Shown here: positions 1 to 64,000 of the stretch, one piece after another | How the letters are laid out: the number at the start of each line of letters is the position of its first letter | How positions within the stretch are numbered: the first letter of the stretch is position 1 | Assembly (NCBI GenBank): GCA_903846015.1 | Contig: CAIMZS010000460.1 | Coordinates: 40-64,039, forward strand | Direction of reading: 5' to 3' | DNA: 64,000 bases | Source: an uncultured Anaerolineae bacterium | GTDB lineage: Bacteria; Chloroflexota; Anaerolineae; Anaerolineales; Villigracilaceae | Translations under genes and position numbers: made by a program | Notes under the pieces: generated by a model | Told to the model about the DNA's origin: nothing | Database searches by the model: none | The model's input: only the letters and a program-made list of their open reading frames with translations

Positions 1-1
1 A

Positions 2-703
2 CGACGCTCTCCGATCTTGGCGAGCTCTCTTTTCGCCGTGCTGGGATTATTTAATGTAGCCATTCCATTTATTCTGATTACCTGGGGTGAAAAATCAATC
101 GACTCAGCCGTTGCCGCCATCCTGAACGCAACCGTCCCGTTGTTCACCGTTATCCTGGCACATTTTTTTCTAAAAGACGACCGAATCACCCTGCCAAAGA
201 TCAGCGGGCTGATGATCGGTTTTCTGGGTGTGGTGCTGCTGCTGAGCAAGGATCTGAGCATCGATGCGCACAATCCGGTACTTGGGCAAGCCGCAGTCAT
301 CCTGGCATCATTTTCATACGCTGGCAGTTACATCTATGCCCGCATCCACACTGCCGAAGTGCCTGGACAGATTCGCGGCATGCTGCCACTATTTAGCGCA
401 ACCGCCATGGTTTGGGTCATTGCTCCAGTGGTCGAAGCTCCACTTGTCATCCCCAGGCTGCCGATAACCTGGATCGCTTTGATATGGCTGGGTGTGCTTG
501 GAACCGGGTTGGCATTGCTGATGCAATATTATCTCGTGCACGAGATTGGCCCCACCCGTGCTACACTTGTAACCTACATCTTTCCACTCGGCGGCGTACT
601 ACTCGGTGTCATATTCCTGCACGAACAGTTCTCCTGGCAATTAGCCGCAGGCGCCGCCCTGATCATCTCATCTATTGCAGTTGTAAATTGGAAGAAAAAA
701 TGA
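2..703 (+). CDS. EamA/DMT-family transporter, 5'-truncated by the window edge
   Basis: The ORF is open to the window start. It is a multi-pass hydrophobic protein with EamA-like segments (ILNATVPLFTVILAHFFLKD, LMQYYLVHEIGPTRATLVTYIFPLGGVLLGV). Its stop TGA at 701-703 overlaps the era start in an ATGA arrangement. Confidence 0.8.
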   Translation, partial: RRSPILASSLFAVLGLFNVAIPFILITWGEKSIDSAVAAILNATVPLFTVILAHFFLKDDRITLPKISGLMIGFLGVVLLLSKDLSIDAHNPVLGQAAVILASFSYAGSYIYARIHTAEVPGQIRGMLPLFSATAMVWVIAPVVEAPLVIPRLPITWIALIWLGVLGTGLALLMQYYLVHEIGPTRATLVTYIFPLGGVLLGVIFLHEQFSWQLAAGAALIISSIAVVNWKKK

Positions 704-1620
704 CAGAAAAAAAATCCGGCTTTATCTCCATCATCGGCCATCCCAATGTTGGAAAATCAACACTCGTCAACGCGTTTCTCGGCCAAAAAATCGCCGCGGT
801 TACGCCCAAGGCCCAAACCACCCGCCGCCGCCAGATGGGCATTCTTACCAACGAAGAATACCAGTTGGTTTTTCTTGACACCCCTGGCATCCACAGCCCG
901 CGCCACAAACTGGGCGAATTTTTAAACCAGGAAGCCGAGGATGCCATGCAAAGCGTGGATGTTATCTTGTGGCTTGTGGATGCAGCTGAGGGTCCAACCG
1001 ATGACGATAAGCGCATAGCTGCCACGCTGGCACAAATAAAAAAACGGGCCCCGCTTTTCGTGGGAATCAATAAAGTTGATCTGATCTCCCCCGATCATAT
1101 CCCTCTAAAAATCGCCGCTTACGCCGAACTGGTGACGGATGCTGAGATATTTCCCTTCAGCGCCACTCGTGGCGAAGGGCGCAATGAATTACTGGATGCA
1201 TTAATCGCCAAAATGCCGATGCGCGAACCCGAGTTCGATGACGGCCAGGTGACCGATTTTTACGAGCGTGAAATCGCCGCCGAACTGGTGCGCGAGGCCT
1301 GCCTGATCCATTTGCGCAACGAAGTCCCGCACGGGGTCAATGTGCGCATTGACGAATTCGTCGAGCGCGGCGAAAAAGGCGCACATATTTCGGCCACCGT
1401 GTTCGTCGAGCGTGACTCTCAAAAAGGTATCATGATTGGCGAAGGCGGCGGCATGCTCAAGAAGATCGGCACAACCGCCCGACAGGAAATCGAATCCATG
1501 AGCGGTCGCAAAGTATTCCTGGAACTGCGTGTAAAGGTTGAAAAAGATTGGCGCGATGACGAATCTGCTCTGCGGCGGTTTGGCTATAAGATTGAGCCTA
1601 AAAAGAAAACCAAAAAATAA
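700..1620 (+). CDS. era: GTPase Era
   Basis: The in-frame ATG at 700 gives MTEKKSGFISIIGHPNVGKSTLVN (G1 motif), followed by DTPG and NKVD and a C-terminal KH-like region. The upstream part of ORF 412-1620 overlaps the EamA gene and is not coding. Confidence 0.95.
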   Translation: MTEKKSGFISIIGHPNVGKSTLVNAFLGQKIAAVTPKAQTTRRRQMGILTNEEYQLVFLDTPGIHSPRHKLGEFLNQEAEDAMQSVDVILWLVDAAEGPTDDDKRIAATLAQIKKRAPLFVGINKVDLISPDHIPLKIAAYAELVTDAEIFPFSATRGEGRNELLDALIAKMPMREPEFDDGQVTDFYEREIAAELVREACLIHLRNEVPHGVNVRIDEFVERGEKGAHISATVFVERDSQKGIMIGEGGGMLKKIGTTARQEIESMSGRKVFLELRVKVEKDWRDDESALRRFGYKIEPKKKTKK

Positions 1621-1627
1621 CATACAG

Positions 1628-1664
1628 GAAGGGCGCAAGTTCTGCTGCGCCCTTCTTTAATTTT
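1628..1664 (+). terminator. Rho-independent terminator downstream of era
   Basis: GAAGGGCGCA-AGTTCTGC-TGCGCCCTTC forms a 10-bp perfect stem and is followed by TTTAATTTT. Confidence 0.6.
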
Positions 1665-1682
1665 CCGTATGCCGGAGAAAAT

Positions 1683-2357
1683 ATGACCATCACCCTGTTC
1701 ATCCTCGCAATGTTAAGCTCCCTGGTTGAATGGTTTGCCGTTTCCAAAGGTTGGCACAAAATAGAATATGCTGCCAAACCAGCTTTAATGCTTTTTTTAT
1801 CAGCCTGGCTGGTATTGAGTGCAGATGTACGCGGGCCGCTTGGCTGGTTTTTACTGGGAGGATTGCTGTCGCTGGCTGGCGATATTCTACTCATGTTGCC
1901 CAACAAAGAACGTTGGTTCCCCTTCGGTCTGGGTGCTTTCCTGCTGGCGCATGTCGCTTACATTCTTGGGTTTAACACCCCACCCCCACCTTTCAACCCC
2001 ATGACCATTGGTGTAGCCGTCATGGTGGTCGCCTCCGCGCTGCCCCTCATCCGGCGTATAGTGACAGGTACCGCCCAAACGGGCCAGCTTCGGTTAGTCG
2101 GGCCAGTGCGAGTTTATGCCGCCGTCATTTCGCTGATGCTATTTTCAGCGTTACTGACCCTCTTTCGCACAGATTGGCTGTCCACGCCTGCCTACCTGGT
2201 CAGCCTGGGGGCAGTTTTGTTTATCTCATCAGACATGCTGCTGGCCTGGAATAAATTCGTAAATCCCATCCGGCACAGCCCGCTATGGGTCATGGTCACA
2301 TATGATCTGGGCCAAATGGCGCTGATTGCCGGAGCATTGGGGCAGTTCGGAAAATGA
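1683..2357 (+). CDS. YhhN-family lysoplasmalogenase-like membrane protein
   Basis: A 224-aa polytopic protein with the YhhN-like motifs AKPALM, LAGDILLM and FLLAHVAYI. Confidence 0.7.
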   Translation: MTITLFILAMLSSLVEWFAVSKGWHKIEYAAKPALMLFLSAWLVLSADVRGPLGWFLLGGLLSLAGDILLMLPNKERWFPFGLGAFLLAHVAYILGFNTPPPPFNPMTIGVAVMVVASALPLIRRIVTGTAQTGQLRLVGPVRVYAAVISLMLFSALLTLFRTDWLSTPAYLVSLGAVLFISSDMLLAWNKFVNPIRHSPLWVMVTYDLGQMALIAGALGQFGK

Positions 2358-2362
2358 CAGCT

Positions 2363-2388
2363 GTGCCCGTGCTGAACCGGGTACCATT
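2363..2388. repeat. Short dispersed repeat, family A' (GCCCGTGCWGAACCGGGTACCATT)
   Basis: gtgcccgtgctgaaccgggtaccatt lies between the convergent stops of the YhhN and YitT genes. It is near-identical to 18977-19002 and, in reverse complement, to 12109-12132. Confidence 0.7.
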
Positions 2389-3277
2389 ATTGTCGCTTAA
2401 ACGGTTGGAACCCCTCACCCAACGCCTCATGAGCAGCACCAATCACCATAAAGGCCTGCGCATCTGCTTCATGGACGATCGTCTTCAAAAGCTGGACTTC
2501 CGAACGAGTAACAACCGTGTAAAGTACCGGCCGTTCCTTGCCAGTATATGCCCCGGTACCCGAAAGCACCGTGACACCTCGCTCCATCACGGATAATATC
2601 CTTTCCGCCACATCCTTGGGCTGCGAAGTAACAATTAATGCTGTGCGGACCGTGCCTGCGCCCTCCATCGTGGTATCGACGACCAACCCGCTGACATACA
2701 AGGTAATGATGGCGTACAGCGCTTTGTCCCACCCAAAAATAAAACCAGCGCCCAAAATAACCGCTGTATCTGTAATGAGATAACTCTGCGTAATGGGGAC
2801 ACCACGATAGTGGTTCAAAATACGCGCCAGAATATCACTACCGCCGCTGGTGCCCTGTCCACGATACACCAGCCCATACCCAATCCCAGACACCACAGCG
2901 CCATAAAGTGAATTAAGCACCAGATCATTCGTCAACCCATTTTTTGGGAAAAACGGCAGCCACAGCAAACCATCGGTAAAAAATGAAAGCGCGACAATGG
3001 CAAAAGCCGTGCGCATGGCAAAACGACGCCCGCCCAAAAAGCGCCACCCGATCAAAAAAAGCGGTATGTTACCTATAAAAACCATCAACCCGATTGGCCA
3101 ATGGGTGAAATAATTGATCAATTGAGCAATACCACTGACACCCCCAGAGGCCAGTTCGGCGGGGATTAGAAAAATACGTAACCCAACTGCCTGGACCAGA
3201 GTACCGAAAGCCACCAGACCGAAATCCCGCAGGGTCGGCCAATATGGATGGATCGGTTTCATTGACGAATTACTCAT
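2387..3277 (-). CDS. YitT-family membrane protein (DUF161/DUF2179)
   Basis: 296 aa with a membrane region (GGVSGIAQLINYF, IGNIPLFLIGWRFLG) and a C-terminal soluble DUF2179-like tail. Confidence 0.8.
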   Translation of the reverse strand: MSNSSMKPIHPYWPTLRDFGLVAFGTLVQAVGLRIFLIPAELASGGVSGIAQLINYFTHWPIGLMVFIGNIPLFLIGWRFLGGRRFAMRTAFAIVALSFFTDGLLWLPFFPKNGLTNDLVLNSLYGAVVSGIGYGLVYRGQGTSGGSDILARILNHYRGVPITQSYLITDTAVILGAGFIFGWDKALYAIITLYVSGLVVDTTMEGAGTVRTALIVTSQPKDVAERILSVMERGVTVLSGTGAYTGKERPVLYTVVTRSEVQLLKTIVHEADAQAFMVIGAAHEALGEGFQPFKRQ

Positions 3278-4157
3278 TCAGTTTCACACCCGCCAGCGCT
3301 TCAATCACAGCCAGCACCCCAGAATTATCCAATTCACCCATGCCCATTTGCAGCATCGCGCTGAATAATTGGGCATTCCCAGCAGTGGCAGGCAGCGGAA
3401 CGCCGTATTCGCGCGCAGTCTCCAAAACAATATTGAGATCCTTAGCCTGCATGTGAGCCTTAAAACCCGGACCGCGATTTCCAGCAAACAAACGCGGCGG
3501 CTTTACATCCAGAGTCCAACACTGTGCAGCGCCGCCTTTGATGGCATCAACCACTTTTTTAGGGTCAACGCCGGCTTTCTGGGAAAAAATGAGCAGTTCG
3601 CCCATCGCTACCATTTGCGCAGCCACCATGATCTGGTTGGCTGCCTTGGCCACCTGGCCTGCCCCTGCCGCGCCAACGTGTGTGACGGTCTTGCCCATGG
3701 CCAGCAAAACCGGCATAACTTTTTCAAGAGCAGACGCATCACCGCCAACCATGATAGTCAGTGTACCGTTTTTCGCGCCAATGTCTCCGCCGCTGACCGG
3801 GGCATCCAATGCAAACACACCCTTCTCAGCCAATTGACCGGCAATCGCACGCGCGGTGACGGGTTTAATGGTCGAATTGTCAATGTAAACCAGCCCCGAT
3901 TTGGCTGTATCCATGATGCCACCCTTGCCAAGTACCACCTTTTCGACATCCGGAGAATCCGGCAGGTTGGTAAACACCACATCGACCTGTTCCGCCACTT
4001 CAGCAGCGGATTGTGCTGCCAGCGCACCCTCCGCCACCAATTCATCCACCGCCGCACGGCTGCGGTTATGCACAACCAGTGGGAACCCGGCTTTGAGAAT
4101 ATTGCGGGCAATCGATTTCCCCATTAATCCAAGACCGATGTAACCGATTTTTAACAT
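3270..4157 (-). CDS. NAD(P)-dependent beta-hydroxyacid dehydrogenase (2-hydroxy-3-oxopropionate / 3-hydroxyisobutyrate reductase family)
   Basis: N-terminal Rossmann motif IGYIGLGLMGKSIARN, then DAPVSGG and GAGQVAKAANQ, which are typical of the GarR/MmsB family. Confidence 0.85.
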   Translation of the reverse strand: MLKIGYIGLGLMGKSIARNILKAGFPLVVHNRSRAAVDELVAEGALAAQSAAEVAEQVDVVFTNLPDSPDVEKVVLGKGGIMDTAKSGLVYIDNSTIKPVTARAIAGQLAEKGVFALDAPVSGGDIGAKNGTLTIMVGGDASALEKVMPVLLAMGKTVTHVGAAGAGQVAKAANQIMVAAQMVAMGELLIFSQKAGVDPKKVVDAIKGGAAQCWTLDVKPPRLFAGNRGPGFKAHMQAKDLNIVLETAREYGVPLPATAGNAQLFSAMLQMGMGELDNSGVLAVIEALAGVKLNE

Positions 4158-4270
4158 TTTTGGTTTCCTTTGATCCTTTTTTGGGGGTGATTATACTCGT
4201 TTGCCAATCGGCAATGGCCGATCAGACTCTCATCCAAGCCGTAAAAGGTTTTGCAGGAGAGCCTGATATG

Positions 4271-4311
4271 AAAAATTCAGGGAGCCGAATTTCAACGGCT
4301 CCCTGAATTTT
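4271..4311. terminator. Bidirectional hairpin terminator downstream of the SIMPL gene
   Basis: TTCAGGGAGCCG-AATTTCAA-CGGCTCCCTGAA forms a 12-bp perfect stem, flanked by AAAAA on one side and TTTT on the other. Confidence 0.6.
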
Positions 4312-4333
4312 GGTTGTGTAAACTAACCGAAGT

Positions 4334-5104
4334 TTACTTGATATCGTACGCGATCGTCACAGTGACCGTGATCTCCATTTGCCCGGGGTTGATCGGCACA
4401 GCGATATCTGCACTGGCTGCCCCGCCGCCCATGCCCTTGCCCTGGAATATGGGGGATGGTGATGCATCGTAATATTGGATACTCTGGATGTCGCCCAGGG
4501 TAACGCCCGCGGCATCAGCCAGTTCAACTGCCTGTGTTTTAGCAGTCTTGACCGCATCAGCGCGCGCCTGGCTGAGAGCCTTGCTTTTATCAGCCACATC
4601 AAATTGGATGCTGTTAATATTATTTGCGCCCGCCTTTACAGCGGCGTCCAGCAGGTCACCCAACTTATCGAGCTTGCGCACAGTCAAATACACGGTGTTG
4701 TCGACAGCATAGTTGGAACTGGTTGGCTTGCCATCTGGCCCATACTGGTTATTTTGCCAGATACTAAAGTTGGTAGTTTGGATATCATTAGCATCCACCC
4801 CTGCAGCCTTCAGCGCAGTGATCAACTTCTGTGTATTCGCGTTGTTCTCAGCCACCGATTCGGAAGCAGTCGCCATTTCGGTATGCACACCAACATAAAT
4901 ATACGCGATGTCAGGCTTCAACGACACCTTTCCGGCACCGCTAATGGTAAGCGTACGAGGTGTGGAAGAAGCGCTCTGGCCGGCCTGGGCAGCCGATGAT
5001 GTGACCGGAACTACTGCAGCAACCGGCAGCATTGCCGGACCACAAGCACTCAACAGAACCGCCAATAGGACAACAATTGAAATTAATAATGTTTTGGTTT
5101 TCAT
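4334..5104 (-). CDS. SIMPL-domain (DUF541) secreted/lipoprotein
   Basis: MKTKTLLISIVVLLAVLLSACG is a lipobox-like signal. SIMPL-like segments follow (KPDIAYIYVGV, QTTNFSIW, INPGQMEITVTV). The start at 5104 is preceded by an AAGGAGAG Shine-Dalgarno sequence. Confidence 0.8.
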   Translation of the reverse strand: MKTKTLLISIVVLLAVLLSACGPAMLPVAAVVPVTSSAAQAGQSASSTPRTLTISGAGKVSLKPDIAYIYVGVHTEMATASESVAENNANTQKLITALKAAGVDANDIQTTNFSIWQNNQYGPDGKPTSSNYAVDNTVYLTVRKLDKLGDLLDAAVKAGANNINSIQFDVADKSKALSQARADAVKTAKTQAVELADAAGVTLGDIQSIQYYDASPSPIFQGKGMGGGAASADIAVPINPGQMEITVTVTIAYDIK

Positions 5105-5270
5105 CTTTCTCTCCTTGTGAATTTGAATTACCATATTCCAGACGCACAAGCTTGTAAAAAGTTCCCTGCGCTTGTATTTTCATCAAACATCCTGTAAAAT
5201 CTAAACAAATGTTCTAATACATAACCAAATAGCGTAGAAACAGTGCACATCCAACATTAAAGGAAAAGCA

Positions 5271-6476
5271 ATGACTCTTGACTTTCAACAGGTGTATCAA
5301 AAGATCAAGGAAATTGGCGCCACCGTTCAACAACGCAAAAAAACACTGGAAGAACGGCGCGCTCATGCCCGCTTTCTGCTGAATTTGCACGCCGATAACC
5401 TGGCTGGGTTGCGCTATAAGATTGAAACCGTCAAAGAGGCTGATCCCAATATCCGCTGCGCCCTGCCGCTTCAGGAACGCCTGGACCACCACAGCCCTGG
5501 GCCTGATCTGCCGTCCGCCGCAACCCTGATCGCCGCAGACGGTTCGCAGATCAATCCAGACCGGCATGCCGCCATCCAATACGGATTGGTAAATGTAGGC
5601 GCAATCATCCTGCGGCTGAACTCGAACGAAGCACCCATCATTCGCACCGACAGCGAACTGCTTTACGATGATGAACTATACACTCCATCCGGAAACCCAC
5701 TCTCGGAGGGCCTGGTTGCCCTACAGCGCGATCTGAAAGAACGGGCAAAACTTCTTGTTCTGGCAGATGAATTCGGCGTTGACGGCAGCCCGGTGATCAC
5801 ATTTACCGATGGCCCCATCGAACTGTGGGGAATGAGGGATGGCGAGGATGCCCTCGCCTTTGAGCAGAGCCTGAAAAAATACCTGTCTGTGCTTTCCCAG
5901 CTTCAACAAAAAAATATCACCACGGCTGGTTACGTCGACAAGCCATCATCCGATCCAGTCATCCGCTTGCTTGAACTGACCGAAGCAACCGATGATGACC
6001 TGAAAAAACTGCGCGAATTTCATCCCTTACGTGGTGTCACAGACCGCTGGCTTTTTGGCGATGGGAACGTCGCGCTGATCAAAAGCGGTGAACGCTCGGC
6101 CGTATTCGCTTTTCAATCGAAATCCGAAAAATATTACAACGGCATTTTGGCCCTGCACTTTTTTTATCTTAACGTTGGCACAGACAGGCATCCTACCATC
6201 GTACGGGTCGAGATCCCTAAATGGGTTGTTGATGACCCCGAAAAGCTGAACATGCTCCACGCCGTGCTTATCAGCCAATGCCGCATGCTGGGCGCCAGAC
6301 CCTACCCCTACCTGCTGCATCGCGCCCACGAAACAGCCGTGGTCACACATGAAGAAAAGCAGCAAGTCGACCAGATGCTGATGAGTGAACTTTATCGCTC
6401 CGGTGGAGAAATTGACGAAGGCTCATACAAGCAATCCGCCAAGGATTTGGCCGGAAGAACGGGCTACCGGCGCTAA
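5271..6476 (+). CDS. nurA: NurA-domain nuclease (HerA partner)
   Basis: 401 aa with NurA-like acidic motifs: LIAADGSQINPDRH (catalytic-Asp context), ITFTDGPIELWG and YVDKPSSDPVIRLLEL. It lies two genes upstream of a HerA-like ATPase. Confidence 0.7.
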   Translation: MTLDFQQVYQKIKEIGATVQQRKKTLEERRAHARFLLNLHADNLAGLRYKIETVKEADPNIRCALPLQERLDHHSPGPDLPSAATLIAADGSQINPDRHAAIQYGLVNVGAIILRLNSNEAPIIRTDSELLYDDELYTPSGNPLSEGLVALQRDLKERAKLLVLADEFGVDGSPVITFTDGPIELWGMRDGEDALAFEQSLKKYLSVLSQLQQKNITTAGYVDKPSSDPVIRLLELTEATDDDLKKLREFHPLRGVTDRWLFGDGNVALIKSGERSAVFAFQSKSEKYYNGILALHFFYLNVGTDRHPTIVRVEIPKWVVDDPEKLNMLHAVLISQCRMLGARPYPYLLHRAHETAVVTHEEKQQVDQMLMSELYRSGGEIDEGSYKQSAKDLAGRTGYRR

Positions 6477-6571
6477 TATGATAAAAACGCTCTTATCCGC
6501 GTTTTCCTCGGCGCATTGGTTTTTCTCAGCATAATATCAAGACACTTAGAACAGCGAAAATCGGAGCCAGC

Positions 6572-7168
6572 ATGCCATCTTATGAAATTGGACGTTTACT
6601 ACGCGCCGGAACAACCGGTTTTATCGCCGGGTGCTCGGTCTCACAATTTGAAGCCCCGGCCTTCGGGTCACTTGTCCGCGCTCCATTGGGGGACGACTAC
6701 CAGGTTTATGGGCTGATCTACGATATCCATATCGATGATGATGGGCTGGTCCGCCAGCTCGTGACCGCCGAGCATGTCAGCCCGGAGGTCATGAAAGACA
6801 ACCGTGAGCGCCGCATCGTACCGGTGGAAATGTCTGTGCTCTCGGCTGGCTACAAACAGGGTGACCGCATCCAGCACCTGCTGCCGCCTCGCCCGCCGCT
6901 CAGTCTGGACGTGATCTTTTTGTGTGATGATAAAGAACTGGTCCAGTTCACCGATGTGGGTCGCTTCGGCTATTTTCGACATATCCTGCGCGCCAAGGAT
7001 GCCCCCATCGGCGAGATGCTGGCGGCGCACATTCAACAAGCCGGCGCAGCACATGGGCAGCTCAGTGACAGGTGGAAGGAAGCCGCCACCCAGGAATTGA
7101 TCACCTTGCTCCGTGATGATTACCCGACCTTAATGAGCGTGCTCGGCGCGCTGGGCGAAGTCTTTTAG
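6572..7168 (+). CDS. Hypothetical protein, candidate stand-alone HAS-barrel domain plus helical tail
   Basis: A 198-aa ORF sits between the NurA and HerA genes. GSLVRAPLGDDYQVYGLIYDIHI resembles the HerA N-terminal segment GGFVVIDSGNYRFYGLVTDLKL encoded next door. A later segment, VEMSVLSAGYKQGDRIQHLLPPRPPLSLDV, also fits a barrel. Confidence 0.5.
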   Translation: MPSYEIGRLLRAGTTGFIAGCSVSQFEAPAFGSLVRAPLGDDYQVYGLIYDIHIDDDGLVRQLVTAEHVSPEVMKDNRERRIVPVEMSVLSAGYKQGDRIQHLLPPRPPLSLDVIFLCDDKELVQFTDVGRFGYFRHILRAKDAPIGEMLAAHIQQAGAAHGQLSDRWKEAATQELITLLRDDYPTLMSVLGALGEVF

Positions 7169-7221
7169 GTTTTCCTTCCACAAACTGCACAAGCACATCT
7201 CAACCAAACAGAGAGGTCGCC

Positions 7222-8946
7222 ATGTTTAATCAAAACTCGAAAATTGTAGTTCAACAACCCACCATCGGCTACATGGTCGGCGGAGGCCTGAAAGAATCCT
7301 TCTCCGCCCGCCTGACCGTTGACCCGCTTGACATCCAGGAAGGCGGCTTTGTTGTCATAGACAGCGGCAACTACCGTTTCTACGGGCTGGTTACTGACCT
7401 GAAGCTGGGCGCCACCGACCCGCGCTTCGCGGATGAGCAGTCCGAGAAACGCCTGCCGCCCTCCCTCGCCAAGGCATTGCACGGCCAAACCCTCTTCACC
7501 AACCTGGAGATCCTGCCGGCGCTCATGCTGGAACGCGGCCCCGATCCCGCTTCAAAGGAATACAAACTATGGCGGGCAGAACACCCCGAAGATCCGCGCC
7601 CCCTGCCGGTCAAGACCGTGCCCATGCATCACGCGCCTGTCAGCCTGGCGGATGCAGCCGATATTGCCACCATTTTCGGCGACCCCGATAAAGATGGTAA
7701 CTTTATCATCGGCTACACCCGGGAACAGGGGCACCCGGTCTGCATCAACCTGGAGAAGTTCGTTCAGCGCTCTTCCGGTGTCTTCGGCGCCACCGGCACC
7801 GGTAAATCCTTCCTCACCCGCCTGATATTGGCCGGGTTGATGCACTATAACAAGGCTTCGGTACTTGTGTTAGATATGCACAACGAGTACGGCTTTGACG
7901 ATGTTGCCTCCGACACCAAAATGCCCGTCATTGGCTTAAAAACCAAGTTCAGGGGTAAGGTCAGGGTGGTCGGTCTTGGCGCAGGGGCCAAAATCCGCAA
8001 TAGTCAGACACCCGACTTTAACCTGGAAATCGCCATGAAGGATATCTCCGCGGCGGATGTAGAAATGCTGGCGCGCGAATTGAATCTAAAGGATACCTCC
8101 CCCACCACACTCAACGCACTATACACATCCTTTAAAAGCGACTGGTTTGCACACTTCAAATCAATGAACCGCGAAGAAGTCGAAGTGGAAGATGACAAGG
8201 GTCGGATCAAGAAAGTGCCGCACCCCGATAGCGTTGCCTGCTGGGCCGAGGCAAACGGCGTTAATGTGATGGCTGCCGAAGCCCTGCACGACAAGCTGCG
8301 CCGTTTATTCGGCAAACCCTATATCGTTGAAAAACCCGTTTCGGATGGCATCGGTGAAATCATCAAGGCACTCGAAGCCGGGCAGCACGTGGTTTTATCG
8401 TTCGGCGACCATGAAGCTGACCTGGACTACCTGCTGGTGTCCAACCTGCTGACACGCCACATTCGCGACGCATGGGAAAAAAGAACCAATGAATTCCGCG
8501 CGCACGGCTCGCGCGAACCACGCCCGCTGGTCATCGTGGTAGAAGAGGCTCACAAACTACTGAACCGCGAAATGGCCGCGCAGACCACCTTCGCCACCAT
8601 CGCGCGCGAACTGCGCAAATACTACGTCACCCTTCTGATTGTCGATCAGCGCCCATCCCAAATCTATGATGAAGTCATGTCGCAGCTCGGCACACGCATC
8701 AGCGGCTGGCTGGGCGATGACGATGACATCCAGGCCGTCCTATCGGGGCTGTCTGGCCGTGAAGCCATTAAGGGTATGTTGGCACGCCTGCAGCCCAAGG
8801 AAGAAGTCCTGCTGCTCGGCTGGGGCGTGCCCATGCCGCTGCCGGTGCGGTCACGGCGTTATGACGATAACTTCTGGCGCGAGCTGCTCGGCGCAAAAAA
8901 CGGCAGTACCGAAGCCGGTTTATTGAAAGAGTTGGGTTTTGATTAA
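7222..8946 (+). CDS. herA: HerA-like FtsK/HerA-superfamily ATPase
   Basis: 574 aa with an N-terminal HAS-barrel-like region. Walker A is GVFGATGTGKSF (nt ~7786-7809) and Walker B is PLVIVVEEAHKLL (nt ~8521-8560). The distal motif LLIVDQRPSQI is typical of HerA. Confidence 0.85.
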   Translation: MFNQNSKIVVQQPTIGYMVGGGLKESFSARLTVDPLDIQEGGFVVIDSGNYRFYGLVTDLKLGATDPRFADEQSEKRLPPSLAKALHGQTLFTNLEILPALMLERGPDPASKEYKLWRAEHPEDPRPLPVKTVPMHHAPVSLADAADIATIFGDPDKDGNFIIGYTREQGHPVCINLEKFVQRSSGVFGATGTGKSFLTRLILAGLMHYNKASVLVLDMHNEYGFDDVASDTKMPVIGLKTKFRGKVRVVGLGAGAKIRNSQTPDFNLEIAMKDISAADVEMLARELNLKDTSPTTLNALYTSFKSDWFAHFKSMNREEVEVEDDKGRIKKVPHPDSVACWAEANGVNVMAAEALHDKLRRLFGKPYIVEKPVSDGIGEIIKALEAGQHVVLSFGDHEADLDYLLVSNLLTRHIRDAWEKRTNEFRAHGSREPRPLVIVVEEAHKLLNREMAAQTTFATIARELRKYYVTLLIVDQRPSQIYDEVMSQLGTRISGWLGDDDDIQAVLSGLSGREAIKGMLARLQPKEEVLLLGWGVPMPLPVRSRRYDDNFWRELLGAKNGSTEAGLLKELGFD

Positions 8947-8984
8947 CACCAGGCAGATTTCCCTTTGACACGCGAGGAGCACAA

Positions 8985-9491
8985 ATGACACACCCTTTAA
9001 TCGATCAACTTCGTTTTGCCCGTCTTGAATGGCTGCGCGGCCTCGAAAATATCCCGGAAGATGATGCCCAGCGCCACTTTGGTCCAATGAACTGCATCAG
9101 TTGGACAATAGGCCATCTGGCCTGGCACGAACAACGTTACTGGCTGGAGCGTGCCCAGGGACAGATTCTTATCCCGACGCTGAATGAACTCTTCGCTTAT
9201 CGCGCGCCAATGAGCACACCATCACTGGATGAAATGCTCTCGGCCTGGCGCCAGATAACCCAGGCAACCGACCCATATCTTGATACGCTCACAACCGAAT
9301 TATTGCAGGGTGAACTGCTGCACAAAGGGCGCTCAATCGGGCAAACCATCGGCTCAGGGCTTCACCGCATTAATTATCATTATTGGTACCACATCGGCGA
9401 GATACAGGCGATTCGGCAAATGCTTGGGCATACCAACCTGGCCGAATATGTCGGCGATATTGAGAAACTGGCACCCTATCGCCCCGAGTGA
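8985..9491 (+). CDS. DinB-superfamily protein
   Basis: 168 aa with four-helix-bundle-type His motifs (TIGHLAWHEQRYW, YHYWYHIGEIQ). Confidence 0.7.
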   Translation: MTHPLIDQLRFARLEWLRGLENIPEDDAQRHFGPMNCISWTIGHLAWHEQRYWLERAQGQILIPTLNELFAYRAPMSTPSLDEMLSAWRQITQATDPYLDTLTTELLQGELLHKGRSIGQTIGSGLHRINYHYWYHIGEIQAIRQMLGHTNLAEYVGDIEKLAPYRPE

Positions 9492-9531
9492 CAAAGACCG
9501 GTAATCCGATATAAATGGATGAGGAAACAAG

Positions 9532-10899
9532 ATGGTTGACCAACATGCAAGAAACCTGGAAATAGATTCCTTACAAATTTTGCGCGAAGCGCTTAATAAA
9601 CTGGATAATGGATTTTCGGCACTCAAACCAGCCGCAATCCCATCAGATCATCAGGCTCTGGAAAACGTTCTTTTTGAAGTAGCCGAACGATTGAAAGACA
9701 ATTATCCCTACTTTCACCCGCTCTACGCCGGGCAAATGCTCAAACCGCCCCACCCTGTCGCCCGCCTGGCCTATATGCTGGCGATGTGGATCAATCCAAA
9801 CAATCACGCCCTGGATGGCGGCAAGGCCAGTTCGCAAATGGAAAAAGAAGCCGTCGCCGAAATCGCAAAAATGTTCGGCTGGGATACCTTTCTCGGCCAC
9901 CTGACCAGCGGCGGCACAATGGCCAACCTGGAAGCCTTGTGGGTGGCCGGACAGTTCAACCCGTCCGGGAAAATTGTCGCTTCAAAACAAGCCCATTACA
10001 CCCACAGCCGCATCAGCGCCGTGTTAAAACTTGATTTCGCCTCAATCCCAAATGACCGGCGCGGCCGGATGGATATCGATGCGCTGAAAAAACTCCTTGA
10101 CCTGGGTAATATCGGCACGGTGGTCGCAACAGTGGGAACCACCGCCACCGGTTCGATCGATCCGCTCCCCGACCTGCTCAACCTGCGCGAAAAATACGGC
10201 TTTCGCATCCACATCGATTCAGCCTACGGCGGCTACTTCAAACTGGCAGATAACCTCTCGCCTGAAACCGCCGCTGTCTATGAACGCATCAATGAAGCCG
10301 ATTCGATCGTGGTCGACCCGCACAAACACGGCCTCCAACCGTACGGCTGTGGCTGCGTTCTTTTCCGTGACCTATCCGTGGGCCGTTTCTACAAACACGA
10401 TTCACCTTACACCTATTTCAGTTCAACCGAGCTGCATCTCGGTGAAATCAGCCTGGAATGCTCCCGCGCCGGCGCCACTGCCGTAGGGCTGTGGGCCACC
10501 CAAAAGCTGCTCCCCCTTGAAAAAGGCGGCGAATTCGCCCTGGGATTGCAAAGCGGGCGTGAGGCTGCCCTGGCTCTGTGGGAAAAGCTGCGTGCGGATA
10601 AACGCTTCATCACCGCCTTCCCTCCCGAATTAGATATCATCTTCTGGGCCCCGCACGCCAAAAGTGTCAGCGCCTCCTCAGAAATGGCGCGTAAACTCTT
10701 CGCAGCCGCCGAAGAAAAACAGCTTTACCTGGCACTGGCCAATTTACCGGTTGAATTCTTCGATCTTCCCGCCGGCATGCAGCCAGATAGCGACACCATC
10801 ACCTGCCTGCGTTCCGTCCTGATGAAGCCGGAGCACCGCGCCTGGGTGGATGAAATTTGGAACATCATCGACCAAGTCGCTGGCGATACCCCCGCCTGA
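9532..10899 (+). CDS. Group II pyridoxal-phosphate-dependent decarboxylase
   Basis: HLTSGGTMANLEALWVA, HIDSAYGG and the PLP-lysine context VVDPHKHGLQPYGCG. Confidence 0.85.
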   Translation: MVDQHARNLEIDSLQILREALNKLDNGFSALKPAAIPSDHQALENVLFEVAERLKDNYPYFHPLYAGQMLKPPHPVARLAYMLAMWINPNNHALDGGKASSQMEKEAVAEIAKMFGWDTFLGHLTSGGTMANLEALWVAGQFNPSGKIVASKQAHYTHSRISAVLKLDFASIPNDRRGRMDIDALKKLLDLGNIGTVVATVGTTATGSIDPLPDLLNLREKYGFRIHIDSAYGGYFKLADNLSPETAAVYERINEADSIVVDPHKHGLQPYGCGCVLFRDLSVGRFYKHDSPYTYFSSTELHLGEISLECSRAGATAVGLWATQKLLPLEKGGEFALGLQSGREAALALWEKLRADKRFITAFPPELDIIFWAPHAKSVSASSEMARKLFAAAEEKQLYLALANLPVEFFDLPAGMQPDSDTITCLRSVLMKPEHRAWVDEIWNIIDQVAGDTPA

Positions 10900-11015
10900 A
10901 AACGCATTTGCCCGAAATACAACTCGCCAACCTGGCAGGGCGGCAGATACAGAGCTTTTCCTTTTGGTTTTAAACGTAATCATGATTAACGTTAAAAAAA
11001 TGAAAGGGTTATTCG

Positions 11016-12062
11016 ATGTTGAAGAAAATTCTGCTCTTCATGAGCATTTTCCTATTTTTCATAGCGCCAACAATTTCGGTCAAAGCACAATTCGAGTCTT
11101 TTGCAGAAGCAAAACAACAGTTTTCGGCCGAAGACCCATATATATTGATCGCCGAAGTCAACGCTTTACGGGCAGCCACGGGCACATTCCAATATGAAAT
11201 CAGCCCGATCCTGATGCAGACTGCCCAGGCCCAGGCAGATTATATGGCCTCCATCGGAACCATCACCCATCTCGGGCCCGGCGGGATTACCACCACAAAC
11301 CGTCTCCTGGCAGCAGGTTATCCCCTGGCAGGTGATCTTTCGTTGGGCGGGATTCGCTCCGAAAACATTGTCGCGGGACTGGGAATGACTGTGGCGGATG
11401 CGATAGCGTATTGGAAAGGGGACGACGTACACTACAACACCATGACATCACCCAACTATACCCAAATCGGCGTCGGGATAGCCATATCCGGCGAAGATGT
11501 TTACTTCGTCCTCGACTGCGCGCGACACCTCGGGGCAAAAACCCCTTACCTGACAAACACCCCTGAACCCACTATCGAAGGCGACACATCCGGACAAAGC
11601 CCGGAAACCGATAATTCAGGTTACGTTGCCCTGCCCGGCGAAGGTCCGCTGGCGAGCAGCCTCTTCACTGCCACCCCTGATAACAATGGAAAACTTTACC
11701 ACATCGTAAAACCGGGGGAGACCTTATGGTTGATTGCAATTTCCTACGGCGTCAAAATAGCAGATATTCGCCGCCTGAACTATATGGCCGAGGCTGATGC
11801 GATTTACCCGAAAGAAAAACTGTTGATTCGTGAAGGGGTTTTTATAACGCCAGTTCCGCCGGTGCCATCCAATACCCCGGCTGCCACCCTTACTGTAAAA
11901 CCAACCCAGATGCAATCCCCTTCAGCGACCGCCACGCTCGTTCAGGCTGCTCCCGTCGCGTCCAGTTCAACCCTGCTGGGAATCGGAGTGCTGGTGATCG
12001 CTGCGCTGATCATGATCGGGGTTATGCTGCCAGCCTTCAGACAATCGAACAAACCTCGTTGA
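11016..12062 (+). CDS. Secreted CAP/SCP (YkwD-like) domain protein with a LysM domain and a C-terminal membrane anchor
   Basis: There is a signal peptide, followed by a CAP-like core (AQAQADYMA, ENIVAG, YTQIGVGIA). A LysM domain follows (YHIVKPGETLWLIAISYGVKIADIRRLN). The protein ends in a hydrophobic tail. Confidence 0.8.
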   Translation: MLKKILLFMSIFLFFIAPTISVKAQFESFAEAKQQFSAEDPYILIAEVNALRAATGTFQYEISPILMQTAQAQADYMASIGTITHLGPGGITTTNRLLAAGYPLAGDLSLGGIRSENIVAGLGMTVADAIAYWKGDDVHYNTMTSPNYTQIGVGIAISGEDVYFVLDCARHLGAKTPYLTNTPEPTIEGDTSGQSPETDNSGYVALPGEGPLASSLFTATPDNNGKLYHIVKPGETLWLIAISYGVKIADIRRLNYMAEADAIYPKEKLLIREGVFITPVPPVPSNTPAATLTVKPTQMQSPSATATLVQAAPVASSSTLLGIGVLVIAALIMIGVMLPAFRQSNKPR

Positions 12063-12108
12063 GCCAGTTGGTGAACGCTGGTAAACGGCCCAAATAGAGT
12101 AATTTTGG

Positions 12109-12132
12109 ATGGTACCAGGTTCTGCACGGGCA
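12109..12132. repeat. Short dispersed repeat, family A' (reverse orientation)
   Basis: atggtaccaggttctgcacgggca is the reverse complement of tgcccgtgcagaacctggtaccat. Confidence 0.6.
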
Positions 12133-12268
12133 TAGAGCGAAAAAAGAACGCGCAAATCTCTACTCTACGACAGTACTCACAGGCGTTCAAGTCGCGTCTC
12201 CGCACAACCGTGCCCTACTCTATCACCAGCATATTCAGTACAATATAGTGAATTCACTTCTGACCGAC

Positions 12269-12293
12269 ATCCCGTGCTGGAACCGGGATCCCA
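12269..12293. repeat. Short dispersed repeat, family A' (degenerate copy)
   Basis: atcccgtgctggaaccgggatccca shares the CCGTGCTGGAACCGGG core. Confidence 0.45.
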
Positions 12294-12319
12294 ACGCAGT
12301 ATGACCTGAACTGGAAAAC

Positions 12320-14053
12320 TTGATTATGAATAACCACGAAGTAGCCGACACTTTTACCCTGATCGCCAACCTGCTTGAGATTAAAGGCGAGGTCATCTAC
12401 GTTACCCTGGCCTACCGCAAAACCGCAGAAACCCTGGTCTCGCTCGGACGCGATATCAACGAATATTGGAAGGAAGGCAAGCTGCGCGAGATCCCATCCG
12501 TTGGCAAAGCCATTGCCGAAAAAATAGACGAATTGCTGCGCACCGGTCAGCTTCAATTTCTGGAAAATCTCAAGCAGGAAATTCCCGCCGGGCTGGCCAA
12601 ATGGCTGCAAGTCCCCGGCCTGGGACCCAAAAAAGTGGCCCTGATTTGGAAGCAGTTGGGCATCACCACGCTGGCTGAACTGACAAGCGCCGCTCAACAA
12701 GGCAGGCTGCGCTCCCTGCCCGGCATGGGCGAAAAATCAGAAGCCCAGATCCTGGTCGGGCTGGAATCGCTCTCGCGCCGTTCGGGACGAATTCCGCTCG
12801 GGCGCGCCTTTCCCCTGGCCCAGGAGATCATCGCCGCCCTCACAAAAATCCCAGGCGTGACGGGCGCCTCACCCGCCGGTTCGCTCCGCCGCATGCGCCC
12901 CACCGTTGGCGATTTGGACATCCTGGTCTCCGCCAGGCAGTCCGCCCCGGTCATGGAAGCCTTCACCACCCTGCCCGGCGTTGTCCGCGTGCTTGGCAAA
13001 GGCGAAACCAAGGCCAGCATAGAATTTGGCGATGGGCTGCGCGCCCAATTGTGGGTGCACCCACCCGAAAAATTCGGCACGGCCCTGCAATACGCCACCG
13101 GTTCAAAAGACCACAACGTACAGCTCCGCCAGCTTGCCCTGGAAAAAGGTCTGTCGCTCTCCGAACATTCCCTGGCACGCACCGACGGCACCGACGAAAT
13201 CCTGTGTGCCACCGAAGAGCAAGTCTACGCCGCGCTCGGCCTGCCATACATCCCCCCGGAAATGCGTGAGGATCGCGGCGAAGTACAGGCCGCCAAAACA
13301 GGATCGCTCCCCAGGTTGATCGAAGTGGGTGATATTCGCGCCGATCTCCAGACCCACTCCAACTGGTCGGATGGCAAATTGACCATGCTGGAAATGGCCC
13401 GCGCCGCCGCCCGGCGCGGCATCAAAGTGATCGCCTTCACCGACCACTCGGTCAGCCTGGGTGTCACTGGAGGTCTCAGCATGGAACGCCATGCCGAACA
13501 ACAACTCGAGATGGCTGCCGCCCAACGCGAACTGGGCGACAGCATACGCATTCTGCATGCCTCCGAAGTCGAGATCAAGGCCGACGGCTCGCTGGATTAC
13601 CCCGATGAATTCCTGGCGAGCCTGGACCTGGTGCTGGCTTCCCTGCACACCTCCCTGCGCCAGCCGCGCGAAAAGGTCACCGAACGCCTGCTCAAAGCCA
13701 TCCACAACCCGCACGTTGATATCATCGGTCACCCCACCGGCCGCCTGATTCCTGACCGTGAAGGCGCCGACCTGGACATGGAAGCCGTGTTGACCGCCGC
13801 AGCGCAATCCGGCGTGGCACTCGAGATCAATGCCAGCCCCTACCGCCTGGACCTGGAAGACATTTATGCCCGCCGCGCCAAAGACATGGGCATTCCCATC
13901 AGCATCAATACCGATGCTCACTCCGAGGCCGATATGGATATGCTGCCCTTCGGCGTAGCCATTGCCCGCCGCGCCTGGCTGACGGCAGAAGATGTCATCA
14001 ACACCTGGCCTGAACATCGTTTACTGACCTGGCTGGCAAATCGAGGTCAATAA
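12320..14053 (+). CDS. polX: DNA polymerase/3'-5' exonuclease PolX (Pol beta-like domain plus PHP domain)
   Basis: HhH motifs (IPSVGKAIAEKI, LPGMGEKS), the nucleotidyltransferase motif GSLRRMRPTVGDLDILV, and a PHP domain (HSNWSDG, FTDHS, INTDAHS). The true start may be the ATG at 12326. Confidence 0.9.
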   Translation: MIMNNHEVADTFTLIANLLEIKGEVIYVTLAYRKTAETLVSLGRDINEYWKEGKLREIPSVGKAIAEKIDELLRTGQLQFLENLKQEIPAGLAKWLQVPGLGPKKVALIWKQLGITTLAELTSAAQQGRLRSLPGMGEKSEAQILVGLESLSRRSGRIPLGRAFPLAQEIIAALTKIPGVTGASPAGSLRRMRPTVGDLDILVSARQSAPVMEAFTTLPGVVRVLGKGETKASIEFGDGLRAQLWVHPPEKFGTALQYATGSKDHNVQLRQLALEKGLSLSEHSLARTDGTDEILCATEEQVYAALGLPYIPPEMREDRGEVQAAKTGSLPRLIEVGDIRADLQTHSNWSDGKLTMLEMARAAARRGIKVIAFTDHSVSLGVTGGLSMERHAEQQLEMAAAQRELGDSIRILHASEVEIKADGSLDYPDEFLASLDLVLASLHTSLRQPREKVTERLLKAIHNPHVDIIGHPTGRLIPDREGADLDMEAVLTAAAQSGVALEINASPYRLDLEDIYARRAKDMGIPISINTDAHSEADMDMLPFGVAIARRAWLTAEDVINTWPEHRLLTWLANRGQ

Positions 14054-14124
14054 AACACAGCCAGCCGGTATCTAAAAATCTAACCAAAGCTTAATCCTGC
14101 TGTAAGATTTTCGGGCGGCAGTAT

Positions 14125-14133
14125 TGATATAAT
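14125..14133 (+). promoter_or_regulatory. Possible extended -10 promoter element (TGATATAAT)
   Basis: A TGnTATAAT match lies 25 nt upstream of ATG 14158, with a CAGGAG Shine-Dalgarno sequence at 14143-14148. Confidence 0.3.
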
Positions 14134-14157
14134 CAAACCAGACAGGAGTACTCCAAT

Positions 14158-14799
14158 ATGTTTATGTTTGAAGGCGCCGACCGCCGCAAAGAAGAAGAAC
14201 GCATTCGCAATGAAGGCCGCCTGCCACCAGGACAGGCACTGACGTTAAAGTTTCCGGTGCTGCACTACGGCCCGGTACCGCCATTCAACCCAGCCACATG
14301 GGACCTGCGGGTATGGGGTGAAGTGGAGCAAGAAAAACGTTGGACTTGGGATGAGTTTAACCAACTACCACGCACAAAACTACTGATGGACATCCACTGT
14401 GTAACCAAGTGGAGCAAATTTGACACGTTATGGGAAGGCGTTTCGGTGAAAACCCTTGCGGAACAGGGTTTCATCAAGATCAAGCCAACAGCCAGGTACG
14501 TTATGCAGCACGCCGAATATGGTTTTACGGTCAACCTGCCCCTGGAAGTGGTATTACAGGAAAACTTTCTGATGGCAACGCACTTCAATGGCAAACCGAT
14601 CGATGCCGATCACGGGCATCCGCTGCGCGGTGTGGTAGGTTTTATCACACAAAAAGAAACCCTGGAAACCCCCTATTTCTGGAAAGGCGCCAAGTGGCTG
14701 CGAGGAATCGAGTTTATGCCCGCCGACCGGCGCGGTTTTTGGGAACAAGCCGGATATCACAATCGCGCAGATGTTTGGAAAGAAGAGCGCTTCGGGTAA
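14158..14799 (+). CDS. Sulfite-oxidase-like molybdopterin oxidoreductase (small YedY/SorA-like catalytic domain)
   Basis: PPGQALTLKFPVLHYG and the Mo-ligand cysteine context MDIHCVTKWSKFDTLWEGV, plus HGHPLRGVV. Confidence 0.8.
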   Translation: MFMFEGADRRKEEERIRNEGRLPPGQALTLKFPVLHYGPVPPFNPATWDLRVWGEVEQEKRWTWDEFNQLPRTKLLMDIHCVTKWSKFDTLWEGVSVKTLAEQGFIKIKPTARYVMQHAEYGFTVNLPLEVVLQENFLMATHFNGKPIDADHGHPLRGVVGFITQKETLETPYFWKGAKWLRGIEFMPADRRGFWEQAGYHNRADVWKEERFG

Positions 14800-14829
14800 G
14801 AGCCAACCCCCAGGCTGTGGATTTAAACG

Positions 14830-14863
14830 AAAAGAGGAGCCAATCCATCCGGCTCCTCTTTTC
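14830..14863. terminator. Bidirectional hairpin terminator between convergent genes
   Basis: AAAAGAGGAGCC-loop-GGCTCCTCTTTT has an 8-bp GC-rich stem flanked by A and T runs. Confidence 0.6.
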
Positions 14864-14881
14864 TATATTATTCGGGATAAC

Positions 14882-16042
14882 TTACGGCCGCTTGACCAGC
14901 GTCAGCGTAAGATCGACCTTCTGATCTCCGCGCAGCACGGTCAGGACGATCGTATCACCAGGAGACTTATTATCGACCAGGTAGCCGATCAGATCATCAT
15001 ATACTTTGACCGGATTGCCATCGACCGCAATCACCAGGTCTCCGCCGGTCGGTATATTCTGCGAATTGGCAGAACCGCTTGCCCCCACCACGCCCGCTTG
15101 GGCTGCAGGACCACCGGGAACCACATCCGTGATGTAAACACCCGTCATGCTTTTCAGACCCAATTCATTGATGACCGATAATGATAAGTGATCACTGGGC
15201 AGAGCTGAAATACCCATATAAGGATACTCAAACTTGCCATTCTTGATCAGCTCCGGGACAACACGCTTGATCAAATTGGAAGGGATCGCAAAACCCAGCC
15301 CGGTACTGGTTGGTTCACCTGTGTTTGCGGATAAATTTACATATACGGATCGGTTAACACCAACCACTTCTCCGCTAAGATTAAGCAATGGCCCGCCGGA
15401 ATTTCCGGGGTTGATGGCGGCATCCGTCTGAATCATGTCGGCAACGCTGAAGGTTCCGCCGCCTGCCGTTTGCCTGAGTGCGTTTTCGGTTCGGCCAAGC
15501 GCTGAAACGATCCCCAGTGTCATAGTGCCATTCAGTCCAAATGGATTTCCGATGGCAATCACCGTTTGACCAACCTTAAGCTGCTTGGAATTACCCAGCG
15601 AAAGCGGATGAATCTCAGTCGCCGGAGCATCCACTTTGATAACCGCCAGGTCCGAATCCAGGTCAGTTCCCACTACAGTGGCAAAAGCCTTGAAACCAGA
15701 TGTGAAATCGACTTCGATCTTTTGTTGGCCTTCAACAACATGTGCATTGGTGACAATATGACCCTGCCCATCAAAAACCCACCCGGTACCAAGAGCTCCA
15801 CCCTGCGCAGTTAGAACCTGGATTAAGACGATCCCTGGTGAAACGTTATCATACAAAGATGTAAGTGTATCTTGCTGGCTTAAGCCTTGCGCCGACACCA
15901 GGATTGGCGCTTGTGTAGGAACCAATACTGCGTTAGGAACCGTCACCACCGGAGCTGTAGTTCCGGGTAATACTGCCTGGCAAGCCAATGAGGCCAATAC
16001 TAATACCGCAATTGCTACCATTAAACGAGCATTGTTTTTCAT
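14882..16042 (-). CDS. S1C (HtrA/DegP-like) serine protease with a PDZ domain
   Basis: There is a signal/anchor sequence. The catalytic triad contexts are TNAHVV, DLAVIKV and GNSGGPLLN. A C-terminal PDZ-like region is present. Confidence 0.9.
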   Translation of the reverse strand: MKNNARLMVAIAVLVLASLACQAVLPGTTAPVVTVPNAVLVPTQAPILVSAQGLSQQDTLTSLYDNVSPGIVLIQVLTAQGGALGTGWVFDGQGHIVTNAHVVEGQQKIEVDFTSGFKAFATVVGTDLDSDLAVIKVDAPATEIHPLSLGNSKQLKVGQTVIAIGNPFGLNGTMTLGIVSALGRTENALRQTAGGGTFSVADMIQTDAAINPGNSGGPLLNLSGEVVGVNRSVYVNLSANTGEPTSTGLGFAIPSNLIKRVVPELIKNGKFEYPYMGISALPSDHLSLSVINELGLKSMTGVYITDVVPGGPAAQAGVVGASGSANSQNIPTGGDLVIAVDGNPVKVYDDLIGYLVDNKSPGDTIVLTVLRGDQKVDLTLTLVKRP

Positions 16043-16066
16043 TCTTATCTCCTACTACGATGAGGC

Positions 16067-17008
16067 TCATGATTTTTCGAGATCACGGGCCTTCTGCAAT
16101 AACGACTGTTGTTCTGCAGTCAAATTTTTAGGCATACGTACCTTTACCTGCACAAACAAATCACCTTTCAACTGGGTATTCTTTAACTGCGGCATCCCGC
16201 GACCGGCAATGCGCATCTTCTGCTCCGGTTGGGTGCCGGCAGGGATTGTCAGCTTAACCCGGCCGCTCATCGTCAGGACTTCCACTTCACCACCCAACAG
16301 CGCTGTAAATACATCAACACTGACAGGCGCGTAGAGGTCGGCCCCATCACGTTCAAAACGGGCATCATCCTCAACCACCACTTTGAGGTACATATCAGAA
16401 CTATCTGGCGTACTACCTGCAATCCGAACTTTGGTCCCGGTTTTGGCACCAGCCGGAATTTTCACCTGTATTCGCCGTCCACCACGCTCAAACAACCGAG
16501 TGGCGCCCTGGTAGGCCTCCTGTAAAGAAATAAGCACAGTCTGCTCATTTTCAGGAGCCCGGCGCGTACGAATATTACTTCCGGGCATCCCACCCATGCC
16601 ATTCAAATTACCAAAAATAGCGCTAAAAAAATCAGAAAAACCACCACCTGAGCCGCCCGCGCCAACAGGGTTGCCTGCGCCGCCTCCGAACAGGTCATCC
16701 AAGTTTACATTTTGACCCCCGGCCGCATTGGTGTACCACTGCCCCCAATCAAAACCACCCGGTTGGCCACCGCCGCGTTGATAAGTGGAATAGGCGCTTC
16801 CCAATTGATCATAACGGGAACGCTTTTGGGGGTCAGAAAGCACCTGATAAGCTTCGTTCATTTCCTTGAACTTTTCTTCAGAAACCTTATCGCCAGGGTT
16901 GCGATCCGGGTGGTACTTTAGCGCGAGTTTACGATACGCTGAGCGAATTTCATCAGCGCTGGCAGAACGGGACACACCGAGAACCTGGTAATAATCTTTA
17001 TAATCCAT
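16067..17008 (-). CDS. J-domain co-chaperone without a zinc finger (CbpA-like DnaJ homolog)
   Basis: [33 protein letters not shown], a G-rich linker, and C-terminal DnaJ_C repeats. There is no CxxCxGxG module. Confidence 0.85.
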
Positions 17009-17210
17009 ATAATCTATTCTATGACGTCAGGGAGATGCGAGTCAAGTCAGAACAGGAATATCTAACGCAACTCTAACCTAGTTTCTCAGGCCAATCCCAG
17101 CAGAAAGAGACCTTCATGGTGACATACCAACCAAACAGTATTTCGCGGCACCTGTTTTGCAGCAAGCGGTACAATATATTATTATCATACACTCGGAAGA
17201 TGAACAACAA

Positions 17211-17795
17211 ATGAAATCAATCTGTGTCTACTGTGGTTCTGCGGATGAAATCCATCCAGATTTCAAGCTGGCTGGCCTGCAAATGGGGCGAGCCTTGGCC
17301 GAGAACGGCCTTCGTTTAATCTTTGGTGGTGGTAAAACCGGCATCATGGGGGCCGTGGCGGATGGCTGCCTGCAAGCAGGCGGTCAGGTTATTGGTGTGA
17401 TCATTGAATCGATGAATACCCCCGCCCTTGCGCACATGGGATTGACCCGCCTGGAAGTGACACCCACCATCCACGAACGCAAGGCGCGCATGTACGCACT
17501 AGCCGATGGCTATATTGCCCTGCCCGGCGGTTATGGGACTTTCGATGAGCTGTTCGAAACCATCACCTGGTCACAAATCGGCGTCCACGAAAAACCGATT
17601 GGCATGCTTAATACTCGTCAATACTTTGAGCCGTTAATGACAATGATACTTTACGCCGAAAAAGAAGGCTTTATATTCCCCGAACATCGCAAAATGTTAT
17701 GCATGGCAGATACCCCACAGGAACTGCTTGCCTGCATGGGTACATATCAACACCCGGCCAAAGCGGTAAAACGTTGGCTGCGGCAGGATCAATAA
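17211..17795 (+). CDS. LOG-family (TIGR00730) nucleotide phosphoribohydrolase
   Basis: MKSICVYCGS, GGGKTGIMG and PGGYGTFDELFE motifs. The ATG at 17211 is chosen because the family motif starts immediately after it. Confidence 0.85.
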   Translation: MKSICVYCGSADEIHPDFKLAGLQMGRALAENGLRLIFGGGKTGIMGAVADGCLQAGGQVIGVIIESMNTPALAHMGLTRLEVTPTIHERKARMYALADGYIALPGGYGTFDELFETITWSQIGVHEKPIGMLNTRQYFEPLMTMILYAEKEGFIFPEHRKMLCMADTPQELLACMGTYQHPAKAVKRWLRQDQ

Positions 17796-17799
17796 ATTC

Positions 17800-18249
17800 A
17801 TGTCAGCCGGTCACGTTCATAATATCGCCACATCCGTGGCAAGTGGAGCTGTTCTTGCACTGGCTGCGGTCAACCATTCTTATGATCTGGCAACAGTGGC
17901 CGCGGGCATCGCCGTGGGGTTGCTGCTGAGCCCAGACCTGGATGTGCGCCACGGCAGTGTCAGCAACACCAATTTTCGACAGATCGCGCGCCCATTGGCG
18001 CTGCCATGGAAGGTGATTTGGTGGGTCTATGCGCGCCTGATCCCCTGTCACCGCCACTGGCTCAGTCATGCGCCAATCATTGGCACACTTGGACGATTGT
18101 TATACTTAAGCCCATGGATGCTTCTACCCTATCTGGTCTTCGATTTTCCACCCGAGTGGAGCTGGCCTTACCTGGCCCTGGCGGCTGCCGGGCTTGGGAT
18201 AAGCGATATTCTGCACTGGTTAATGGATGGAATGCCGTTATATCGGTAA
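17800..18249 (+). CDS. Small membrane protein, possibly DUF2227 metal-binding family
   Basis: 149 aa, hydrophobic, with the His-rich segment CHRHWLSHAPIIGTLGRL. It starts 4 nt after the LOG stop, so it is probably co-transcribed. The family assignment is from memory only. Confidence 0.45.
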   Translation: MSAGHVHNIATSVASGAVLALAAVNHSYDLATVAAGIAVGLLLSPDLDVRHGSVSNTNFRQIARPLALPWKVIWWVYARLIPCHRHWLSHAPIIGTLGRLLYLSPWMLLPYLVFDFPPEWSWPYLALAAAGLGISDILHWLMDGMPLYR

Positions 18250-18306
18250 AGGTGGGGAAATATTCCAATAATTTCCATCTCTCGATTTTAAAGTAAAGGT
18301 TATCCC

Positions 18307-18939
18307 ATGCTTGACTTTTCCAGACTACCCATCTTCATCTTCGCATCCATCATATTACTGCTCACGCCCGGCCCCGCGGTGCTGTACATCATCGCGCGCA
18401 GCATTGATCAAGGTCGAGCTGCCGGGCTGGTCTCGGTGCTCAGTGTGGAGGTGGGTAACTTTTTCCATGCCGTAGCCGCAGCATTTGGTCTCTCCGCGTT
18501 GTTACTTTCATCCGCAACGGCTTTCAACATAGTGAAATACATGGGAGCGGCTTACCTTGTTTTCCTGGGCATACACAAACTTTTTTCAAAAACCACCCAA
18601 ACACAGTTGACGATGATGGAACCGCAAAAACTATCGCGCGTATTCTCTCAGGGAGTGACTGTTGCCGTGCTCAACCCCAAGACCGCCCTATTCTTTCTGG
18701 CTTTTTTACCACAATTCGTGGATCGCAGCAAAGGCCAGATAGGGCTGCAGTTGTTTATGCTCGGCAGCCTGTTTATGCTAATGGCCATCATCAGCGACGG
18801 GACATACGCCCTTCTAGCCAGTTCAGCCCGACAGTGGTTGAAATCCCACAGCCAGGTATGGCTGGCTGAACGCTATGTGGTCGGTTTCATCTATATCGGG
18901 TTGGGCATCGCAGCCGCGCTCGCCGGCCAGCCCAAATAA
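18307..18939 (+). CDS. LysE-family amino-acid exporter
   Basis: LLLTPGPAVLYIIARSIDQGRAAG is an N-terminal signature, with a six-TM pattern. Confidence 0.85.
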   Translation: MLDFSRLPIFIFASIILLLTPGPAVLYIIARSIDQGRAAGLVSVLSVEVGNFFHAVAAAFGLSALLLSSATAFNIVKYMGAAYLVFLGIHKLFSKTTQTQLTMMEPQKLSRVFSQGVTVAVLNPKTALFFLAFLPQFVDRSKGQIGLQLFMLGSLFMLMAIISDGTYALLASSARQWLKSHSQVWLAERYVVGFIYIGLGIAAALAGQPK

Positions 18940-18976
18940 AAAGACTCGCCCGCAAAATTGGTTTGCGGACAAGTCT

Positions 18977-19002
18977 TTGCCCGTGCAGAACCGGGTACCA
19001 TT
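18977..19002. repeat. Short dispersed repeat, family A'
   Basis: ttgcccgtgcagaaccgggtaccatt lies between convergent gene ends and is near-identical to 2363-2388. Confidence 0.7.
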
Positions 19003-19019
19003 CTTCTCACAATTACCAG

Positions 19020-19997
19020 CTATTCGCCGCCCGGCTTGTTTTGAAGCACGGCCTCGATCTGTTCCATCACATCAACGGTGAGTTTGGCAGATACATCCAG
19101 CGCCATCATATTTTCGCGAACCTGAGAAACACGGCTTGCCCCAGTGATCACGGTGCTGACATTCGAATTTTTCAGACACCAGGCAATCGCCAATTGAGCC
19201 ACGTTACAACCCAGGTCAGCAGCCATGACTTGAAGCGCTTTGACCTTTGCGAGACCATCAGGGTTGGTCAGACGTGGAAGCAGCCATTCGTAACCCTTAA
19301 GCGTGCCGCGGCTGTCGGCCGGGATACCATCATTATATTTTCCGGTCAACAGACCGGAAGCAAGCGGCGACCAAATGGTAGAACCATAACCATAATCCTT
19401 GAACAGGCGCGCATATTCCTTTTCGAAACGTTCACGCGTAAGCATGTTGTACTGCGGCTGTTCCATGACAGGTTTGTGCAGATGGTGGCGCTCGGCAATC
19501 TCAATCGCCGCAACGATATCCGCAGCCGGCCATTCGGATGTACCCCAATAAAGAGCCTTGCCCCTTTCAATAATATTGTGCATCGCCCAAACGGTTTCCT
19601 CAATGGGCGTAGTGGGGTCTGCCCGATGGCAAAACACCAGATCCACGTATTCCATATCTAAGCGCTTGAGTGAACCATCCATGGCTTCCAGCAAATGCTT
19701 TCGATTAAGGGTGTTTTTTTCATTAACGCTATCGTTCAACCCCCAAAAAAACTTGGTCGAAATAATATAGCTTGAGCGGCGCCAACCTAATTTCTTAAGG
19801 GCCAGACCCATCACTTCTTCAGACTTGCCATTGGCATATACTTCAGCATTATCAAAAAAATTTACACCGGAGTCGTAAGCGGCAGACATGCATTCCATCG
19901 CCAAATCAACATCGACTTGATTAAAAAACGTAACCCAAGATCCAAGCGAAAGTTCACTCACTCGCAGCCCGGATCGGCCCAGATGGCGGTAATTCAT
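19020..19997 (-). CDS. Aldo/keto reductase (Kv-beta-like subfamily)
   Basis: [21 protein letters not shown], the DNAEVYANG catalytic context and [13 protein letters not shown]. The start at 19997 has a GGAG Shine-Dalgarno sequence. The longer ORF extends to 20012. Confidence 0.9.
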
Positions 19998-20090
19998 AGT
20001 GGTTATCTCCATAGTGTACAGAATATTAAAATGTTGGCAGCCAAACCTTCGTTCACCAAGCTTTTGATCTCACCTGGTAACTATATCAAA

Positions 20091-20660
20091 TTACTCGTGA
20101 AATTCTTCCACCTGGTAAATCTCCACTCCAAGGTGCTTTTGTCGCCAAATATTGGGGGCTGCACCCATTTTAGCGCACAGATGACTGAGAAATTCGGCTT
20201 TTTCAGGGATCTGCTCCCATACCTGCGGTAAAAAAGTGGCCCGGCTGGAACCGTTTCGCAGGATGACGCCATCGATTCTGGGACGCAGCCTGGCGAGCAA
20301 ATCGTTTTGATCGGAATACTCCAGTTTCTCGGGTTTGCTCAACCGCGAGACTTCAACCAGGATGCGCGTCAATTCAACCGGTCGAACCGGTGGAAACCGG
20401 TAATCCTGCAAAGCAGCCGCAATGGCGTGTTCGCGGACATCTTCGTAAAGCGCCTGGTACGGCTGCAGCGCGCCAATACAACCACGCAGCTGCCCGCGAA
20501 TGGTCAGTGTCACAAATGAAGCCCCTTCAGCTAGCAAGATAGGCGTTAGCTTGGTTCCATCAGGGGCTGGAAGTTCCACATTACGCACGCTGCACTCAAG
20601 CGCTTCACGTGCCAGGTATAAAAGAGTCCGTTTTTCATCAGGCGAAAGAACGTCGCTCAT
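20091..20660 (-). CDS. AMMECR1-domain protein (AmmeMemoRadiSam system protein A-like)
   Basis: From the internal ATG: MSDVLSPDEKRTLLYLAREALE, GASFVTLTIRGQLRGCIG and ATFLPQVWE. Confidence 0.8.
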   Translation of the reverse strand: MSDVLSPDEKRTLLYLAREALECSVRNVELPAPDGTKLTPILLAEGASFVTLTIRGQLRGCIGALQPYQALYEDVREHAIAAALQDYRFPPVRPVELTRILVEVSRLSKPEKLEYSDQNDLLARLRPRIDGVILRNGSSRATFLPQVWEQIPEKAEFLSHLCAKMGAAPNIWRQKHLGVEIYQVEEFHE

Positions 20661-20686
20661 TTTATTTTCCTTGTTTGCAAGTAAAC

Positions 20687-21175
20687 TCAGGCTGCTGTAA
20701 TCTTCTGATAACCTCGATTGAAATACAGCAAGGGATCGCCATCCTCGCTGGATTGAGCAGAGAGAACTTCGGCGATAAAGATGGTGTGGGTGCCCGAGCC
20801 AATCGTGGTAACCACGCGGCAATCGAGTTGGGCCAACCCTTGCTTAATCAGCGGAACGTTGCTGACCAGGTTGATGGTCTCTACACCGCTCAAACGGTCC
20901 ATCTCATCCGGTACCCTTCCCGCAAACCGATCTGAGAGTTCCACCTGGCTTGAATTGAGGATGCTGATGCCAAAATTTCGCGAACGCATAATCAAATCGT
21001 GCGTTCGCGCAGTCTGTGCAAGCGAAATCAGCACTTGTGGGGGTGTTAATGATACCGATGTAAAAGAACTTACCGTCATGCCATGCTGAACACCATCGTG
21101 CGCAGCTGTAACAACGGTAACACCTGTGGCCCAAAACCGCATGGCCTGGCGCAGTAATTCGGACTCGACTGTCAT
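20687..21175 (-). CDS. Flavin reductase-like FMN-binding protein
   Basis: AMRFWATGVTVVTA and HGMTVSSFTSVSLTPPQVLISL. The start at 21175 is preceded by GGAGAA. Confidence 0.8.
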   Translation of the reverse strand: MTVESELLRQAMRFWATGVTVVTAAHDGVQHGMTVSSFTSVSLTPPQVLISLAQTARTHDLIMRSRNFGISILNSSQVELSDRFAGRVPDEMDRLSGVETINLVSNVPLIKQGLAQLDCRVVTTIGSGTHTIFIAEVLSAQSSEDGDPLLYFNRGYQKITAA

Positions 21176-21534
21176 TTCGTTCTCCAGAGTTTTTTTTATC
21201 ATACTTCCAGCCGGAAAAGACGTCAAGACAAATCCTGGATTTGATATTAGCGCCTGTGCTGTTTAAGGAGCGCACCTGTCATTATGAAATTGCTTAGCCG
21301 GTGGTCTCACAACCCCTATTTTGCGCCAAACGAACCAGGTTCCCTTAATAAAAGCCCTTCTTTGCGATACCTGGCGGCTTTTGCGTGAGTCCGAGTTTGT
21401 ATACCTATTTCTTGACGAATACAATTTATTCAAAATTCCGGCAAATTCTTCTCCAAAAATGAGATACGATTGTCCTGTGCTTCAGAATTGTTTGCCTACA
21501 AGAAAGATACAAGGTAGTATATAATAGGTTCATT

Positions 21535-22323
21535 ATGGATTCTGCTTCACAAACTCCACCTTCCGAGCCGGCTCCCCGTCCTCAAACGCGACGAAAGTCC
21601 AAATCACCTCGCATTTTGCAGAGTGCCTTAGGCGCAGCTATCCTGGTTGCAACACTATTTATAGCATTTGCCCCAAATACGCTCTCAGGAAACTTAAACG
21701 ACCAGTTGGTCGCCCTATTAACAACCCAACCTGATGCTGTAGCCGTTCTGCCTGGTACGCCCCGTCCCCAAATCAAAATCGGCATTGTAGCAGGTCACTG
21801 GGGTAACGATTCCGGAGCGGTGTGCGACAATGGCACCACCGAACAAGAAGTAAATCTAAAAATCGCCACCCTCGTCCAGCAGAAACTGGGGGCATTGGGC
21901 TTCGACCCTATTTTACTGAAAGAATTCGACACACGCCTCTCCGGCTTTCGCGCTGCAGTATTGGTATCAATCCACAACGACTCTTGCAAATTCGTCAATG
22001 ACCAGGCCACTGGCTTTAAGGTGGCTGCCGCAATGAGTTCGCGCGATACCAACCTGGCTAATCGGCTAGCAGGCTGTCTACGTAATCGCTATCAACAAAT
22101 CACCAAGATGTCACCGCATAATAGTGTTACAAACGACATGACCTTGTACCATGCCTTTAGTGAAATCGACCCGAATACAACCGCCGCCATTATTGAGACT
22201 GGCTTTTTGAAGCTGGATTATGAAATATTGACAAACAACACCGAACTTGTTGCCACTGGTGTAACAAACGGAATCGTATGCTTTATTAATAACGAAAATC
22301 TTGAACCAACACCCACCCCTTAG
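21535..22323 (+). CDS. N-acetylmuramoyl-L-alanine amidase (Amidase_3)
   Basis: An N-terminal anchor, then IVAGHWGNDSGAVC, VLVSIHNDS and ETGFL motifs. Confidence 0.85.
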   Translation: MDSASQTPPSEPAPRPQTRRKSKSPRILQSALGAAILVATLFIAFAPNTLSGNLNDQLVALLTTQPDAVAVLPGTPRPQIKIGIVAGHWGNDSGAVCDNGTTEQEVNLKIATLVQQKLGALGFDPILLKEFDTRLSGFRAAVLVSIHNDSCKFVNDQATGFKVAAAMSSRDTNLANRLAGCLRNRYQQITKMSPHNSVTNDMTLYHAFSEIDPNTTAAIIETGFLKLDYEILTNNTELVATGVTNGIVCFINNENLEPTPTP

Positions 22324-22344
22324 TCAGGCCAAAACAGGTATCCT

Positions 22345-23937
22345 ATGAACCCGAACCAAACTGCCGCATTTAAAACCCTGGAACAAGCTCAGCAAGCTTT
22401 AAAAAGTGGAGATAAGAATGCATCCCGCCAGCTTGCGGCACATGCTGTTCAGCTTGCCCCGGAATTGGAAGAGGTTTGGTTGTTAATGGCAGCGCTGGCC
22501 ACCCCACAAGATAGTATAGCCCTTCTCCAGAAAGCTTTGCAGATTAACCCACAAAGCGAACGCGCCGTTAAGGGTTTGGCCTGGGCAAAAAAGCGCATAT
22601 CCCAGGAAACGCAAATCGGCATGACGGCACCAAACATTCCTCTGCATCCGGTAACGCCAGAAGAAATAAGCGCTCCACCGATTAGGAACGCTCCGGAACC
22701 GCAAATCGGCATGATGGCATCAGACATTCCTCTGCATCCGGTAACGCCAGAAGAAATAAGCGCTCCGCCGATTAGGAACACTCCGGAACCGCGACAGATT
22801 ACCCAGAATTTGGTTATCAGTCCTGCAGAACCCGGGCCTGTCAAACTTCCTGGTTCGATCACCCAACCTCACAAGATATCATCCACTGAACATGAGCCGG
22901 CCACTACCCTTGCCGATGCACCCAAAACTCCTCGCAGCAAAGATTCTTTTGTTCTTCCGCGTTATTCCTACGTGGCCCTGCTGGGTGTTTTTATCTGCCT
23001 GGTAATTGCATGGTTGGCATGGCAAGGCGTGCAGCCAGCTGCGGCTTTCTTCAGCAGCCACCCATTTACCGGTCAGGAACATGGGCCAGCCTGGGCGCCG
23101 GTAAGCATCGTCAAACCAGCACCTCCACTTAATACAAATGAGATCATTGCAGACCCAACCGCCACGAATATTACCCCTGCAGATCTGGCGCCCACTGCTC
23201 TTGCGCCCTCGGTTGACCCTTCAACCCTGACTGAAACCCCGGCACCAGCAGCAGTCGTTCTTTCAACTGATATACCGGTTGTTATGACAGCAACCCAGCA
23301 GATTGCCGCCATTCTCCCCACAAACACACAGATCGTCGTCACGGCAACACCACAACCAACGGCCATCCCGCCCACATCCGTACCGGCTCCGACTCTCCCG
23401 GCTCCAACCATTCCAGTGCCAACCGATCCTCCATTACCCACTGCCACTACGATAGCAACATTGGCAGTGAGCACACTCGTAGTCGATGCAGCTGCATCAC
23501 CCACCCCACTACCCACCGATACTGGCGGGCCGTTCGCCACTCCCCTGCCACCGGGTAACAGCGGGGTAGTCAGTTCCGCTGGCAGCGGACACTGGATCGA
23601 TGTAGATCTGACAAACCAGATGGTATACGCCTATGATGGCAATAACATTGTAAATTCATTCCTGGTGTCCACCGGGACATGGGCGCATCCCACCGTCACT
23701 GGTCAGTACCATGTATACGTCAAATATCGCTACACAGATATGTCCGGCCCCGGCTATTACCTGCCCAACGTGCCCTTTACCATGTATTTTTACCAGGGAT
23801 ACGCACTTCACGGCACATACTGGCACAGCAACTTCGGCACCCCCATGAGTCATGGATGCGTCAACTTGAGCATACCCGATTCCGAATGGGTCTACAATTT
23901 TTCATCGGTGGGGACACTGGTCAATGTGCATTATTAA
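22345..23937 (+). CDS. TPR / Pro-Thr-rich linker / L,D-transpeptidase (YkuD) protein
   Basis: The N-terminus is TPR-like. An internal 30-aa tandem duplication follows, then a TM segment and a long P/T/A-rich linker. The C-terminal YkuD catalytic context is HGTYWHSNFGTPMSHGCVNL. Confidence 0.85.
   Translation: MNPNQTAAFKTLEQAQQALKSGDKNASRQLAAHAVQLAPELEEVWLLMAALATPQDSIALLQKALQINPQSERAVKGLAWAKKRISQETQIGMTAPNIPLHPVTPEEISAPPIRNAPEPQIGMMASDIPLHPVTPEEISAPPIRNTPEPRQITQNLVISPAEPGPVKLPGSITQPHKISSTEHEPATTLADAPKTPRSKDSFVLPRYSYVALLGVFICLVIAWLAWQGVQPAAAFFSSHPFTGQEHGPAWAPVSIVKPAPPLNTNEIIADPTATNITPADLAPTALAPSVDPSTLTETPAPAAVVLSTDIPVVMTATQQIAAILPTNTQIVVTATPQPTAIPPTSVPAPTLPAPTIPVPTDPPLPTATTIATLAVSTLVVDAAASPTPLPTDTGGPFATPLPPGNSGVVSSAGSGHWIDVDLTNQMVYAYDGNNIVNSFLVSTGTWAHPTVTGQYHVYVKYRYTDMSGPGYYLPNVPFTMYFYQGYALHGTYWHSNFGTPMSHGCVNLSIPDSEWVYNFSSVGTLVNVHY
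22611..22790 (+). repeat. 2 x 90-bp near-identical in-frame tandem duplication inside the L,D-transpeptidase gene
   Basis: Unit 22611-22700 and unit 22701-22790 differ at about 6 positions. They encode QIGMTAPNIPLHPVTPEEISAPPIRNAPEP and QIGMMASDIPLHPVTPEEISAPPIRNTPEP. Confidence 0.9.
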
Positions 23938-23984
23938 ATATTGGCCCGCCTCTTCTCCGGTCAATTTCGCAAGCTGGTAGGAAA

Positions 23985-24413
23985 ATGTCACCTAAAGCAC
24001 TCTTCCCAGGTCTGGTTTTTGATGAATACGATCACCCCCTTACCGTTGGATATATAGGCGCAGACCCGGCCTATATCATTGACGACGCCGGATTTCACCG
24101 CTACATCCCTGCAGAACAAATCGATCGTTTCATCCTGAATGAAATGAAAAAACTTATCCAGGGTAATGAGGGCTTTCTAAGCGAACAAGCGGCCAAGATG
24201 TTGGGAACTGATGATTTATTCAGTAAAGCAATGATCCAAAACCAATTGAAGAATATCGACAAGCAATTTGACATGCTATTTGAGGTTGGCATTCCAGAGG
24301 AAATGCGCGCTTATCTTGGCATGTCCGGATTCAAAGTCACCGTGGATTATCACGGGCAGGTACTGGACGTGCGCCAGGGCGGCGGAATCAGTGGAGACGG
24401 TGACGGAGAATAG
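23985..24413 (+). CDS. Hypothetical protein (142 aa)
   Basis: The ATG at 23985 follows an AGGAAA Shine-Dalgarno-like sequence. The longer ORF from 23679 overlaps the end of the transpeptidase gene. I recognised no motif. Confidence 0.5.
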   Translation: MSPKALFPGLVFDEYDHPLTVGYIGADPAYIIDDAGFHRYIPAEQIDRFILNEMKKLIQGNEGFLSEQAAKMLGTDDLFSKAMIQNQLKNIDKQFDMLFEVGIPEEMRAYLGMSGFKVTVDYHGQVLDVRQGGGISGDGDGE

Positions 24414-24467
24414 GGGCGACCATCTCGGCTCGATCGTCAAAATTGGATTTATTATTCTAGCGGCTTT

Positions 24468-26381
24468 TTAAGATGCAGGCAGGACAACAACAAACTTGGA
24501 TCCAACCCCGAGCGTTGATTCAACCCAGATCCGACCCGCATGGTTTTCAACAATAGACTTGACGATAGCCAGCCCCAGACCAGTGCCCGGCGTGTCTTTT
24601 GGGGCATTTTCTGCACGATAAAACTTCTCGAAAATATGCAATTGATCAGCCTGCGGAATACCAATCCCTGTATCTGCCACCTCAAATATGATTTGTTCGG
24701 CCTCGCTGCGCAGAATGACATCGATCCGGCCCTTGACCGGGGTGTATTTTATGGCATTGACCAATAAATTATCCATCATCTGACGCAAGCGAATCGGATT
24801 GCCTCGCAAAACCGGCAAATCAGGTGAGATTGTAAGCTGCAGATTTTGATGCTTATCTGTTATCTGGCGGCCCAAATTATCAAGCGTGAAGCGCAAGATA
24901 GTTTCGATGAATACTTCATCCTTGCGAGTATCAAAACCGGCCTCAATACGCCCCAGGTCTAGCAAATCATTAATCAGCGCCGTGATATTCTGGGCGCTGC
25001 TTTGGACATGCCGGACAAATTCCTTCTGCTGATCATTAAGCGGGCCAACCCGGTCGAGCAGCTCAACATAACCCATGATGGCAGTCAGTGGAGAGCGCAG
25101 ATCGTGCGAAATGGTATGAATGAAATCACTCTTCAGCCTGTCGAGCATCTTTAAGTGAGTGATATCCTCCAGGGTAATAACTGATCCAATCGCTTTTATA
25201 GGAATGTATTGCGAATTGAAAACACGCCCATCTTCAAAGGCGATCTCATGAAATTTGAGCGGACTATCCGTGATGGATCCCAATAAACCAGTAAAATCAT
25301 GATGCGAAATGGCTTCTAAAACAGGCATACCGATTAATTCGGATATGCCCAGGCCAAAGGTTTTTCTTGCAGCCGGGTTGATTAATAAGATGTGATTCGA
25401 CTTATCCAACAGGATGACGCCATCTTGAATGTCGTTAATGACTGTTTCAAACTTGGCGCGCTCATGCTCAGATTCATCATACAACTGCGCATTTTGAATT
25501 GCAATCGCAGCAAAATCAGCCAATACCCGCATCACCAGTTCATGATGGGGGGCAAATGGAAGTTTTGCGAGACGATTGTCCACCCCCAACACACCAATTA
25601 CACGACCATTGTTGTGCAACGGCACGTAGATAAGTGAATATACCAGATAAGCTGTTTTGATCTTATTAGGCGCATCCCGACAAAAAGAGATTGCCTCCCC
25701 TGTACTCATCACCTGGCCTGCAAGAGTATCCTTGACCGGCAGCCGAAAAGTTCGTGCGAATTTTTCATCAAAATTCCTGCTGGCGCGCATATACAATTCA
25801 TCGGTGCTTTCATCCAATAAAAGCAGTTGCCCCTCTTCCGCGTTGGTCAATTCAACAGCGGCTGTTACTACATTGCTAAGCACACTATCGAGATTAAGTG
25901 ATGCAGTAATCGAACGGCTTAAGGTTACCAGCGTTTCCATCTCATGAATACGCTCCTCCAGCGATGAGGTCGTACGGCGTACCTCACGGCGCACCCAGTC
26001 ACCCATTTGGGCTGCGCGTTTCTGACTTTGCTGGATGGCACGACCAATTTCATCAATTTTCAGCGGGGGGAAAATACAATCGCTCAGACCAGAGCGCAAG
26101 CACTCCAGGACAAGTTTCGGATCATGGTTAACAGCATAAAGAATAACGGGCAGGGTTGGAAAACGACCAAGCACCAGCCTGGCTTGATCCAGTCCGCTTT
26201 TATCCCCTAATTTCTCAGCAATAACCAGCAAGGTGGGAACCGTTTCTTGCAGCGTATTTTCAAGCGCAGACAAGCTCTTCGCAATAGCCAGGTCATAACC
26301 AGCCGCATGCAAGGCCCTTTCAAAAAGGTCAAGCGTGGGGGACTGCTCCATAGCTAATAGAATGAGATCTGGTTTGGGCAT
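24468..26381 (-). CDS. Hybrid-type sensor histidine kinase (receiver-like N-terminus, GAF, PAS, HisKA, HATPase_c)
   Basis: H-box HTISHDLRSPLTAIMGY, N-box LLVNAIKYT, G1 DTGIGI and G2 GTGLGLAIV. Confidence 0.9.
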   Translation of the reverse strand: MPKPDLILLAMEQSPTLDLFERALHAAGYDLAIAKSLSALENTLQETVPTLLVIAEKLGDKSGLDQARLVLGRFPTLPVILYAVNHDPKLVLECLRSGLSDCIFPPLKIDEIGRAIQQSQKRAAQMGDWVRREVRRTTSSLEERIHEMETLVTLSRSITASLNLDSVLSNVVTAAVELTNAEEGQLLLLDESTDELYMRASRNFDEKFARTFRLPVKDTLAGQVMSTGEAISFCRDAPNKIKTAYLVYSLIYVPLHNNGRVIGVLGVDNRLAKLPFAPHHELVMRVLADFAAIAIQNAQLYDESEHERAKFETVINDIQDGVILLDKSNHILLINPAARKTFGLGISELIGMPVLEAISHHDFTGLLGSITDSPLKFHEIAFEDGRVFNSQYIPIKAIGSVITLEDITHLKMLDRLKSDFIHTISHDLRSPLTAIMGYVELLDRVGPLNDQQKEFVRHVQSSAQNITALINDLLDLGRIEAGFDTRKDEVFIETILRFTLDNLGRQITDKHQNLQLTISPDLPVLRGNPIRLRQMMDNLLVNAIKYTPVKGRIDVILRSEAEQIIFEVADTGIGIPQADQLHIFEKFYRAENAPKDTPGTGLGLAIVKSIVENHAGRIWVESTLGVGSKFVVVLPAS

Positions 26382-26400
26382 TATCCCATTTTACCTTATG

Positions 26401-27561
26401 CTACGACTTGAGCGAGGTATTTTGCTGACTGACCCGCGATAATAAACGCTTCATTGCGCTCTGAGTTGTGACAAGTGCATGCTTCTGCTCAGAAGTTAAA
26501 GGCCCCATTTTTTCAGTTAATACGAGATCAAGTGGATACAATGCGGTAGTCAGACCAGATTGGGTTTCCTCGCTAATACTTTGAAGAAGCGCATTCTTTT
26601 GTTTTACCCCAGCCTGGGCAGACTCTGCGTTTTGCGCAAGCGCGCGAAACAAGCGCGCATTGACCATTGAAATGGATGCATAATCGGCAATGGCTGCAGA
26701 CAAAGTGTTCTCACTTTCGCCAAAGGGTTTTTCAGATTTACGAACAACGGTAAGCAAGCCAATAGCCTCATTTTGGACTTTGACCGGCACAACCATCGCC
26801 GACCTGCCAAGTGCCGCAATTTTAAACTTTTGCAGCGACTGTCCGTGAATACTGAGCGTTTCAGCCGATAAGGCCACCAATTGGCCAAGACCATCATCCA
26901 GGGGCTGACCTATTTTTCTTGCCCAGACTTCGGGCAAGTTACGGTGTGCCGCCAGCACAAAAGTTCCGCTGCGATCATCCTTAAGCGTCAGCCATCCGAA
27001 ATCGGCTTCGGTAACCAATGTAATGGCTTCAACAATCTTCTCGAACAACACCCGCTGATCCGTAATGGAGATCACAGCCCGCCCCACTGAAAAGATGGTG
27101 CTCAATTCTCGTACCCGGCGCTGTAACTCCATATTGGTTTGCTTAATCTGCACATCCAGCTTTTCACGGGCCCGAGTCTCACGCACATGTTTGAGCGCGC
27201 GCTCAACAGATGAAACCACTTCAGCCTCGCGAATAGGCAGCATCAAATAATCACTGGCACCCAGGCGAAATGCCTGAATAATATGGGATTCCTGACCTTT
27301 TTCGGCCAGTACGATCATGGGAGTGAGGATACCCTGTGATGATAACGCCACCAACAAATCTTTACCGCTCAACCCAGGCAAATTAAGGTTGGCGATCAAC
27401 ACATCTGGTTGGAACTGGATGGCCTGGCGAATAGCGCTTGAGCCATCATTGGCAACAGCTACCTGGTAACCAAAGGGTTTGAGCGCCTGGCGAGCGATCA
27501 AATCACTGATATCTGGGTCGCTTTCAACAACAAGGATTTTTTCAGAAAGGGCAGTTGCCAT
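26401..27561 (-). CDS. Response regulator with a GAF output domain
   Basis: Receiver motifs KILVVESDPD and DVLIANLNLPGLSGKDLL, followed by a coiled coil and a GAF-like region. The start at 27561 gives MATALSEK. Confidence 0.85.
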   Translation of the reverse strand: MATALSEKILVVESDPDISDLIARQALKPFGYQVAVANDGSSAIRQAIQFQPDVLIANLNLPGLSGKDLLVALSSQGILTPMIVLAEKGQESHIIQAFRLGASDYLMLPIREAEVVSSVERALKHVRETRAREKLDVQIKQTNMELQRRVRELSTIFSVGRAVISITDQRVLFEKIVEAITLVTEADFGWLTLKDDRSGTFVLAAHRNLPEVWARKIGQPLDDGLGQLVALSAETLSIHGQSLQKFKIAALGRSAMVVPVKVQNEAIGLLTVVRKSEKPFGESENTLSAAIADYASISMVNARLFRALAQNAESAQAGVKQKNALLQSISEETQSGLTTALYPLDLVLTEKMGPLTSEQKHALVTTQSAMKRLLSRVSQQNTSLKS

Positions 27562-27649
27562 ATAATTTATAATAGCATAATTCCACAATTTTGGCTGTCT
27601 GTATTCTTGCTTTTTTCAGAACCTGGCCCAATTCATCCAAGGAAATGAC

Positions 27650-29278
27650 ATGAACGACAATTTTTGCTGGTGGCGTGATGGCATCATTTACCAGATCTAC
27701 CCGCGTTCGTTTGCTGATTCAAATGGCGATGGAATCGGCGATCTCCAGGGAATCATTTCCAAACTGGGCTACTTAAACGAGTTGGGCATTGATGCCATCT
27801 GGTTTTCACCCTTCTATCCATCGCCAGAAATCGATTTCGGTTACGACATCAGTAATTATTTAGACGTTGATCCACGTTTCGGCACTCTGGCCGATTTTGA
27901 CGAACTTATCACAACTGCGCACACCTTCGGCATTCGCGTAGTGTTGGACATGGTTGCGAACCATACATCCGACCAACATGCCTGGTTTATTGAATCGCGC
28001 TCATCCCGTGAAAACCCGAGGCGCGACTGGTATATCTGGAAAGATGGCGCTGGCAGCGGACGACCGCCAAACAACTGGAAATCGTGTTTTGGGGGCAGCA
28101 GTTGGGAATACGATGCCTGCAGCCGGCAATATTACCTGCATACCTTCGCCACCCAGCAGCCCGATGTAAACTGGCGTAACCCTCAGCTGCGCAAGGCCCT
28201 GCTGGACGTATTTCGATTTTGGCTGGATCGAGGCGCGGACGGATTTCGCCTGGATGTATTCAACGCTTATTTCAAGGATGAGCACTTCCAGAATAACCCG
28301 GGTCAGCTTGGTTTACGCGATTACGACCAGCAGAAACATATCCATGACATGGATCAGCCTGAAATGATACCTCTTTTGCAGGAGCTGCGAACACTGATGG
28401 ATGAGTACCCCGAACGTTATACGGTCGGTGAAATTTTTCTTCCCACACCAGAAAAAACAGTCCACTATACCGGGAACGATCTTTTGCACGCTGCCTTTAG
28501 TTCTGACTTGATTGAATCCGAGTTGATCTTTCCCTGGAGTGCAGGATGGGTCGCGCAAAAGATCAACAAACGTGACAACTTGTTCGATAGCGCGGGAATC
28601 TGGCCAACAACAATGCTGAGCAATCACGATAAGCCGCGCACCGCCAGCCGGTATGTAAAAGGCGAGAACGACGATCAAGCCTTCACCGCTATGGCCGTGC
28701 TGTTGACAGTGCGCGGGACCCCTTTTATTTATTATGGCGAAGAAATTGGCATGCGCAACATTTCACTAAAACGGAATGAGATCATGGACCCACCTGGTCA
28801 AAAATATTGGCCGATTTACCAGGGGCGGGATGGATTCCGCTCACCCATGCAGTGGAGAGATGCCCCATTTGCAAGTTTCTCCACAACAAAACCCTGGCTG
28901 CCAGTACATTCCAACTACCATCAGCGCAATGTTGCCAGCCAGCAAGAAAACCCCCAATCCTTATGGAATTTCACCAGGCAGTTAATCGCCCTACGGCGCG
29001 CATACCCGGCACTCCGCCGCGGAAGTTTTCACATCTTCTTTCGAACAGATACCGGGGTAATGGCGTATGAGCGTAAACTGGATGAACAGCGCATCCTTGT
29101 TTGCATTAACTTCAGCAGCTCTATGCGCCAGGTCGAGTTCATACCGGATGCCGACCCAAAACTGGCTGCCATCCTGATTTCCAGTGCCGGACGAAAGGAT
29201 TTTTATACATCGCACAATCAATTTATGCTCAACCCACACGAGGTTCTACTTCTGGAATTGAAACCGGGGATGGTATGA
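27650..29278 (+). CDS. GH13 alpha-glucosidase / oligo-1,6-glucosidase family
   Basis: WWRDGIIYQIYPRSFADSNGDGIGD, DMVANHTS, GFRLDV, VGEIF and SNHD conserved regions. Confidence 0.9.
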   Translation: MNDNFCWWRDGIIYQIYPRSFADSNGDGIGDLQGIISKLGYLNELGIDAIWFSPFYPSPEIDFGYDISNYLDVDPRFGTLADFDELITTAHTFGIRVVLDMVANHTSDQHAWFIESRSSRENPRRDWYIWKDGAGSGRPPNNWKSCFGGSSWEYDACSRQYYLHTFATQQPDVNWRNPQLRKALLDVFRFWLDRGADGFRLDVFNAYFKDEHFQNNPGQLGLRDYDQQKHIHDMDQPEMIPLLQELRTLMDEYPERYTVGEIFLPTPEKTVHYTGNDLLHAAFSSDLIESELIFPWSAGWVAQKINKRDNLFDSAGIWPTTMLSNHDKPRTASRYVKGENDDQAFTAMAVLLTVRGTPFIYYGEEIGMRNISLKRNEIMDPPGQKYWPIYQGRDGFRSPMQWRDAPFASFSTTKPWLPVHSNYHQRNVASQQENPQSLWNFTRQLIALRRAYPALRRGSFHIFFRTDTGVMAYERKLDEQRILVCINFSSSMRQVEFIPDADPKLAAILISSAGRKDFYTSHNQFMLNPHEVLLLELKPGMV

Positions 29279-29427
29279 AAGCTTTAAAAAATCTTACATC
29301 CCCGAATACCTTATTCCATTCGCGTTGATCCGGCAGACCACATGAATGAGTGAACATGAGCAGCCACAAATTCGCACCCCATCCAGCTCAACCTTTGCAA
29401 TTAATTTTTTCGCGCTATACTTAAATC

Positions 29428-31065
29428 ATGGCTGTTGACATGCAGTATATTCCACCCACACGAACGGAAACGGTAAAAACGGAAGCCGCTGGGCCGTTGA
29501 ATCGATTTCTACCTCCATCTGTGGATGGCATTGGCCGGACATTTGTGGCAAGTTTAAACCTGCCTTCAACCTGGATTTTGGATCCTTTTGGCTCTTCACC
29601 TCACATGGCTGTTGAAATGGCACGCGGCGGGCATAGGGTCTTGGTGGCAGCCGGCAACCCGGTCAGCCGATTTCTGATCGACCTTGCCGCCCACCCGCCA
29701 AAACTGAGCGATCTGCAGGCCGCCCTGGCTGATCTAGCAGCCACCCGTAAGGAAGGCAAACGTCTCGAGACACACCTGCAATCCTTATACATGACAAAGT
29801 GTGAAAACTGCTCTCGCGATCTTTCTGCAGATACCTTTTTATGGAATGGCAAAACCGGGATGCTAACCGGGCGTATTTATAATTGTATCTGCGGCAGCGG
29901 CGGTGAACACCCTGCCAGCCCTGAAGATGTGGAAAATGCAGCCCGCTGGGCACGCAGCGATGGGCTTCACCGCTCGCGTGCAATCGAGCGGGTTGCCCCG
30001 GGTCAAGACCCTGACCGGCCATTTGCCGAAGAAGCGCTGAACTTTTACCCACCGCGCGCAGTGTACGCGCTTGGAACCATCATCAACCGCCTGGACGGTC
30101 TTTCCAATTCCGATGAGCGCCGGCGCTGCATGAGCGCACTGGTGCTTTACGCAGCGGACTGCGCCAACGCGCTCTGGCCGCATACCAGCGAGCGCCCGCG
30201 CCCACGCCAACTCACCTTCCCTGGTATCTACCGCGAAAACAACATTTGGCAGGCGCTTGAGCTTGGGGTAAAGGTCTGGGCATCCGATGAAACTTCGATA
30301 CCATTAACATTGTGGCCGCAAGAACCCCCTGAAAGCGGCGGGATATGTATCTTCGAAGGCCCACTGCGTTCATTGGCAGCAGATCTGCAAGAGATTCCAG
30401 TCAAAGCCGTGGTGGCGGCCATTCCCCGTCCAAATCAGGCCTTCTGGACGCTTTCAGCCCTCTGGGCGGGATGGCTGTGGGGCCATGCGTCAGTTGGCCC
30501 ATTCAAATCCGTTCTTCGCCGCCAAAGATACGATTGGCAGTGGCATGCTCAAGCCTTAAAAGCTCTGTTTCTAAACCTGGCTGAAACCACCGCCCCCGGA
30601 ACGCCTTTTTTTACCGTCCTGGCGGAACCAGAACCATCCTTTATCAGTGCCGCGCTGCTGGCTGCGCACAACACCGGATGGAAGATCACGGGTCTCGCAA
30701 TGCATGGCGAACAGGACCCCATTCAAATGCTTTGGAAAAACACAGTCTCCGGTAGCCAAAATGACCAGCCTCAGAAAAAACAACTCGTGCCTACCGCCGG
30801 CACTATGCGTAAGACGATACGCGAAATCCTCGAGAAACATAAGGAGCCCATGGCATATATCCAAATCCTGGCTGCCACACTGGCAGAGCTTGCCCAAAAA
30901 GAAATGCTGCCATGGTCTAACGACGCCATCTCTACCCTGGAGAAAAACATGCATATCACATTGGAAAACCCGGAGTTTGTGGACCTGGAGGCTCGAGCCA
31001 CACCAGAAACAGGAAACTGGGCACTCAGAAAATGGGAAGAACAGAAAACGCTTAAAGGACTATAA
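29428..31065 (+). CDS. Hypothetical protein resembling a methyltransferase with degenerate motifs and a Cys-rich insert
   Basis: A motif-I-like segment LDPFGSSPHMAVEMARGGHRVLVAAGNPV, a Cys cluster (CENC...CICG), and IPRPNQAFWTLSALWAGWLWG where related enzymes carry DPPY...LSDFFYVWL. The family comparison is from memory. Confidence 0.55.
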   Translation: MAVDMQYIPPTRTETVKTEAAGPLNRFLPPSVDGIGRTFVASLNLPSTWILDPFGSSPHMAVEMARGGHRVLVAAGNPVSRFLIDLAAHPPKLSDLQAALADLAATRKEGKRLETHLQSLYMTKCENCSRDLSADTFLWNGKTGMLTGRIYNCICGSGGEHPASPEDVENAARWARSDGLHRSRAIERVAPGQDPDRPFAEEALNFYPPRAVYALGTIINRLDGLSNSDERRRCMSALVLYAADCANALWPHTSERPRPRQLTFPGIYRENNIWQALELGVKVWASDETSIPLTLWPQEPPESGGICIFEGPLRSLAADLQEIPVKAVVAAIPRPNQAFWTLSALWAGWLWGHASVGPFKSVLRRQRYDWQWHAQALKALFLNLAETTAPGTPFFTVLAEPEPSFISAALLAAHNTGWKITGLAMHGEQDPIQMLWKNTVSGSQNDQPQKKQLVPTAGTMRKTIREILEKHKEPMAYIQILAATLAELAQKEMLPWSNDAISTLEKNMHITLENPEFVDLEARATPETGNWALRKWEEQKTLKGL

Positions 31066-31201
31066 TATTTGTGTGCTAATTTTCATAATAAACGGGCAGC
31101 AATGTGAGCGTTAGGATTCTATTTAACTTGCGACAAGGTTACACGCCCAACTTGACATATTTATTGTTATTTAAAACAGAAGGGAGGAGTCAAGCAAGGG
31201 G

Positions 31202-32200
31202 ATGAGTGGATTAAAAAAATACTCTTCGGGCCAACCATGGCTGGTTTTGGCTCTTTTGTTTATACCGCTTTTTCTGGCAAGCTGCGTACCGGTTACGTCA
31301 CCGACTACGTACCTTGAGCCTTGCAAACCAGGAAATATCAAGCTCTACTCTGGTCAATCTTATCCCGAACTACAAGACGCCCAGGCACAAAAAACCGTCG
31401 ATGCAATTTTCGGAAAATATCCGGAAAAACCGGATGAGGTCAAGAAACTTGCCCTCAGATTTTTGGGATATGAAACCCAGCGCTGGTCTGATTTCAGATC
31501 TACTTCTGACTCTGATCCAAGCAAGCTAAAGACGCTGGTCACTTTCATCAGCCCCGGGCTGATCCGCGCAATTGCCTTGAGCCAGGCACTCTCCACGGCA
31601 AAGTCATACCCGAACTTCGGAATAAACGAAGTACAAAATATCACCAACAAATATATTAAAATATTTGATGACCAGAACGATTTCGGCTTTTTTATTCTTT
31701 ACATGCCCGCGGATACATCGACCCCGCAGCAAAATTTCGAGATCCCGCCTTCGTCAATTGAATTGCACAGCACAGTCGGAAAACAGATCAAAAGCAATCG
31801 CAGCGATGATTACCTGAATGCCCCACTGAGCTTTGCTAAAACCAATTATTCCGGTTTCGTCTTTTACCCCATTGGTGGAAAGAACGGCGAAAGTTGCGAC
31901 CCATTACTGGTTTCCAAATCGGGCACATCCCTGACCTTAAAAATCCTTACTGCCAGTATCGCGGGCAAACAAAACATAGCGCTTAGCTGGCAATTTTATT
32001 TTCCGCTGCTGACCGACACCGAGAAGCTTCTTATCGATATTAATTCGGACAACTCAGCCGTCAATAGTAATGAATTATCCCCAAAGAATGAACCTTCATC
32101 GAAAGATTACAGTAATGACCCAGAGAACATCTATTGGCAAGAAATGGGTAGATTTATCTGGTGGAAACTAACACTGGAGCCCGACCCTACAATTCACTAA
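31202..32200 (+). CDS. Putative lipoprotein, unknown function
   Basis: Signal plus lipobox (LFIPLFLASC). The gene is visibly more AT-rich than its neighbours. Confidence 0.6.
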   Translation: MSGLKKYSSGQPWLVLALLFIPLFLASCVPVTSPTTYLEPCKPGNIKLYSGQSYPELQDAQAQKTVDAIFGKYPEKPDEVKKLALRFLGYETQRWSDFRSTSDSDPSKLKTLVTFISPGLIRAIALSQALSTAKSYPNFGINEVQNITNKYIKIFDDQNDFGFFILYMPADTSTPQQNFEIPPSSIELHSTVGKQIKSNRSDDYLNAPLSFAKTNYSGFVFYPIGGKNGESCDPLLVSKSGTSLTLKILTASIAGKQNIALSWQFYFPLLTDTEKLLIDINSDNSAVNSNELSPKNEPSSKDYSNDPENIYWQEMGRFIWWKLTLEPDPTIH

Positions 32201-32226
32201 ACATATTTCCCATCAGGGGGATAGTT

Positions 32227-33636
32227 TCAGGGTAAAAAGTATTCAGCCTCGATACCCTGCCAGGTCTCATTGTGCAATTTCATATGTCCGGCAAGCAGCG
32301 GGTGAACCCGGCTGATCTCTTGCGCTATGCGTTGGGCAACGCGACGAATGGAAAAATGGGCATTCGCAGCCGAGCGTAATTGGCAGAACGCATACGCTTC
32401 GCGCAAATTGAAGCTAGCCAACACACGCCGATTGAACCCATTAGGCACGCTATATTGTGCCACATCCGGGTTCCACGCCACCATTTTTTGCCAAAAATGG
32501 GCCGCTGCATCCATGCCACGCCGGTATTCATCTTCGATACCTGCAACGGCAAAACGGCGGGGTACAGCGTAGCCGGATGCGCACGTAAGCCGTTGGGGAG
32601 TCTGAGTCATCATACGGTGTCGTTTAAACTCGGCATACGCCCCCTGATCCATAAGTAGATCAAAGGTATAGGAACTGTGCTCCAGTTCGCGCAGTGGGAT
32701 ATCGTAACGCCCCAGGCGTGTTAGCAGCACTTCTGCCAGGCGTGCAGCACCTGTAGAATCAACCAGGCGAGTCGCCTCACTATAACTCATATCGCCCAGA
32801 CGATACAAAGCCGAAGCCAATATACGCCTTTCCCCATCTGTATCATAGTCAACCAGAACACACCAATCACCCGGCGTCTTCCGGGTATCCGCTGAACTGG
32901 CAATCACCATCAGTTCAGCGCTGGTTTCCATCAGATAAGAAAGCGGCTCAGCATATTTAACCAGGGTGGGTATCTCACCTCTGGCCGCGATCTTCACCGT
33001 CTCCCCTATTTCACGTACCTCTGCCAATGGGCTCGAGCTCCATTTACGGATCGCATTTTCCAATACACGACCGTTGGCAGTCACGCCCACATTCGCCAAG
33101 GAGGCAGCTGGCAGCAGAAAACGGCAGACATCAACATACTGCGATCGAATACGCCGGTCCCAGGCTTCGTCTGTTTCATTCTCACGGCGAGGCGAGTCTT
33201 TTGCCACAACCCTGCGAACCGGTTCAAGCGAAGCCGCATAAGTTTCGAACAGCATTCGGCAGGTGGCGATATATTCATCCCGCAGCGAGTGGCCGTCCAG
33301 TTCAGGCGGGATGTAGAAATTGTCAGAATCCCATTTCTGATAGCGCGTTGATTTTTCGGTGTATGAAGCCAACCGGTTGGATTCGATGGCTTCCATCGCC
33401 AGGCGCGATGCGTTCTCAATCGCAAGATGCAAAACAGCATGCTCGGCAACCGAGGCATGTCCATAACCCACTACCCACTTCTCATGGAATTGAGCAGATT
33501 TTTCATCATTCAACTGCGAAGCAATCTCGCGAAAAGATTCTGGCGCGCGCGAAGTCTTGGCAAACGCCACGGCAATCGTTTCCGGGCTAAATTGTTTGGG
33601 CGAGAGCAAATAGATATCACGATGGGGCACTGGCAT
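32227..33636 (-). CDS. thyX: Flavin-dependent thymidylate synthase, long two-domain (pseudo-dimeric) ThyX form
   Basis: The N-terminal half has YGHASVAEHAVLHLAIENASR and SNRLASYTEKSTRY, which is the ThyX motif with RHR changed to SNR. The C-terminal half carries FKRHRMMTQTPQ. Confidence 0.75.
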   Translation of the reverse strand: MPVPHRDIYLLSPKQFSPETIAVAFAKTSRAPESFREIASQLNDEKSAQFHEKWVVGYGHASVAEHAVLHLAIENASRLAMEAIESNRLASYTEKSTRYQKWDSDNFYIPPELDGHSLRDEYIATCRMLFETYAASLEPVRRVVAKDSPRRENETDEAWDRRIRSQYVDVCRFLLPAASLANVGVTANGRVLENAIRKWSSSPLAEVREIGETVKIAARGEIPTLVKYAEPLSYLMETSAELMVIASSADTRKTPGDWCVLVDYDTDGERRILASALYRLGDMSYSEATRLVDSTGAARLAEVLLTRLGRYDIPLRELEHSSYTFDLLMDQGAYAEFKRHRMMTQTPQRLTCASGYAVPRRFAVAGIEDEYRRGMDAAAHFWQKMVAWNPDVAQYSVPNGFNRRVLASFNLREAYAFCQLRSAANAHFSIRRVAQRIAQEISRVHPLLAGHMKLHNETWQGIEAEYFLP

Positions 33637-33715
33637 TTAAATCTCCTGTATCCGCCGATAAAACCTGGCCGGTAATATAAAAGTAACCAGGCAGATCTAA
33701 AACCTGCCCAACCCG

Positions 33716-34981
33716 TTATTCCCCAAGCGCATTCTCAAGCCAACCCAAAATACTTTGCTTATGGGTTTCACCATAAACGGTACCACTCTGCCCGTTGATA
33801 ACAACCCGGTATTCGTGCCCATCCAAAACATAACTGGTATACCACAACGGAATAAGCACAAGCTTGAAAGACAGAATGGACAGGCTGGACGTGCTGTAAT
33901 TCAAATCACTGACGTTGCCTGTATCGGCATGGATACTTGCACGTACACGTTCCACAGCCTGTTGGCGCGCATCCAAAGAAGCATCTGACATGGATTTCTC
34001 ATATACTTCAGCCGGCCAACCGGAAAGGTAACGAGGATCATAGGCCGCAGCACTGGATGTGTCAAAACCAGCCTTGAGCTTTGGCAGCAGATCTGCCAGG
34101 CGTGAAGCCGCCGGTATGAAGATATCGTTGAAACTGACATTCTTGTCACCTGAGACAGGCACCTGTTTTTTGTTGCGATAAACTGTGCCACTCCATGGAA
34201 CAGTGCCAAAAATGTCAAAAGTCCACACGGGCAGATACATGCCACGTGGAGGCTGCACCTTACCTTCAGGTTTGATCTTTCGTTTCTCCACCCACCCAAC
34301 CAGGTTAAGAATGGCCTGGTGCTGGTTGAAAGCCATCGGCACAATCGAATCAGGCTCTACAAGTTCCCGCGTAGTGGCAACAACATGCGGCGAGCCGCAG
34401 TAGGCGCACATGGCCGAGATTTCAATTGCCGGAAGAATAAACTGCGCACCGCAACCCTGGCAATTGAATATTTTCACGGCTACTGGTGTGCGATGACCCT
34501 TGCCAGTGGCCATTGCAAGAATAAAATCCTGCTCAAATTGCGGTGCAGCGCTGTTCAAGGTCTGATTACGGGCACAATATTCACACACCAGCGTACGGCC
34601 ATCGCCATCAAAGACCATGCGCCCACCACATTTAGGGCAAGTAAACCGGTCTGCCTGTGCCTTGCGGGCCTCAGTTGACTGGGCAGCGAGCGCATCTGGA
34701 TTGACAATTTCACCGGGTTTGATTTTTCCATCCAAAATCGCAAGCGCCTTGCGCGCCTCAGGATGGGTAGGATCATTCCCTAAGGCTTCTTCAAGATATT
34801 TTCGCTTCTCAATCGGATCTTCACTGACCTGGCTCATCCAATAATTAGCCCAGGTGAGAGTATCTCGATCGTCCGCCATATCCAGGGCGCGCTCAAGGTA
34901 ACGGCGTGCCAGGCCAAAATCCTTGGCTTTAATATTGATGACTGCTTCACGCAGAAGGCTATTATCATAGTCAGATTGCAT
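33716..34981 (-). CDS. TPR plus double zinc-ribbon protein, unknown function
   Basis: The N-terminus is TPR-like. Two zinc ribbons follow: CPKCGGRMVFDGDGRTLVCEYC and CQGCGAQF...CAYCGSPH. The C-terminal domain is conserved-looking. Confidence 0.6.
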   Translation of the reverse strand: MQSDYDNSLLREAVINIKAKDFGLARRYLERALDMADDRDTLTWANYWMSQVSEDPIEKRKYLEEALGNDPTHPEARKALAILDGKIKPGEIVNPDALAAQSTEARKAQADRFTCPKCGGRMVFDGDGRTLVCEYCARNQTLNSAAPQFEQDFILAMATGKGHRTPVAVKIFNCQGCGAQFILPAIEISAMCAYCGSPHVVATTRELVEPDSIVPMAFNQHQAILNLVGWVEKRKIKPEGKVQPPRGMYLPVWTFDIFGTVPWSGTVYRNKKQVPVSGDKNVSFNDIFIPAASRLADLLPKLKAGFDTSSAAAYDPRYLSGWPAEVYEKSMSDASLDARQQAVERVRASIHADTGNVSDLNYSTSSLSILSFKLVLIPLWYTSYVLDGHEYRVVINGQSGTVYGETHKQSILGWLENALGE

Positions 34982-35068
34982 GGGATATCCTGATCAATAT
35001 TTACCTATTTACGCGGTTTGCACGTAACGATTAAAAGTTCCACGACATGATTATTTACGATTCTACCG

Positions 35069-35950
35069 TCACCTGGTTGCAGGTCTGACAATCGCATCGG
35101 TCATGCGCACAACCCGCACCATTGCTTCAACGTCATGGACGCGAACAATATCCGCGCCACGCGCAATCCCAACAGCAACAGCCGCGGCAGTACCCTCAAT
35201 GCGCTGATCTGGCGGCAGGTTAAGAGTATAACCAATAAAAGACTTCCGCGAAGGGCCAAGCAAAATTGGAAATCCCAGCGCGCGAATTTCTCCCAGTCGG
35301 TTAAGCAGCTCCAGATTTTGCTCCACCGTCTTACCAAAGCCGATACCTGGGTCAAGAATGATGTTTTCAGGTGCGATGCCAGCCTTACCTGCCAGCGACA
35401 CCGACTCCATCAACTCAGTTTTGACATCCTCGAGCAAGTTATCGTAATGCATGCCCACATATCGCCCACCCAGGTTTTGCTCCACCTGCGCATTAGACGG
35501 TTTGCTGCGATTGTGCATCAGCACAACAGGAATCTTGTGCTTCGCCAAAACATGGGCCAGCGCCGGGTCTGCGCGCAACCCCCACACATCGTTTACCAAA
35601 TGTGCGCCCGCGCTTATCGCCTGCTCGGCAACTTCCGATTTATACGTGTCTACTGAAATGACCGCAGCGGAATATTCCCGGGCAAGCGCACGAATCACAG
35701 GGATGACTCGCTCCAATTCCTGCTCTGTACTGACCGTTTGTGAACCCGGTCGAGTGGATTCTCCACCAACATCGATGATATCCGCACCGGCAGCCAAAAA
35801 GCGCCCAGCCTGGTCGAGAGCAGCTGCCACGCTTACAACCCCGCTGCTGGGCATCACAGACAGCAGGCCATCGCCGGAGAAACTATCCGGAGTCATGTTT
35901 AAGATGCCCATCACCACGGTGCGCCCCCCCCATGCTTCCAGGGAGAGCAT
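35069..35950 (-). CDS. folP: Dihydropteroate synthase
   Basis: VMGILNMTPDSFSGDG, DIIDVGGESTRPG, SVDTYK and DPGIGFGK. The start at 35950 is chosen on family N-terminal spacing. Confidence 0.9.
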   Translation of the reverse strand: MLSLEAWGGRTVVMGILNMTPDSFSGDGLLSVMPSSGVVSVAAALDQAGRFLAAGADIIDVGGESTRPGSQTVSTEQELERVIPVIRALAREYSAAVISVDTYKSEVAEQAISAGAHLVNDVWGLRADPALAHVLAKHKIPVVLMHNRSKPSNAQVEQNLGGRYVGMHYDNLLEDVKTELMESVSLAGKAGIAPENIILDPGIGFGKTVEQNLELLNRLGEIRALGFPILLGPSRKSFIGYTLNLPPDQRIEGTAAAVAVGIARGADIVRVHDVEAMVRVVRMTDAIVRPATR

Positions 35951-35997
35951 CTGGAATATTTCGCGAAACGGGCCCGATCCTGCTTTCAAGTTACCCA

Positions 35998-36420
35998 CTA
36001 GATGATCTGTTCCATCGATCTCATTAACCAGGCCTCGGCCTCAGCCATGCTGGTAAAAATACGTATCGCTGCCCCGCTGGCAACCGCTCCAGCAGCCACA
36101 TCCATGATGGCTTCTCGCGCGGCATCCGATGCCACCAACACCGCCACACGCAAGTTGCGAGTAGAAGGATCGCTGTTTACTTCTACAGCCATCTTGATGG
36201 CCTTCTGTGAGATATCCTGCACATCGCGTAGATCATACAGGTTGCGAGTCAACCGATCGGACCCCATTAAATGTTCGAACGCAAATTCGCGCCAATCTGC
36301 CAGGGTGGCATCCAAAAGATCGGTAAATACCAGGTTCATACCACCATCTGCGCGGCGGGAGACGGTATAGCCAATACCAGACTTCTGTTGCCAATTAAGC
36401 GATCTCAACATATCCATCAC
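35998..36420 (-). CDS. Hypothetical protein, STAS/SpoIIAA-like by weak resemblance, occupying the folB position
   Basis: 140 aa ending ...IRIFTSMAEAEAWL, a tail style common in STAS-like proteins. It has no T-fold/FolB motifs. Confidence 0.45.
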   Translation of the reverse strand: MMDMLRSLNWQQKSGIGYTVSRRADGGMNLVFTDLLDATLADWREFAFEHLMGSDRLTRNLYDLRDVQDISQKAIKMAVEVNSDPSTRNLRVAVLVASDAAREAIMDVAAGAVASGAAIRIFTSMAEAEAWLMRSMEQII

Positions 36421-36468
36421 AACCTCCGTTCATCAGACTACCAGTATAACAAATTTGCGCGTTGGTTT

Positions 36469-36951
36469 TCAACCAGGAAATAATTTTATACCTTTCTTAC
36501 CTACATTTGCAGCAAGCTGTTCAACACTCAACCCAATTCCCGGGTGGATAAAACCTGGCGCGATTTCAGCCAGCGGAATGAGCACAAAAGCACGTTCATG
36601 CAGGCGTGGGTGCGGAATGGTCAGCGCCAGGCTGTCCAGCAGAATATCATCATAAAAGATGATATCAAGATCGATCAGTCGTGGCCCATTGCGAAAACTG
36701 GGAGTACGGCCCAGGCTTGATTCAATTTCTTTCAGGCCTGCCAGTAGGGCAGATGGAGACAAATCTGTCTCAGCACGCAGCGCCATATTTAAAAAAGCAG
36801 GTTGATCAGCATAACCCCACGGCTCGGTCTCATACACGGCAGATTTTACCACTACATGAATTTGCGGTTCAAGCCAGGCAGTAGCGCTGCGTAGATTCTC
36901 CATACGCTGCCCAAGGTTACTACCCAGCGCGATATATACAATATGGTTCAA
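36469..36951 (-). CDS. folK: 2-amino-4-hydroxy-6-hydroxymethyldihydropterin pyrophosphokinase
   Basis: VYIALGSNLG, YETEPWG, GPRLIDLDIIFY and IPHPRLHERAFVL. Confidence 0.9.
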   Translation of the reverse strand: MNHIVYIALGSNLGQRMENLRSATAWLEPQIHVVVKSAVYETEPWGYADQPAFLNMALRAETDLSPSALLAGLKEIESSLGRTPSFRNGPRLIDLDIIFYDDILLDSLALTIPHPRLHERAFVLIPLAEIAPGFIHPGIGLSVEQLAANVGKKGIKLFPG

Positions 36952-36972
36952 AATATCACCTGGTAAATTTGA

Positions 36973-37383
36973 TCAGATCTTTAGATGATCAGGGGTGAAT
37001 GCGCCCGGCAGCAAACCATTGACGGTAGTTTGATCGATCACGTTTCCCATGGCATCGGCAATCAACACAATAGTATCCAACCCGAACTCAGCCATCACCT
37101 GACGACAGCCCCCGCAGGGATAACCGCCATTGGGGGTGACAACTGCGATCACGTCAAACTCGCGCTCCCCTTCAGAAACGGCCTTGTAAATGGCAACGCG
37201 CTCAGCACACATCGTCGTGGGGTAGGCAGCATTTTCAACGTTAACACCGGTAAAAATTCGGCCACTCTTGGTACGCAGCGCTGCACCAACATGATAATTG
37301 GAATAAGGCGCATATGCCCGGCGGCTGGCTTCATTGGCCAGATCGATTAAAAATTTAGCATCTTGTGATGTCACTGTCATCAT
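36973..37383 (-). CDS. cdd: Cytidine deaminase
   Basis: The zinc motifs CAERVAIYKA and PCGGCRQVMAEF. Confidence 0.9.
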   Translation of the reverse strand: MMTVTSQDAKFLIDLANEASRRAYAPYSNYHVGAALRTKSGRIFTGVNVENAAYPTTMCAERVAIYKAVSEGEREFDVIAVVTPNGGYPCGGCRQVMAEFGLDTIVLIADAMGNVIDQTTVNGLLPGAFTPDHLKI

Positions 37384-37442
37384 TGGATCATACCCTTTAA
37401 AAAACCAATATTCTGCATGCGCTCACAGGCTTAAAACTATAT

Positions 37443-38816
37443 TTATAAATGTGATTCATGTTTTTTGGGATTACGCTCCAACTTCCTGATAGCTCGCGCG
37501 GGTACGCCAACTACCAGCGTATTAGCCGCTACATTTTTGGTAACAACTGATCCAGCCCCAGTTCGCGCGCCATCTCCAATGGTCACAGGCGCAACCAACA
37601 TGGTATCCGACCCAATAAAAACATCTTCACCGATCAGGGTGGCATGCTTATTGACCCCATCGTAATTGCAAGTAATCGTTCCGGCTCCAATATTGGTTTC
37701 GGCGCCGATGGTTGCATTGCCAATATAAGAAAAATGACCCATCTTAACGCCTGGTCCGAGGGTGGAATCTTTTACCTCGCCAAAATTACCTATGTGAACC
37801 CCATCGGAAAGATGAGCGCCTTTGCGCAAACGGGCGAACGGGCCGATATCGACCGAATTTTCAAGCACTGCACCCTCACTGACCGACATGAACACCTTGC
37901 AATCATTACCGACACGGGTATCACGAATATGAGAGTTTGGCCCAATCTGGCAGCGTTGGCCAATGGATGTTTTACCAATCAGGGTGGTGTTGGGCCAGAT
38001 AACCGTATCTGCAGCGATACTGACCTGAGCATCGATGTAACTGGAAGACGGGTCAATAAAAGTGACGCCTGCCAGCATGTGGCCATCATTGATGCGGCGA
38101 CGCATGGCTGCCTCGGCCTCCGCCAGATGCACACGAGTATTAACCCCAATCGTCTCGGCAAAATCATCCATCACAATCGCCTTAACCGACCGTCCATCCG
38201 CTGCTGCCAATTCAATTGTATCGGTAAGGTAGTATTCACCTTTTGGCGAAAGCTGAATACGATGCAGCGCATCCCAAAGCCAGGCCGCATCAAAACAATA
38301 TGCGCCCACGTTTAGCTCTTTAATCTCCAATTGCTGTGGGTTTGCCTGATTTTCTTCCACAATCGCAGCCACCGTGCCATCCGGGTTGCGCACAATCCGC
38401 CCAAACCCGCGCGGGTTATCATAAACAACCGTCAACATGCTAATCGGACCACTGTTTGTGCGCTGTGTTTCAACCAATCGCTGAAGCGTCTCCACTTTCA
38501 ACAGGGGCATATCACCATACGTAACCAGGATGATATCCGCTTTTCCCTTAAGGAGCGCTTCTGCCTGCATAACCGCATGACCGGTGCCAAGCTGGTTTTC
38601 CTGTACCACACAACCTGCCGATTCACCAATCGCCCTGCGAACCGCTTCTGCGCTATGGCCGATGATCACTACAGGTTCCTCGGTGCTGGCCGCCCTGGCA
38701 GCGCTGAGTGCATGGAAAACCATTGGTTGGCCGCAAATGGGATGAAGCATCTTGGGCAATTCGGATTTCATGCGCGTACCCTGTCCGGCAGCGAGTAACA
38801 CGGCGGTGATTTTCAT
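37443..38816 (-). CDS. glmU: Bifunctional UDP-N-acetylglucosamine pyrophosphorylase / glucosamine-1-phosphate N-acetyltransferase
   Basis: An LAAGQGTRMKS N-terminus and C-terminal left-handed beta-helix hexapeptide repeats. Confidence 0.95.
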   Translation of the reverse strand: MKITAVLLAAGQGTRMKSELPKMLHPICGQPMVFHALSAARAASTEEPVVIIGHSAEAVRRAIGESAGCVVQENQLGTGHAVMQAEALLKGKADIILVTYGDMPLLKVETLQRLVETQRTNSGPISMLTVVYDNPRGFGRIVRNPDGTVAAIVEENQANPQQLEIKELNVGAYCFDAAWLWDALHRIQLSPKGEYYLTDTIELAAADGRSVKAIVMDDFAETIGVNTRVHLAEAEAAMRRRINDGHMLAGVTFIDPSSSYIDAQVSIAADTVIWPNTTLIGKTSIGQRCQIGPNSHIRDTRVGNDCKVFMSVSEGAVLENSVDIGPFARLRKGAHLSDGVHIGNFGEVKDSTLGPGVKMGHFSYIGNATIGAETNIGAGTITCNYDGVNKHATLIGEDVFIGSDTMLVAPVTIGDGARTGAGSVVTKNVAANTLVVGVPARAIRKLERNPKKHESHL

Positions 38817-38919
38817 AATAATCTCCAGACCCCTGCGTGGGGAACAAAAAAGCCTTGCACCGGTTGGGGCGCAAAGCCTGTCGATTTATGCACCCTTCAC
38901 AGGGCAAATTTAGAAAAGG

Positions 38920-38990
38920 CTGGGGCGCCAGGACTCGAACCTAGATACTCAGCTCCAAAGGCTGATGTGCTGCCGTTGCACCACACCCCA
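38920..38990 (-). tRNA. tRNA-Gln (anticodon UUG)
   Basis: The reverse complement folds as a cloverleaf. The acceptor stem is TGGGGTG/CGCCCCA and the D stem is GTGC/GCAC. The anticodon stem is TCAGC/GCTGA with loop CTTTGGA, placing the anticodon at 38956-38958. The T arm is CTAGG-TTCGAGT-CCTGG. No CCA is encoded. Confidence 0.85.
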
Positions 38991-39014
38991 ATAAGCGCGT
39001 CAAATTCTATCACA

Positions 39015-40064
39015 TTATTTATCGTACGCCGAGTCAGGAGTAAGACCCAAACGTGAGGCTTGCTCATAAGTTAACTTATCCGGCTCGCTAAAAGTCGTTC
39101 CCTGCTCCACAGCAGAATCCCAAAAGGAGTTTACATCGACAGCCTTCTTGCCGATCTGATCAAAGATATCCAGGAATTCGTTCGGCAAATCCTCCTGACG
39201 AGCCATAGGCTCATTAACGGTTGGATGCAGCGTTGGAAGTTCAGGTTCAGCAGTTGCAACTCCGATGCTTTTAAGCCTTTGCAACAACTCATCGCGAACT
39301 ACAAAAAGCACCTCCAAACGACTCGCCAACGTCCGGGCCTTCGCAATTCCCTTGCCAACCACCAGAATCGCATGCGCCGGCCCTACAGGCAGGAAAACGC
39401 CATCCATATTTTCGCCATCAAACAGATGTATATGGCTATCGGCATGGTTGATGATACTGGCAGCACGCTGGGCCGCATTAAACATACCCATTAGTGCTGA
39501 TATCATCGAAACAGAGCTGTTTGGATCAGGCAATTGACCAGCCTCGGCCTCAATATGACCCATATTGTTGATCAGCAGTACCGCCTGGGCATTTAAATCG
39601 GCCCGCAGATTAATCAACAACTCGCTAATTCCCTTGCGTTCCTGCTCCACCGGTGCACTTAACTTGCCTGTGTTACCAGTATGCAGGATCGTTCTGGCCA
39701 GGCCAAGCAAGCGTTCCACTGCGTCCAGAAAGTCTCCCATCGAGACCGGCTTCGAGAAAAAAGCATCTGAACTCGCCTCTGCAACCTGCCTAAGCAGCCG
39801 CGGGTCAGAAATACCCGTGATCATAATCACCTTGCCCTGCGGGTTCAAGGCACGAAATTTCTTCATCAACTCCAGGCCGTTTATACCCGGCAAGCGATAA
39901 TCAGCGATCAACAAATCTACCCTGATACGGCTTGCTTCCAAAAGGGCCTCTTCGCCAGATGGAGCCTCAGAAACCTTCAAACCCTTTTCGATCGTCTCAA
40001 GCGCAGAACGAAGCAAACGACTGACATCTCGTTGGTCGTCAACGATCAACACATGCTGCTGCAT
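39015..40064 (-). CDS. Response regulator with a Roadblock/LC7-like (MglB-like) central region and an acidic tail
   Basis: Receiver motifs VLIVDDQRDV and DLLIADYRLPGINGLEL. The following region, AVLLINNMGHIEAEAG...AILVVGKG, resembles Roadblock/LC7. Confidence 0.75.
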   Translation of the reverse strand: MQQHVLIVDDQRDVSRLLRSALETIEKGLKVSEAPSGEEALLEASRIRVDLLIADYRLPGINGLELMKKFRALNPQGKVIMITGISDPRLLRQVAEASSDAFFSKPVSMGDFLDAVERLLGLARTILHTGNTGKLSAPVEQERKGISELLINLRADLNAQAVLLINNMGHIEAEAGQLPDPNSSVSMISALMGMFNAAQRAASIINHADSHIHLFDGENMDGVFLPVGPAHAILVVGKGIAKARTLASRLEVLFVVRDELLQRLKSIGVATAEPELPTLHPTVNEPMARQEDLPNEFLDIFDQIGKKAVDVNSFWDSAVEQGTTFSEPDKLTYEQASRLGLTPDSAYDK

Positions 40065-40088
40065 CAGCTTACTCCAGGCAAGCGAGGC

Positions 40089-41090
40089 CTATGCTTTCCA
40101 ACACGCCACAAAATGGTCAGGTGCCGCCTCGCGAAATTCTGGCTCTTGTTGTGAGCAAATGCTGTCTGCAATCGGGCAGCGTGGATGGAAGCGGCAACCC
40201 TTCGGTGGATTAAGCGGGCTGGGGACATCGCCTTTAAGAATGGTGCGTTCGCGCTTAAGAGTCGGGTCTGGAATCGGAATAGCCGACATCAATGCTTTGG
40301 TATAAGGGTGCAATGCGTTGCGGAATAATTCATCCCGGTCGGCAAGTTCCACCACCTTACCCAAATACATGACTGCCACACGATCAGAAATATGCTCCAC
40401 CACACTCAAGTTGTGAGCAATAAACAAATAAGTCAGGCCGAACTCACCTTGCAAATCTTTGAGAATGTTGAGTACCTGTGACTGGATGGACACATCCAAC
40501 GCAGAAACTGGCTCATCACAGATGATGAATTTTGGATTCAATGCCAACGCGCGAGCAATCCCGATACGCTGGCGCTGTCCACCCGAAAATTCGTGCGGAT
40601 AACGACGTGCGTGGTAGTCTTCCAAACCCACTTTTTTGAGCGTATCAAGCATGATCTGGAAACGCTCTTTATGGGTACCAATGTGATGAATGTTTAACCC
40701 TTCCATGACCGACTCGCCAATGGGCATGCGCGGATCGAGCGATGCATAAGGATCCTGAAAAATGATCTGCATATTACGGCGCATCTCTTTCAGAGCCCTT
40801 GGGCGCATCTTAATAATATCTTCACCATTAAAAGACACCTCGCCGGAAGTGGGCTCGATCAGCCGTAAGATAGCGCGACCAACTGTAGTTTTTCCACAGC
40901 CTGACTCGCCCACCAGGCCAAGTGTTTCTCCAGCCTTGACACGCAAGTTGACTTTATCAACGGCCTGAACCTGGCCCACAACCCTCTGTAAAAGACCTGC
41001 GCGAACCGGAAAATACTTTACCAGGTCCTTGACAACCAGAAGATCGAATTTTTCATTGTTTTGCATTATTTTATCCATAGTACGCATCAC
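40089..41090 (-). CDS. Peptide ABC transporter ATP-binding protein (OppF/DppF-like)
   Basis: Walker [10 protein letters not shown], signature FSGGQRQR, Walker B FIICDEP, and a C-terminal oligopeptide-type extension. Confidence 0.9.
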
Positions 41091-42133
41091 TTTTGGGAGG
41101 AAATACGATCGGAAGTAACCGGCGCAGCGGCTTGAGTCGCTGTGTCATAAAGCCAGCAGCGCACCATATGCTCGGGGGAGGCAGCCAAAAGCTCCGGCTC
41201 TTTCTCCACACAGATTGAAAGATGGTTTTCAACTCGCGCGCGGCAGCGCGGAGCAAACCGGCAGCCAGGAGGCAGATTGACCAGGTTGGGTACCGATCCT
41301 GGGATTACTTCCAAGCGTTCTTTCAGTTTACCAAGAACAGGGATGGAACCGATCAAGCCCTGGGTATAAGGATGCAGAGGGCGATCAAAAATAGTTACCG
41401 CATCGGCCTGTTCAACAATCCGACCAGCGTACATAACCGCCACGCGCTCAGCCATTTCGGCCACCACGCCCAGATCATGGGTAATCAAAATAATCGCGGT
41501 GCCGATATTTTTGCGCAGGTTCCGCATCAGATCCAAAATTTGCGCCTGGATGGTCACATCCAGAGCTGTGGTAGGCTCATCCGCGATCAACAGATCTGGC
41601 ACGCATGCCAGCGCCATGGCGATCATCACCCGCTGTGCCTGCCCACCGGAAAGCTCATGCGGATATGATTCAGCCCGGCGCTCGGGATCAGGAATGCCAA
41701 CCATCTTAAGCAGTTCCACGGCCCGGGCGCGTCCCATCACCTTGCCCATGCTCTGATGTATGCCGAGCACTTCGGCAATTTGATCACCTACTTTAAAGAC
41801 GGGGTTGAGAGCGGTTTGCGGCTGTTGAAAGATCATCGATACGCGGTTGCCGCGCACCTTGATCATTTCTTCTTCACTGGCCTTTACCAGATCCTTGCCC
41901 TCAAAAATGATTTCGCCAGAGATGATCTTGCCTGGTTGGCTGATCAAACGCATGATCGAAAGAGATGTAACACTCTTTCCACAACCAGATTCACCTACCA
42001 GCCCCATCACTTCGCCTTGATTAACGTGAAAATCCACTCCATCAACGGCCCTCACCACGCCGTCTTCGGTGTAGAAATACGTTTTGAGATTTTTTACTTC
42101 AAGAAGTGGTTGTTTTACATTCGTCTCAGTCAC
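41087..42133 (-). CDS. Peptide ABC transporter ATP-binding protein (OppD/DppD-like)
   Basis: [17 protein letters not shown] and [12 protein letters not shown]. There is a 4-nt overlap with the downstream ATPase gene. Confidence 0.9.
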
Positions 42134-42182
42134 AGGAATGCTCCTAAAAAAAGGCTAAAATCCAATGGTATCAACACTAGTG

Positions 42183-43172
42183 TTAGAGTTTCAGACGGGG
42201 ATCGAGTGCGTCACGCAAGCCATCACCTATGAAGTTAAAGCACAAAGAACACAGGAAAATAGGCAAACCCGGTACCAACGGCAGCCACGGCTTGTCAAAC
42301 ATAAACTCTTGTGTGGCTGAGAGCATATTTCCCCAGGTGGGAATTGGATCCTGAATGCCAAATCCCAAGAAAGACAGCGCGGCCTCAGCTACAACATAAC
42401 CCGCCATATTCAGCGAAGCATCCACAATAATAGGCGCCATGGCATTGGGGATCATGTGACTGAATATAATCTGAAAATCTGTAGCGCCCAACGAGCGAGC
42501 TGCTTCCACGAAAGTTTGCTCGCGTAGTGAAAGCACCGTACCACGCATAAGCTGGGCAGCCGACATCCAACCAAACCCGGATAAGACGGCAATAATCAAG
42601 ACGGCCTGACGAGCTTCAGTAGGCCTCAACAACATGATCTGACCCATGGCCCATAGAACAGGCTTGGGGATTGGAATCAGCTCAGGATTTTGCAACAACA
42701 AAGAAGATACAATCAACAGCAACGGCAGCGTGGGAATAGTAATGAAAAACTCTACAAAACGCATCAACACAGCGTCAATGATGCCTCCATAGAAACCGGA
42801 ATAGGCACCCACGATCACACCGACAATTTCCGAAATAAACACCGACATAAAAGCGACGGTCAAAGAAATGCGTCCTGCATATAAAACACGCGAGAAATAA
42901 TCCCGACCGATATGATCCGTACCAAGCCAATGAATTTTGCCGGTATCTGCATCCTTTGCGCCAAAAGGTAGGAAATAATTCCCAACCGCCAAATCACCCG
43001 CCTTGAAAGGAGCAATATTTTTAACAAAAATGGAGGAGAGAAAGATCAATATGATCACCGCCATCGAAATCATCGCCAACCTGTGGCGACTGAAACGCTT
43101 AAGCACCAGAGCCGCGGGGCTCTCTTCCTTCATCGTATTATCAGTAGAAAAAGTAGCAAGCTGATTAGTCAT
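42183..43172 (-). CDS. Peptide ABC transporter permease (OppC-like)
   Basis: A polytopic protein with the EAA-loop context FVEAARSLGATDFQIIFSHMIPN. Confidence 0.9.
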   Translation of the reverse strand: MTNQLATFSTDNTMKEESPAALVLKRFSRHRLAMISMAVIILIFLSSIFVKNIAPFKAGDLAVGNYFLPFGAKDADTGKIHWLGTDHIGRDYFSRVLYAGRISLTVAFMSVFISEIVGVIVGAYSGFYGGIIDAVLMRFVEFFITIPTLPLLLIVSSLLLQNPELIPIPKPVLWAMGQIMLLRPTEARQAVLIIAVLSGFGWMSAAQLMRGTVLSLREQTFVEAARSLGATDFQIIFSHMIPNAMAPIIVDASLNMAGYVVAEAALSFLGFGIQDPIPTWGNMLSATQEFMFDKPWLPLVPGLPIFLCSLCFNFIGDGLRDALDPRLKL

Positions 43173-43205
43173 ACCAATTCTCCAGGGGAACAGCAGAACC
43201 CATCT

Positions 43206-44393
43206 TTACGAAAAACGAATACGCGGGTCAACCGCTGTATAGAGAACGTCCCTCAACAGGGTCGCAATCACGGTCAGTACTGCCGTGATAAACAGAATAG
43301 CCATATTGACCGGATAATCGTAATTTCCAAGCGACTGGATGTACAAACGTCCCATGCCAGGCCAGGAGAAAACCGATTCCGTAATGATCGCGCCGCCAAA
43401 CAGCCCGGGTATTGAAAAGACAATGATCGTGACAAAGGGAATGAGCGCGTTACGCAGAGCGTGCTTGATGATCACGACCTGCTCAGTCAAACCCTTGGCG
43501 CGGGCCGTGCGCACATAGTCCTGACGGAGAACATCCAGCATACTGGCACGGATAAAGCGGCTCCATCCCGATACGCTGACAAAGACCAAAACAGAGACTG
43601 GCATGATCAGGTGCAGCACCTTATCCAGCAATGAGCCGCCCTGAACCACGCCAAACATGGGAATACTATAATCACGTACAGCTTCCGAACTGCCCGGGGG
43701 CAAATAAGGCCATCCGGCCATTTTTGGAATGACAGACAGGAACAGAATCAGCAAAATTCCAAAGAAAAAAGTGGGCATGGCCGAACCCATGAAGGCCATG
43801 CTGGTGAAAAAATAATCGAAACGCGAATATTGCTTTACCGCCGAATAGATTCCCAACGGAATCCCGATAATTAAGGAAAGGATAAGCACAATTAACAACA
43901 GTTCAATCGTTTTCGGCAGACGGCTGAGCAAAAGTTCCGAAACCGGCTGGCCGCGATTTGTCGTCCAGGATACACCAAAATCCCCAAATAAAACCCCGTT
44001 ACTGTTCTTACGCCCCACCAGGTTGGCGAGCGTCACGTTTTCCTTGCAGCCAATAACCTGAATATTGCCTTCACTATCAGGCGCTTCCAGTGGTTTGCGG
44101 CAGCCTACCACCACATTCGCAAAAAATTCCCGCCCGGCAATCGTGAGCGGCCCGCGTGGCTGTCCAATAAACCAGCGCGAAAAACGAATGGGCAGGTCTA
44201 AATCCAGTTCAAAATTTGCGCGGATACGGGCAATATCCTCTTCGGTAATCCGAAAGCGGGCGTTTTGCGTCACCTGCCCAAGACCCGCCAAAGGCCCACC
44301 CGGTGCCAAATTTAGCAGGGCGTAAGAAACAAGCGCCGAGAGAAAAACGACGATAATCATCTGAAAGAAACGGCGGATCAGGTATCCAGACAT
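43206..44393 (-). CDS. Peptide ABC transporter permease (OppB-like, with an enlarged periplasmic loop)
   Basis: An MSGYLIRRFFQMIIVVF start and the EAA-loop YVRTARAKGLTEQVVIIKHALRN. Confidence 0.9.
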   Translation of the reverse strand: MSGYLIRRFFQMIIVVFLSALVSYALLNLAPGGPLAGLGQVTQNARFRITEEDIARIRANFELDLDLPIRFSRWFIGQPRGPLTIAGREFFANVVVGCRKPLEAPDSEGNIQVIGCKENVTLANLVGRKNSNGVLFGDFGVSWTTNRGQPVSELLLSRLPKTIELLLIVLILSLIIGIPLGIYSAVKQYSRFDYFFTSMAFMGSAMPTFFFGILLILFLSVIPKMAGWPYLPPGSSEAVRDYSIPMFGVVQGGSLLDKVLHLIMPVSVLVFVSVSGWSRFIRASMLDVLRQDYVRTARAKGLTEQVVIIKHALRNALIPFVTIIVFSIPGLFGGAIITESVFSWPGMGRLYIQSLGNYDYPVNMAILFITAVLTVIATLLRDVLYTAVDPRIRFS

Positions 44394-44521
44394 GGCACAC
44401 TCGCATGAAATTCTAAGAACCGGCAAAAAGAACCACTGAAGGATAAAGTATGGATGTGATGCGCGCTTTCACACGCACCACATCCAATTTTAAAAATTTA
44501 ACCTAACAGGTTCGTCAGAAG

Positions 44522-46486
44522 TTACTTGAGCCACATGTTGATGTCAATGTGTTCCCAGGTCGCAGAAGGAGCCAGGAAGAGAACGATCTTACCCGCATCC
44601 GCAGCATCCTTAAGAGTCTGGCTGAGGCTGACCAGGCTGGTTGTGTCGAGCAGGTCGACTCCACCGGCCAACAGTTGAGCTTCGGCATTCTCAGGGGCTA
44701 CAATCAGAATGGTGATGTTCTTGGTCTTGGGCGCAGTGCCGTAGAAATAGGGGTTGACTGAATACTTAATGAACTCGCCCTTCTTCCACTCGGTGATCAT
44801 GTACGGACCAACATCCATCGGGTTGGTGGTAATTTCGGGCAGGCTGATGAAGTCCTTAGGAGCAACCTCAGACAACTTCTTGCCCTTGTTAGCGCCTTCA
44901 CTCTCAACAACCCGGTGAGCCGGGTACCAGCCAAATGGAGCCAGGAAGTAGAGCGGATCCTGACGACCGGGCAGCCAGACAATGGTGTAGCTCAGGCCGC
45001 TGAAGGTAGCTTTCTGAACCATGTCGCAAGTGATATAAGAGGTCGCGCCGACTTCCTTGTCGCATGTGACCTTGTAGCCCAGTTCGAGGTCTTCCTGAGC
45101 CAGCGGGACGCCATCCGAGAATTTCATGCCATCAACGAATTCATACTTGACGGTCATCTGCTTCATCGAGATCGGGTCGCCCTTGAATTCAACTTCGGCG
45201 CCAGTGGAGTCCTTGATTTTCTGAACTGGGGAGGCCGCGGCATCCAGGGTGACGATATTACCATTTGAGTCAACAACCTTATCGCCGGCCTTGACCTGTA
45301 CGTCAACATTAGTAGCGGCACCATTTTCGATGGTGGCGAGTTGTTTCTGCTCACGCGGTTGGTAGTCATAGTTCTGGCTTGTATAAGCAAGGCCGCTGAC
45401 TAACTGACCGGCAACATAAGCAACATAGGCATTGTCTACGAGCGTGAAGAGCGAGGAAGGCTCCTGGGTAAAGCCAAGCACGATGTTGGTTTTGCCCTTG
45501 ATTTCCCAGGCTTCAGGATTCCAGGTGTAGTAATCTGCATCGCCAGGAGCAATGCTCAAGCCGGCGAATTCCTTATTCCAGGCATAGTAGCTGGCACGAT
45601 TGAAGAGCGGGATACTCGGAACATCTTTGGTAAATTCCTGCTGGACGATCTTGTAAGCGGCAGTACGATCGGCCTTGATCAGGGTGTTGTTGGCGAGTTT
45701 GATGTTATCAGAGGCCAGCTGGTTGCACCAGCCCATGGCATTCTGACCGCTCCAGGCATTTTCAACAGTTGGGATCGAGCTGCAGGCGTATAGATCCTGT
45801 CCACCCGGATCAGTCTGTCCGACCCAGGCAAAAGCACCCAGTTCGTAGTCACGGCGCTTGACACCAGTCTGAGCGCCAAACCACCAGGAAGCGGGTACGT
45901 GCTGGCGGATGATCAGAACACCGCAATCCAACATCTGCTTCTCCCAAACGGCCGCCCAGGTCTGGCGGAATTTGGCATTGGTGGTGGTGAAGTGCAGCGT
46001 CATGGGTTGGTCACTGACAGCAGGATTGTAGCGGAAGCCATCATCAGCATTCAGCTTCCAGCCAGCTTCTTCCAATAAAGCGGCGCCCTTCGCAGGGTCG
46101 AAGGGATAGACAGTGATATTCGCATCACCGGCATAAGCCCAGGAAGTCGACGGGATGAAAGTGTTCATCGGGAGTGTGGCGTTTTGCTCAGCGCTCTGAA
46201 GCGGATAAGCCGCCTTGACAAGATCTGCCTTATTGGTGCAGTAAGCCAGCGCCTGGCGCACCTTCACATCGCTCAGGATCGGGTGTGGGGTGGTGAAGGA
46301 AAGCTTGGCTGCTTCAGGAGCCGCGGTCGCAACGACGATCTGAGCCGGCTGAGTAGCGCCAGGAACCACAACGGTTTCTTTAACGATCACAGGTGCAGCA
46401 ACTGTGGCAGGTGCGCCGCAAGCGCCAAGAAGCATGCTGGCGATAAGCACCAGCCCAAATACGGTCAATAAACGATTTCGTAACAT
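44522..46486 (-). CDS. ABC transporter substrate-binding protein, family 5 (peptide/nickel type)
   Basis: Signal plus lipobox (LLGACG). Size and composition fit a family-5 binding protein, and it is adjacent to the permeases. Confidence 0.85.
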   Translation of the reverse strand: MLRNRLLTVFGLVLIASMLLGACGAPATVAAPVIVKETVVVPGATQPAQIVVATAAPEAAKLSFTTPHPILSDVKVRQALAYCTNKADLVKAAYPLQSAEQNATLPMNTFIPSTSWAYAGDANITVYPFDPAKGAALLEEAGWKLNADDGFRYNPAVSDQPMTLHFTTTNAKFRQTWAAVWEKQMLDCGVLIIRQHVPASWWFGAQTGVKRRDYELGAFAWVGQTDPGGQDLYACSSIPTVENAWSGQNAMGWCNQLASDNIKLANNTLIKADRTAAYKIVQQEFTKDVPSIPLFNRASYYAWNKEFAGLSIAPGDADYYTWNPEAWEIKGKTNIVLGFTQEPSSLFTLVDNAYVAYVAGQLVSGLAYTSQNYDYQPREQKQLATIENGAATNVDVQVKAGDKVVDSNGNIVTLDAAASPVQKIKDSTGAEVEFKGDPISMKQMTVKYEFVDGMKFSDGVPLAQEDLELGYKVTCDKEVGATSYITCDMVQKATFSGLSYTIVWLPGRQDPLYFLAPFGWYPAHRVVESEGANKGKKLSEVAPKDFISLPEITTNPMDVGPYMITEWKKGEFIKYSVNPYFYGTAPKTKNITILIVAPENAEAQLLAGGVDLLDTTSLVSLSQTLKDAADAGKIVLFLAPSATWEHIDINMWLK

Positions 46487-46744
46487 GTAGTTCTCCTCCT
46501 AGAGAAAAGTGAATACGAACAGAATAGGGTAATGGGAAATACAAATGACACTGTCAGATAACCACCTCCTTGCTTGGGTTTACAAAAATGGTATCTCGGG
46601 TGGATATAAGTAACATACAAGTACCAATATAGCACAAGGATTTTATCGCGTCAAGAAAAACAGTCATTCCGGAATACAGATGGTCATTCCAGGCAGTCTA
46701 TCAGATTGATTGGCGCCAGTTATACTACACCCGTTCTTATTCGG

Positions 46745-48730
46745 CTAGCCACCGCAGCTTGGACCATAATCCAATTCGCCCAAGTTCCACAAATCGTTGC
46801 TGGCAAAGGCATCCAGGCTAAAATTACACATGTCGCGGCGGGTGGCGGCAACTTTGATACGCATATACAATGGGACGGACGGCAGATCATTCGCAAAGAT
46901 TACCTGCGCCGCGGCATACCCATCCAGGTAATCTTGTTTTCCGGGTAGGCTGCGCATTGCTTTTCGGCAAAGCGTATCATAATCGGTGTTGAAATAACCG
47001 CTGATATTGACCCCCAACCATTTGTTTTCCTTTGTGGGGATCTGATCGCTTGTAAACCAGGCGCACGGCGGCTCGGTACCCAGGGTGCCAATGGCATACT
47101 CAGCCAGATCAAATTTTCGTCCAAATAAAAGGCCATCCGGTCCGGGAGCATATAATTCATCCTGGCTGTAATATTTAATATTAACGCCCACCCCGCATTG
47201 CGCCAATGACTTGGCCAGAATCTCGCTCACCTGACGGCGCTGCAGCGCCGCAGTCGTCCAATAATTTAATACCAGGGGGGTACCACTGGTCACACCCTTC
47301 ACAGAAAGCGCCACCCGCGGAGTAGCGGGATTATCATCATGATCCACCCAGCCTGCCTTCTCAAGCGCCGCAATGCCCAGGTTGATATCAAATGGATACT
47401 TGACAGTTGTTGCATTAAATAATGGATGCAGTGGGGATACAAACGTATCCGGAACCTGTGAAATACCCCCCAAGACCGTATTGACCACTTTTTGTCTATC
47501 CAAACAGTAGGCAATCCCCTGGCGCGTGCCAATATCACCAAAAATATCCTGGCGGTCACCACCAACGGATGAATAGCCGTCATCATACGAAGCCGGGCGA
47601 ATACCAAAATCAAGACGTTCGATCAAAGGAGTGGTCGATGTCACCAACTTGACCTGTTCGTTACGCTGAAGTTCCGTTAATAAGTCAATTTCGCCATCAA
47701 GACGCAGGCTGGTATCCAACACATCACACTGCCCCGCGATCAAGGCACTGATGCCGGAGGAAGCATCCTTTACAAAACGAAAAGTAAGGTTTTCAAAGCG
47801 CGGAAGCCCTTCGCCGCCTCGAAAATAAGCGGGATTCTTCTCCAGATGAATATACTCACCAACCGCCCATTCTTTGAAGATATAGGGCCCCCAACCTACG
47901 GGAGGATGGGCAACGAAATCACCCTTGGCAAGTTCAGCCGCGGATATTTTTTCCCACAGGTGTTTGGGAAGCGGCGACCAAAAATTCTCGGCGTAGCTTG
48001 GGTCAACAAAACCGGGCAGCCCCCACCACTGCACCGTTTGTTCATCAACAGCCTCGTAGGCACTGGTACGGTCAACCTTGTATTTGGAACCTGGAGTGGC
48101 GGCATCAGATGCCAGTGTAAAAGCAAAGACTGAATCGGCAGAGGTCAACGCAGCCCCATCCGACCAACTCAACTTCGGCAGCAGGCGAAAAGTGACCACC
48201 AACTGATCCATTTTTAGATCAGTGCGGCCATCGTACTTGACGGCGCAGGCATCTTCGGCGCAACCACTCGGATAAACGGTGACGCCAACATCAAGCACAG
48301 CACGGTTGCCAGCCGCATCAATCACAGGCTGTCCGCGTTTCACAATGACGGATGCCAGTTGGGCATCGTTATTTTCAAGAGAGGGAATCTTTTCCAGGAT
48401 AGTGGGCTGATAGCCATTGGTAAAAACGTTGATGGGACCATCATAAATGGCGCCCAGCACACTCCGCGCAGCCGAGTTCAAGATCCCGAACCGGTACAGG
48501 CTATTAGGCTCCTGGCCTAGACAAACCGTCAGCGTGCGCGGCAGTGCCGGGGCTGCGCTGGGCACTGGCTGCGGGGTGGCAACCTCAGTTTGATTTGGAG
48601 CAGGCGTGGCGGTTGTCCCCGCTGCCGCACTGCAGGCTGAAAGCGCCAATCCCAGCATGAGAAGAAGAATAATGAAATAGTCTCGTTCTTTTATCGGGGC
48701 GATAAAATTTCGGTTCCTGAACATGGGCAT
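46745..48730 (-). CDS. Second ABC transporter substrate-binding protein, family 5
   Basis: Signal plus lipobox (LALSACS), 661 aa, with family-5-like segments (GPYIFKEW, HLEKNPAYF). Confidence 0.85.
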   Translation of the reverse strand: MPMFRNRNFIAPIKERDYFIILLLMLGLALSACSAAAGTTATPAPNQTEVATPQPVPSAAPALPRTLTVCLGQEPNSLYRFGILNSAARSVLGAIYDGPINVFTNGYQPTILEKIPSLENNDAQLASVIVKRGQPVIDAAGNRAVLDVGVTVYPSGCAEDACAVKYDGRTDLKMDQLVVTFRLLPKLSWSDGAALTSADSVFAFTLASDAATPGSKYKVDRTSAYEAVDEQTVQWWGLPGFVDPSYAENFWSPLPKHLWEKISAAELAKGDFVAHPPVGWGPYIFKEWAVGEYIHLEKNPAYFRGGEGLPRFENLTFRFVKDASSGISALIAGQCDVLDTSLRLDGEIDLLTELQRNEQVKLVTSTTPLIERLDFGIRPASYDDGYSSVGGDRQDIFGDIGTRQGIAYCLDRQKVVNTVLGGISQVPDTFVSPLHPLFNATTVKYPFDINLGIAALEKAGWVDHDDNPATPRVALSVKGVTSGTPLVLNYWTTAALQRRQVSEILAKSLAQCGVGVNIKYYSQDELYAPGPDGLLFGRKFDLAEYAIGTLGTEPPCAWFTSDQIPTKENKWLGVNISGYFNTDYDTLCRKAMRSLPGKQDYLDGYAAAQVIFANDLPSVPLYMRIKVAATRRDMCNFSLDAFASNDLWNLGELDYGPSCGG

Positions 48731-48830
48731 CTCCGCTAAAAACAGGCTTCTAACATACCCGAATCCTATCCTATCCTATCTTATCCATTCAAGCAAGCAC
48801 AGACCGGATCCGGTATAGTGAAATCATTAG

Positions 48831-48859
48831 TTGACATTCCATACCCAAAATAGTACAAT
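48831..48859 (+). promoter_or_regulatory. Sigma-70-type promoter for mscL
   Basis: TTGACA (48831-48836), a 17-nt spacer, then TACAAT (48854-48859). It is followed by an AAGGAGAAAG Shine-Dalgarno sequence and GTG 48888. Confidence 0.5.
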
Positions 48860-48887
48860 TCAGACAAATCTTATCAAGGAGAAAGCC

Positions 48888-49325
48888 GTGTTAAAAGAAT
48901 TCAGGGAATTTGCTCTACGAGGCAACGTAATTGACCTGGCAGTCGGTGTGATCATCGGTGGTGCCTTTGGCAAGATTGTAACCTCGCTGGTCAATGACAT
49001 CATCATGCCTCCGATTGGTATGTTTCTCGGACACATGAATTTCACCGACCTTTTTATCGACCTGTCCGGGAAGGGCTATGCCTCACTGGCAGATGCCAAA
49101 GCCGCTGGCGCAGCCACGCTTAACTATGGCTTATTTCTAAATACTACTTTAGATTTTCTGATCGTCGCATTTGTTGTATTTATTCTTATCCGCCAGGTAA
49201 ACCGGCTAAAAAAACCGGAGCCCGTTGCCTCAGCCGCTCCACCATCCACCAAAACCTGTCCCCACTGTTTCACCGAGATATCTATCAAAGCCACACGCTG
49301 TCCAAACTGTACATCTCAACTTTAG
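48888..49325 (+). CDS. mscL: Large-conductance mechanosensitive channel MscL with a C-terminal zinc-ribbon tail
   Basis: [31 protein letters not shown] is the canonical N-terminus. Two TM segments follow, and the tail is [18 protein letters not shown]. The GTG start has a strong Shine-Dalgarno sequence. Confidence 0.9.
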
Positions 49326-49365
49326 TACCTCTAAAGTTGGATTTTGCACAAAAGCATGAAATTAT

Positions 49366-49400
49366 CCGATCCTGTACAAAGATGTACAGGATCGGTATTT
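49366..49400 (+). terminator. Rho-independent terminator after mscL
   Basis: CCGATCCTGTACA-AAGA-TGTACAGGATCGG forms a 13-bp perfect stem and is followed by TATTT. Confidence 0.6.
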
Positions 49401-49554
49401 AAAACGTTTTGGAGGCAGACCCTGGTTCTTGTGAAGATGTGGATAAACCTGAGCATAATAGCCAGATGAAACCGGGTTGAAAATACAACTTGGCGATTCA
49501 GTTTATCCAGCTTGTTCCTGGTCAGGTCATTGACAATACTTGGCGCTGGTAAAG

Positions 49555-50532
49555 TTAGCTCACCAAATGACAGGCCACTTCGTGGCCTGGACTTACCTCG
49601 CGGAATTCAGGCTGAGAATCGGCGCAAAAATCCTTGGCTACCGGGCAGCGTGTGCGGAAGCGACAACCGGAAGGAGGATTAACCGGCGACGGAACATCCC
49701 CTTCGAGAATTACTCTTTTGCGCTTTTCTTCTATGATGGGGTCAGAAACCGGTACTGCCGAGAGCAAAGCCTGGGTATAAGGGTGCAGGGGATTGTTATA
49801 CAATGTCTGGCGGTCAGCCAGTTCCACAATAATTCCCAGATACATCACCGCCACGCGATCGCTGATATGGCGTACCATGGATAAATCGTGGGCAATAAAC
49901 AGGTACGTCAGATTGAATTCTTTCTGCAAATCCTCCAGCAGGTTTACCACCTGAGCCTGGATGGAAACATCCAGGGCAGAGATCGGCTCATCGCACACAA
50001 TAAACGAAGGCTGAAGCGCTAAAGCGCGGGCAATCCCAATGCGCTGGCGCTGCCCGCCAGAGAATTCGTGTGGATAACGCACAGAAAAAGACGGATTCAA
50101 ACGCACCAGTTCCAATAGTTGCCCCACGCGTTCGCGCATTTCTTCTTTTGACATGGCGTTGTGCACCAGCAAAGGTTCGCCAATGATCTCTCCGACCGTC
50201 ATACGAGGATTAAGACTTGCATACGGATCTTGAAAGATCATCTGCACTTTGCGGCGCATTTTCCGCAGGTCTTCACCCTTCAGAGCGACCAGATCGGTGC
50301 CATCATAATAAACATGTCCGGAAGTGGGCCGGTAGAGTTGCAAAACAGAGCGCCCGGTGGTGGATTTTCCACATCCAGATTCGCCCACCAGCCCCAGGGT
50401 CTCACCACGCATTATATTAAAAGAAACGTCATCCACCGCATGAACAGCCCCAACCTGGCGCTGCAAGAACCCGCGGTAAATGGGGAAGTGCTTGACAAGG
50501 TGTTCAACGCGAACCAGTACATCAGGGATCAT
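49555..50532 (-). CDS. Peptide-type ABC ATP-binding protein (OppF-like), second copy
   Basis: [17 protein letters not shown] and FIVCDEP. The start at 50532 gives [12 protein letters not shown] and overlaps the upstream stop by 4 nt. Confidence 0.9.
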
Positions 50533-51521
50533 GCGTAAGTTCTCCCACTCTTTACATCTACCCAACAAGCAACTCTATGTTCAGGCGTCACATCTTCAAG
50601 AACCGGATTCTCACTCCAACAGCGTTCAATAACCCACTTACAGCGCGGGGCAAAAGGACACTCGCTTGGCTTTTGAAACAACATAGGGGGCAAACCATCA
50701 ATAGAAAATAAACGCTGCTTCTCATCAAAATCAATGCGGGGCAGGCTGCCCAAAAGACCTATGGTATAGGGATGCCGTGGGTTGGCATACAAATCATGCA
50801 CTTCAGATTCTTCGATGATAAACCCGCCATACATCACAATCACGCGCTGAGCCAGCCCAGCCACAATACCAAGATCGTGAGTGATCCAAATGACAGACAT
50901 CCCAATCTCATCGCGCAGACGCTTGACCAGTTCGACGATCTGGGCCTGAATGGTCACATCCAGCGCGGTGGTTGGTTCATCCGCAATCAGGATTTGGGGA
51001 CCGCAAGCCAGAGCCATCGCTATCATTACACGCTGGCGCATACCGCCTGAAAATTGATGGGGGTAATCATTGAGGCGATCTTTGGCATTTGGGATGCCGA
51101 CCATTTCGAGCAGTTCAACCCCTCGTTTGCGAGCTTGCTCCCTATTCATCATCAGATGAAGTTCCAGCGGTTCAGTCAACTGCCGCCCAATCGTCAAGAC
51201 CGGGTTCAAAGATGTCATCGGATCCTGAAAGATCATGCTGATGCGGGCACCGCGGACATGCCGAATTTCATCCTTGGACATCGTTAGCAAGTCAATTCCA
51301 CGATACAAGGCTTTTCCAGCCGTTATTTTTCCAGGAGGAGTAGCGATAAGGCGCAGAATGGACAACATGGTCACACTCTTGCCGCAACCACTTTCCCCTA
51401 CAACCCCCAGAGTTTCTCCCTCTTTTAGTTTAAACGAAACTCCGTTTACCGCATGAACAATTCCTTCAGGAGTTTTGAACTGCGTCTCAAGCCCTTGAAC
51501 ATCCAGTATCAATTCGGGCAT
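50529..51521 (-). CDS. Peptide-type ABC ATP-binding protein (OppD-like), second copy
   Basis: [17 protein letters not shown] and [12 protein letters not shown]. The start at 51521 gives [11 protein letters not shown]. The longer ORF runs into a repeat element. Confidence 0.9.
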
Positions 51522-51545
51522 CTGCGTTTCCTTTGTTTTGCCAAC

Positions 51546-51595
51546 GATATCCCGGCCACAGTCCCGGTTTCTGCAGCGGGCACGGGGTTGCAATT
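51546..51595. repeat. Degenerate copy of the short repeat (A/A'-like)
   Basis: gatatcccggccacagtcccggtttctgcagcgggcacgggg. The reverse complement contains GTGCCCGCTGCAGAAACCGGG, which resembles the A' core. Confidence 0.4.
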
Positions 51596-51782
51596 ACCCT
51601 TGCATAAGCAGCATAATTAGCGTAACCTGTTACCCGGGACCATATTTTACCGCAGTTCAACAAATTCATTGAGTTTTATGGGTTCTCTTATCTGCGCGCC
51701 TGTAAAAGATTACTGTAAATAAGACCTTTCGAGCCAACATCTCAGATCAGCACTGAAATTCCCAGGCGCAGTCCTGGTCTAT

Positions 51783-51819
51783 GCGATAGTCCCGCGATAG
51801 TGCCGGTTCTAGCACAGCC
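51783..51819. repeat. Short dispersed repeat, family A (reverse orientation)
   Basis: gcgatagtcccgcgatagtgccggttctagcacagcc. The reverse complement contains GTGCTAGAACCGGCACTATCGC. Confidence 0.75.
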
Positions 51820-52015
51820 ACTGCTACAAGGCGAAGGAATCGAAAATATGTGTTCACCCAATCCAAACCTATTTTCTACGAAATTCTGCACCACACCCTC
51901 GGCTTGGGCTTTACCCACTCTTAAAAAAGTGCTATGCTATGATTGGTTTTACATCATCCCGGCACAGACCGGGACCGTCCCTTTCTGAATCTCTCTATTA
52001 CTTGGCTAAAAATTC

Positions 52016-54580
52016 ATGGATAGCAAAACCCTGCACGTACTCGAATATCCCAAAATATTGGAACGCCTTGCCTCCAATTGTGACTTCTCCGCATCGGCAG
52101 CGCTGGCGCGTTCTCTCGAACCCACCACATCCTATGATACCGCCCTGCTGCGCCTGCAAGAGACAACCGAAGCACGCCGGTTGATCACTGCCCAGGATGT
52201 CAGCATTGGTGGGGCTCGTGATGTGCGCGAAAAAGTGGAACTGGCCCGGCGCGGCGGCGTGCTCGAAACAGTTGATCTGTTGGACATAAAATACACCCTC
52301 ATTTCGTGCCGTGAGCTTAAGCGCACACTGCTTGGAAAAGGAATGGACTCAGAAATTCAGCCAGAAGGCGCGACCCCATCCCGGCAGCCGAGTATCCCGA
52401 GGCAAAACCAGCTGCGGAAACAAGCCCGACAGCTCCGCGATGGCTCTGTGCCGCACCCGAATCATCCCTACCCGCGCATGGCCGAACTGGCCCTGGCGCT
52501 GCCCGTACCGCCCGGCGTCGTGGATGCCATTTCCCGCACCATCTCAGATAAAGGCGAAGTACTCGACTCGGCTTCACCCCGGTTAGGCGCCATCCGCGCC
52601 GAGATTCGCGTTGCACGCGAACGCCTGATGAGCCGCCTGCAGCGCTACCTGGGCGACAGCAAGACATCCCCAATGCTGCAAGACACCATCATCACCCAAC
52701 GAGATGGGCGCTACGTCATCCCACTGCGCGCCGAGTTCAAAGGCCAGATCAAGTCAATCGTTCACGACCAATCATCCAGCGGCGCAACACTCTTCATTGA
52801 ACCAATCGCTGTAGTTGAATTAAACAATAAAATGCGTGAAGTGGAATTAGCCGAACGTGACGAGATTCGCCGGGTTTTGGCTGAAGTTTCGGCCCAGGTT
52901 GGCCTGCAGGCCGAAGCTATCGTCACCGGTGTTGATGCCCTGGCAGCCATCGACCTGGCCTTTGCCAAAGCCAAATTTGCCGAAGACATCCATGCATCCG
53001 AACCAATCCTGCACAAACAATCCGCATTGATACGCCTCTTCAAAGCCCGCCACCCGCTGATCGACCCAACCATGGTGGTCCCCAATGACATCGATCTGGC
53101 ACCGGGTACACGCGCCGTTGTCATCACCGGGCCAAACACCGGCGGCAAGACCGTTTCGCTTAAGACCGTCGGTCTGCTGGTGGTCATGGCCCAAAGCGGT
53201 TTGCACATCCCCGCCCAGAGTGGCTCCGAATTATCCATGTTCCATGATATCTTCGCCGATATTGGTGATGAGCAATCCATTGAGCAATCACTCAGCACGT
53301 TCAGCGGTCATATCACCAACATCATCCGCATCCTGAAGAAGATCGACGCCCGTTCACTGGTCATTCTCGATGAACTGGGCGCCGGCACCGACCCACAAGA
53401 GGGCGCAGCCCTGGCGCGCGCCATCCTCAGCCACCTGCTTGAACGCGGGTTGACTACCTTTGTAGCCACACATTACCCCGAACTTAAAGCTTTTGCCCAC
53501 AGCGCCGAAGGCGTGGTCAACGCCTCGCTCGAATTTGACGTTGCCACCCTGCGGCCCACCTACCGCCTGACCATCGGCCTGCCGGGACGTTCCAATGCCC
53601 TGGCCATCGCCGCCAGACTGGGCCTGCCCGAAGCCATCATTGCCGATGCTCGTAACGAGGTCAACCCCGATGAATTGCGCGCCGACCGCCTGCTGGATGA
53701 TATCCGTAAAGAACGCAACCGCTCCAGCCGTGAACGTGAAAAAGCCGAAAAAGCCCGCCAGCGCATTGATGATCTCAGCAGCGAATTAGCCGCACATCTC
53801 GAAAAAATCGAAGACGAGCGCCTCGAAGTGATCGCCAGAGCCAAGGCTGAGGCCGAGCTCGAAGTAGAAGTGCTCAAACGCAATATTGGACGGCTCAAAA
53901 CCGAGTTGAAAAAGCTGCGCCAACCGCTCGAAGCCATTGAGAGACTGGAGATCAAAGCGGAAGCAATCGAGGAAAAAGCCCTGGCGCCCGTTGAGCGCCA
54001 GATTCCCGCAAAGGCAGCCAACCCAAAACCTCTCCCAAAACCCATCAGCGGACCGCTCAAGCTGGGCGAGAAAGTCATCGTTCGCAGCCTTGGCAGCGAA
54101 GGCATTGTCACTGCTCTGGGCGAAGGTGATGCCGAAGTACAGGTTGGCAGTTTGCGCATCCGTGCCCGCTTCGGCGAGATCCAGCGTAAATCTGACGCCG
54201 ATGAAAGCTGGCCTGGCATAGGCATCGGAAAAACAGATGAACCGGGCTTGACCGGACGCACCCGCCGCATTAAACAAATGGCAGAAAATATGCCATCGTC
54301 CACATCTTCATCCTATATCGGGATCGCCACACCCAGTATGGAACTTGACTTACGCGGGCAGCGCGCCGAAGACGCCCTGTTGATGCTGGATAATTACCTG
54401 GACAAGGCCTACCTGGCAGGCATGCCCTTTGTGCGTATCATCCATGGCAAAGGGACAGGTAAGCTGCGCCAGGAAGTGCGCGCAGTACTCAAAGATCATG
54501 CCCAGGTATCATCCTTCGAAGAAGGTCTTCCCGGCGAAGGTGGTGACGGCGTCACCGTTGCCAAAATTGTTAAAGATTAA
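52016..54580 (+). CDS. mutS2: Endonuclease MutS2 (MutS domain V ATPase plus C-terminal Smr domain)
   Basis: Walker A GPNTGGKTVSLKT, DELGAGTDP, a long coiled coil, and the Smr domain LDLRGQRAEDAL...IIHGKGTGKLR. Confidence 0.95.
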   Translation: MDSKTLHVLEYPKILERLASNCDFSASAALARSLEPTTSYDTALLRLQETTEARRLITAQDVSIGGARDVREKVELARRGGVLETVDLLDIKYTLISCRELKRTLLGKGMDSEIQPEGATPSRQPSIPRQNQLRKQARQLRDGSVPHPNHPYPRMAELALALPVPPGVVDAISRTISDKGEVLDSASPRLGAIRAEIRVARERLMSRLQRYLGDSKTSPMLQDTIITQRDGRYVIPLRAEFKGQIKSIVHDQSSSGATLFIEPIAVVELNNKMREVELAERDEIRRVLAEVSAQVGLQAEAIVTGVDALAAIDLAFAKAKFAEDIHASEPILHKQSALIRLFKARHPLIDPTMVVPNDIDLAPGTRAVVITGPNTGGKTVSLKTVGLLVVMAQSGLHIPAQSGSELSMFHDIFADIGDEQSIEQSLSTFSGHITNIIRILKKIDARSLVILDELGAGTDPQEGAALARAILSHLLERGLTTFVATHYPELKAFAHSAEGVVNASLEFDVATLRPTYRLTIGLPGRSNALAIAARLGLPEAIIADARNEVNPDELRADRLLDDIRKERNRSSREREKAEKARQRIDDLSSELAAHLEKIEDERLEVIARAKAEAELEVEVLKRNIGRLKTELKKLRQPLEAIERLEIKAEAIEEKALAPVERQIPAKAANPKPLPKPISGPLKLGEKVIVRSLGSEGIVTALGEGDAEVQVGSLRIRARFGEIQRKSDADESWPGIGIGKTDEPGLTGRTRRIKQMAENMPSSTSSSYIGIATPSMELDLRGQRAEDALLMLDNYLDKAYLAGMPFVRIIHGKGTGKLRQEVRAVLKDHAQVSSFEEGLPGEGGDGVTVAKIVKD

Positions 54581-54624
54581 TCCCGGTTTTTGTAATAGTC
54601 AGCAATAGCGTGAACAAAATTCTT

Positions 54625-54662
54625 AAAAAAGTAGCACGGCGGTAAATCGCCGTGCTACTTTT
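54625..54662. terminator. Bidirectional hairpin terminator after mutS2 (member of a repeated hairpin family)
   Basis: AAAAAA-GTAGCACGGCG-GTAAAT-CGCCGTGCTAC-TTTT has an 11-bp perfect stem. Confidence 0.65.
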
Positions 54663-54789
54663 AATCCTGACCACCACCGAACGCAAATCAGGCAAGTCTC
54701 ATATCAATCCGCTTTGCTGCTTCGAATAGGTTGGCGGTACCCTTATTGTTGCATCCAACGGTGGAACAGATTCGCACCCGGCCTGGTAT

Positions 54790-55254
54790 TTAAGGTTTAT
54801 ATCTGTGCCACTGCCTGGCAAACTTCAAAATCTGGCTGCGGATATAAAACATGTCTGGGTCTGCAATTGGGCGCTGTTTTTTGATCAACTTCATCGCAGC
54901 ATCCGCGCCATATCCCTGGGCAATCAAGATCGCCGCCCCCATCGCCACGCTGCGATGACGCCCCTTCGCGCAGTGCGAATATACTTTTCCACCTTTGCGA
55001 ATGACATCCAATGCGGTGTGTGTGCCTTCAATCAGCTTTTGGATCGGGATCAAGATGATTGGCGAATCAAAAGTCCGCAGCCACAAAAACTCCAATACTT
55101 CCGACCTGCGGTTTTCCGCAATGTCAGGGTGCGGCCCACGCATTAAACGCATATTGATCACCAGGCGCACCCCCAACTCTCGCAGCCGAACATAATCCAC
55201 TGCTTCAGGCGTGGTACCGATAAACAAATCGTCCGTAATTTGCGAAAAGTCCAT
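54790..55254 (-). CDS. Dual-specificity (Cys-based) protein phosphatase
   Basis: The active-site P-loop VYSHCAKGRHRS (HCx5R[S/T]). Confidence 0.8.
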   Translation of the reverse strand: MDFSQITDDLFIGTTPEAVDYVRLRELGVRLVINMRLMRGPHPDIAENRRSEVLEFLWLRTFDSPIILIPIQKLIEGTHTALDVIRKGGKVYSHCAKGRHRSVAMGAAILIAQGYGADAAMKLIKKQRPIADPDMFYIRSQILKFARQWHRYKP

Positions 55255-55277
55255 CCGTAAATTTTACTCCATTCCTG

Positions 55278-55330
55278 CGGCCGTGCTAGCGATAGTCCCC
55301 GGCTCCCGCACGGGGCACCGGCACTATAAG
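55278..55330. repeat. Short dispersed repeat, family A (hairpin form)
   Basis: gcggccgtgctagcgatagtccccggctcccgcacggggcaccggcactataag aligns with 58666-58713. Confidence 0.75.
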
Positions 55331-55331
55331 A

Positions 55332-55368
55332 CGAGATTGCCACGCCGCAAAGAACGCGGCTCGCAATC
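55332..55368. repeat. Short repeat, family B (ATTGCCACGYCGC...GAACGC...TCGCAAT), intergenic copy
   Basis: cgagattgccacgccgcaaagaacgcggctcgcaatc has the internal hairpin GCCGC/GCGGC and outer arms GATTGC/GCAATC. The same family occurs at 60045-60082 and 60659-60700. Confidence 0.6.
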
Positions 55369-55398
55369 TGAATCGGGTAGTATGCCAGGAATGGGAAT

Positions 55399-57084
55399 CT
55401 AACTTTTGGTGGCGGCAATCCACTCGTCCACACGCATTTCAAGCACATCCAGCGGAACGGCCCCGGCCAGCAGCACCACATCATGGAACTCCCGCACATC
55501 AAAACGCTGGCCGAGTACTTTTTCGGCGCGAGCCCGCAGTTCGCGGATCTTCAGCTCCCCCATTTTATAAGCCAGGGCCTGCCCGGGCCAGGCAATATAA
55601 CGGTCCACTTCATTAGTGATATTGAGCAGTGTTGAGGATGTATTTGCAGCCATGAAATCGATCGCCCTCTGACGTGACCAACCCAGGGCATGCAACCCCG
55701 TATCAACCACCAGGCGACATGCGCGCCACATTTCATAACTCAATCGACCAAAATTGCTGTACGGATCAGAATAAAAACCCATCTCCAGACCCAGGCGCTC
55801 GGCATATAACGCCCAGCCTTCTTCAAAAACCGTAAAACCGCTGAAACGGCGGAAATTCGGCAATTCAGTCAATTCCTGCTGCAGCGCAATTTGCAGATGA
55901 TGACCAGGAACCGCCTCATGCAGCGACAGGGCCTCTATCTCATATAATGGGCGGCTTTTTAGATCGTAGGTATTTACATAATAGAAACCAGCTTTGGTGC
56001 CGTCCCCTGTTCCCGGCATGTAATACGCCGTGGTTTGGCCTGGGGCGCTGAAGTCCGGCACAGATCGCAGCCCATATGGCAAGCGTGGCAGAGTTTTAAA
56101 TAACCGCGGCAGCTCACCGTCCACACGCTTCATCAGATAAGCTGTCTCCTTCAACAAAGCTTCAGGCGTATCCACATAAAAACGAGGGTCGCGCAGCAGA
56201 AATTCGACAAAAGCTTGGAAATCACCATGAAAACCAGTCTGGCGAATAACATCATTCATTTCTGCGCGAATACGCCTGACCTCATTTTGTCCTATCTCAT
56301 GCACAGCTTCTGCGGAAATATCAATAGTGGTGAAATAACGAATACGGCTTTGATAAAAAGCGCGCCCATCGGGCAAGTCGGCGGCAGCAATACTATTTCT
56401 AGCGCCAGGCAGATATTCATCTTCCAAAAAACGCACAAGCCCTGCATAAGCCGGAATGACCGAACCGCGAATAGCTTGATGGGCGGCATCGATCAAGCGT
56501 TCCTGGTCAACACCACCAACCGCTGCCGGAAAATCACTGAAAGGCTGGAAAAACACACTCTGCGCTGGATCATCCACACAATGCGCGGATAGGGATTCCA
56601 TCACCCCGCTCAGTGTGACGTGTGCTGGAATAAAACCGGCTTTCAAGCCAGCGCGCATGATATCTATGCTTTGTTCAAAATATTGAGATACGGCTGCCAG
56701 GCGGGCCAGGTAATTCTCGTAATCCTGGACCGTATCGAATGGGGACAGCAGATGCAGATCTGGAAAAAAGATATGAAAACCACCCGCCTTGGAAATGGGA
56801 AGGAAATGCGCCTTGTAATCCAGCTCAGCAATCTCGCTATCCAGCCTGCGCGCGAAGATATCATAATTCAGACGTTCGTCCTTGCTCAAAATGCTTCGAT
56901 CAAGGGCCGCCAGGCGGGTGCGAAAACCACGTAACTGGATCAGCCATGCCTGATAATGCGACTCATCTGCTCCTGGCAAGCGATCATTAAAACGCGAGTC
57001 GCCACAAGCCGTGGCAAAAATTGGATCCCAGCGCATCAACGCGTCCCAGTGATCCGCGAGCAATTGAGCTAATGGTGAGTTCAT
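55399..57084 (-). CDS. DUF885-family protein (putative metallopeptidase-like)
   Basis: The HEAVPGHHLQ motif and a typical DUF885 length. The start at 57084 gives MNSPLAQLLADHW. The 54 extra N-terminal codons of the long ORF are translated repeat elements. Confidence 0.85.
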   Translation of the reverse strand: MNSPLAQLLADHWDALMRWDPIFATACGDSRFNDRLPGADESHYQAWLIQLRGFRTRLAALDRSILSKDERLNYDIFARRLDSEIAELDYKAHFLPISKAGGFHIFFPDLHLLSPFDTVQDYENYLARLAAVSQYFEQSIDIMRAGLKAGFIPAHVTLSGVMESLSAHCVDDPAQSVFFQPFSDFPAAVGGVDQERLIDAAHQAIRGSVIPAYAGLVRFLEDEYLPGARNSIAAADLPDGRAFYQSRIRYFTTIDISAEAVHEIGQNEVRRIRAEMNDVIRQTGFHGDFQAFVEFLLRDPRFYVDTPEALLKETAYLMKRVDGELPRLFKTLPRLPYGLRSVPDFSAPGQTTAYYMPGTGDGTKAGFYYVNTYDLKSRPLYEIEALSLHEAVPGHHLQIALQQELTELPNFRRFSGFTVFEEGWALYAERLGLEMGFYSDPYSNFGRLSYEMWRACRLVVDTGLHALGWSRQRAIDFMAANTSSTLLNITNEVDRYIAWPGQALAYKMGELKIRELRARAEKVLGQRFDVREFHDVVLLAGAVPLDVLEMRVDEWIAATKS

Positions 57085-57096
57085 AATCCTCCAATT

Positions 57097-57180
57097 GCGA
57101 TAGTCCCGGTGCCAGCACGAGGCGATAGTCCCGGTGCCCCGTGGCCGTGCTAGAACGGGCACTATCGCGATAAATCGCTC
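57097..57180. repeat. Two adjacent family A repeat units
   Basis: gcgatagtcccggtgccagcacgag followed by gcgatagtcccggtgccccgtggccgtgctagaacgggcactatcgcgataaatcgc. Confidence 0.75.
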
Positions 57181-57384
57181 TACTATCTCAAGCAGGGGAA
57201 TTATACGATTATTAACGCTGCAAACTTTGCGACTTTGATGAAACAATCGCTTTGCGTGCGAGAAGCCGGGTTTATGTCTGCCTGCTTCCTGGCGAAACTA
57301 TTTTTATCACAATACCAGTCATCCCATGGAATGGTTCCGATCTCCACCTGGAGACACGGGCCCTGATGGAACAACCGCTTTGCG

Positions 57385-57418
57385 TGGCCCTGCTAGAACG
57401 GGCACTATCGCGATAAAC
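57385..57418. repeat. Short dispersed repeat, family A
   Basis: tggccctgctagaacgggcactatcgcgataaac. The preceding segment gatggaacaaccgctttgcgtg duplicates gatgaaacaatcgctttgcgtg at ~57236. Confidence 0.7.
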
Positions 57419-57582
57419 TGCTCATGATTTCCAAAATCAAAGGTAATTTATGGCTTGATCTTTACCGGGTTACAAGCCTTCTACTTCGTTTTTTTGTGTT
57501 AGACTTGCCAGATATTAATGGCTGGGCGGTGCCCGGCGATATTTCAGATGCTCCCCGTCTTTGTGCGGGAAGGAATAATCCT

Positions 57583-58638
57583 ATGCCTTATCGTGGACTT
57601 TTGGATAGATACGGCTCGCTGCTTAACCTGCCGGCCCACACTCGCCCCGTCACTCTCCTGGAGGGCAACACCCCGTTAATCCCCGCCGAAAATCTCTCCC
57701 GGCACCTGGGCGGCGGGTTTGATTTATTTGTTAAATTCGAGGGGCTGAACCCTACCGGCTCATTTAAAGATCGCGGAATGACCGCTGCCGTCAGCGAAGC
57801 GCTTGGGCGCGGCGCTAAAACCGTTATCTGCGCCAGTACAGGGAACACGGCTGCATCCGCAGCCGCCTATGCCTCACGCGCCGGGCTGAAATCAATCGTT
57901 CTGATCCCTCAAGGCAAAGTCGCTGCTGGAAAACTGGCTGGCGCCATCGCCTATGGCGCCCAGGTTGTCCAGATCGATGGCTCATTTGACGATGCCCTGA
58001 CTATGGTGGTGCAAATTTCGGACAAGCACCCTATCTGCCTGGTCAACTCGATTAACCCTTACCGCATCGAAGGACAAAAAACCGCGGCGTTTGAGATCTG
58101 TGATACGCTCGGCCGCGCGCCAGATTGGCTATGCCTGCCAGTTGGCAATGCCGGAAACATCACTGCTTACTGGGCTGGATTCAAACAATACGACGAACTA
58201 AATGCAACTGGCCTGCCCCAAATTTTGGGTGTACAGGCAGCCGGCGCAGCCCCATTGGTACTCGGTCATCCCGTTGAAAACCCCGAAACGGTGGCAACCG
58301 CCATCCGCATCGGCAAACCTGCGCGCGGCGAACAGGCCCTCGAAGCGGCCGAACAATCCAAAGGACGCATCATTGCCGTCAGCGACGACGAGATTCTTTC
58401 CATGCAAGCGCTGCTCGCCAGGCTCGAAGGCATCTGGGTCGAACCTGCTTCCGCAGCCGGGCTGGCCGGTTTGGCCCACGAAATCGCAGCTGGCAACTTT
58501 CACCCCGCCGGGAAACGCATTACAGCCATTTGTACCGGGCACGGCCTCAAAGATCCCGACATCATCATCAAGGGTATGACCAAACCCCAAATCGTCGCGC
58601 CAAATCTGGCTGCCCTTGAAGCCGTGCTTCTTGTCTGA
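57583..58638 (+). CDS. thrC: Threonine synthase
   Basis: MPYRGLLDRYG..., the PLP-lysine context NPTGSFKDRGM, and CASTGNT. A GGAAGGA Shine-Dalgarno sequence lies upstream of ATG 57583. Confidence 0.95.
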   Translation: MPYRGLLDRYGSLLNLPAHTRPVTLLEGNTPLIPAENLSRHLGGGFDLFVKFEGLNPTGSFKDRGMTAAVSEALGRGAKTVICASTGNTAASAAAYASRAGLKSIVLIPQGKVAAGKLAGAIAYGAQVVQIDGSFDDALTMVVQISDKHPICLVNSINPYRIEGQKTAAFEICDTLGRAPDWLCLPVGNAGNITAYWAGFKQYDELNATGLPQILGVQAAGAAPLVLGHPVENPETVATAIRIGKPARGEQALEAAEQSKGRIIAVSDDEILSMQALLARLEGIWVEPASAAGLAGLAHEIAAGNFHPAGKRITAICTGHGLKDPDIIIKGMTKPQIVAPNLAALEAVLLV

Positions 58639-58815
58639 ACCGCATCGTGCGGTGTCTGAACCGGCCCTGCTAGCGATAGTCCCGGCTCTCGCACGGGGCA
58701 CGGGCACTATCGCAGATTTACGCAGATTTAGATGATTACACAGATTAGAGCAGATTAGAGCAAGAGCAAGGTTAAAGACTATCTCGTGGCCGTGCTAAAT
58801 GATCCCGGTTCCCGA
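58632..58815. repeat. Mosaic of short repeat modules filling the thrC-thrB spacer
   Basis: The modules run in this order: GTCTGAACC-hairpin-GTCTGAACC; a family A hairpin; CGCAGATTTA x2; GATGATTACACAGATTAGAG plus CAGATTAGAG plus CAAGAGCAAG; and a degenerate family A end. It is collinear with 61531-61662. Confidence 0.8.
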
Positions 58816-58868
58816 ATCTGTACTTAACTCAGAATGATCTTGCAGTTCAGATTATCCAGGATGATTCC

Positions 58869-59783
58869 ATGAAAATACATGTAAAAGTACCTGCCACCAC
58901 CGCCAACCTTGGCCCCGGCTTTGATGCCCTCGGGCTGGCGCTCGATCTGTGGAACGAGGCCGAATTTATCGCCACCGATGACAGGCAAATCTCCCTGACC
59001 ATCGCGGGGGAAGGCGAAGGCAAACTGCCCACAGATGCCAATAACTCCATTGTTGATGCAGCCCTGCAGATATATGACCTGGCCAGGAAACCCTGCACCG
59101 GCATTCGTATCCACTGTATCAACCGCGTGCCGCTCAGCTCCGGATTGGGATCAAGTTCCGCGGCCATGTTAACCGGGCTGCTGGGGGCCAACGGTTTACT
59201 GGGCAATCCCTTCAGCGATGAAGAAATCCTCAAGCTGGCAATCGAAAATGAAGGCCATCCTGATAACGTTGCCCCCGCCATGCTGGGCGGGCTGGTGGCT
59301 TCGATCGTGTATGAGGGCCGTGTCATCTCGCTGAAGCTGCCCACCCGCGCCAACCGCTCACCCATGCATGTCACCATCGTCCTGCCTGATTTTGACTTCC
59401 CCACCAAACAGGCGCGCGCGATCCTGCCCAAACAGGTTGATCGCAAGGATGCCATCTACAACATCAGCCGCGCGGTACTGGTCACCGAGGCACTGCGCAC
59501 AGGCGATCTGGATCTGCTCGGCAAAGCCATGACGGATGCCCTGCACCAGCCTTTCCGCCTCCCGCTTATCCCAGGCGCACAGACTGCCATGGATGCCGGG
59601 CGGCATGCCGGGGCTGCCGCGGTGGCCCTCTCCGGCGCCGGCCCCAGCCTGATCGCATTCTCATCAAAAGAAGATCCGGCCATCGGTACAGCCATGAAGC
59701 GCAGCTTTGAATCCGCTGGTCTCAGCGCACGCATCTTCGAACTCGGCACGAGCTACGAAGGCGCGGAAGTCCTGATCGTATAG
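58869..59783 (+). CDS. thrB: Homoserine kinase
   Basis: The GHMP motifs VPATTANLGPGFDALG and PLSSGLGSSSAA. Confidence 0.95.
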   Translation: MKIHVKVPATTANLGPGFDALGLALDLWNEAEFIATDDRQISLTIAGEGEGKLPTDANNSIVDAALQIYDLARKPCTGIRIHCINRVPLSSGLGSSSAAMLTGLLGANGLLGNPFSDEEILKLAIENEGHPDNVAPAMLGGLVASIVYEGRVISLKLPTRANRSPMHVTIVLPDFDFPTKQARAILPKQVDRKDAIYNISRAVLVTEALRTGDLDLLGKAMTDALHQPFRLPLIPGAQTAMDAGRHAGAAAVALSGAGPSLIAFSSKEDPAIGTAMKRSFESAGLSARIFELGTSYEGAEVLIV

Positions 59784-59792
59784 TTGATAAAA

Positions 59793-61511
59793 ATGGAAAC
59801 CCTTTCCTCAAACATTGACAGCCGCTCTGTAGATTTTCTGGCCAATTCTGAATATCAGCGCGCGTTAGCGGCCAACCTGCGTGAACGCATCGAACTTGTT
59901 CGCCAGGGCGGCGGCGAGAAATACCGCCAGCGCCACGAGCAGCAAGGCAAACTTTTCGTCCGCGAACGTATTGAATGCCTGTTGGATCCGGGGTCGCCCT
60001 TCCTCGAGCTGTCTGCGCTGGCTGCATGGGATATGTACGGCGAGACTGCCACGTCGCTGGGGAACGCTCGCAATGACAAGAGTGAAAACGCCGCCCCAGC
60101 CGCAGGCATCGTCACCGGCATCGGACGCATTTGCGGGCATGAAGTAATGATCGTTGCTAACGATGCCACCGTCAAAGGTGGCACATACTTCCCCATGACG
60201 GTAAAAAAGCACCTGCGCGCCCAGCAAATCGCCGAAGAAAACCACCTGCCCTGCCTGTACCTGGTTGATTCAGGCGGGGCGTTTTTACCTATGCAGGATG
60301 AAGTCTTCCCGGACGCGAACCATTTCGGGCATATTTTTTATAATCAAGCCCGTATGAGCGCCAAAGCCATCCCGCAAATCGCCGCGGTCATGGGCAGTTG
60401 CACCGCTGGCGGCGCCTACGTCCCCGCCATGAGCGACGAGGCCATCATCGTCCAGGGCACAGGCACCATCTTCCTGGGCGGCCCGCCGCTGGTCAAAGCG
60501 GCGACCGGCGAGGATATTTCTGCCGAGGAACTTGGCGGTGCCGATGTGCATACCCGCAAAAGCGGCGTTGCCGACCATTACGCTGAAGATGATGAACACG
60601 CCATCTCACTGCTTCGCGATATCGTCGAAACTTTGCCAACCGCCAGATCTCGCCACGGGATTGCCACGTCGCTGGGGAACGCTCCTCGCAATGACAGGAG
60701 AGAGTCTTACCTGGCAGCGCTTGATGTAATCCCTCCGGAAGAACCGCTCTTTCCCGCCGAAGACTTATACGGCATCCTGCCACGCAGCTTCCGCGAGTCA
60801 TACGATGTGCGCGAGGTGATTGCCCGCCTGGTCGATGGCAGCAAATTCCGCGAATTCAAAGCGCGCTACGGTACAACACTTGTAACCGGTTTTGCCCGTA
60901 TTCACGGCTATCCTGTAGGCATTATCGCCAACAATGGCGTTCTTTTTAGCGAATCAGCTCTGAAAGCCGCTCATTTCATCGAGTTGTGCGATCAACGCGG
61001 TACACCACTTTTGTTTCTACAAAACATTACCGGCTTCATGGTCGGACGCGAAGCAGAGTCGGGTGGGATTGCACGCGATGGGGCCAAGATGGTACATGCC
61101 GTTGCCAACACCCGCGTACCCAAACTAACCGTGGTGATCGGGGGATCCTTTGGCGCCGGCAACTACGCCATGGCCGGGCGCGGCTATTCACCTCGCTTCC
61201 TGTGGATGTGGCCCAATGCGCGCATCTCCGTCATGGGCGGCGAGCAAGCCGCCAATGTACTCCTGACCATCAAGCAAGACCAGCTTGCCCGTGAAGGTAA
61301 GGCGGCGCTTAGCCCAGAACAGGCGGCTGAGTTTAAACGCCCCACTCTCGAAAAATATGAACACGAAGGCAACCCGTATTACTCCACCGCCCGGCTGTGG
61401 GATGATGGCGTGATCGACCCGCTCGACACCCGTAAGATACTTGGGTTGGCGCTCTCGGTGGTGCTCAATGGGCCGGTGGAAGACAATCATTTTGGTGTCT
61501 TCAGGATGTAA
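59793..61511 (+). CDS. Methylcrotonoyl-CoA carboxylase beta (carboxyltransferase) subunit, with two repeat-derived in-frame inserts
   Basis: Long stretches match recalled MCCC2/LiuB sequence ([61 protein letters not shown]). The ATG at 59793 is preferred over the TTG at 59784. Confidence 0.9.
60045..60082 (+). repeat. Family B repeat inserted in-frame in the carboxyltransferase CDS (copy 1)
   Basis: actgccacgtcgctggggaacgctcgcaatgacaagag encodes [13 protein letters not shown]. Confidence 0.7.
60659..60700 (+). repeat. Family B repeat inserted in-frame in the carboxyltransferase CDS (copy 2)
   Basis: gattgccacgtcgctggggaacgctcctcgcaatgacaggag encodes [13 protein letters not shown]. It differs from copy 1 by about 2 substitutions and one 3-nt indel. 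Confidence 0.7.
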
Positions 61512-61530
61512 CCCTGCGCCCTTTTCACCG

Positions 61531-61662
61531 CGTGTCTGAACCACCTCGTGCGGTGTCTGAACCGCAGATTTACGCAGATTTCGATGATTACGCAGATTAG
61601 AGCAAGAGCGAGTGTCTGAACCGTTGCGTGTCTCGTGGCCGTGCTAGAACCGGCACTATCGC
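61531..61662. repeat. Mosaic of short repeat modules between the carboxyltransferase and the SDR gene
   Basis: The modules run in this order: GTGTCTGAACC x3; CGCAGATTTA x2; GATGATTACGCAGATTAGAGCAAGAGCGAG; and CGTGGCCGTGCTAGAACCGGCACTATCGC. The module order matches 58632-58815. Confidence 0.8.
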
Positions 61663-61673
61663 TGGAGTAATTC

Positions 61674-62720
61674 ATGAACATCCTCATCATCGGTGGAACT
61701 CGCTTTCTTGGTCGTCACCTTGTCGATGCCGCGCTCTCAAACGGGCATACCATCACTCTTTTTAATCGCGGTAAAACAGGTCCAGAACTTTTTCCACAGA
61801 TCGAAACGATTAACGGCGACCGCGAAACGGATCTGAACAGGCTGGCCGGCCGTCAATGGGAGGCGGTCATCGATACCTGCGGGTATTTTCCGCGCATTGT
61901 TAACCTCTCTGCTCAGGCGCTCAAAGATTCAGCCGGAATGTTTGTTTTTATTTCCAGCTTTTCAGTTTATGCAGATTTTTCCAGGATCGGTATCAACGAA
62001 AGCGACCCGACCGGCGGACTGACCGATGAAGGCATCGAAGAAATCACGGGCGAGAGTTACGGCCCCCTGAAAGCGCTGTGCGAACAATTTATTTCGCAAA
62101 AATTCCCGGAACGGGCCCTGATCATCCGCCCTGGACTGATAGTAGGCCCCCATGATCCCACCGACCGCTTTACTTATTGGCCCGCGCGCGTTGCAGCAGG
62201 CGGCGATGTGCTTGCCCCGGAAGACCCGCAGGTCCCTGTCCAAATCATCGATGTGCGTGACCTGGCCGGGTTTATCATCCATCTGATCGAACAGAAATCA
62301 ACCGGCCATGGCCCTGCTAGAACGGGCAATATCGCTAGAACCGGCACTATCGGCGTTTATAACGCCACCGGTCCTGCCGTTGAGCTAAGTTTCGGGGCCA
62401 TGCTTGAAACCTGCAAACAAGTCAGCGGCTCGGATGCGAATTTCAAGTGGGCATCCGTTGAGTTTCTGTCTGAAAACAAGGTTGCTCCATGGAGCGACCT
62501 GCCTGTCTGGGTACCAAATACACCCGCCGATGCTGGATTTTCCCGCGTCGATATTTCCAAAGCGCTCAGCGCTGGTCTGACCTTCCGCACTCTCTCCGAG
62601 ACAGTGCGCGATACGCTGGCCTGGGCATCCACCCGCCCAATTGACTACAAATGGCTGGCGGGCCTGGATACCGATCGCGAAATCGAACTGCACAGCCTCA
62701 TGAGGGAGACACGGCGATAA
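61674..62720 (+). CDS. NAD-dependent epimerase/dehydratase (SDR family) with a repeat-derived in-frame insert
   Basis: MNILIIGGTRFLGRHL Rossmann start, YGPLK catalytic Y-x3-K context. Confidence 0.8.
   Translation: MNILIIGGTRFLGRHLVDAALSNGHTITLFNRGKTGPELFPQIETINGDRETDLNRLAGRQWEAVIDTCGYFPRIVNLSAQALKDSAGMFVFISSFSVYADFSRIGINESDPTGGLTDEGIEEITGESYGPLKALCEQFISQKFPERALIIRPGLIVGPHDPTDRFTYWPARVAAGGDVLAPEDPQVPVQIIDVRDLAGFIIHLIEQKSTGHGPARTGNIARTGTIGVYNATGPAVELSFGAMLETCKQVSGSDANFKWASVEFLSENKVAPWSDLPVWVPNTPADAGFSRVDISKALSAGLTFRTLSETVRDTLAWASTRPIDYKWLAGLDTDREIELHSLMRETRR
62310..62354 (+). repeat. Family A repeat (1.5 units) inside the SDR CDS, in frame
   Basis: ggccctgctagaacgggcaatatcgctagaaccggcactatcggc encodes GPARTGNIARTGTIG. 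Confidence 0.75.
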
Positions 62721-62769
62721 ATCGCCGTGCTATCATGTACGGGATTGGAAATAACAAGGGATCAACCAA

Positions 62770-64000
62770 ATGGCAAATGCCCCGCTATTTACAAAGATTC
62801 TGATCGCCAATCGCGCCGAGATCGCTGTGCGCGTTATGACTGCCTGCCAGGAACTCGGTATCCAGACTGTCGCTGTCTATTCGGAGGCGGATGCTGACGC
62901 CTTGCATGTGCGCATGGCAGACCAGAGAGTGCTGCTAGGCGCGTCTTCGCCCAAAGAATCCTATCTCAACATTGAAAAGATCATTTCAGCAGCCCAGCAA
63001 ACCGGCGCGCAAGCCATCCATCCCGGTTATGGTTTTCTCTCTGAGAATGCCAGTTTTGCCGAGGCTGTCACCAAAGCCGGACTGACCTTTATCGGCCCAT
63101 CCGCCCATGCCATTCGCGCAATGGGTGACAAAGAACAGTCCAAGATTAGTATGAAAGCCGCCGGGGTTCCCACCATTCCAGGCCATGAGGGTCTGATCCA
63201 AACCGCGGAATTCCTTTCTGCCGCAGACAACATCGGCTATCCCGTTCTGGTCAAGGCCGCGGCTGGGGGCGGCGGCAAGGGTATGCGCATCGTGCATTCC
63301 GGGGCAGGAATGGGTGAGGCGCTCGAATCAGCCCGCCGGGAATCGCTCAACTCCTTTGGCGATGACAGGCTGCTAGTTGAAAAATATATAGAACACGCCC
63401 ACCACATCGAATTTCAGGTTTTTGGCGACTCCTTCGGGCATATGGTTCACCTATTTGAGCGCGAATGTTCAGTGCAGCGCCGTCACCAGAAGATCATCGA
63501 AGAGACGCCATCGCCACTGCTGGATTTTGATTTGCGCAACCAGATGGGCGCCGCCGCAGTGGCAGCCGCCCAGGCCGTCGGCTATACCAATGCCGGAACT
63601 GTAGAGTTTATCGTCGATCCTGCCACACGCGCTTTTTATTTCCTTGAAATGAACACCCGCCTGCAGGTCGAACACCCCATCACTGAAATGGTGGTGGGAT
63701 TGGACCTTGTGCAGTGGCAGCTGCGTGTAGCTGGCGGGGAACCTTTCCCATTTGCCCAGGCCAGTCTGACCCAACGCGGGCACGCCATAGAATGCCGCCT
63801 GTACGCCGAGGATCCCGCCAATGGATTCATCCCCGCCACCGGGAAGATGCTGCGCGTGACGGATAGCATTCAGCCGCGCGGGCCAGGTATCCGTTTCGAT
63901 ACTGGCGTCATCACCGGCAGCCAGGTCAGCCACTTTTATGACCCTCTGCTCGCCAAGCTGATTGTACATGCCGAAGACCGCCCCGATGCGCTGCGGCGTA
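62770..64000 (+). CDS. Acyl-CoA carboxylase alpha subunit, biotin carboxylase domain (probably methylcrotonoyl-CoA carboxylase alpha), 3'-truncated by the window edge
   Basis: This ORF is absent from the supplied track because it has no stop in the window. My translation from ATG 62770 gives MANAPLFTKILIANRAEIAVRVMTACQELGIQTVAVYSEADADALHV...HPGYGFLSEN...YPVLVKAAAGGGGKGMRIV, which is a classic biotin carboxylase. Confidence 0.9.
   Translation, partial: MANAPLFTKILIANRAEIAVRVMTACQELGIQTVAVYSEADADALHVRMADQRVLLGASSPKESYLNIEKIISAAQQTGAQAIHPGYGFLSENASFAEAVTKAGLTFIGPSAHAIRAMGDKEQSKISMKAAGVPTIPGHEGLIQTAEFLSAADNIGYPVLVKAAAGGGGKGMRIVHSGAGMGEALESARRESLNSFGDDRLLVEKYIEHAHHIEFQVFGDSFGHMVHLFERECSVQRRHQKIIEETPSPLLDFDLRNQMGAAAVAAAQAVGYTNAGTVEFIVDPATRAFYFLEMNTRLQVEHPITEMVVGLDLVQWQLRVAGGEPFPFAQASLTQRGHAIECRLYAEDPANGFIPATGKMLRVTDSIQPRGPGIRFDTGVITGSQVSHFYDPLLAKLIVHAEDRPDALRR

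Follow-up and report, generated by a model that had tools for sequence, protein, structure and literature searches.

A predicted stand-alone HAS-barrel protein encoded between NurA and HerA in a probable DNA-end-processing module of Chloroflexota

Three adjacent genes of an uncultured Anaerolineae bacterium encode a NurA nuclease, a HerA ATPase and, between them, a small protein, here called X, whose structural model identifies it as the HAS-barrel of HerA in stand-alone form, joined to a helical domain. The three genes are kept together throughout a wide clade, and we think it probable that in Chloroflexota (Anaerolineae and relatives) they form a NurA-HerA DNA-end-processing module, chromosomal and inherited vertically, which has gained a third, obligatory-looking subunit. 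What would be new here is an undescribed extra part in an otherwise known NurA-HerA DNA-end-processing machine.

The window, by which we mean the whole stretch of 64,000 nucleotides that was analysed, carries the three genes on the same strand with intergenic gaps of 95 and 53 nt, and the ORF coordinates agree in this with a first-pass annotation of the DNA. The features of the locus are as follows.

4334-5149, minus strand: SIMPL gene, divergent from nurA
5150..5270, plus strand: SIMPL-nurA divergent intergenic region, presumed promoter region of the module, with candidate RBS aaAGGAaaagcaATG (sequence read)
5271-6476, plus strand: nurA, 401 aa, ATG start (ORF list)
6477..6571, plus strand: nurA-X spacer, 95 nt, with candidate RBS cGGAGccagcATG
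6572-7168, plus strand: gene X, 198 aa, ATG start (ORF list)
6572..6931, plus strand: N-terminal part of X, residues 1-120, predicted stand-alone HAS-barrel domain (AF2, Foldseek, Pfam, hhalign)
6932..7168, plus strand: C-terminal part of X, residues 121-198 and stop, predicted conserved helical domain, end ...LLRDDYPTLMSVLGAL... (AF2)
7169..7221, plus strand: X-herA spacer, 53 nt, with candidate RBS aGAGAGGtcgccATG
7222-8946, plus strand: herA, 574 aa, ATG start (ORF list)

Shine-Dalgarno-like purine runs were present 5' of all three start codons. The promoter of the module probably lies in 5150..5270; a promoter scan of the plus strand of this region gave no candidate above chance. The nurA-X spacer contains a weak hairpin with a T-run at 6499-6514, and the count of terminator-like sites in the promoter/terminator scan equalled the chance expectation. 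The genes around the module, as assigned by Pfam, encode SIMPL, a dehydrogenase, YitT, DinB_2, a PLP decarboxylase, CAP/LysM and PolX. As the first-pass annotation had claimed, no Mre11- or Rad50-like gene was found among the larger ORFs of the window, of which only one, encoding MutS2, was at least 800 aa long.

The product of the first gene is, by its sequence, a NurA-family (RNase H-like) nuclease. It matched Pfam NurA with E = 4e-17 (63 bits, cut-off 21) over residues 85-358, corresponding to model positions 2-254 of 254, and the two motifs previously pointed out lie at residues 90-93 (DGSQ, nt 5538-5549) and 180-182 (DGP, nt 5808-5816). Among relatives whose NurA identity falls as low as about 32-35%, D90, E157, D258 and H330 were invariant and position 180 was D or E; a second alignment, of five sequences, agreed on D90, E157 and H330 and always had D at position 180. 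The protein has, then, both a NurA domain and conserved, putatively catalytic acidic residues. No PADLOC model matched it.

The third gene, annotated at first pass as HerA-like, matched the Pfam DUF87/HerA central domain (4.5e-27) and HerA_C (4.8e-5), and contains Walker A (GATGTGKS, residues 189-196, nt 7786-7809) and Walker B (VVEEAH, residues 439-444, nt 8536-8553) motifs. The N-terminal HAS-barrel that had been proposed for it was recovered at residues 15-77 (nt 7264-7452; Pfam 2e-5) as a marginal match, its 25.0 bits falling just below the Pfam cut-off of 25.2. With this barrel, marginal as it is, and both Walker motifs, the protein belongs to the HerA/FtsK-superfamily ATPases. Against the reading of X as a third subunit stands the observation that HerA retains its own HAS-barrel, so that a second one is not obviously needed. 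The best match of HerA among PDB sequences was the SIR2-associated HerA 8wiv (2e-18); S. solfataricus HerA (4d2i) and T. kodakarensis HerA (9x1l) were matched at 4.2e-14 and 2.5e-11. The best NCBIfam match was HerA_Thermprot (4.1e-21), with HerA_antiphage at 1.1e-19, the scores being far under the equivalog or curated cut-offs (75 bits versus 800 for HerA_Thermprot). Many PADLOC HerA models were also matched, the best being PDLC04105 (6.6e-32). In sequence, HerA was about equidistant from archaeal repair HerA and anti-phage HerA, so its resemblances by themselves are no proof of a role in repair. No HerA named as that of Deinococcus was found among the nine PDB sequences matching at E <= 1e-3, which suggests that the protein represents a separate HerA lineage.

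The middle protein had been left unassigned in the first-pass annotation, and this description held in part. X had no family assignment in Pfam, NCBIfam or PADLOC, no annotation in any source examined, and no catalytic motif; it does, however, have a recognisable fold. The gene is real, since homologues fell into 6465 clusters (90% identity) at E <= 1e-3 and the closest 120, from many species, were 77-93% identical over their full length; clustered at 50% identity, the results of an exhaustive search made up 438 groups. Throughout the family the proteins have about 190-220 aa, and X has no P-loop or any other ATPase domain. Being acidic (pI 5.2) and without a catalytic motif, X offers no independent clue to its function.

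The AF2 (AlphaFold) model of X had a pLDDT of 93.4 and a pTM of 0.87. When it was compared with PDB structures by Foldseek, the best 50 matches were all HerA chains, from both repair and defence complexes, and all aligned to the N-terminal beta-barrel over 122-163 columns with probability 1.00; the best was 9c1m_M (E = 5.9e-6, probability 1.00). These matches included S. solfataricus HerA (4d2i) and the T. kodakarensis HerA-NurA complex (9x1m), and the barrel superposed on the anti-phage HerA chains 9c1m, 8zit, 8wld, 8sub and 8wfd. Sequence profiles gave fainter signals in the same direction. The window X scored 12.1 bits (E = 0.22) against Pfam HAS-barrel (PF09378), under the cut-off of 25.2; weak sub-threshold matches to this family occurred in 11 of 24 diverse members (best E = 3.4e-4), and no other Pfam family was matched by more than one of the 24. 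Alignment of X with the N-terminus of its cognate HerA by hhalign gave P = 1.3e-4 over 52 columns. From the model we concluded that the N-terminal domain has a predicted HAS-barrel fold, with a conserved LPPxPPxxL motif and an insert made of helices 58-65 and 71-80. The remaining part, residues 122-198 (about 77 residues), gave an all-helical AF2 model of its own with a pLDDT of 92.6. It resembled no PDB fold significantly (best E 6.7) and matched nothing in a profile search against PDB sequences, and is well folded in the model and conserved throughout the family.

To examine the linkage of the three genes we surveyed 80 genome loci centred on X and 80 metagenome loci centred on NurA. Of the X-centred loci, 74 had nurA upstream and 71 had herA downstream, with strand and order unchanged, and most cases of a missing partner were contig ends. 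In the NurA-centred loci X was downstream in 72 of 80, and as five of the eight misses had no room for X, this corresponds to 72 of about 75 evaluable loci. Thus nurA and herA belong to one same-strand cluster, and the triad is conserved as a unit, a point that the first-pass annotation had put forward for checking. The order NurA-X-HerA was kept down to about 30% X identity, and at 30-36% identity it held among unrelated, differing housekeeping flanks, for example in the complete genome of Thermoflexus hugenholtzii JAD2; some of these divergent loci had overlapping stop and start codons. All named members of the X family were from Chloroflexota. A few exceptions were seen: X-herA pairs without adjacent nurA (L003, L016 and L036, and perhaps L082, which has DUF1294 upstream of X-herA and is weakly evaluable, with only about 430 nt of upstream sequence) and nurA without adjacent X (L144 and L090).

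The two spacers behaved differently. Between nurA and X the median gap in relatives was 82 nt, with several overlapping stop and start codons, and a PDDEXK_3 gene was never inserted there; in one metagenomic fragment (P0225) NurA reads in frame into X, a fusion that may be a sequencing error. In most relatives X was separated from herA by gene-carrying inserts of 0.4-3.3 kb, the median gap being 567 nt; a PDDEXK_3 gene was present at this position in 29 of 76 related loci and larger insertions in others. Because of these inserted genes, strict co-transcription of all three genes is probably not general.

The module occupied the same site beside the same upstream housekeeping genes across Anaerolineales, the dehydrogenase and SIMPL genes being syntenic in about 50 of the 80 X-centred loci. 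Mean Kimura distances were 0.247 for X, 0.235 for 3-hydroxyisobutyrate dehydrogenase, 0.293 for HerA and 0.640 for NurA; X evolves at about the rate of the neighbouring housekeeping enzyme and of HerA, 2.6 times slower than NurA, and by this measure is under strong purifying selection. No copy of X was present in 50,697 phage records or 72,556 plasmid records, and HerA had only one weak plasmid match. The slow evolution of X, the syntenic upstream flank and the lack of phage or plasmid copies favour vertical inheritance of the module over residence in a defence island. On the question of island versus core raised at first pass one caveat applies: the DNA just 3' of herA is variable. In relatives, insertions are concentrated there and in the X-herA spacer, and include HNH-like, PIN-like, transposase, methyltransferase and PDDEXK_3 genes.

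HAS-barrels (PF09378) form a collar at the N-terminus of HerA and of F1/V1-type ATPase subunits. The predicted barrel of X has the beta-barrel, strand order, helical insert and conserved Pro-rich closing segment of PF09378, and differs from described HAS-barrels, which are N-terminal on a P-loop ATPase chain, in belonging to a polypeptide of its own, together with a helical domain. Two-gene NurA-HerA pairs are found in Deinococcus radiodurans (DrNurA-DrHerA) and in Thermus (HepA/NurA), and a herA-mre11-rad50-nurA operon in the archaea Sulfolobus, Pyrococcus and Thermococcus. Like the Deinococcus pair, the present module co-encodes the nuclease and the HAS-barrel ATPase on one strand in a bacterium, with no adjacent mre11 or rad50; unlike that pair, it has a conserved third gene between nurA and herA and is confined to Chloroflexota as far as named sequences show. 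A composition of a HerA hexamer and a NurA dimer only, therefore, does not describe this clade. In the part of the Deinococcus study that we draw on, nurA and herA were deleted and complemented jointly as one operon, with no third gene mentioned there. With the archaeal operon the module shares its two enzyme families, HerA_Thermprot being the closest NCBIfam model, and the fold of X, which matches HerA of 4d2i and 9x1m; it differs in gene order, in the extra HAS-barrel protein and in the lack of Mre11 and Rad50 among the larger ORFs of the window.

How might X act? In the complexes that have been studied, the six HAS-barrels of HerA form the ring on which the NurA dimer docks, at 6:2 in D. 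radiodurans, where each NurA protomer touches four HAS domains (PMC9960219); S. solfataricus HerA without its HAS domain loses NurA binding (PMC3326311), so docking of NurA in this archaeal system requires that domain. We propose the following physical contacts, stoichiometry and in vivo role of NurA-X-HerA. The HAS-barrel of X would join the NurA-docking interface of HerA, most likely as an extra coaxial collar or as an adaptor presenting NurA to the HerA pore. HerA, whose Walker A and B motifs are intact, would translocate duplex DNA into NurA, whose catalytic acidic residues are intact, and the outcome would be end resection or degradation. Alternatively, X may be a HAS-barrel mimic which holds the NurA dimer until HerA has been loaded on a DNA end. 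More tentatively, and with somewhat less than even confidence, we suggest that X is the first HAS-barrel subunit to act in trans on a HerA/FtsK-type motor, an ATPase-less paralogue serving as a second HerA collar or a HAS mimic for NurA, with the helical domain gating nuclease-translocase coupling. If this is true, NurA-HerA machines could be controlled by free-standing versions of the domain through which they dock, and a whole bacterial class would use a NurA-HerA of three subunits.

X might instead be an inhibitor that stands outside the working machine, covering the HerA-binding face of the NurA dimer so as to curb nicking by free NurA, or chaperoning assembly, and being displaced when HerA engages a DNA end. 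Nicking by free D. radiodurans NurA is independent of HerA and ATP (PMC9960219) and would need control; X has the NurA-binding domain of HerA without the motor, and its gene is tightly linked to nurA, as the short or overlapping junctions and the in-frame P0225 fragment illustrate. However, the fragment is of doubtful quality, X-herA pairs without adjacent nurA exist, and the HerA-like rate of X would be unexpected if fast-evolving NurA were its sole partner. We consider such an inhibitor unlikely.

Slightly less likely still is the defence-type alternative raised in the first-pass annotation, a HerA-effector module like Sir2-HerA (Nezha) or DUF4297-HerA in which NurA is the effector, X a sensor or regulator, and invading linear DNA is destroyed. 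To our knowledge Sir2-HerA/Nezha, DUF4297-HerA and TdpAB are two-gene systems in which no HAS-barrel occurs as a subunit of its own. The module resembles them in its HerA-type ATPase, the HAS-side face of which docks a variable effector in those systems, and differs in that the effector is NurA and not Sir2, DUF4297 or TdpB; PADLOC matched HerA models only, and no Sir2 or DUF4297 domain was found. HerA matches PADLOC HerA models and HerA_antiphage about as well as archaeal repair HerA, its best PDB match is SIR2-associated, insertion hot spots adjoin it, and the authors of PMC3326311 speculate that HerA-NurA could degrade foreign DNA. Yet HerA aligns with the defence models mainly over its generic C-terminal ATPase part, at 70 bits versus a cut-off of 800, and neither NurA nor X matches a PADLOC model. 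The patchy, mobile distribution of defence HerA systems is also not seen: the module stays at one site across Anaerolineales, persists in different housekeeping contexts when X has diverged to about 30% identity, is absent from phage and plasmid records as far as X is concerned, and has in X a component as conserved as a core enzyme.

That X is a hitch-hiker, either left over from a partial herA duplication and without a role in NurA-HerA or a protein of unrelated function merely co-located, is very improbable, for although X has no catalytic motif or annotated family and gene order alone does not prove function, it is full length, abundant in homologues, strongly constrained, present in nearly all evaluable NurA-centred loci and fixed in position even at 30% identity, with a second domain that is well folded and conserved family-wide.

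Further points against X as a third subunit of a NurA-HerA end-processing module are the genes inserted between X and herA, the few loci in which nurA or X has no such neighbour, and rate covariation, which picked out no single partner for X, all partial correlations being about 0.2-0.3. The gene lies directly 5' of herA, where a partial tandem duplication of the herA 5' end would be expected to have placed it.

The first-pass annotation had described three same-strand genes with gaps of 95 and 53 nt, encoding a NurA-like nuclease, a small protein and a HerA-like ATPase, and the ORF list returned exactly these coordinates:

Genes of the module
5271-6476, plus strand, ORF1, nurA, 401 aa, ATG start
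6572-7168, plus strand, ORF2, here called X, 198 aa, ATG start
7222-8946, plus strand, ORF3, herA, 574 aa, ATG start

The 95-nt spacer separates nurA from X and the 53-nt spacer X from herA. A Shine-Dalgarno-like purine run was present upstream of the start codon of all three genes, and a promoter and terminator scan of positions 5000-9600 gave site counts equal to chance expectation. Both enzymes were as read on first pass. ORF1 matched the Pfam NurA model along the full length of that model (E = 4e-17, 63 bits, cut-off 21), with the motifs DGSQ at residue 90 and DGP at residue 180; a search of the NurA sequence against PDB sequences gave no match at E <= 0.1. The acidic and histidine residues D90, E157, D/E180, D258 and H330 were kept even where the NurA of a relative was as little as about 32-35% identical, so the window NurA is probably an active nuclease. 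ORF3 matched the HerA central domain DUF87 (4.5e-27) and HerA_C (4.8e-5) and carried GATGTGKS at residue 189 and VVEEAH at residue 439. The N-terminal HAS-barrel (PF09378), the collar domain that had also been assigned to this HerA, was matched at 2e-5 with a score marginally below threshold (25.0 bits vs 25.2).

X had no family match in Pfam, NCBIfam or PADLOC. Judged by its relatives in sequence databases, it is a real, strongly conserved gene. Homologues at E <= 1e-3 fell into 6465 clusters (90% identity); the nearest 120 were 77-93% identical over their full length, and all the named ones among these were labelled 'hypothetical protein'. Exhaustively searched, 1.84 billion cluster representatives yielded 438 X clusters at 50% identity, nearly all with a length of 190-220 aa, and members with an organism name came in every case from Chloroflexota, the named carriers being Anaerolineales MAGs, Pelolinea and the cultured Thermoflexus hugenholtzii JAD2. 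Mean Kimura distances over 30 genomes (the window and 29 related loci) were 0.247 for X and 0.235 for the adjoining 3-hydroxyisobutyrate dehydrogenase, and those of the two partners were 0.293 for HerA and 0.640 for NurA. One 4.3-kb contig (L048, JBLNAU010000562.1), assigned by its label to a MAG of Syntrophothermus (Firmicutes), encodes NurA and an X 76% identical to that of the window, preceded by the SIMPL gene that is the minus-strand neighbour upstream of nurA in the window; it is most likely mis-binned Anaerolineales.

The triad is kept as a unit. In 80 X-centred loci from species-representative genomes, nurA preceded X in 74 and herA followed it in 71, with the order and strand of the three genes constant in those loci; where a partner was missing, the locus mostly ran into a contig end. 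The evaluable exceptions without nurA directly upstream of X were L003, L016 and L036, and in L082, where the sequence available upstream of X is limited to about 430 nt, a DUF1294 gene lay there. In the reverse test, with 80 metagenome loci retrieved via distant NurA sequences, X was downstream of nurA in 72. Five of the remaining eight had no room for X, and L144 and L090 were genuine exceptions. The possibility that relatives had lost the middle ORF or had not conserved it was not borne out: the NurA-X-HerA order persisted at 30-36% X identity in four loci, one of them in the complete Thermoflexus genome, where the T. hugenholtzii JAD2 genes lie at positions 2760845-2764550 of CP076326.1, and two with overlapping stop and start codons, and the flanks of these four were unlike those of the window and carried ordinary housekeeping genes.

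Several single loci departed from the common arrangement. In L036 (2254-5413) X is followed by a HerA 57% identical to that of the window and then by an HNH_5-domain gene, a weak match (E = 3e-4); a GNAT acetyltransferase stands in place of nurA, with no nurA within 2.2 kb upstream, and the locus could be a nuclease swap. In L144 (6200-11119) neither X nor herA occurs within the 4.9 kb after nurA, which is followed by minus-strand genes, and in L090 (2836-5189) neither occurs within 2.3 kb; these two are rare broken-up or rearranged modules. Upstream of the distant triad of L084 (1-800), minus-strand genes match Phage_P22_Y8K6 and UPF0150 (HicB-like), and some triads may adjoin prophage remnants.

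On the question of island or core raised on first pass, a survey of the surroundings showed a syntenic flank upstream and variable DNA at the X-herA spacer and on the 3' side of herA. The upstream dehydrogenase and SIMPL genes were syntenic in about 50 of the 80 loci (Anaerolineales). By tblastn, X was without a match among phages (50,697 records) and plasmids (72,556 records), and HerA gave one weak Sphingomonas match among the plasmids. The X-herA spacer, 53 nt in the window, had a median of 567 nt and a maximum of 3.3 kb in relatives, so the three genes cannot as a rule be strictly co-transcribed. This spacer held a PDDEXK_3 gene (PF13366, E = 2.3e-39) of about 135 aa in 29 of 76 related loci, for example at L002:6628-7044 (the corresponding window site is 7169-7221), without exception on the same strand and in no case between nurA and X; a GT87 membrane protein or methyltransferases were occasional inserts. 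As PDDEXK_3 genes were absent from the 64-kb window, evolved fast (mean distance 0.51) and correlated poorly in distance with X (r = 0.25), we provisionally rejected this gene as a fourth subunit; it looks like a recurrent site-specific invader instead. The gene directly 3' of herA varied in almost every relative (L001-L088) and was often HNH-like, PIN-like, a DDE or IS200-like transposase, a methyltransferase or AAA/OLD-like, these labels coming from reading the sequences save for the HNH_5 gene of L036, which came from a profile search. The X-herA spacer and the 3' side of herA are thus two insertion hot spots. From the upstream synteny, the absence of X from the phage and plasmid records and the insertions at two junctions, we concluded that the module itself behaves as core and borders on a variable segment. 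In the window there are three other DNA-repair-related genes, as follows:

Other genes of the window
8985-9491, DinB_2-superfamily protein, DNA-repair-related, directly after herA
12320-14053, PolX-type polymerase with a PHP domain, DNA-repair-related, non-adjacent to the module
52016-54580, MutS2 (MutS_V and Smr), DNA-repair-related, non-adjacent to the module

NurA-HerA is a model helicase-nuclease of DNA-end resection, and HerA rings have recently been recognised as scaffolds for several anti-phage effectors. By sequence the window HerA is about equidistant from archaeal repair HerA and anti-phage HerA, matching the repair and anti-phage families of NCBIfam at 4.1e-21 and 1.1e-19 and, in the PDB, S. 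solfataricus 4d2i at 4.2e-14 and 8wiv at 2e-18; with distances so nearly equal, homology leaves repair versus defence undecided. We favour a housekeeping DNA-end-processing role for the triad because of its vertical inheritance, its synteny and the strong purifying selection on it, and because X is absent from mobile elements and no PADLOC model matches NurA or X. These same observations weigh against the defence-type nuclease and motor system that had been offered as the alternative; the variable DNA adjoining herA keeps it in consideration, and we regard a defence role as unlikely.

The first-pass annotation had called the middle protein uncharacterised, which holds for the family databases and no longer holds for its predicted fold. 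The N-terminal half of X was similar by eye to the HerA N-terminus. Modelled with AlphaFold2 from an input of 24 diverse homologues, X was predicted with confidence (pLDDT 93.4, pTM 0.87); residues 4-117 form a domain rich in beta structure that contains a helical insert, and residues 120-197 form helices. When this model was compared with the PDB by Foldseek, the top 50 matches were HerA chains only, all with probability 1.00 and alignments of 122-163 columns, the best being 9c1m_M (E = 5.9e-6); the chains included DUF4297-HerA, SIR2-HerA, TdpA, S. solfataricus 4d2i and the T. kodakarensis HerA-NurA complex. Scanned member by member, 11 of the 24 homologues matched the Pfam HAS-barrel (best E = 3.4e-4), and no second Pfam family was matched by more than one of them; the window X itself fell below the threshold for PF09378 membership. 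A profile-profile comparison of the X family with the cognate HerA N-termini aligned 52 columns (P = 1.3e-4). The X sequence gave noise only against the PDB (best E = 0.54), and X lacks a P-loop. The C-terminal domain (about 77 residues), modelled alone, was all helical (pLDDT 92.6) and had no significant fold match in the PDB (best E = 6.7). Because the fold model, Foldseek and the Pfam and profile tests agree, X is predicted to be a stand-alone HAS-barrel joined to a helical domain without a solved match, an assignment based on predicted fold and recurrent weak sequence signals.

The closest known system, the bacterial NurA-HerA complex, has been studied as two proteins. Both enzymes, and presumably the way in which motor and nuclease work together, are common to it and the window module; unlike it, the module has a conserved third component, predicted to combine the docking domain of the motor itself with a helical domain without a solved match. 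The Deinococcus system is treated by its authors as a nurA-herA operon (PMC9960219), and if that locus has two genes, X would be a lineage-specific addition and not a universal bacterial feature. We found no X-like protein described in Pfam, NCBIfam or PADLOC, and the literature that could be searched, the paper that defined the HAS-barrel (Iyer et al. 2004) lying outside it, gave no description of one and nothing relevant on a stand-alone HAS-barrel or on NurA or HerA in Chloroflexota. The X-containing module is real and widespread in one bacterial class; a separate HAS-barrel protein between nurA and herA suggests a route of assembly or regulation for such machines of which we found no description, with a mechanism that we infer. 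Thousands of 'hypothetical proteins' gain a structural annotation in Anaerolineae, which are abundant in sediments and wastewater. The proposal is directly testable, as the three proteins are small, soluble and co-expressible, including those of T. hugenholtzii, a cultured thermophile.

To our knowledge, docking takes place on the HAS-barrel collar in every studied HerA case. Removal of the HAS domain from S. solfataricus HerA abolished NurA binding, and the HAS-binding surface on the NurA dimer is a flat hydrophobic face (PMC3326311); in D. radiodurans, every NurA protomer touches four of the hexamer's HAS domains (PMC9960219). Because a separately encoded HAS-barrel is conserved between nurA and herA, and HAS docks NurA, X would most simply be a participant in the NurA-HerA docking interface. 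We favour X as an extra coaxial collar or adaptor on HerA, with contacts that we infer, because its evolution is slow, like that of HerA, and not fast, like that of NurA, as would fit a symmetric ring with several interfaces, and because X-herA pairs are also kept where no nurA adjoins them. In the main alternative, X would mimic the HAS domain and hold or restrain free NurA; consistent with this, nurA and X are tightly linked (median gap 82 nt, often overlapping), and the junction between them never held a PDDEXK_3 gene. Mirror-tree analysis, as partial correlations of distance matrices with two neighbouring genes controlled, gave values of about 0.2-0.3 for all three pairs and pointed to neither partner of X over the other. 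The proposed collar or adaptor may have originated by partial tandem duplication of the herA 5' end, which would fit the position of X immediately 5' of herA and the alignment of its barrel to the cognate HerA N-terminus. A phage-derived HAS decoy as the origin of X was unsupported, as a fold search against viral predicted structures found nothing at E <= 0.001. Apparent NurA-X fusions were rejected as Rosetta-stone evidence, as they were mostly frameshifted assembly artefacts with low-complexity out-of-frame stretches, including the frameshift artefacts P0152, P0154 and P0265. The sole in-frame case in the representative library was P0225, a metagenomic fragment of 315 aa in which the NurA C-terminus runs without a stop into the X N-terminus, and it reflects either a genuine fusion of the two proteins or an error in sequencing.

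Follow-up and report, generated by a model that had tools for sequence, protein, structure and literature searches.

A dispersed 24-nt repeat with the features of a very small mobile DNA element in an uncultured Anaerolineae bacterium

Results

Repeat copies at the locus

The last part of the window (the whole 64,000-nt stretch of DNA that was analysed) carries ABC ATPase and MutS2 genes, a phosphatase gene, a DUF885 gene, an ORF for a PLP enzyme and an epimerase gene, with copies of a short repeat, family A, among them and, in the epimerase gene, within the reading frame. Allowing up to three mismatches, the 22-mer core of the repeat matched eight times in the window (starts at 51794, 57097, 57147, 57390, 58673, 61641, 62314, and 62332), compared with 0 matches in 100 shuffles. 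All family A copies of the contig lie beyond 51.7 kb, and the sister family (GTGCAGAACCGGGYACCAT) has three copies in the first 20 kb. An earlier, sequence-only reading had described a repeat cluster in the last ~11 kb; every site it listed was read here, and the cluster is real, with all eight core matches after 51.7 kb. The cluster is not an assembly artefact: an independent ENA assembly was 99.96% identical and gapless over 12.6 kb, all copies included. The features are as follows.

2369..2387 (+): sister family A' (GTGCTGAACCGGGTACCAT)
12109-12127 (-): sister family A'
18983-19001 (+): sister family A'
51783-51793: 11-nt fragment of a second unit, adjoining the full unit at 51794..51819
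51794..51819 (-): full unit (minus-strand sequence GGCTGTGCTAGAACCGGCACTATCGC), in the divergent spacer of the ABC ATPase and MutS2 genes
55278..55330 (no strand assigned): degenerate composite separating the phosphatase gene from the DUF885 gene; it joins a 5' piece in forward orientation (GGCCGTGCTAG), one CTCG-type unit in reverse and a 3' half, again forward
57097..57146 (-): pair of reversed CTCG/CCCG-type units, adjoining the DUF885 start (57084) on its upstream side
57143..57168 (+): full B-type unit (GGCCGTGCTAGAACGGGCACTATCGC)
57386..57411 (+): full B-type unit (GGCCCTGC...GGGC); the PLP-enzyme ORF has its ATG 12 nt downstream
58632..58775 (+): mosaic built from further mini-repeat modules (GTCTGAACC, CGCAGATTTA, GATGATTACRCAGATTAGAGCAAG)
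58673..58713 (no strand assigned): reversed degenerate CTCG-type unit (58673-58696) and forward 3' half (58700-58713)
58782..58812 (+): degenerate remnant (CTCGTGGCCGTGCTAAATGATCCCGG...)
61533..61630 (+): second copy of the module mosaic, with matches of 80-99% at about 10 further genomic places
61637..61662 (+): full A-type unit, 12 nt upstream of the epimerase ATG
61674..62720 (+): gene for an NAD-dependent epimerase/dehydratase family protein, 348 aa (homologues 326-339 aa)
62304..62351 (+): in-frame 48-nt insertion in the epimerase gene, GGCCAT GGCCCT followed by GCTAGAACGGGCAATATC GCTAGAACCGGCACTATC; full-unit sequence was read at 62310-62351 (+)

The unit at 57143..57168 and the two reversed units beside it combine into an inverted composite, a rare form (-21.1 kcal/mol, z -3.8); the earlier reading had correctly placed copies at 57097-57180, but it counted two units where there are three. 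The composite at 58673..58713 is the long hairpin form of that reading (-13.4 kcal/mol, z -2.0). The suggestion that the copies lengthen ORFs artificially was borne out for the six-frame DUF885 ORF (55399-57246), which extends about 53 codons beyond 57084, where a start yields the full Pfam match. Because TCTCGT precedes the A-type unit at 61637..61662, this unit probably lies inside a CTCG-type remnant. The spacer upstream of the epimerase gene measures 162 nt, versus about 50 nt in the orthologous spacer of a congener (G015). The modules of the mosaics act elsewhere as insertion targets for the family A unit.

The repeat unit and its stem

The family A unit comprises 24 nt (GGCCSTGCTAGAACSGGCACTATC), or 25 nt in the CTCG/CGGG subfamily (CTCG…CGGG). 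It was defined by the information content across copies, in which 26 positions were informative and those beyond held zero. The unit is composed of a 1-nt 5' overhang, a 4-bp stem (GCCS/SGGC) enclosing a 9-nt loop (TGCTRGAAC), and a 6-nt tail (ACTATC). We identified three stem types, GCCG/CGGC (n = 160), GCCC/GGGC (n = 124), and CTCG/CGGG (n = 86), and the 4-bp stem is kept in these three subfamilies via compensatory changes. In total, 84% of cells were paired, as compared with 70% in shuffles, and the observed value was reached by 0 of 500 shuffles. This covariation goes back to about three subfamily founders rather than to a large number of independent events. Two compensated stem subfamilies remain pure.

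The hairpin of a single unit (-3.4 kcal/mol, z -0.4) is no more stable than those of shuffles. The basic element is the 24-nt unit with its weak 4-bp stem, rather than the long 8+4-bp palindrome that had been proposed. Long hairpins come from two units lying inverted and are rare genome-wide: neighbouring units at most 120 nt apart formed 181 direct and 6 inverted pairs (6/187). Neither GTAG nor CGTC can be read in the unit or in its reverse complement, and the unit has no terminal inverted repeats.

Abundance and distribution

We counted 642 family A units at 505 loci, 97 of which are arrays, in a 6.5-Mb MAG of 662 contigs with 5.85% contamination, whose assembly is broken at arrays. Family A is the commonest 14-mer family of the genome. 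The 22-mer core occurred 477 times genome-wide at up to three mismatches, a high over-representation that upholds the repeat family of the earlier reading. Its observation that the copies crowd one end of the window also stands, and the asymmetry, which it had called unexplained, is partly explained: across the genome, the density of units is overdispersed and increases with local GC. Sister family A' is represented by 176 copies across the genome, and its tandem period is 23 nt. On the crude gene calls made for this analysis, of which at least one 'genic' call (a thiolase on C126) is an ORF extension, 326 of the 430 classifiable loci were intergenic.

At up to two mismatches, 372 family A copies were found in this genome, versus 0 in 22 of 24 sampled congeners, and the motif was present on just one JGI metagenome contig. 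Related families with 27-nt and 20-nt periods were detected in G137 (61 copies), G024 (21), and G108 (18). The core GAACSGGSACTAYC is conserved in several genera of the bacterial family, and among 300 genomes of the class the core motif was at control level outside that family. Family A is a burst in this lineage; low-copy relatives of it occur in a small number of genera within this bacterial family.

Precise insertion and nesting

Paralogous pairs of filled and empty sites differed by exactly 24 nt (19 pairs) or 25 nt (7 pairs) in 26 of 29 cases. The insertion point is Y^G (pyrimidine/G), usually Y^GC, with no target duplication. Across 206 solitary units, the base at -1 was C in 57% and T in 40%, the base at +1 was G in 98%, and Y^G stood at each of the six independent empty sites. 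The same GATGATTAC^GCAG site was occupied independently by two subfamilies, and one site was filled in G024 and L019 and empty in G000.

The family A unit itself carries an internal Y^G site (GGCCGT^GC), and a new one is formed at each junction. This internal site and the re-created junction sites account for nested H-H-E-E forms (insertion of the unit into itself) and 24-nt tandem arrays (insertion next to itself). At 23 loci, at least two hexamers were followed by at least two 18-mers, 14 of them being exactly 2+2, and the subfamilies in the epimerase copy of the window are paired in nested order. Insertions into other mini-repeats were also found. Between near-identical assemblies, two arrays differed by one unit: a biotin carboxylase was 547 versus 539 aa long, and a 25-nt difference was seen at C72. 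This comparison revealed array copy-number changes only, which slippage could also make, and no fresh solitary insertion.

In-frame copies in genes

The copies had been thought to sit just outside coding regions. This does not hold: at least 47 loci lie in frame inside genes, where the frame is open and coding potential is present to either side, in a test of 76% sensitivity and 0.8% false-positive rate. The in-frame copies use only the four stop-free frames, in both orientations. As the 24-nt length is divisible by three and stops are absent from four of the six frames, gene insertions survive as 8-residue loop additions; the encoded peptides are GRARTGTI, AVLEPALS, IVPVLARP, and DSAGSSTA. 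Orthologue comparison of three genes showed an extra 24 nt in a kinase-like gene, 48 nt in the epimerase gene, and 72 nt in a GH3 gene. In the epimerase insert, an A-type unit harbours a nested B-type unit; the insert encodes residues 211-226 (GHGPARTGNIARTGTI), which are predicted to form a disordered loop (pLDDT <50) within an otherwise confident fold.

Search for a mobilising enzyme or a host function

No mobilising enzyme (RAYT, parent IS or other) was found in the fragmented assembly. A RAYT, for which the earlier reading had suggested a search, was not found in the assembly, in which two proteins matched PF01797 (Y1-transposase-like; 62.5 and 35.7 bits). In both, YLQW replaces HUH, one has F for the catalytic Y, and neither has units within 1.5 kb. 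No units border the canonical IS200 TnpA genes of G137 or G024, and no recurrent segment that could represent a parent element occurs between units.

The orientation of units relative to flanking genes was balanced (109 same, 119 opposite), and neither context bias nor a preferred distance to gene starts was apparent genome-wide. No promoter-like or terminator-like sites coincided with units, there was no T-run, and family A had no Rfam match. An orientation bias against GC skew (62-80%) was observed; it is not specific to family A, because it is common to unrelated repeat modules.

Discussion

Family A is likely to be a very small, non-autonomous mobile DNA element, whose 24-nt unit inserts precisely at Y^G without duplication. 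The stem would be required for mobility, and movement would proceed via a folded single strand that is processed in trans by an enzyme. Such a family may be selfish and not functional for the host. With more than 500 insertions and about 50 protein genes hit in frame, it ranks among the smallest mobile-looking elements in bacteria.

Part of the evidence could also arise from a dispersed minisatellite that has no dedicated transposition and spreads through microhomology-mediated template switching or gene conversion in replication or repair, its arrays being generated by slippage. Neighbouring units are nearly always direct and spaced at 24-25 or 18 nt, hexamer runs of up to seven outnumber the 18-mers at some loci and need slippage, both population differences are one-unit array changes, the insert and the sequence that follows it start with the same 1-3 bases, and no transposase was found. 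However, identical 24-nt borders, seen at 19 of 29 sites, and a strict Y^G (97% and 98%) without longer homology are not predicted by template switching, and neither are the purity of the two compensated stem subfamilies and the one-step, exact 2+2 nesting at 14 loci. The variants are not clustered locally, which argues against copying from neighbours, and we regard the minisatellite explanation as unlikely. Still lower is the probability of the REP/MITE-like character favoured by the sequence-only reading, that is, a classical REP/REPIN moved by a RAYT or an IS-derived MITE. A short, GC-rich, highly repeated family with mostly intergenic loci, compensatory stem changes, lineage-specific abundance, and some inverted window composites that fold well would suit it, and intragenic REPs are known (PMC3733652). 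Yet the GTAG/CGTC tag of REPs (criteria: PMC3733652) is on neither strand, inverted pairs are few, and an intact Y1 transposase is absent from the assembly, with none flanked by units. A MITE reading is opposed by the 24-nt length, the lack of terminal inverted repeats and target duplication, and the failure to find a parent element. Classification as a classical REP or MITE was rejected, as the tag is missing and inverted pairs almost never occur.

It is also scarcely probable that the repeat serves the host, whether as a site bound by a regulatory or nucleoid protein, as a DNA-uptake sequence, or as an RNA element such as a terminator or stabiliser. The core GAACSGGSACTAYC is kept across several genera, three window copies end 11-14 nt ahead of a start codon, and orientation correlates with GC skew. 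Genome-wide, however, start distance, gene orientation, and context show no preference, no terminator-like or promoter-like match, T-run or Rfam family was found, coding copies lie in frame in both orientations, and the repeat is absent from 22 of 24 congeners. The copies appear as 24-nt insertions, unlike uptake sequences, which arise by point mutation. DUS/USS are 9-12-nt motifs gained by substitution and often form inverted pairs at terminators; family A was rejected as a DUS/USS, given its 24-nt insertions and rare inverted pairs.

If family A is a mobile element, one tentative possibility is a novel cut-or-copy-and-paste system, confined to one Anaerolineae family, that would act on a minimal 4-bp hairpin with GAAC...ACTAYC flanks on single-stranded DNA and deliver 24-27-nt units to Y^G without duplication. 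Such a system would move the smallest transposable unit for which a target is defined, and would naturally give rise to 8-residue loop insertions across dozens of proteins.

Members of the IS200/IS605 family (IS608, ISDra2) are 1.3-2 kb long, encode TnpA, have two different hairpin ends, and use a 4-5-nt target. Family A resembles them in the absence of target duplication, the short adjacent sequence, the small hairpin, and an orientation tied to the replication strand; unlike them, it has 24 nt, one weak hairpin, a 2-3-nt target, and no active TnpA in the assembly. MIRU are 40-100 bp long and occupy about 40 loci, intergenic within operons and in one orientation. Like these and other dispersed minisatellites, family A forms direct tandem units at many loci, with copy numbers that vary between close strains and frame-compatible lengths, whereas MIRU do not share its precise insertion of single units at a dinucleotide target.

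From the descriptions, the closest analogue appears to be the small dispersed repeats SDR4-6 of cyanobacteria (Nostocaceae). Elhai et al. (Genome Res 18:1484, 2008) reportedly inferred SDR mobility from precise insertion, SDR5 lying between HIP1 nucleotides 3 and 4. As far as the features of SDR4-6 are given by citing papers (PMC4390886, PMC5861425, PMC2884548), both families have units of about 21-27 nt (24 or 25 here), dispersed and in tandem, that insert precisely into defined short sites and other repeats (29 filled/empty pairs here), with a small hairpin and no encoded or identified transposase. They differ in host (Nostocaceae versus Chloroflexota, Anaerolineae) and in target (HIP1 for SDR5 versus Y^G(C)), and frequent in-frame intragenic copies, owing to the 24-nt length, and self-nesting at the internal site set family A apart. 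Among HIP1-enriched cyanobacterial genomes, no SDR-like repeat was reported outside Nostocaceae (PMC5861425).

REP/REPIN, for which a single-strand hairpin mechanism has been proposed, share with family A the short length, abundance, compensated stem, strain or lineage specificity, and occasional intragenic copies (PMC3733652, PMC3116915). They differ in having a 20-40-nt palindrome instead of a 4-bp stem, inverted doublets instead of direct arrays, and both the GTAG/CGTC tag and a unit-flanked RAYT. MITEs, typically 50-500 bp with terminal inverted repeats, target-site duplication, and a parent IS, match family A in none of these respects. Rickettsia palindromic elements (RPE) are likewise selfish and lie in frame in many unrelated protein genes, encoding a conserved peptide at tolerated positions (PMC10969869). 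They are palindromic, MITE-like elements of about 100-150 bp (PMC10969869) in another taxon and differ in sequence, size, and palindrome from the 24 nt and 8 residues of family A; their in-frame behaviour is shared by family A at 47 loci and in three orthologue checks.

Repeat copies at the window end and definition of the unit

The sequence-only reading had described a dense cluster of hairpin-forming, REP/MITE-like repeats near the end of the window. The cluster is real: at ≤3 mismatches, the window has eight matches to the 22-mer core, whereas 100 shuffles gave none. Every copy site named in that reading was inspected in the sequence, which gave the following features.

51794-51819, reverse strand: full unit
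57143-57168, forward strand: full unit
57386-57411, forward strand: full unit
61637-61662, forward strand: full unit
62310-62351, forward strand: full unit(s)
55278-55330: degenerate or inverted composite
57097-57146: degenerate or inverted composite
58673-58713: degenerate or inverted composite
58782-58812: unit remnant

On this contig, every copy of the repeat (family A) lies beyond 51.7 kb, and two further copies follow just after the window end. The genes around the copies encode, by Pfam, an ABC ATPase, MutS2, a dual-specificity phosphatase, DUF885, a PLP enzyme, a GHMP kinase, a carboxyltransferase, an NAD epimerase, and a biotin carboxylase. The source genome, G000, is a 6.5-Mb MAG in 662 contigs with 5.85% contamination, and the nearest public relatives of one window gene are all Anaerolineae or Chloroflexota MAGs.

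Genome-wide, the 22-mer has 477 copies in G000 at ≤3 mismatches, and nhmmer returned 515 matches at E<0.1. When 430 genome-wide matches were aligned with their flanks, the information content was confined to 26 positions, which are the 24-nt unit GGCCSTGCTAGAACSGGCACTATC plus target bases. An 18-nt core pattern spanning three subfamilies counted 505 loci with 642 units in total; 408 of the loci are solitary units, and the other 97 are arrays holding between 2 and at least 5 units. No other 14-mer family of G000 comes close to family A in abundance, and 167/324 full units match one or other of two consensus sequences exactly. Its sister family A' (GTGCAGAACCGGGYACCAT, period 23 nt) has 176 copies genome-wide, and three of these fall within the window's first 20 kb. 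Contig ends (≤150 nt) hold 16% of the family A matches versus 3% expected, indicating that arrays break the assembly and that the real copy numbers are therefore higher.

Of 187 pairs of neighboring units in G000, 181 are in direct orientation. Units are spaced 24-25 or 18 nt apart, and the hexamer GGCCNT also occurs in runs. The inverted composites behind the long hairpin of the sequence-only reading do occur in the window (-13.4 and -21.1 kcal/mol), but they are exceptional genome-wide.

A separate palindromic repeat, CACGGCGATAAATCGCCGTG, is located at 54632-54654 and 62710-62732 in the window and has 36-41 copies genome-wide. Both window copies lie at gene ends, that at 62710 overlapping the epimerase stop codon, and CACGGCGATAAATCGCCGTG may be a distinct hairpin element.

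Precise insertion without target duplication

To find paralogous empty sites, the flanks of each locus were joined and searched against G000. This yielded 29 filled/empty pairs with clean flanks, in which the length difference was exactly 24 nt in 19 and 25 nt in 7 (the CTCG subfamily); the other three differed by 27, 29, and 48 nt. With the unit written as GGCCSTGCTAGAACSGGCACTATC, the empty sites include TTAC^GCAG, AACC^GCAG, GAGC^GCGG, and TCGT^GCTGG, where ^ is the insertion point. At GATGATTAC^GCAG, two different subfamilies sit in separate copies of the host repeat.

Empty sites were also found in orthologues. The window epimerase carries 16 extra residues that are missing in 8/8 full-length homologues and in all 119 other listed homologues (326-339 aa); its empty site at the DNA level is ACC^GGCG. 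Relative to congeners (68-86% protein identity), a GH3 glycosidase has 72 extra nt and a kinase-like protein has 24 extra nt at GCCGT^GGGC. In a reverse case, a spacer is filled in the congener G024 and in the sole motif-bearing JGI metagenome contig, while the G000 spacer (~26 nt) is empty.

The flanks of 206 solitary units showed C (57%) or T (40%) at -1, G (98%) at +1, and C (65%) at +2, which defines the target as Y^G(C), with Y a pyrimidine. A 2-nt CG target duplication fits the C^G sites but fails at the T^G sites, and we therefore replaced it with a model in which no target bases are duplicated.

Self-nesting, slippage, and the stem

The unit itself contains a target site, GGCCGT^GC. 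Insertion there gives the order hexamer-hexamer-18mer-18mer, and we found at least two hexamers followed by at least two 18-mers at 23 loci, with exactly 2+2 at 14. Each insertion also leaves ...TATC^G at its 3' junction, so that a further insertion beside an existing unit gives the 24-nt arrays. Replication slippage is the rival source of such arrays. The epimerase copy reads GGCCAT GGCCCT, then ...GGGC... ...CCGGC...; in it, an A-type unit encloses a B-type one (two subfamilies told apart by their stem halves), and these halves are paired in nested order, which slippage would not yield. Slippage nevertheless acts as well, as shown by the surplus hexamers (up to 7) at some loci. Self-nesting by family A accounts for its own array structure.

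The subfamilies have the stem halves GCCG/CGGC (n = 160), GCCC/GGGC (n = 124), and CTCG/CGGG (n = 86), in which two of the four stem pairs are exchanged from G-C to C-G. At positions 5 and 15, 177 units have G/C, 127 have C/G, and 12 have a mismatch. Among 104 distinct variants, the stem was paired in 84% of cells versus 70% in shuffles (0/500 as high), and slid controls did not exceed 54%. The single-unit hairpin is weak (-3.4 kcal/mol, z -0.4). The stem covariation amounts to about three founders; it supports a structural requirement and does not prove one.

Copies inside genes

With a crude gene caller made for this analysis, 104/505 loci fell inside genes. A stricter test, demanding an open frame across the locus and coding potential in the 60 codons to either side (76% sensitivity, 0.8% false-positive rate), was passed by 47 loci. 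In-frame copies use only the four stop-free frames, in both orientations: GRARTGTI, AVLEPALS, IVPVLARP, and DSAGSSTA. In the AlphaFold model of the epimerase (mean pLDDT 81.6, pTM 0.85), residues 212-225 have pLDDT <50 and form a coil that links helix 194-209 to strand 228-231. At the contig end, the biotin carboxylase gene contains an entire mini-repeat mosaic, made up of GTCTGAACC, GCAGATT, two family A units, and CGCAGATTAGAGCAAGTGCGAG, that stays in frame within its C-terminal part (L058:12470-12590, ~64140-64260 on the contig, just beyond the window end). The effect of family A on proteins resembles that of the Rickettsia palindromic elements (PMC10969869). The ~50 natural in-frame 8-residue insertions reveal which protein loops tolerate them, and annotation of such MAGs is affected, since units inflate or truncate predicted ORFs.

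The densest G000 contig, C471 (22 kb, 20 matches), encodes large repetitive proteins (646-2406 aa) with several in-frame units of a private GATCC variant.

Distribution and current dynamics

At ≤2 mismatches, G000 has 372 copies, while 22 of 24 congeners have no copy and the remaining two have one and two. Among 200 genomes from this bacterial family, some genera carry a related motif, GTSCNGGAACCGGGACTACC (61 copies in G137, 21 in G024, and 18 in G108), with 27-nt and 20-nt periods and the same stem-loop geometry as the unit. A count in 300 genomes of the class put the core at control level outside this bacterial family. These counts indicate an old, patchily distributed repeat family that has burst in the G000 lineage. 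A metagenome scan found the motif on one JGI contig, from a G024-like species, and a viral contig scan gave eight single matches, by a rough estimate no more than chance would give for a degenerate 18-mer.

Over 12,587 nt, an ENA assembly from the same population is 99.96% identical and free of gaps, and the loci there are therefore fixed. Two differences were seen between assemblies. One sample has a biotin carboxylase product of 547 aa and another one of 539 aa, a difference (8 aa) of one unit. At C72:13032-13074, G000 has two 25-nt units and another sample is 25 nt shorter; the extra unit lies near the 3' end of an esterase gene (C72:12076-13240), which is a 380-aa ORF in the ENA sample ERZ1426842 versus 336 aa in G000, and may be a frame-shifting repeat polymorphism. 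Both differences are array changes, and no new solitary insertion was seen in this comparison.

Host function, mechanism, and likeness to known systems

We found no sign of a host function for the unit. In co-directional gene contexts, 109 units run along the genes and 119 against, and tandem, divergent, and convergent spacers are occupied about as often as their length predicts. A link to translation starts had been suggested by three window copies that lie 11-14 nt ahead of an ATG, but genome-wide distances show no peak. A promoter and terminator scan gave no promoter-like or terminator-like site coinciding with the unit, and an Rfam search with the unit gave no match.

Unit orientation tracks local GC skew (171/263 loci, p 1e-6) independently of gene direction; the match holds by contig (45 contigs vs 23) and by subfamily (A 62%, B 67%, C 80%). 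We rejected this bias as proof of replication-coupled insertion, since other repeat modules are equally skew-biased and family A' is not. The bias hints at strand-specific behavior and does not demonstrate replication-coupled single-strand insertion. Another repeat family, AGATTGCCACGYCGC, located at 55331-55348 in the window and with 47-70 copies in G000, is also biased relative to GC skew (19/24).

To our knowledge, the spread of non-coding tiny bacterial repeats is an old question settled only for REPs (via RAYTs), and the spread mechanism of cyanobacterial small dispersed repeats (SDRs) has been unanswered since 2008. Family A is an unusually clean case, with exact borders, a two-base target, and compensated stem variants, and its recent burst in one lineage beside low-copy relatives allows comparison. 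Membership tests placed it among neither the REPs nor the MITEs. The RAYT raised by the sequence-only reading did not materialize as a partner: PF01797 proteins in G000 and five relatives, with their flanks inspected, showed no association with units. Clustering of the inter-unit segments of G000 revealed no parent IS, and no active Y1 transposase was found in G000. In behavior, family A is like the SDRs of Nostocaceae, which are described as ~20 nt, tandem and dispersed, with SDR5 precisely inserted within HIP1 (PMC2884548, PMC4390886, PMC5861425). PMC5861425 reports no SDR-like repeats outside Nostocaceae among HIP1-enriched cyanobacterial genomes. Our literature search found no description of such repeats in Anaerolineae.

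Two G000 proteins with an IS200-like (Y1_Tnp) domain have YLQW in place of the HUH motif.

G000:C501:1069-1698 (L011): Y1_Tnp-domain protein
G000:C397 (L012:1408-3258): Y1_Tnp-domain protein

The long form, ~520-620 aa with an extended disordered N-terminal region, is conserved in relatives whether or not these carry the repeats, and looks like a domesticated or inactive transposase domain.

Clustering and the asymmetry of the window

Loci per 10-kb bin are overdispersed (variance/mean 2.8; 234 empty bins vs 158 expected), and neighboring bins correlate in locus density (rho 0.36). Density climbs with GC: the 58 bins below 48% GC contain 4 loci in all, and bins at 54-56% average 1.8 each. GTCTGAACC and CGCAGATT, modules co-distributed with the units, are missing from unit-free contigs. 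Local spread could also have produced such clusters, but variant distances within and between contigs were 2.42 and 2.33 (p 0.81), and the same contigs carry a mix of subfamilies (chi-square p 0.14). Variants are thus not locally clustered, the GATCC variant on C471 being the only private one that is, and local hopping is therefore not the cause. The confinement of the copies to the window end, which the sequence-only reading had left unexplained, is only partly accounted for, since the first two bins of the window have 53% GC but are copy-free.

About a quarter (0.78/3.18 Mb) of the sequence in contigs of at least 20 kb is without family A, GTCTGAACC, or related modules. Under a stricter nhmmer definition, repeat-free contigs of at least 20 kb are lower in GC (0.498 vs 0.517), and some unit-free contigs may be mis-binned, given the 5.85% contamination, or recently acquired DNA.

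What the first reader, a model, noticed from the sequence alone, without database searches (positions are those of the whole stretch)
60045..60700. A second repeat family occurs once between genes and twice in-frame inside the methylcrotonyl-CoA carboxylase beta gene
The sequence GATTGCCACGTCGCTGGGGAACGCTCCTCGCAATGACAGGAG lies at 60659-60700. A near-identical copy, ACTGCCACGTCGCTGGGGAACGCTCGCAATGACAAGAG, lies at 60045-60082. Both are in the same gene and the same reading frame, and they encode (I/T)ATSLGNA(P)RND(R/K).

A recognisable relative, GATTGCCACGCCGCAAAGAACGCGGCTCGCAATC, lies in the intergenic region at 55335-55368, directly next to a family A element.

I compared the protein with the MCCC2/LiuB sequence I recall (...[20 protein letters not shown]... 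and ...[24 protein letters not shown]...). This protein carries about 13 and about 20 extra residues exactly at the two repeat positions. Its length is 572-575 aa against the usual ~535-565 aa.

This resembles the in-frame insertion of palindromic elements into ORFs described for Rickettsia (RPEs). Peptides of the ARND/SLxxA type recall repeat-derived pseudo-peptides seen in other phyla.
Basis: partly seen in the sequence, partly recalled or inferred. Interest (0 to 1): 0.7.

Follow-up and report, generated by a model that had tools for sequence, protein, structure and literature searches.

The report
Repeat elements inserted in-frame in carboxylase gene
Two copies of a short dispersed DNA repeat sit in-frame in the only two length-tolerant loops of an otherwise well-conserved methylcrotonyl-CoA carboxylase beta gene of an uncultured Anaerolineales bacterium; this is a real but not unprecedented case of selfish repeats adding loops to a working enzyme.

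Summary
A 42-nt copy (60041-60082) and a 45-nt copy (60656-60700) are 39/42 identical. They share an exact 22-mer (0 expected by chance) and lie in the same orientation and frame in a 572-aa MCC-beta-type carboxyltransferase gene (59793-61511).

- **Lineage-specific:** the closest orthologues (84-85% identity) lack both segments, as do all solved homologues.
- **Placement:** among 120 Anaerolineales orthologues the protein has only two internal indel hot spots, and these are exactly the two repeat sites.
- **Gene is functional:** it is intact, has dN/dS 0.04-0.06, and recurs with both inserts in several separate assemblies.
- **Family:** the element belongs to a very widespread, seemingly undescribed repeat superfamily with core ATTGC..CGTCGC..GCTCCTCGCAAT|GAC. 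It occurs in Anaerolineales MAGs, Methylosinus, Methylocystis and Halomonas plasmids and more than 120 IMG/VR contigs.
- **Usual form:** it is normally intergenic, often as inverted heterodimers, with the YGTC tag, AT-first stem and CC(A) tail of CGTC-tagged REPs (the class that includes Rickettsia RPE-4 and RPE-6).
- **Difference:** the two genic copies no longer fold as hairpins.

Verdict: in-frame REP-like insertions tolerated in permissive loops. This is a new member of a known kind, of moderate interest. The mobilising enzyme and actual translation remain untested.

The parts
59793..61511 (+). MCC-beta-type (AccD1/LiuB-like) carboxyltransferase gene, 572 aa, host of both inserts
   Evidence: ORF list. 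phmmer against PDB: 9tps, 8j4z, 3u9r, 4q0g with E about 1e-222 to 1e-224. Identical to database protein P0121. dN/dS 0.04-0.06 against the closest orthologue genes. MCC-marker Phe present in NHFGH (alignment; criterion from PMC4673880).
60041..60082 (+). Repeat copy 1 (42 nt; encodes [13 protein letters not shown]) in the N-domain loop between LAAWDMY and AGIVTGIGR; corresponds to human MCCC2 N111/E112
   Evidence: Exact 22-mer. Covariance model hit E=2.3e-8. Absent from P0002/P0003 and falls in indel hot spot 1, query aa 84-100. Outer stem degraded (ACTGC vs GCAAT) and no hairpin, z = +0.9 to +1.8.
60656..60700 (+). [quoted passage not shown]
   Evidence: Exact 22-mer. Covariance model hit E=6.8e-14. 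Clean 16-codon insertion against L001 and L002. Falls in indel hot spot 2, query aa 284-310. phmmer splits the human alignment exactly here. No hairpin, z = +0.7 to +1.5.
55336..55367 (+). Intergenic family member (32 nt) with intact two-step hairpin, between the DUF885 gene stop and the DSPc phosphatase gene start (both on the - strand)
   Evidence: Pattern match. Covariance model hit at 55330-55374, E=7.9e-9. DNA fold -10.8 and -12.1 kcal/mol, z = -3.1 and -3.7. Identical 32-mer in Anaerolineales MAG contigs L126 and L132.
55298..55327 (.). Family-A-type repeat abutting the intergenic family-B copy
   Evidence: the repeat finder family D11; sequence.

Best explanation
Two element-sized insertions of a short REP-like dispersed repeat landed in the coding sequence of an MCC-beta-type carboxyltransferase. 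The repeat belongs to the superfamily with core ATTGC..CGTCGC-variable mini-loop-GCTCCTCGCAAT, followed by GAC.

**Why they survived (partly shown, partly inferred).**
- Their lengths are multiples of three (45 and 42 nt).
- They are read in a stop-free frame; five of the six frames of the element are open.

**Present state.** They are most likely translated as 13-16-residue Gly/Ser/Asn/Pro/Arg-rich coil segments and carried as near-neutral passengers. The gene stays under strong purifying selection. The genic copies have lost the hairpin that intergenic members have.

**Shown here:** family membership, lineage-specific gain, position at the indel hot spots, an intact and constrained gene, and reproducibility across assemblies.

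**Inferred:**
- The insertion mechanism. The likely route is transposition of a single-stranded hairpin element by a trans-acting enzyme, as for REP/RAYT. No enzyme is known for CGTC-type REPs and none was identified here.
- Translation of the inserts.
- Neutrality of the inserts.

**Not resolvable here:** whether the donor of the second copy was the first copy (a local hop) or another genomic copy.
For: **The repeat is real and belongs to a family.**
- Exact 22-mer, 0 expected by chance.
- Family covariance model hits all three window copies at E = 7e-14 to 2e-8.
- The similarity between the two genic copies stops at the family's own consensus boundaries (gucGAG...GACAgga), not at host sequence.

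**The inserts were gained in this lineage.** They are absent from the closest orthologues P0002 and P0003 and from all 118 other Anaerolineales orthologues.

**The sites are the permissive ones.** There are only two internal indel hot spots in 120 orthologues, and they coincide with the two inserts.

**The same loops hold other repeats in other orthologues.**
- L135 linker: GAAAGTGGAAAGTCCC...GGGACTTTCCACTTTCC, with a nested repeat that recurs intergenically.
- L136 site 1: GTGCGTC-ATCAG-GACGCAC.

**The family is dispersed.**
- Intergenic members lie around the MCC operon in related genomes L135 and L136.
- Nine hits in Anaerolineae/Anaerolineales MAGs.
- More than 120 IMG/VR contigs and 288 model hits in 847 kb of fetched loci.
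- The identical 20-mer core lies in intergenic DNA of two other metagenome contigs.

**The same superfamily sits in-frame in other genuine proteins:** SPP1-type portal, portal-MuF, Mu transposase and a type III RM methylase ORF with two copies.

**The gene is intact and constrained.** dN/dS is 0.04-0.06.

**The allele is reproducible.**
- The same 572-aa protein is recorded on about 4 contigs, and a T362S variant on another assembly.
- The two SNPs that distinguish L139 from the window inside the gene both lie in the inserts and are both synonymous.
- The only indel between the two copies is 3 nt.

**A neighbouring gene shows the same phenomenon.** The epimerase gene carries a 16-aa in-frame family-A insert.
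Against: - No high-identity 'empty site' allele was found. The nearest orthologue genes are only 78-81% identical in DNA, so exact insertion boundaries and any target duplication cannot be read.
- Only three family members exist in 64 kb, and two are in this one gene, in the same orientation and frame.
- The exact sub-variant is rare elsewhere:
  - 0 hits in IMG/VR.
  - No 33-nt form among GTDB representative genomes.
  - Only 2 JGI metagenome contigs.
  - No other protein shared enough 5-residue words with the query for any to score E<=10 among 5.8 billion clusters.
- The genic copies do not fold, so they cannot currently be called palindromic elements.
- No transposase was identified.
- Translation was not observed.
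- The AF2 model was too poor (mean pLDDT 55) to show that the inserts are exposed.
- In MCC the N-C linker contacts the BT-domain hook of the alpha subunit (PMC4673880), so neutrality of insert 2 is not guaranteed.
Confidence: 0.75

Rival explanations
1. The second copy did not arrive by element mobility. It arose by ectopic duplication or gene conversion within the gene: one loop's insert was copied into the other loop by recombination or repair.
For: - Two of only three window copies are in one 1.7-kb gene, in the same orientation and frame, and 93% identical.
- They share a rare sub-variant (TGGGGAAC loop) not seen in GTDB representatives or IMG/VR.
- No other protein shared enough 5-residue words with the query for any to score E<=10.
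- SNPs are enriched in both copies between population variants, which could reflect copy-to-copy conversion.
Against: - The similarity ends at the family's consensus borders rather than extending into host flanks.
- The same core occurs in unrelated metagenome contigs in intergenic DNA.
- With only two permissive sites in the protein, co-occurrence at these two sites is what selection would leave from random insertions.
- There is no microhomology between the two target sites that would guide conversion.
Confidence: 0.12
2. The inserts are retained because the encoded peptide (I/T)ATSLGNA(P)RND has acquired a function. One example would be modulating the contact between the N-C linker of beta and the BT hook of the alpha subunit, or holoenzyme assembly.
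For: - The same peptide frame is used at both sites.
- Both population SNPs in the inserts are synonymous.
- The indel between the copies is in-frame.
- In MCC the linker is a known alpha-beta contact (PMC4673880).
Against: - Two synonymous SNPs are too few to show selection.
- The closest orthologues work without the inserts.
- The same two loops carry unrelated sequences of 0-22 aa across orthologues.
- The peptide occurs in no other protein.
- Superfamily insertions in other proteins use other frames.
Confidence: 0.08
3. The inserts are not part of the mature protein. They would be bypassed or removed at the RNA or translation level, as in phage T4 gene 60 or the mobile 'byp' elements of yeast mitochondria.
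For: Short GC-rich mobile inserts in coding regions that are translationally bypassed are known elsewhere (own knowledge). Nothing in the present data specifically supports this here.
Against: - The inserts are open in the host frame and are multiples of three.
- They have no take-off/landing codon pair, no in-frame stop and no stable hairpin.
- Read-through is the simplest reading.
Confidence: 0.03
4. The feature is an artefact, or the gene is dead: a mis-assembly at repeats or a decaying pseudogene.
For: The source is a metagenome assembly, and repeats can cause chimeric joins.
Against: - The same allele is recorded on about four contigs, and a one-residue variant on a fifth. The assemblies named are ERZ27313599 and ERZ1426836, plus ERZ1426842 for the variant, and an NCBI record is listed as a source.
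- Both flanks of each insert continue the orthologous sequence in-frame.
- There are no frameshifts or stops, and dN/dS is 0.04-0.06.
Confidence: 0.02

Closest known systems
CGTC-tagged REPs (Di Nocera, De Gregorio & Rocco 2013, BMC Genomics 14:522; PMC3733652), which include Rickettsia conorii RPE-4 and RPE-6
   Same: - Short dispersed repeats with an unpaired YGTC tag at one end, a stem beginning with A-T, T-A, and a CC(A) tail. An example is Methylosinus CGTC|ATTGC...GCAAT|CCAG.
- Mostly intergenic, often as inverted heterodimers: 42 of 148 members have an inverted partner within 130 nt.
- Present in several phyla.
- Documented inside ORFs of known proteins, sometimes twice per ORF, encoding 8-30 aa.
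   Different: - The described families have 8-9-bp perfect stems and 4-5-nt loops. This family has a 5-bp outer stem, an internal loop, a second short and often mismatched stem, and a variable 3-12-nt centre.
- In that paper only GTAG repeats, not CGTC repeats, were reported for Chloroflexi, and none of the named hosts seen here (Anaerolineae, Methylosinus, Methylocystis, Halomonas) was analysed.
- No peptide of this family appears in its intragenic list.
- The window's genic copies have lost the hairpin.
Rickettsia palindromic elements, RPE-1 type (Ogata et al. 2000; cited from own knowledge and via PMC3733652)
   Same: Selfish repeats inserted in-frame into functional genes, thought to be tolerated in permissive or surface segments, and adding peptide segments.
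   Different: RPE-1 is about 100-150 bp (about 45 aa) and clearly palindromic, in an obligate intracellular alphaproteobacterium. Here the inserts are 42-45 nt (13-16 aa), the genic copies are non-palindromic, and the host is a free-living Anaerolineales organism.
Bacterial MITEs found in-frame in genes (e.g. Coxiella QMITEs, PMC5896051; review PMC10969869)
   Same: Non-autonomous short repeats that can extend or interrupt ORFs in-frame.
   Different: MITEs are 70-300 bp with 15-30-bp terminal inverted repeats and target-site duplications. None of these features is seen here.
GTAG REP/BIME elements mobilised by RAYT (IS200/IS605-like Y1) transposases
   Same: Size class, hairpin, inverted-dimer organisation and intergenic habitat. 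They provide the most plausible model for mobilisation.
   Different: The tag is YGTC, not GTAG. No RAYT or other transposase association was found or tested here.

Membership tests
CGTC-tagged REP superfamily (Di Nocera 2013) | Unpaired terminal tetranucleotide CGTC (variants TGTC or CCTC allowed) immediately 5' of the stem | tested here: met
   On the reverse strand, copy 2 reads CTGTC|ATTGCGAGG and copy 1 reads TTGTC|ATTGCGAGC (sequences). Superfamily members end GAC+A/G, which is TGTC or CGTC. Methylosinus and Halomonas copies read CGTC|ATTGC and TGTC|ATTGC. The window's intergenic copy lacks the tag (TCAG|ATTGC).
CGTC-tagged REP superfamily (Di Nocera 2013) | Stem starts with complementary A-T and T-A pairs in the first and second positions | tested here: met
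   ATTGC...GCAAT in copy 2, in the intergenic copy and in 139 of 181 regex hits. Copy 1 has ACTGC, so its second pair is broken.
CGTC-tagged REP superfamily (Di Nocera 2013) | Perfect stem of 8-9 bp and loop of 4-5 nt (families CGTC-1 to CGTC-4) | tested here: not met
   5-bp outer stem, internal loop, 5-bp inner stem that is perfect only in the GCCGC/GCGGC form, and a centre of 3-12 nt. It therefore resembles these REPs but is not one of the four described families.
CGTC-tagged REP superfamily (Di Nocera 2013) | Short unpaired CCA-like tail; frequent inverted (head-to-head) dimers, often heterodimers | tested here: met
   Tails CC/CT, and CCAG in Methylosinus. 42 of 148 members have an inverted short-form partner within 130 nt. 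The window's three copies are singletons.
Rickettsia RPE (RPE-1 type) | About 100-150-bp palindromic element inserted in-frame in ORFs | tested here: not met
   In-frame: yes. Length is 42-45 nt and the genic copies do not fold. The resemblance is in kind, not in family.
MITE | 70-300 bp, terminal inverted repeats of 15-30 bp, target-site duplication | tested here: not met
   Element is about 45 nt, with only a 5-bp terminal complementarity. No duplication is evident at either site against L001 and L002.
REP/RAYT system | GTAG tag and a linked RAYT (IS200/IS605-like) gene flanked by the repeats | not tested
   The tag is YGTC, not GTAG. No search for RAYT genes was made, and the rest of the source genome was not available.
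MCC beta (gamma-carboxylating acyl-CoA carboxyltransferase lineage) | Full-length similarity to MCC beta, a long N-terminal helix, and the active-site Phe (human F191) that separates MCC from GCC (Gly) | tested here: met
   E about 1e-223 to 8j4z, 3u9r and 4q0g over residues 3-572, with NHFGH aligned to human DHFG. The criterion is from PMC4673880. A biotin carboxylase gene lies two genes downstream. The substrate itself was not tested.

The most novel reading that the evidence does not exclude
The ATTGC..CGTCGC..GCTCCTCGCAAT|GAC element may be an undescribed, still-mobile, cross-phylum REP-like superfamily. Its 31-nt core is nearly identical in Chloroflexota, Alpha- and Gammaproteobacteria and many phage or viral contigs. 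That conservation would imply a conserved, horizontally spreading mobilising or binding protein that nobody has identified. The element would also be a general generator of loop insertions in proteins: MCC beta here, and portal proteins, an RM methylase and a Mu-type transposase elsewhere. The two MCC-beta loops of Anaerolineales would be recurrent sinks for several unrelated palindromic repeat families.
Probability: 0.3. Interest if true: 0.65.

Novelty: new member of a known kind. Interest (0 to 1): 0.45.

Why it matters
- It gives a clean natural example, outside Rickettsia, of selfish repeats adding peptide loops to a conserved metabolic enzyme. The example is reproduced in independent assemblies.
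- It shows that where such insertions end up is set by the protein's few length-permissive sites. Both of the only two indel hot spots are occupied.
- It flags a very widespread short repeat. No match was found in Rfam or in the searchable literature. The repeat creates recurrent spurious peptides (APRND, LLAMT, SLRGA..RRSN, CHCEERSD) in gene calls across phyla and in 'viral' contigs, which matters for annotation and for protein clustering.
- If the mobilising factor of these CGTC-like elements could be found, it would answer a question left open in the REP literature.

Tried and rejected
- **AlphaFold2 model.** Run on a 57-sequence orthologue alignment to test whether the inserts are exposed. 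Mean pLDDT was 55 and pTM 0.42. Low-confidence segments include the inserts but also many core regions. The result is inconclusive, and no fold search was run.
- **Covariation test of the outer stem.** The stem is almost invariant (ATTGC/GCAAT in 139 of 181 hits). Only one compensatory example was seen (ACCGC/GCGGT in L134), so covariation gives no statistical support for structure.
- **Single-unit folding of canonical members.** They are not more stable than shuffles. The complementarity lies mainly between the two units of an inverted heterodimer.
- **Rfam.** No family matches any of the repeats, at gathering thresholds over the whole window or at E<=1 over 51-64 kb.
- **Literature.** Searches by DNA core and by derived peptides returned only unrelated primers and words.
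- **Viral-contig scan** for the exact 20-mer of the genic sub-variant: 0 hits.
- **Peptide search** for [12 protein letters not shown]-like words: no other protein. The first two attempts failed on parameter limits.
- **Search for an empty-site allele.** The nearest orthologues are only 84-85% identical in protein, and the 90% cluster holds only insert-bearing alleles.
- **MutS2 insertion.** The 43-aa segment was tested for a repeat origin: no recurrent k-mers.
- **Ancestral-sequence, pseudogene and mis-assembly readings** were considered and rejected.
Full report
**1. The observation.**

The window sequence shows the two stated segments. The 22-mer GCCACGTCGCTGGGGAACGCTC occurs exactly twice, at 60048-60069 and 60663-60684. 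None was found in 100 dinucleotide-preserving shuffles.

The similarity extends to CG[A/G]GA[C/T]TGCCACGTCGCTGGGGAACGCTC[CTC/-]GCAATGACA[A/G]GAG. That is 60041-60082 (42 nt) and 60656-60700 (45 nt). The copies differ by 3 substitutions in 42 aligned bases and one 3-nt indel.

Both copies lie on the + strand in the frame of the ORF 59793..61511 (572 aa from the ATG). They encode [13 protein letters not shown] and [14 protein letters not shown].

The intergenic relative is ATTGCCACGCCGCAAAGAACGCGGCTCGCAAT at 55336-55367. It abuts a family-A-type repeat at 55298-55327.

A covariance model built from 60 family members finds exactly these three copies in the 64-kb window, at E = 7e-14, 8e-9 and 2e-8. 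The next hit has E = 0.07.

**2. The host gene.**

The protein matches solved MCC-beta-type carboxyltransferases end to end: 9tps, human 8j4z, P. aeruginosa 3u9r and M. tuberculosis AccD1 4q0g, with E about 1e-222 to 1e-224. It has the Phe (NHFGH, human F191) that distinguishes MCC from geranyl-CoA carboxylase. The criterion comes from PMC4673880.

A biotin carboxylase gene lies two genes downstream. All close relatives come from Anaerolineales or other Chloroflexota MAGs.

The window protein is identical to database protein P0121. That protein is recorded on about four contigs, including an 83,018-bp contig of ERZ27313599 and one of ERZ1426836, and is listed as held by NCBI. A one-residue variant (P0001, T362S) comes from ERZ1426842. 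All of these carry both inserts, so mis-assembly is excluded.

Nei-Gojobori dN/dS against the two closest orthologue genes is 0.06 and 0.04. This is the same as between those orthologues themselves, so the gene is not decaying.

**3. The segments are lineage-specific insertions at the only two permissive sites.**

Against solved homologues, both repeats fall in gaps, and HMMER splits the human alignment exactly at the second one.

In an alignment of 120 Anaerolineales orthologues, the closest ones lack both segments: P0002 (85% identity, 544 aa) and P0003 (84%, 547 aa).

A codon alignment with their genes (L001, L002) shows a clean 16-codon gain at site 2 and a 9-12-codon gain at site 1. DNA identity is only 78-81%, so no true empty site exists and the exact borders and any target duplication cannot be read.

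Across the 120 orthologues there are only two internal regions of length variation:
- query residues 84-100, with lengths of 2-22 aa;
- query residues 284-310, with lengths of 0-20 aa, plus one 11-aa case.

These are exactly the two repeat sites.

[quoted passage not shown] That linker differs in conformation by up to 10 Å between GCC and MCC, and in MCC it touches the BT-domain hook of the alpha subunit (PMC4673880).

An AlphaFold2 model was too poor to add anything (mean pLDDT 55).

**4. Other orthologues carry other repeats in the same loops.**

In L135 (P0027) the linker encodes ...KVESGKSPYHERLLRHPAQRDFPLST... The DNA is GAAAGTGGAAAGTCCC...GGGACTTTCCACTTTCC, a 16-17-bp inverted repeat. 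It encloses a second repeat whose reverse complement recurs in intergenic DNA just downstream of the gene, near position 6205 of L135. A looser relative lies near position 16060.

Many orthologues show the shorter KVESGK..F(Y)FPLS form, and others show PALSSSKG or IDDRPLWSVVNGPWS. Those last peptides look repeat-derived, but this was not checked at DNA level.

In L136 (P0035), site 1 contains GTGCGTC-ATCAG-GACGCAC, a 7-bp stem with a 5-nt loop.

In the window itself, the next gene (an epimerase-family ORF, 61674-62720) has a 16-aa in-frame insertion against its L002 orthologue. The insertion is made of two tandem family-A units at 62316-62353.

In-frame capture of short repeats is therefore recurrent in this lineage.

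**5. What the repeat is.**

It gave 146 matches. Most are a 31-nt canonical form such as ATTGCCACGTCGCTTCGCTCCTCGCAATGAC.

The centre is a variable mini-hairpin: GC-TTC-GC, GCC-TTC-GGC, GCCC-TGC-GGGC or GCTGC-TTC-GCAGC. The flanks are conserved: RG before ATTGC, and GAC followed by A or G after GCAAT.

The window's copies belong to a sub-lineage with a ..RGAAC centre:
- A scan of one genome per GTDB species for ATTGCCACGYCGCN{3,4}GAACGCNNCTCGCAAT gave nine hits. Eight are in MAGs labelled Anaerolineae, Anaerolineales, Anaerolinea or Chloroflexia, and one is in an unclassified bacterium. All are 32 nt long and followed by GAC.
- Two of these hits are identical to the window's intergenic copy.
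- The exact 20-mer of the genic copies occurs in two JGI metagenome contigs, both in intergenic DNA.
- In L133 the element is itself interrupted by a 25-nt palindromic insert.
- In L134 the outer stem is ACCGC...GCGGT, and the copy sits in an inverted dimer.

Distribution beyond these hits:
- The model finds 288 members in 847 kb of fetched loci.
- It finds intergenic members around the MCC operons of L135 and L136, but none inside their MCC-beta genes.
- Named hosts outside Chloroflexota include Methylosinus trichosporium OB3b, Methylocystis rosea and a Halomonas replicon. Phage records from human faecal samples also match.

In Methylosinus the element lies between convergent genes as an inverted pair: CGTC|ATTGCGAGCAACGCGAAGCAAT|CCAG ... 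CTGG|ATTGCTTCGTCGCTTCGCTCCTCGCAAT|GACG. Halomonas is similar.

Forty-two of 148 members have such an inverted, shorter partner within 130 nt. The two halves of a unit are complementary to the partner rather than to each other. This explains why single canonical units fold no better than shuffles.

No Rfam family matches. No paper in the searchable library contains the core sequence or its peptides.

**6. Comparison with known families.**

The tag (YGTC), the AT-first stem, the CC(A) tail, the inverted heterodimers and the intergenic habitat are the features that Di Nocera et al. 2013 (PMC3733652) use to define CGTC-tagged REPs. That class includes Rickettsia RPE-4 and RPE-6.

The same paper already reports REPs inside ORFs of known proteins, sometimes twice in one ORF. 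It also reports that no transposase is associated with CGTC repeats.

This family does not fit the four described CGTC families, which have 8-9-bp perfect stems and 4-5-nt loops. In that paper only GTAG repeats, not CGTC repeats, were reported for Chloroflexi, and none of the named hosts seen here was analysed. None of its listed intragenic peptides belongs to this family.

I therefore treat the element as CGTC-REP-like, not as a member of a described family. It is not a MITE: there are no long terminal inverted repeats, it is only about 45 nt, and no target duplication is visible. It is not an RPE-1-type element either.

**7. State of the genic copies.**

The intergenic copy folds well as DNA: -10.8 and -12.1 kcal/mol, z = -3.1 and -3.7. 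The two genic copies fold no better than shuffles, z = +0.7 to +1.8. Their inner stem has two mismatches (GTCGC/GCTCC), and copy 1 has also lost a pair of the outer stem (ACTGC).

Five of the six reading frames of the element are open; only + frame 0 has a TGA.

Compared with the canonical 31-nt form, the five extra central bases shift the frame. The stop-containing reading IASSLRSSQ* becomes the open [12 protein letters not shown]. This comes from comparing the sequences.

Between the window and the independent assembly L139 there are 5 SNPs in 14,208 nt. Two lie in the two repeat copies (binomial P = 4e-4), and both are synonymous. This is consistent with fast-evolving but translated segments, although two sites prove nothing.

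**8. In-frame insertions of the superfamily elsewhere.**

Most long ORFs that cover family members in the fetched contigs look spurious. Pfam confirms several real hosts:
- an SPP1-type portal protein (L074), with LSLRGAQRRSNL;
- a portal-MuF fusion (L122), with IATSPVGLLAMT between the domains;
- a Mu-type transposase (L056), with DCHVAEAPRND;
- a type III RM methylase-like ORF (L038), with two copies, one inside the PF12564 match.

**9. Explanation and rivals.**

Best supported (confidence 0.75):
- There were two element-sized insertions of a REP-like repeat.
- They were filtered by selection for length 3n, an open frame and a permissive loop.
- They are now translated as short coil segments in a functional enzyme.

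The mobilisation mechanism is inferred by analogy with REP/RAYT and was not shown.

The main rival (0.12) is that the second copy arose from the first by intragenic duplication or conversion.
- For: the sub-variant is rare, and the two copies share one gene, orientation and frame.
- Against: the similarity stops at the family borders, the same core occurs in unrelated contigs, and the protein offers only two permissive sites.

The remaining rivals are a selected function of the peptide (0.08), bypass or removal of the inserts (0.03) and artefact or pseudogene (0.02).

**10. Verdict.**

The kind of event is already known, so the novelty is modest. It is a new member of a known kind, in a phylum for which the paper reported only GTAG-type REPs and for a repeat family with no match in Rfam or the searchable literature.

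Two aspects may be worth more. One is the near-identical 31-nt core across phyla and viral contigs without a known mobilising enzyme. The other is the repeated colonisation of the same two MCC-beta loops by unrelated palindromic repeats.

Interest 0.45.

Noticed in passing
window 62307-62353 (ORF 61674-62720, +): Two tandem family-A units (GCTAGAACSGGCACTATCGC) lie in-frame in the epimerase-family gene next to MCC beta. They give a 16-aa insertion (STGHGPARTGNIARTG) that is absent from the L002 orthologue.
   Followed up: yes
window 51794-62353: Family A has eight copies (up to 3 mismatches; 0.01 expected by chance), all within the last 12 kb of the window. Most are intergenic, and some occur as inverted pairs.
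   Followed up: partly
window 58632-58762 and 61533-61604: A composite of two more repeat families lies immediately after the stop codons of the threonine-synthase-like gene and of MCC beta. The families are TGTCTGAACCG..GTGCGGTGTCTGAACCG, followed by CGCAGATTTACGCAGATTT.GATGATTAC.CAGATTAGAGCA. The copies are 94-95% identical. They may act as terminators or be another dispersed family.
   Followed up: no
window 60059 and 60683 versus L139: Two of the five SNPs that separate this window from an independent assembly of the same population (14.2 kb compared) fall inside the two 42-45-nt repeat copies. Both are synonymous (binomial P about 4e-4 for the enrichment).
   Followed up: yes
window 52340-52470 (MutS2 gene 52016-54580): MutS2 carries a 43-aa insertion (aa 109-151) relative to the L136 orthologue. 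No recurrent k-mers or repeat signature were found in the window. The L136 orthologue has its own repeat-looking insertion (KVTGSKLKEGKPSTFNLQTLN) elsewhere in the protein.
   Followed up: partly
window 22605-22784: A 90-nt perfect-register tandem duplication (93% identity) was reported by the repeat finder. Its context was not examined.
   Followed up: no
L133 123-190: A family-B copy with the same core as the genic copies is itself split by a 25-nt palindromic insert (catcgccccgatgcccctagggggg) between CTCGCA and ATGACA. A second, heavily nested copy lies just upstream. Short repeats insert into one another.
   Followed up: partly
L135 5340-5410, 6205-6260, 16060-16110: In another Anaerolineales MCC-beta gene, the domain linker is a 16-17-bp-armed palindrome (GAAAGTGGAAAGTCCC/GGGACTTTCCACTTTCC) with a second repeat nested inside. 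Both components recur in nearby intergenic DNA.
   Followed up: yes
L038 3733-3764 and 4078-4109: An ORF on a putative viral contig has a type III RM methylase domain (PF12564) and carries two in-frame copies of the same superfamily in reverse orientation (SLRGAERRSNL and SLRGAKRRGN). Portal-protein and Mu-transposase genes on other contigs carry single copies.
   Followed up: partly
L137 255-335 (Methylosinus trichosporium OB3b plasmid pOB3b1): An inverted heterodimer of the superfamily lies between convergent genes. It has explicit CGTC tags and CCAG/CTGG tails, a textbook CGTC-REP arrangement. This species was not covered by the 2013 REP survey.
   Followed up: partly
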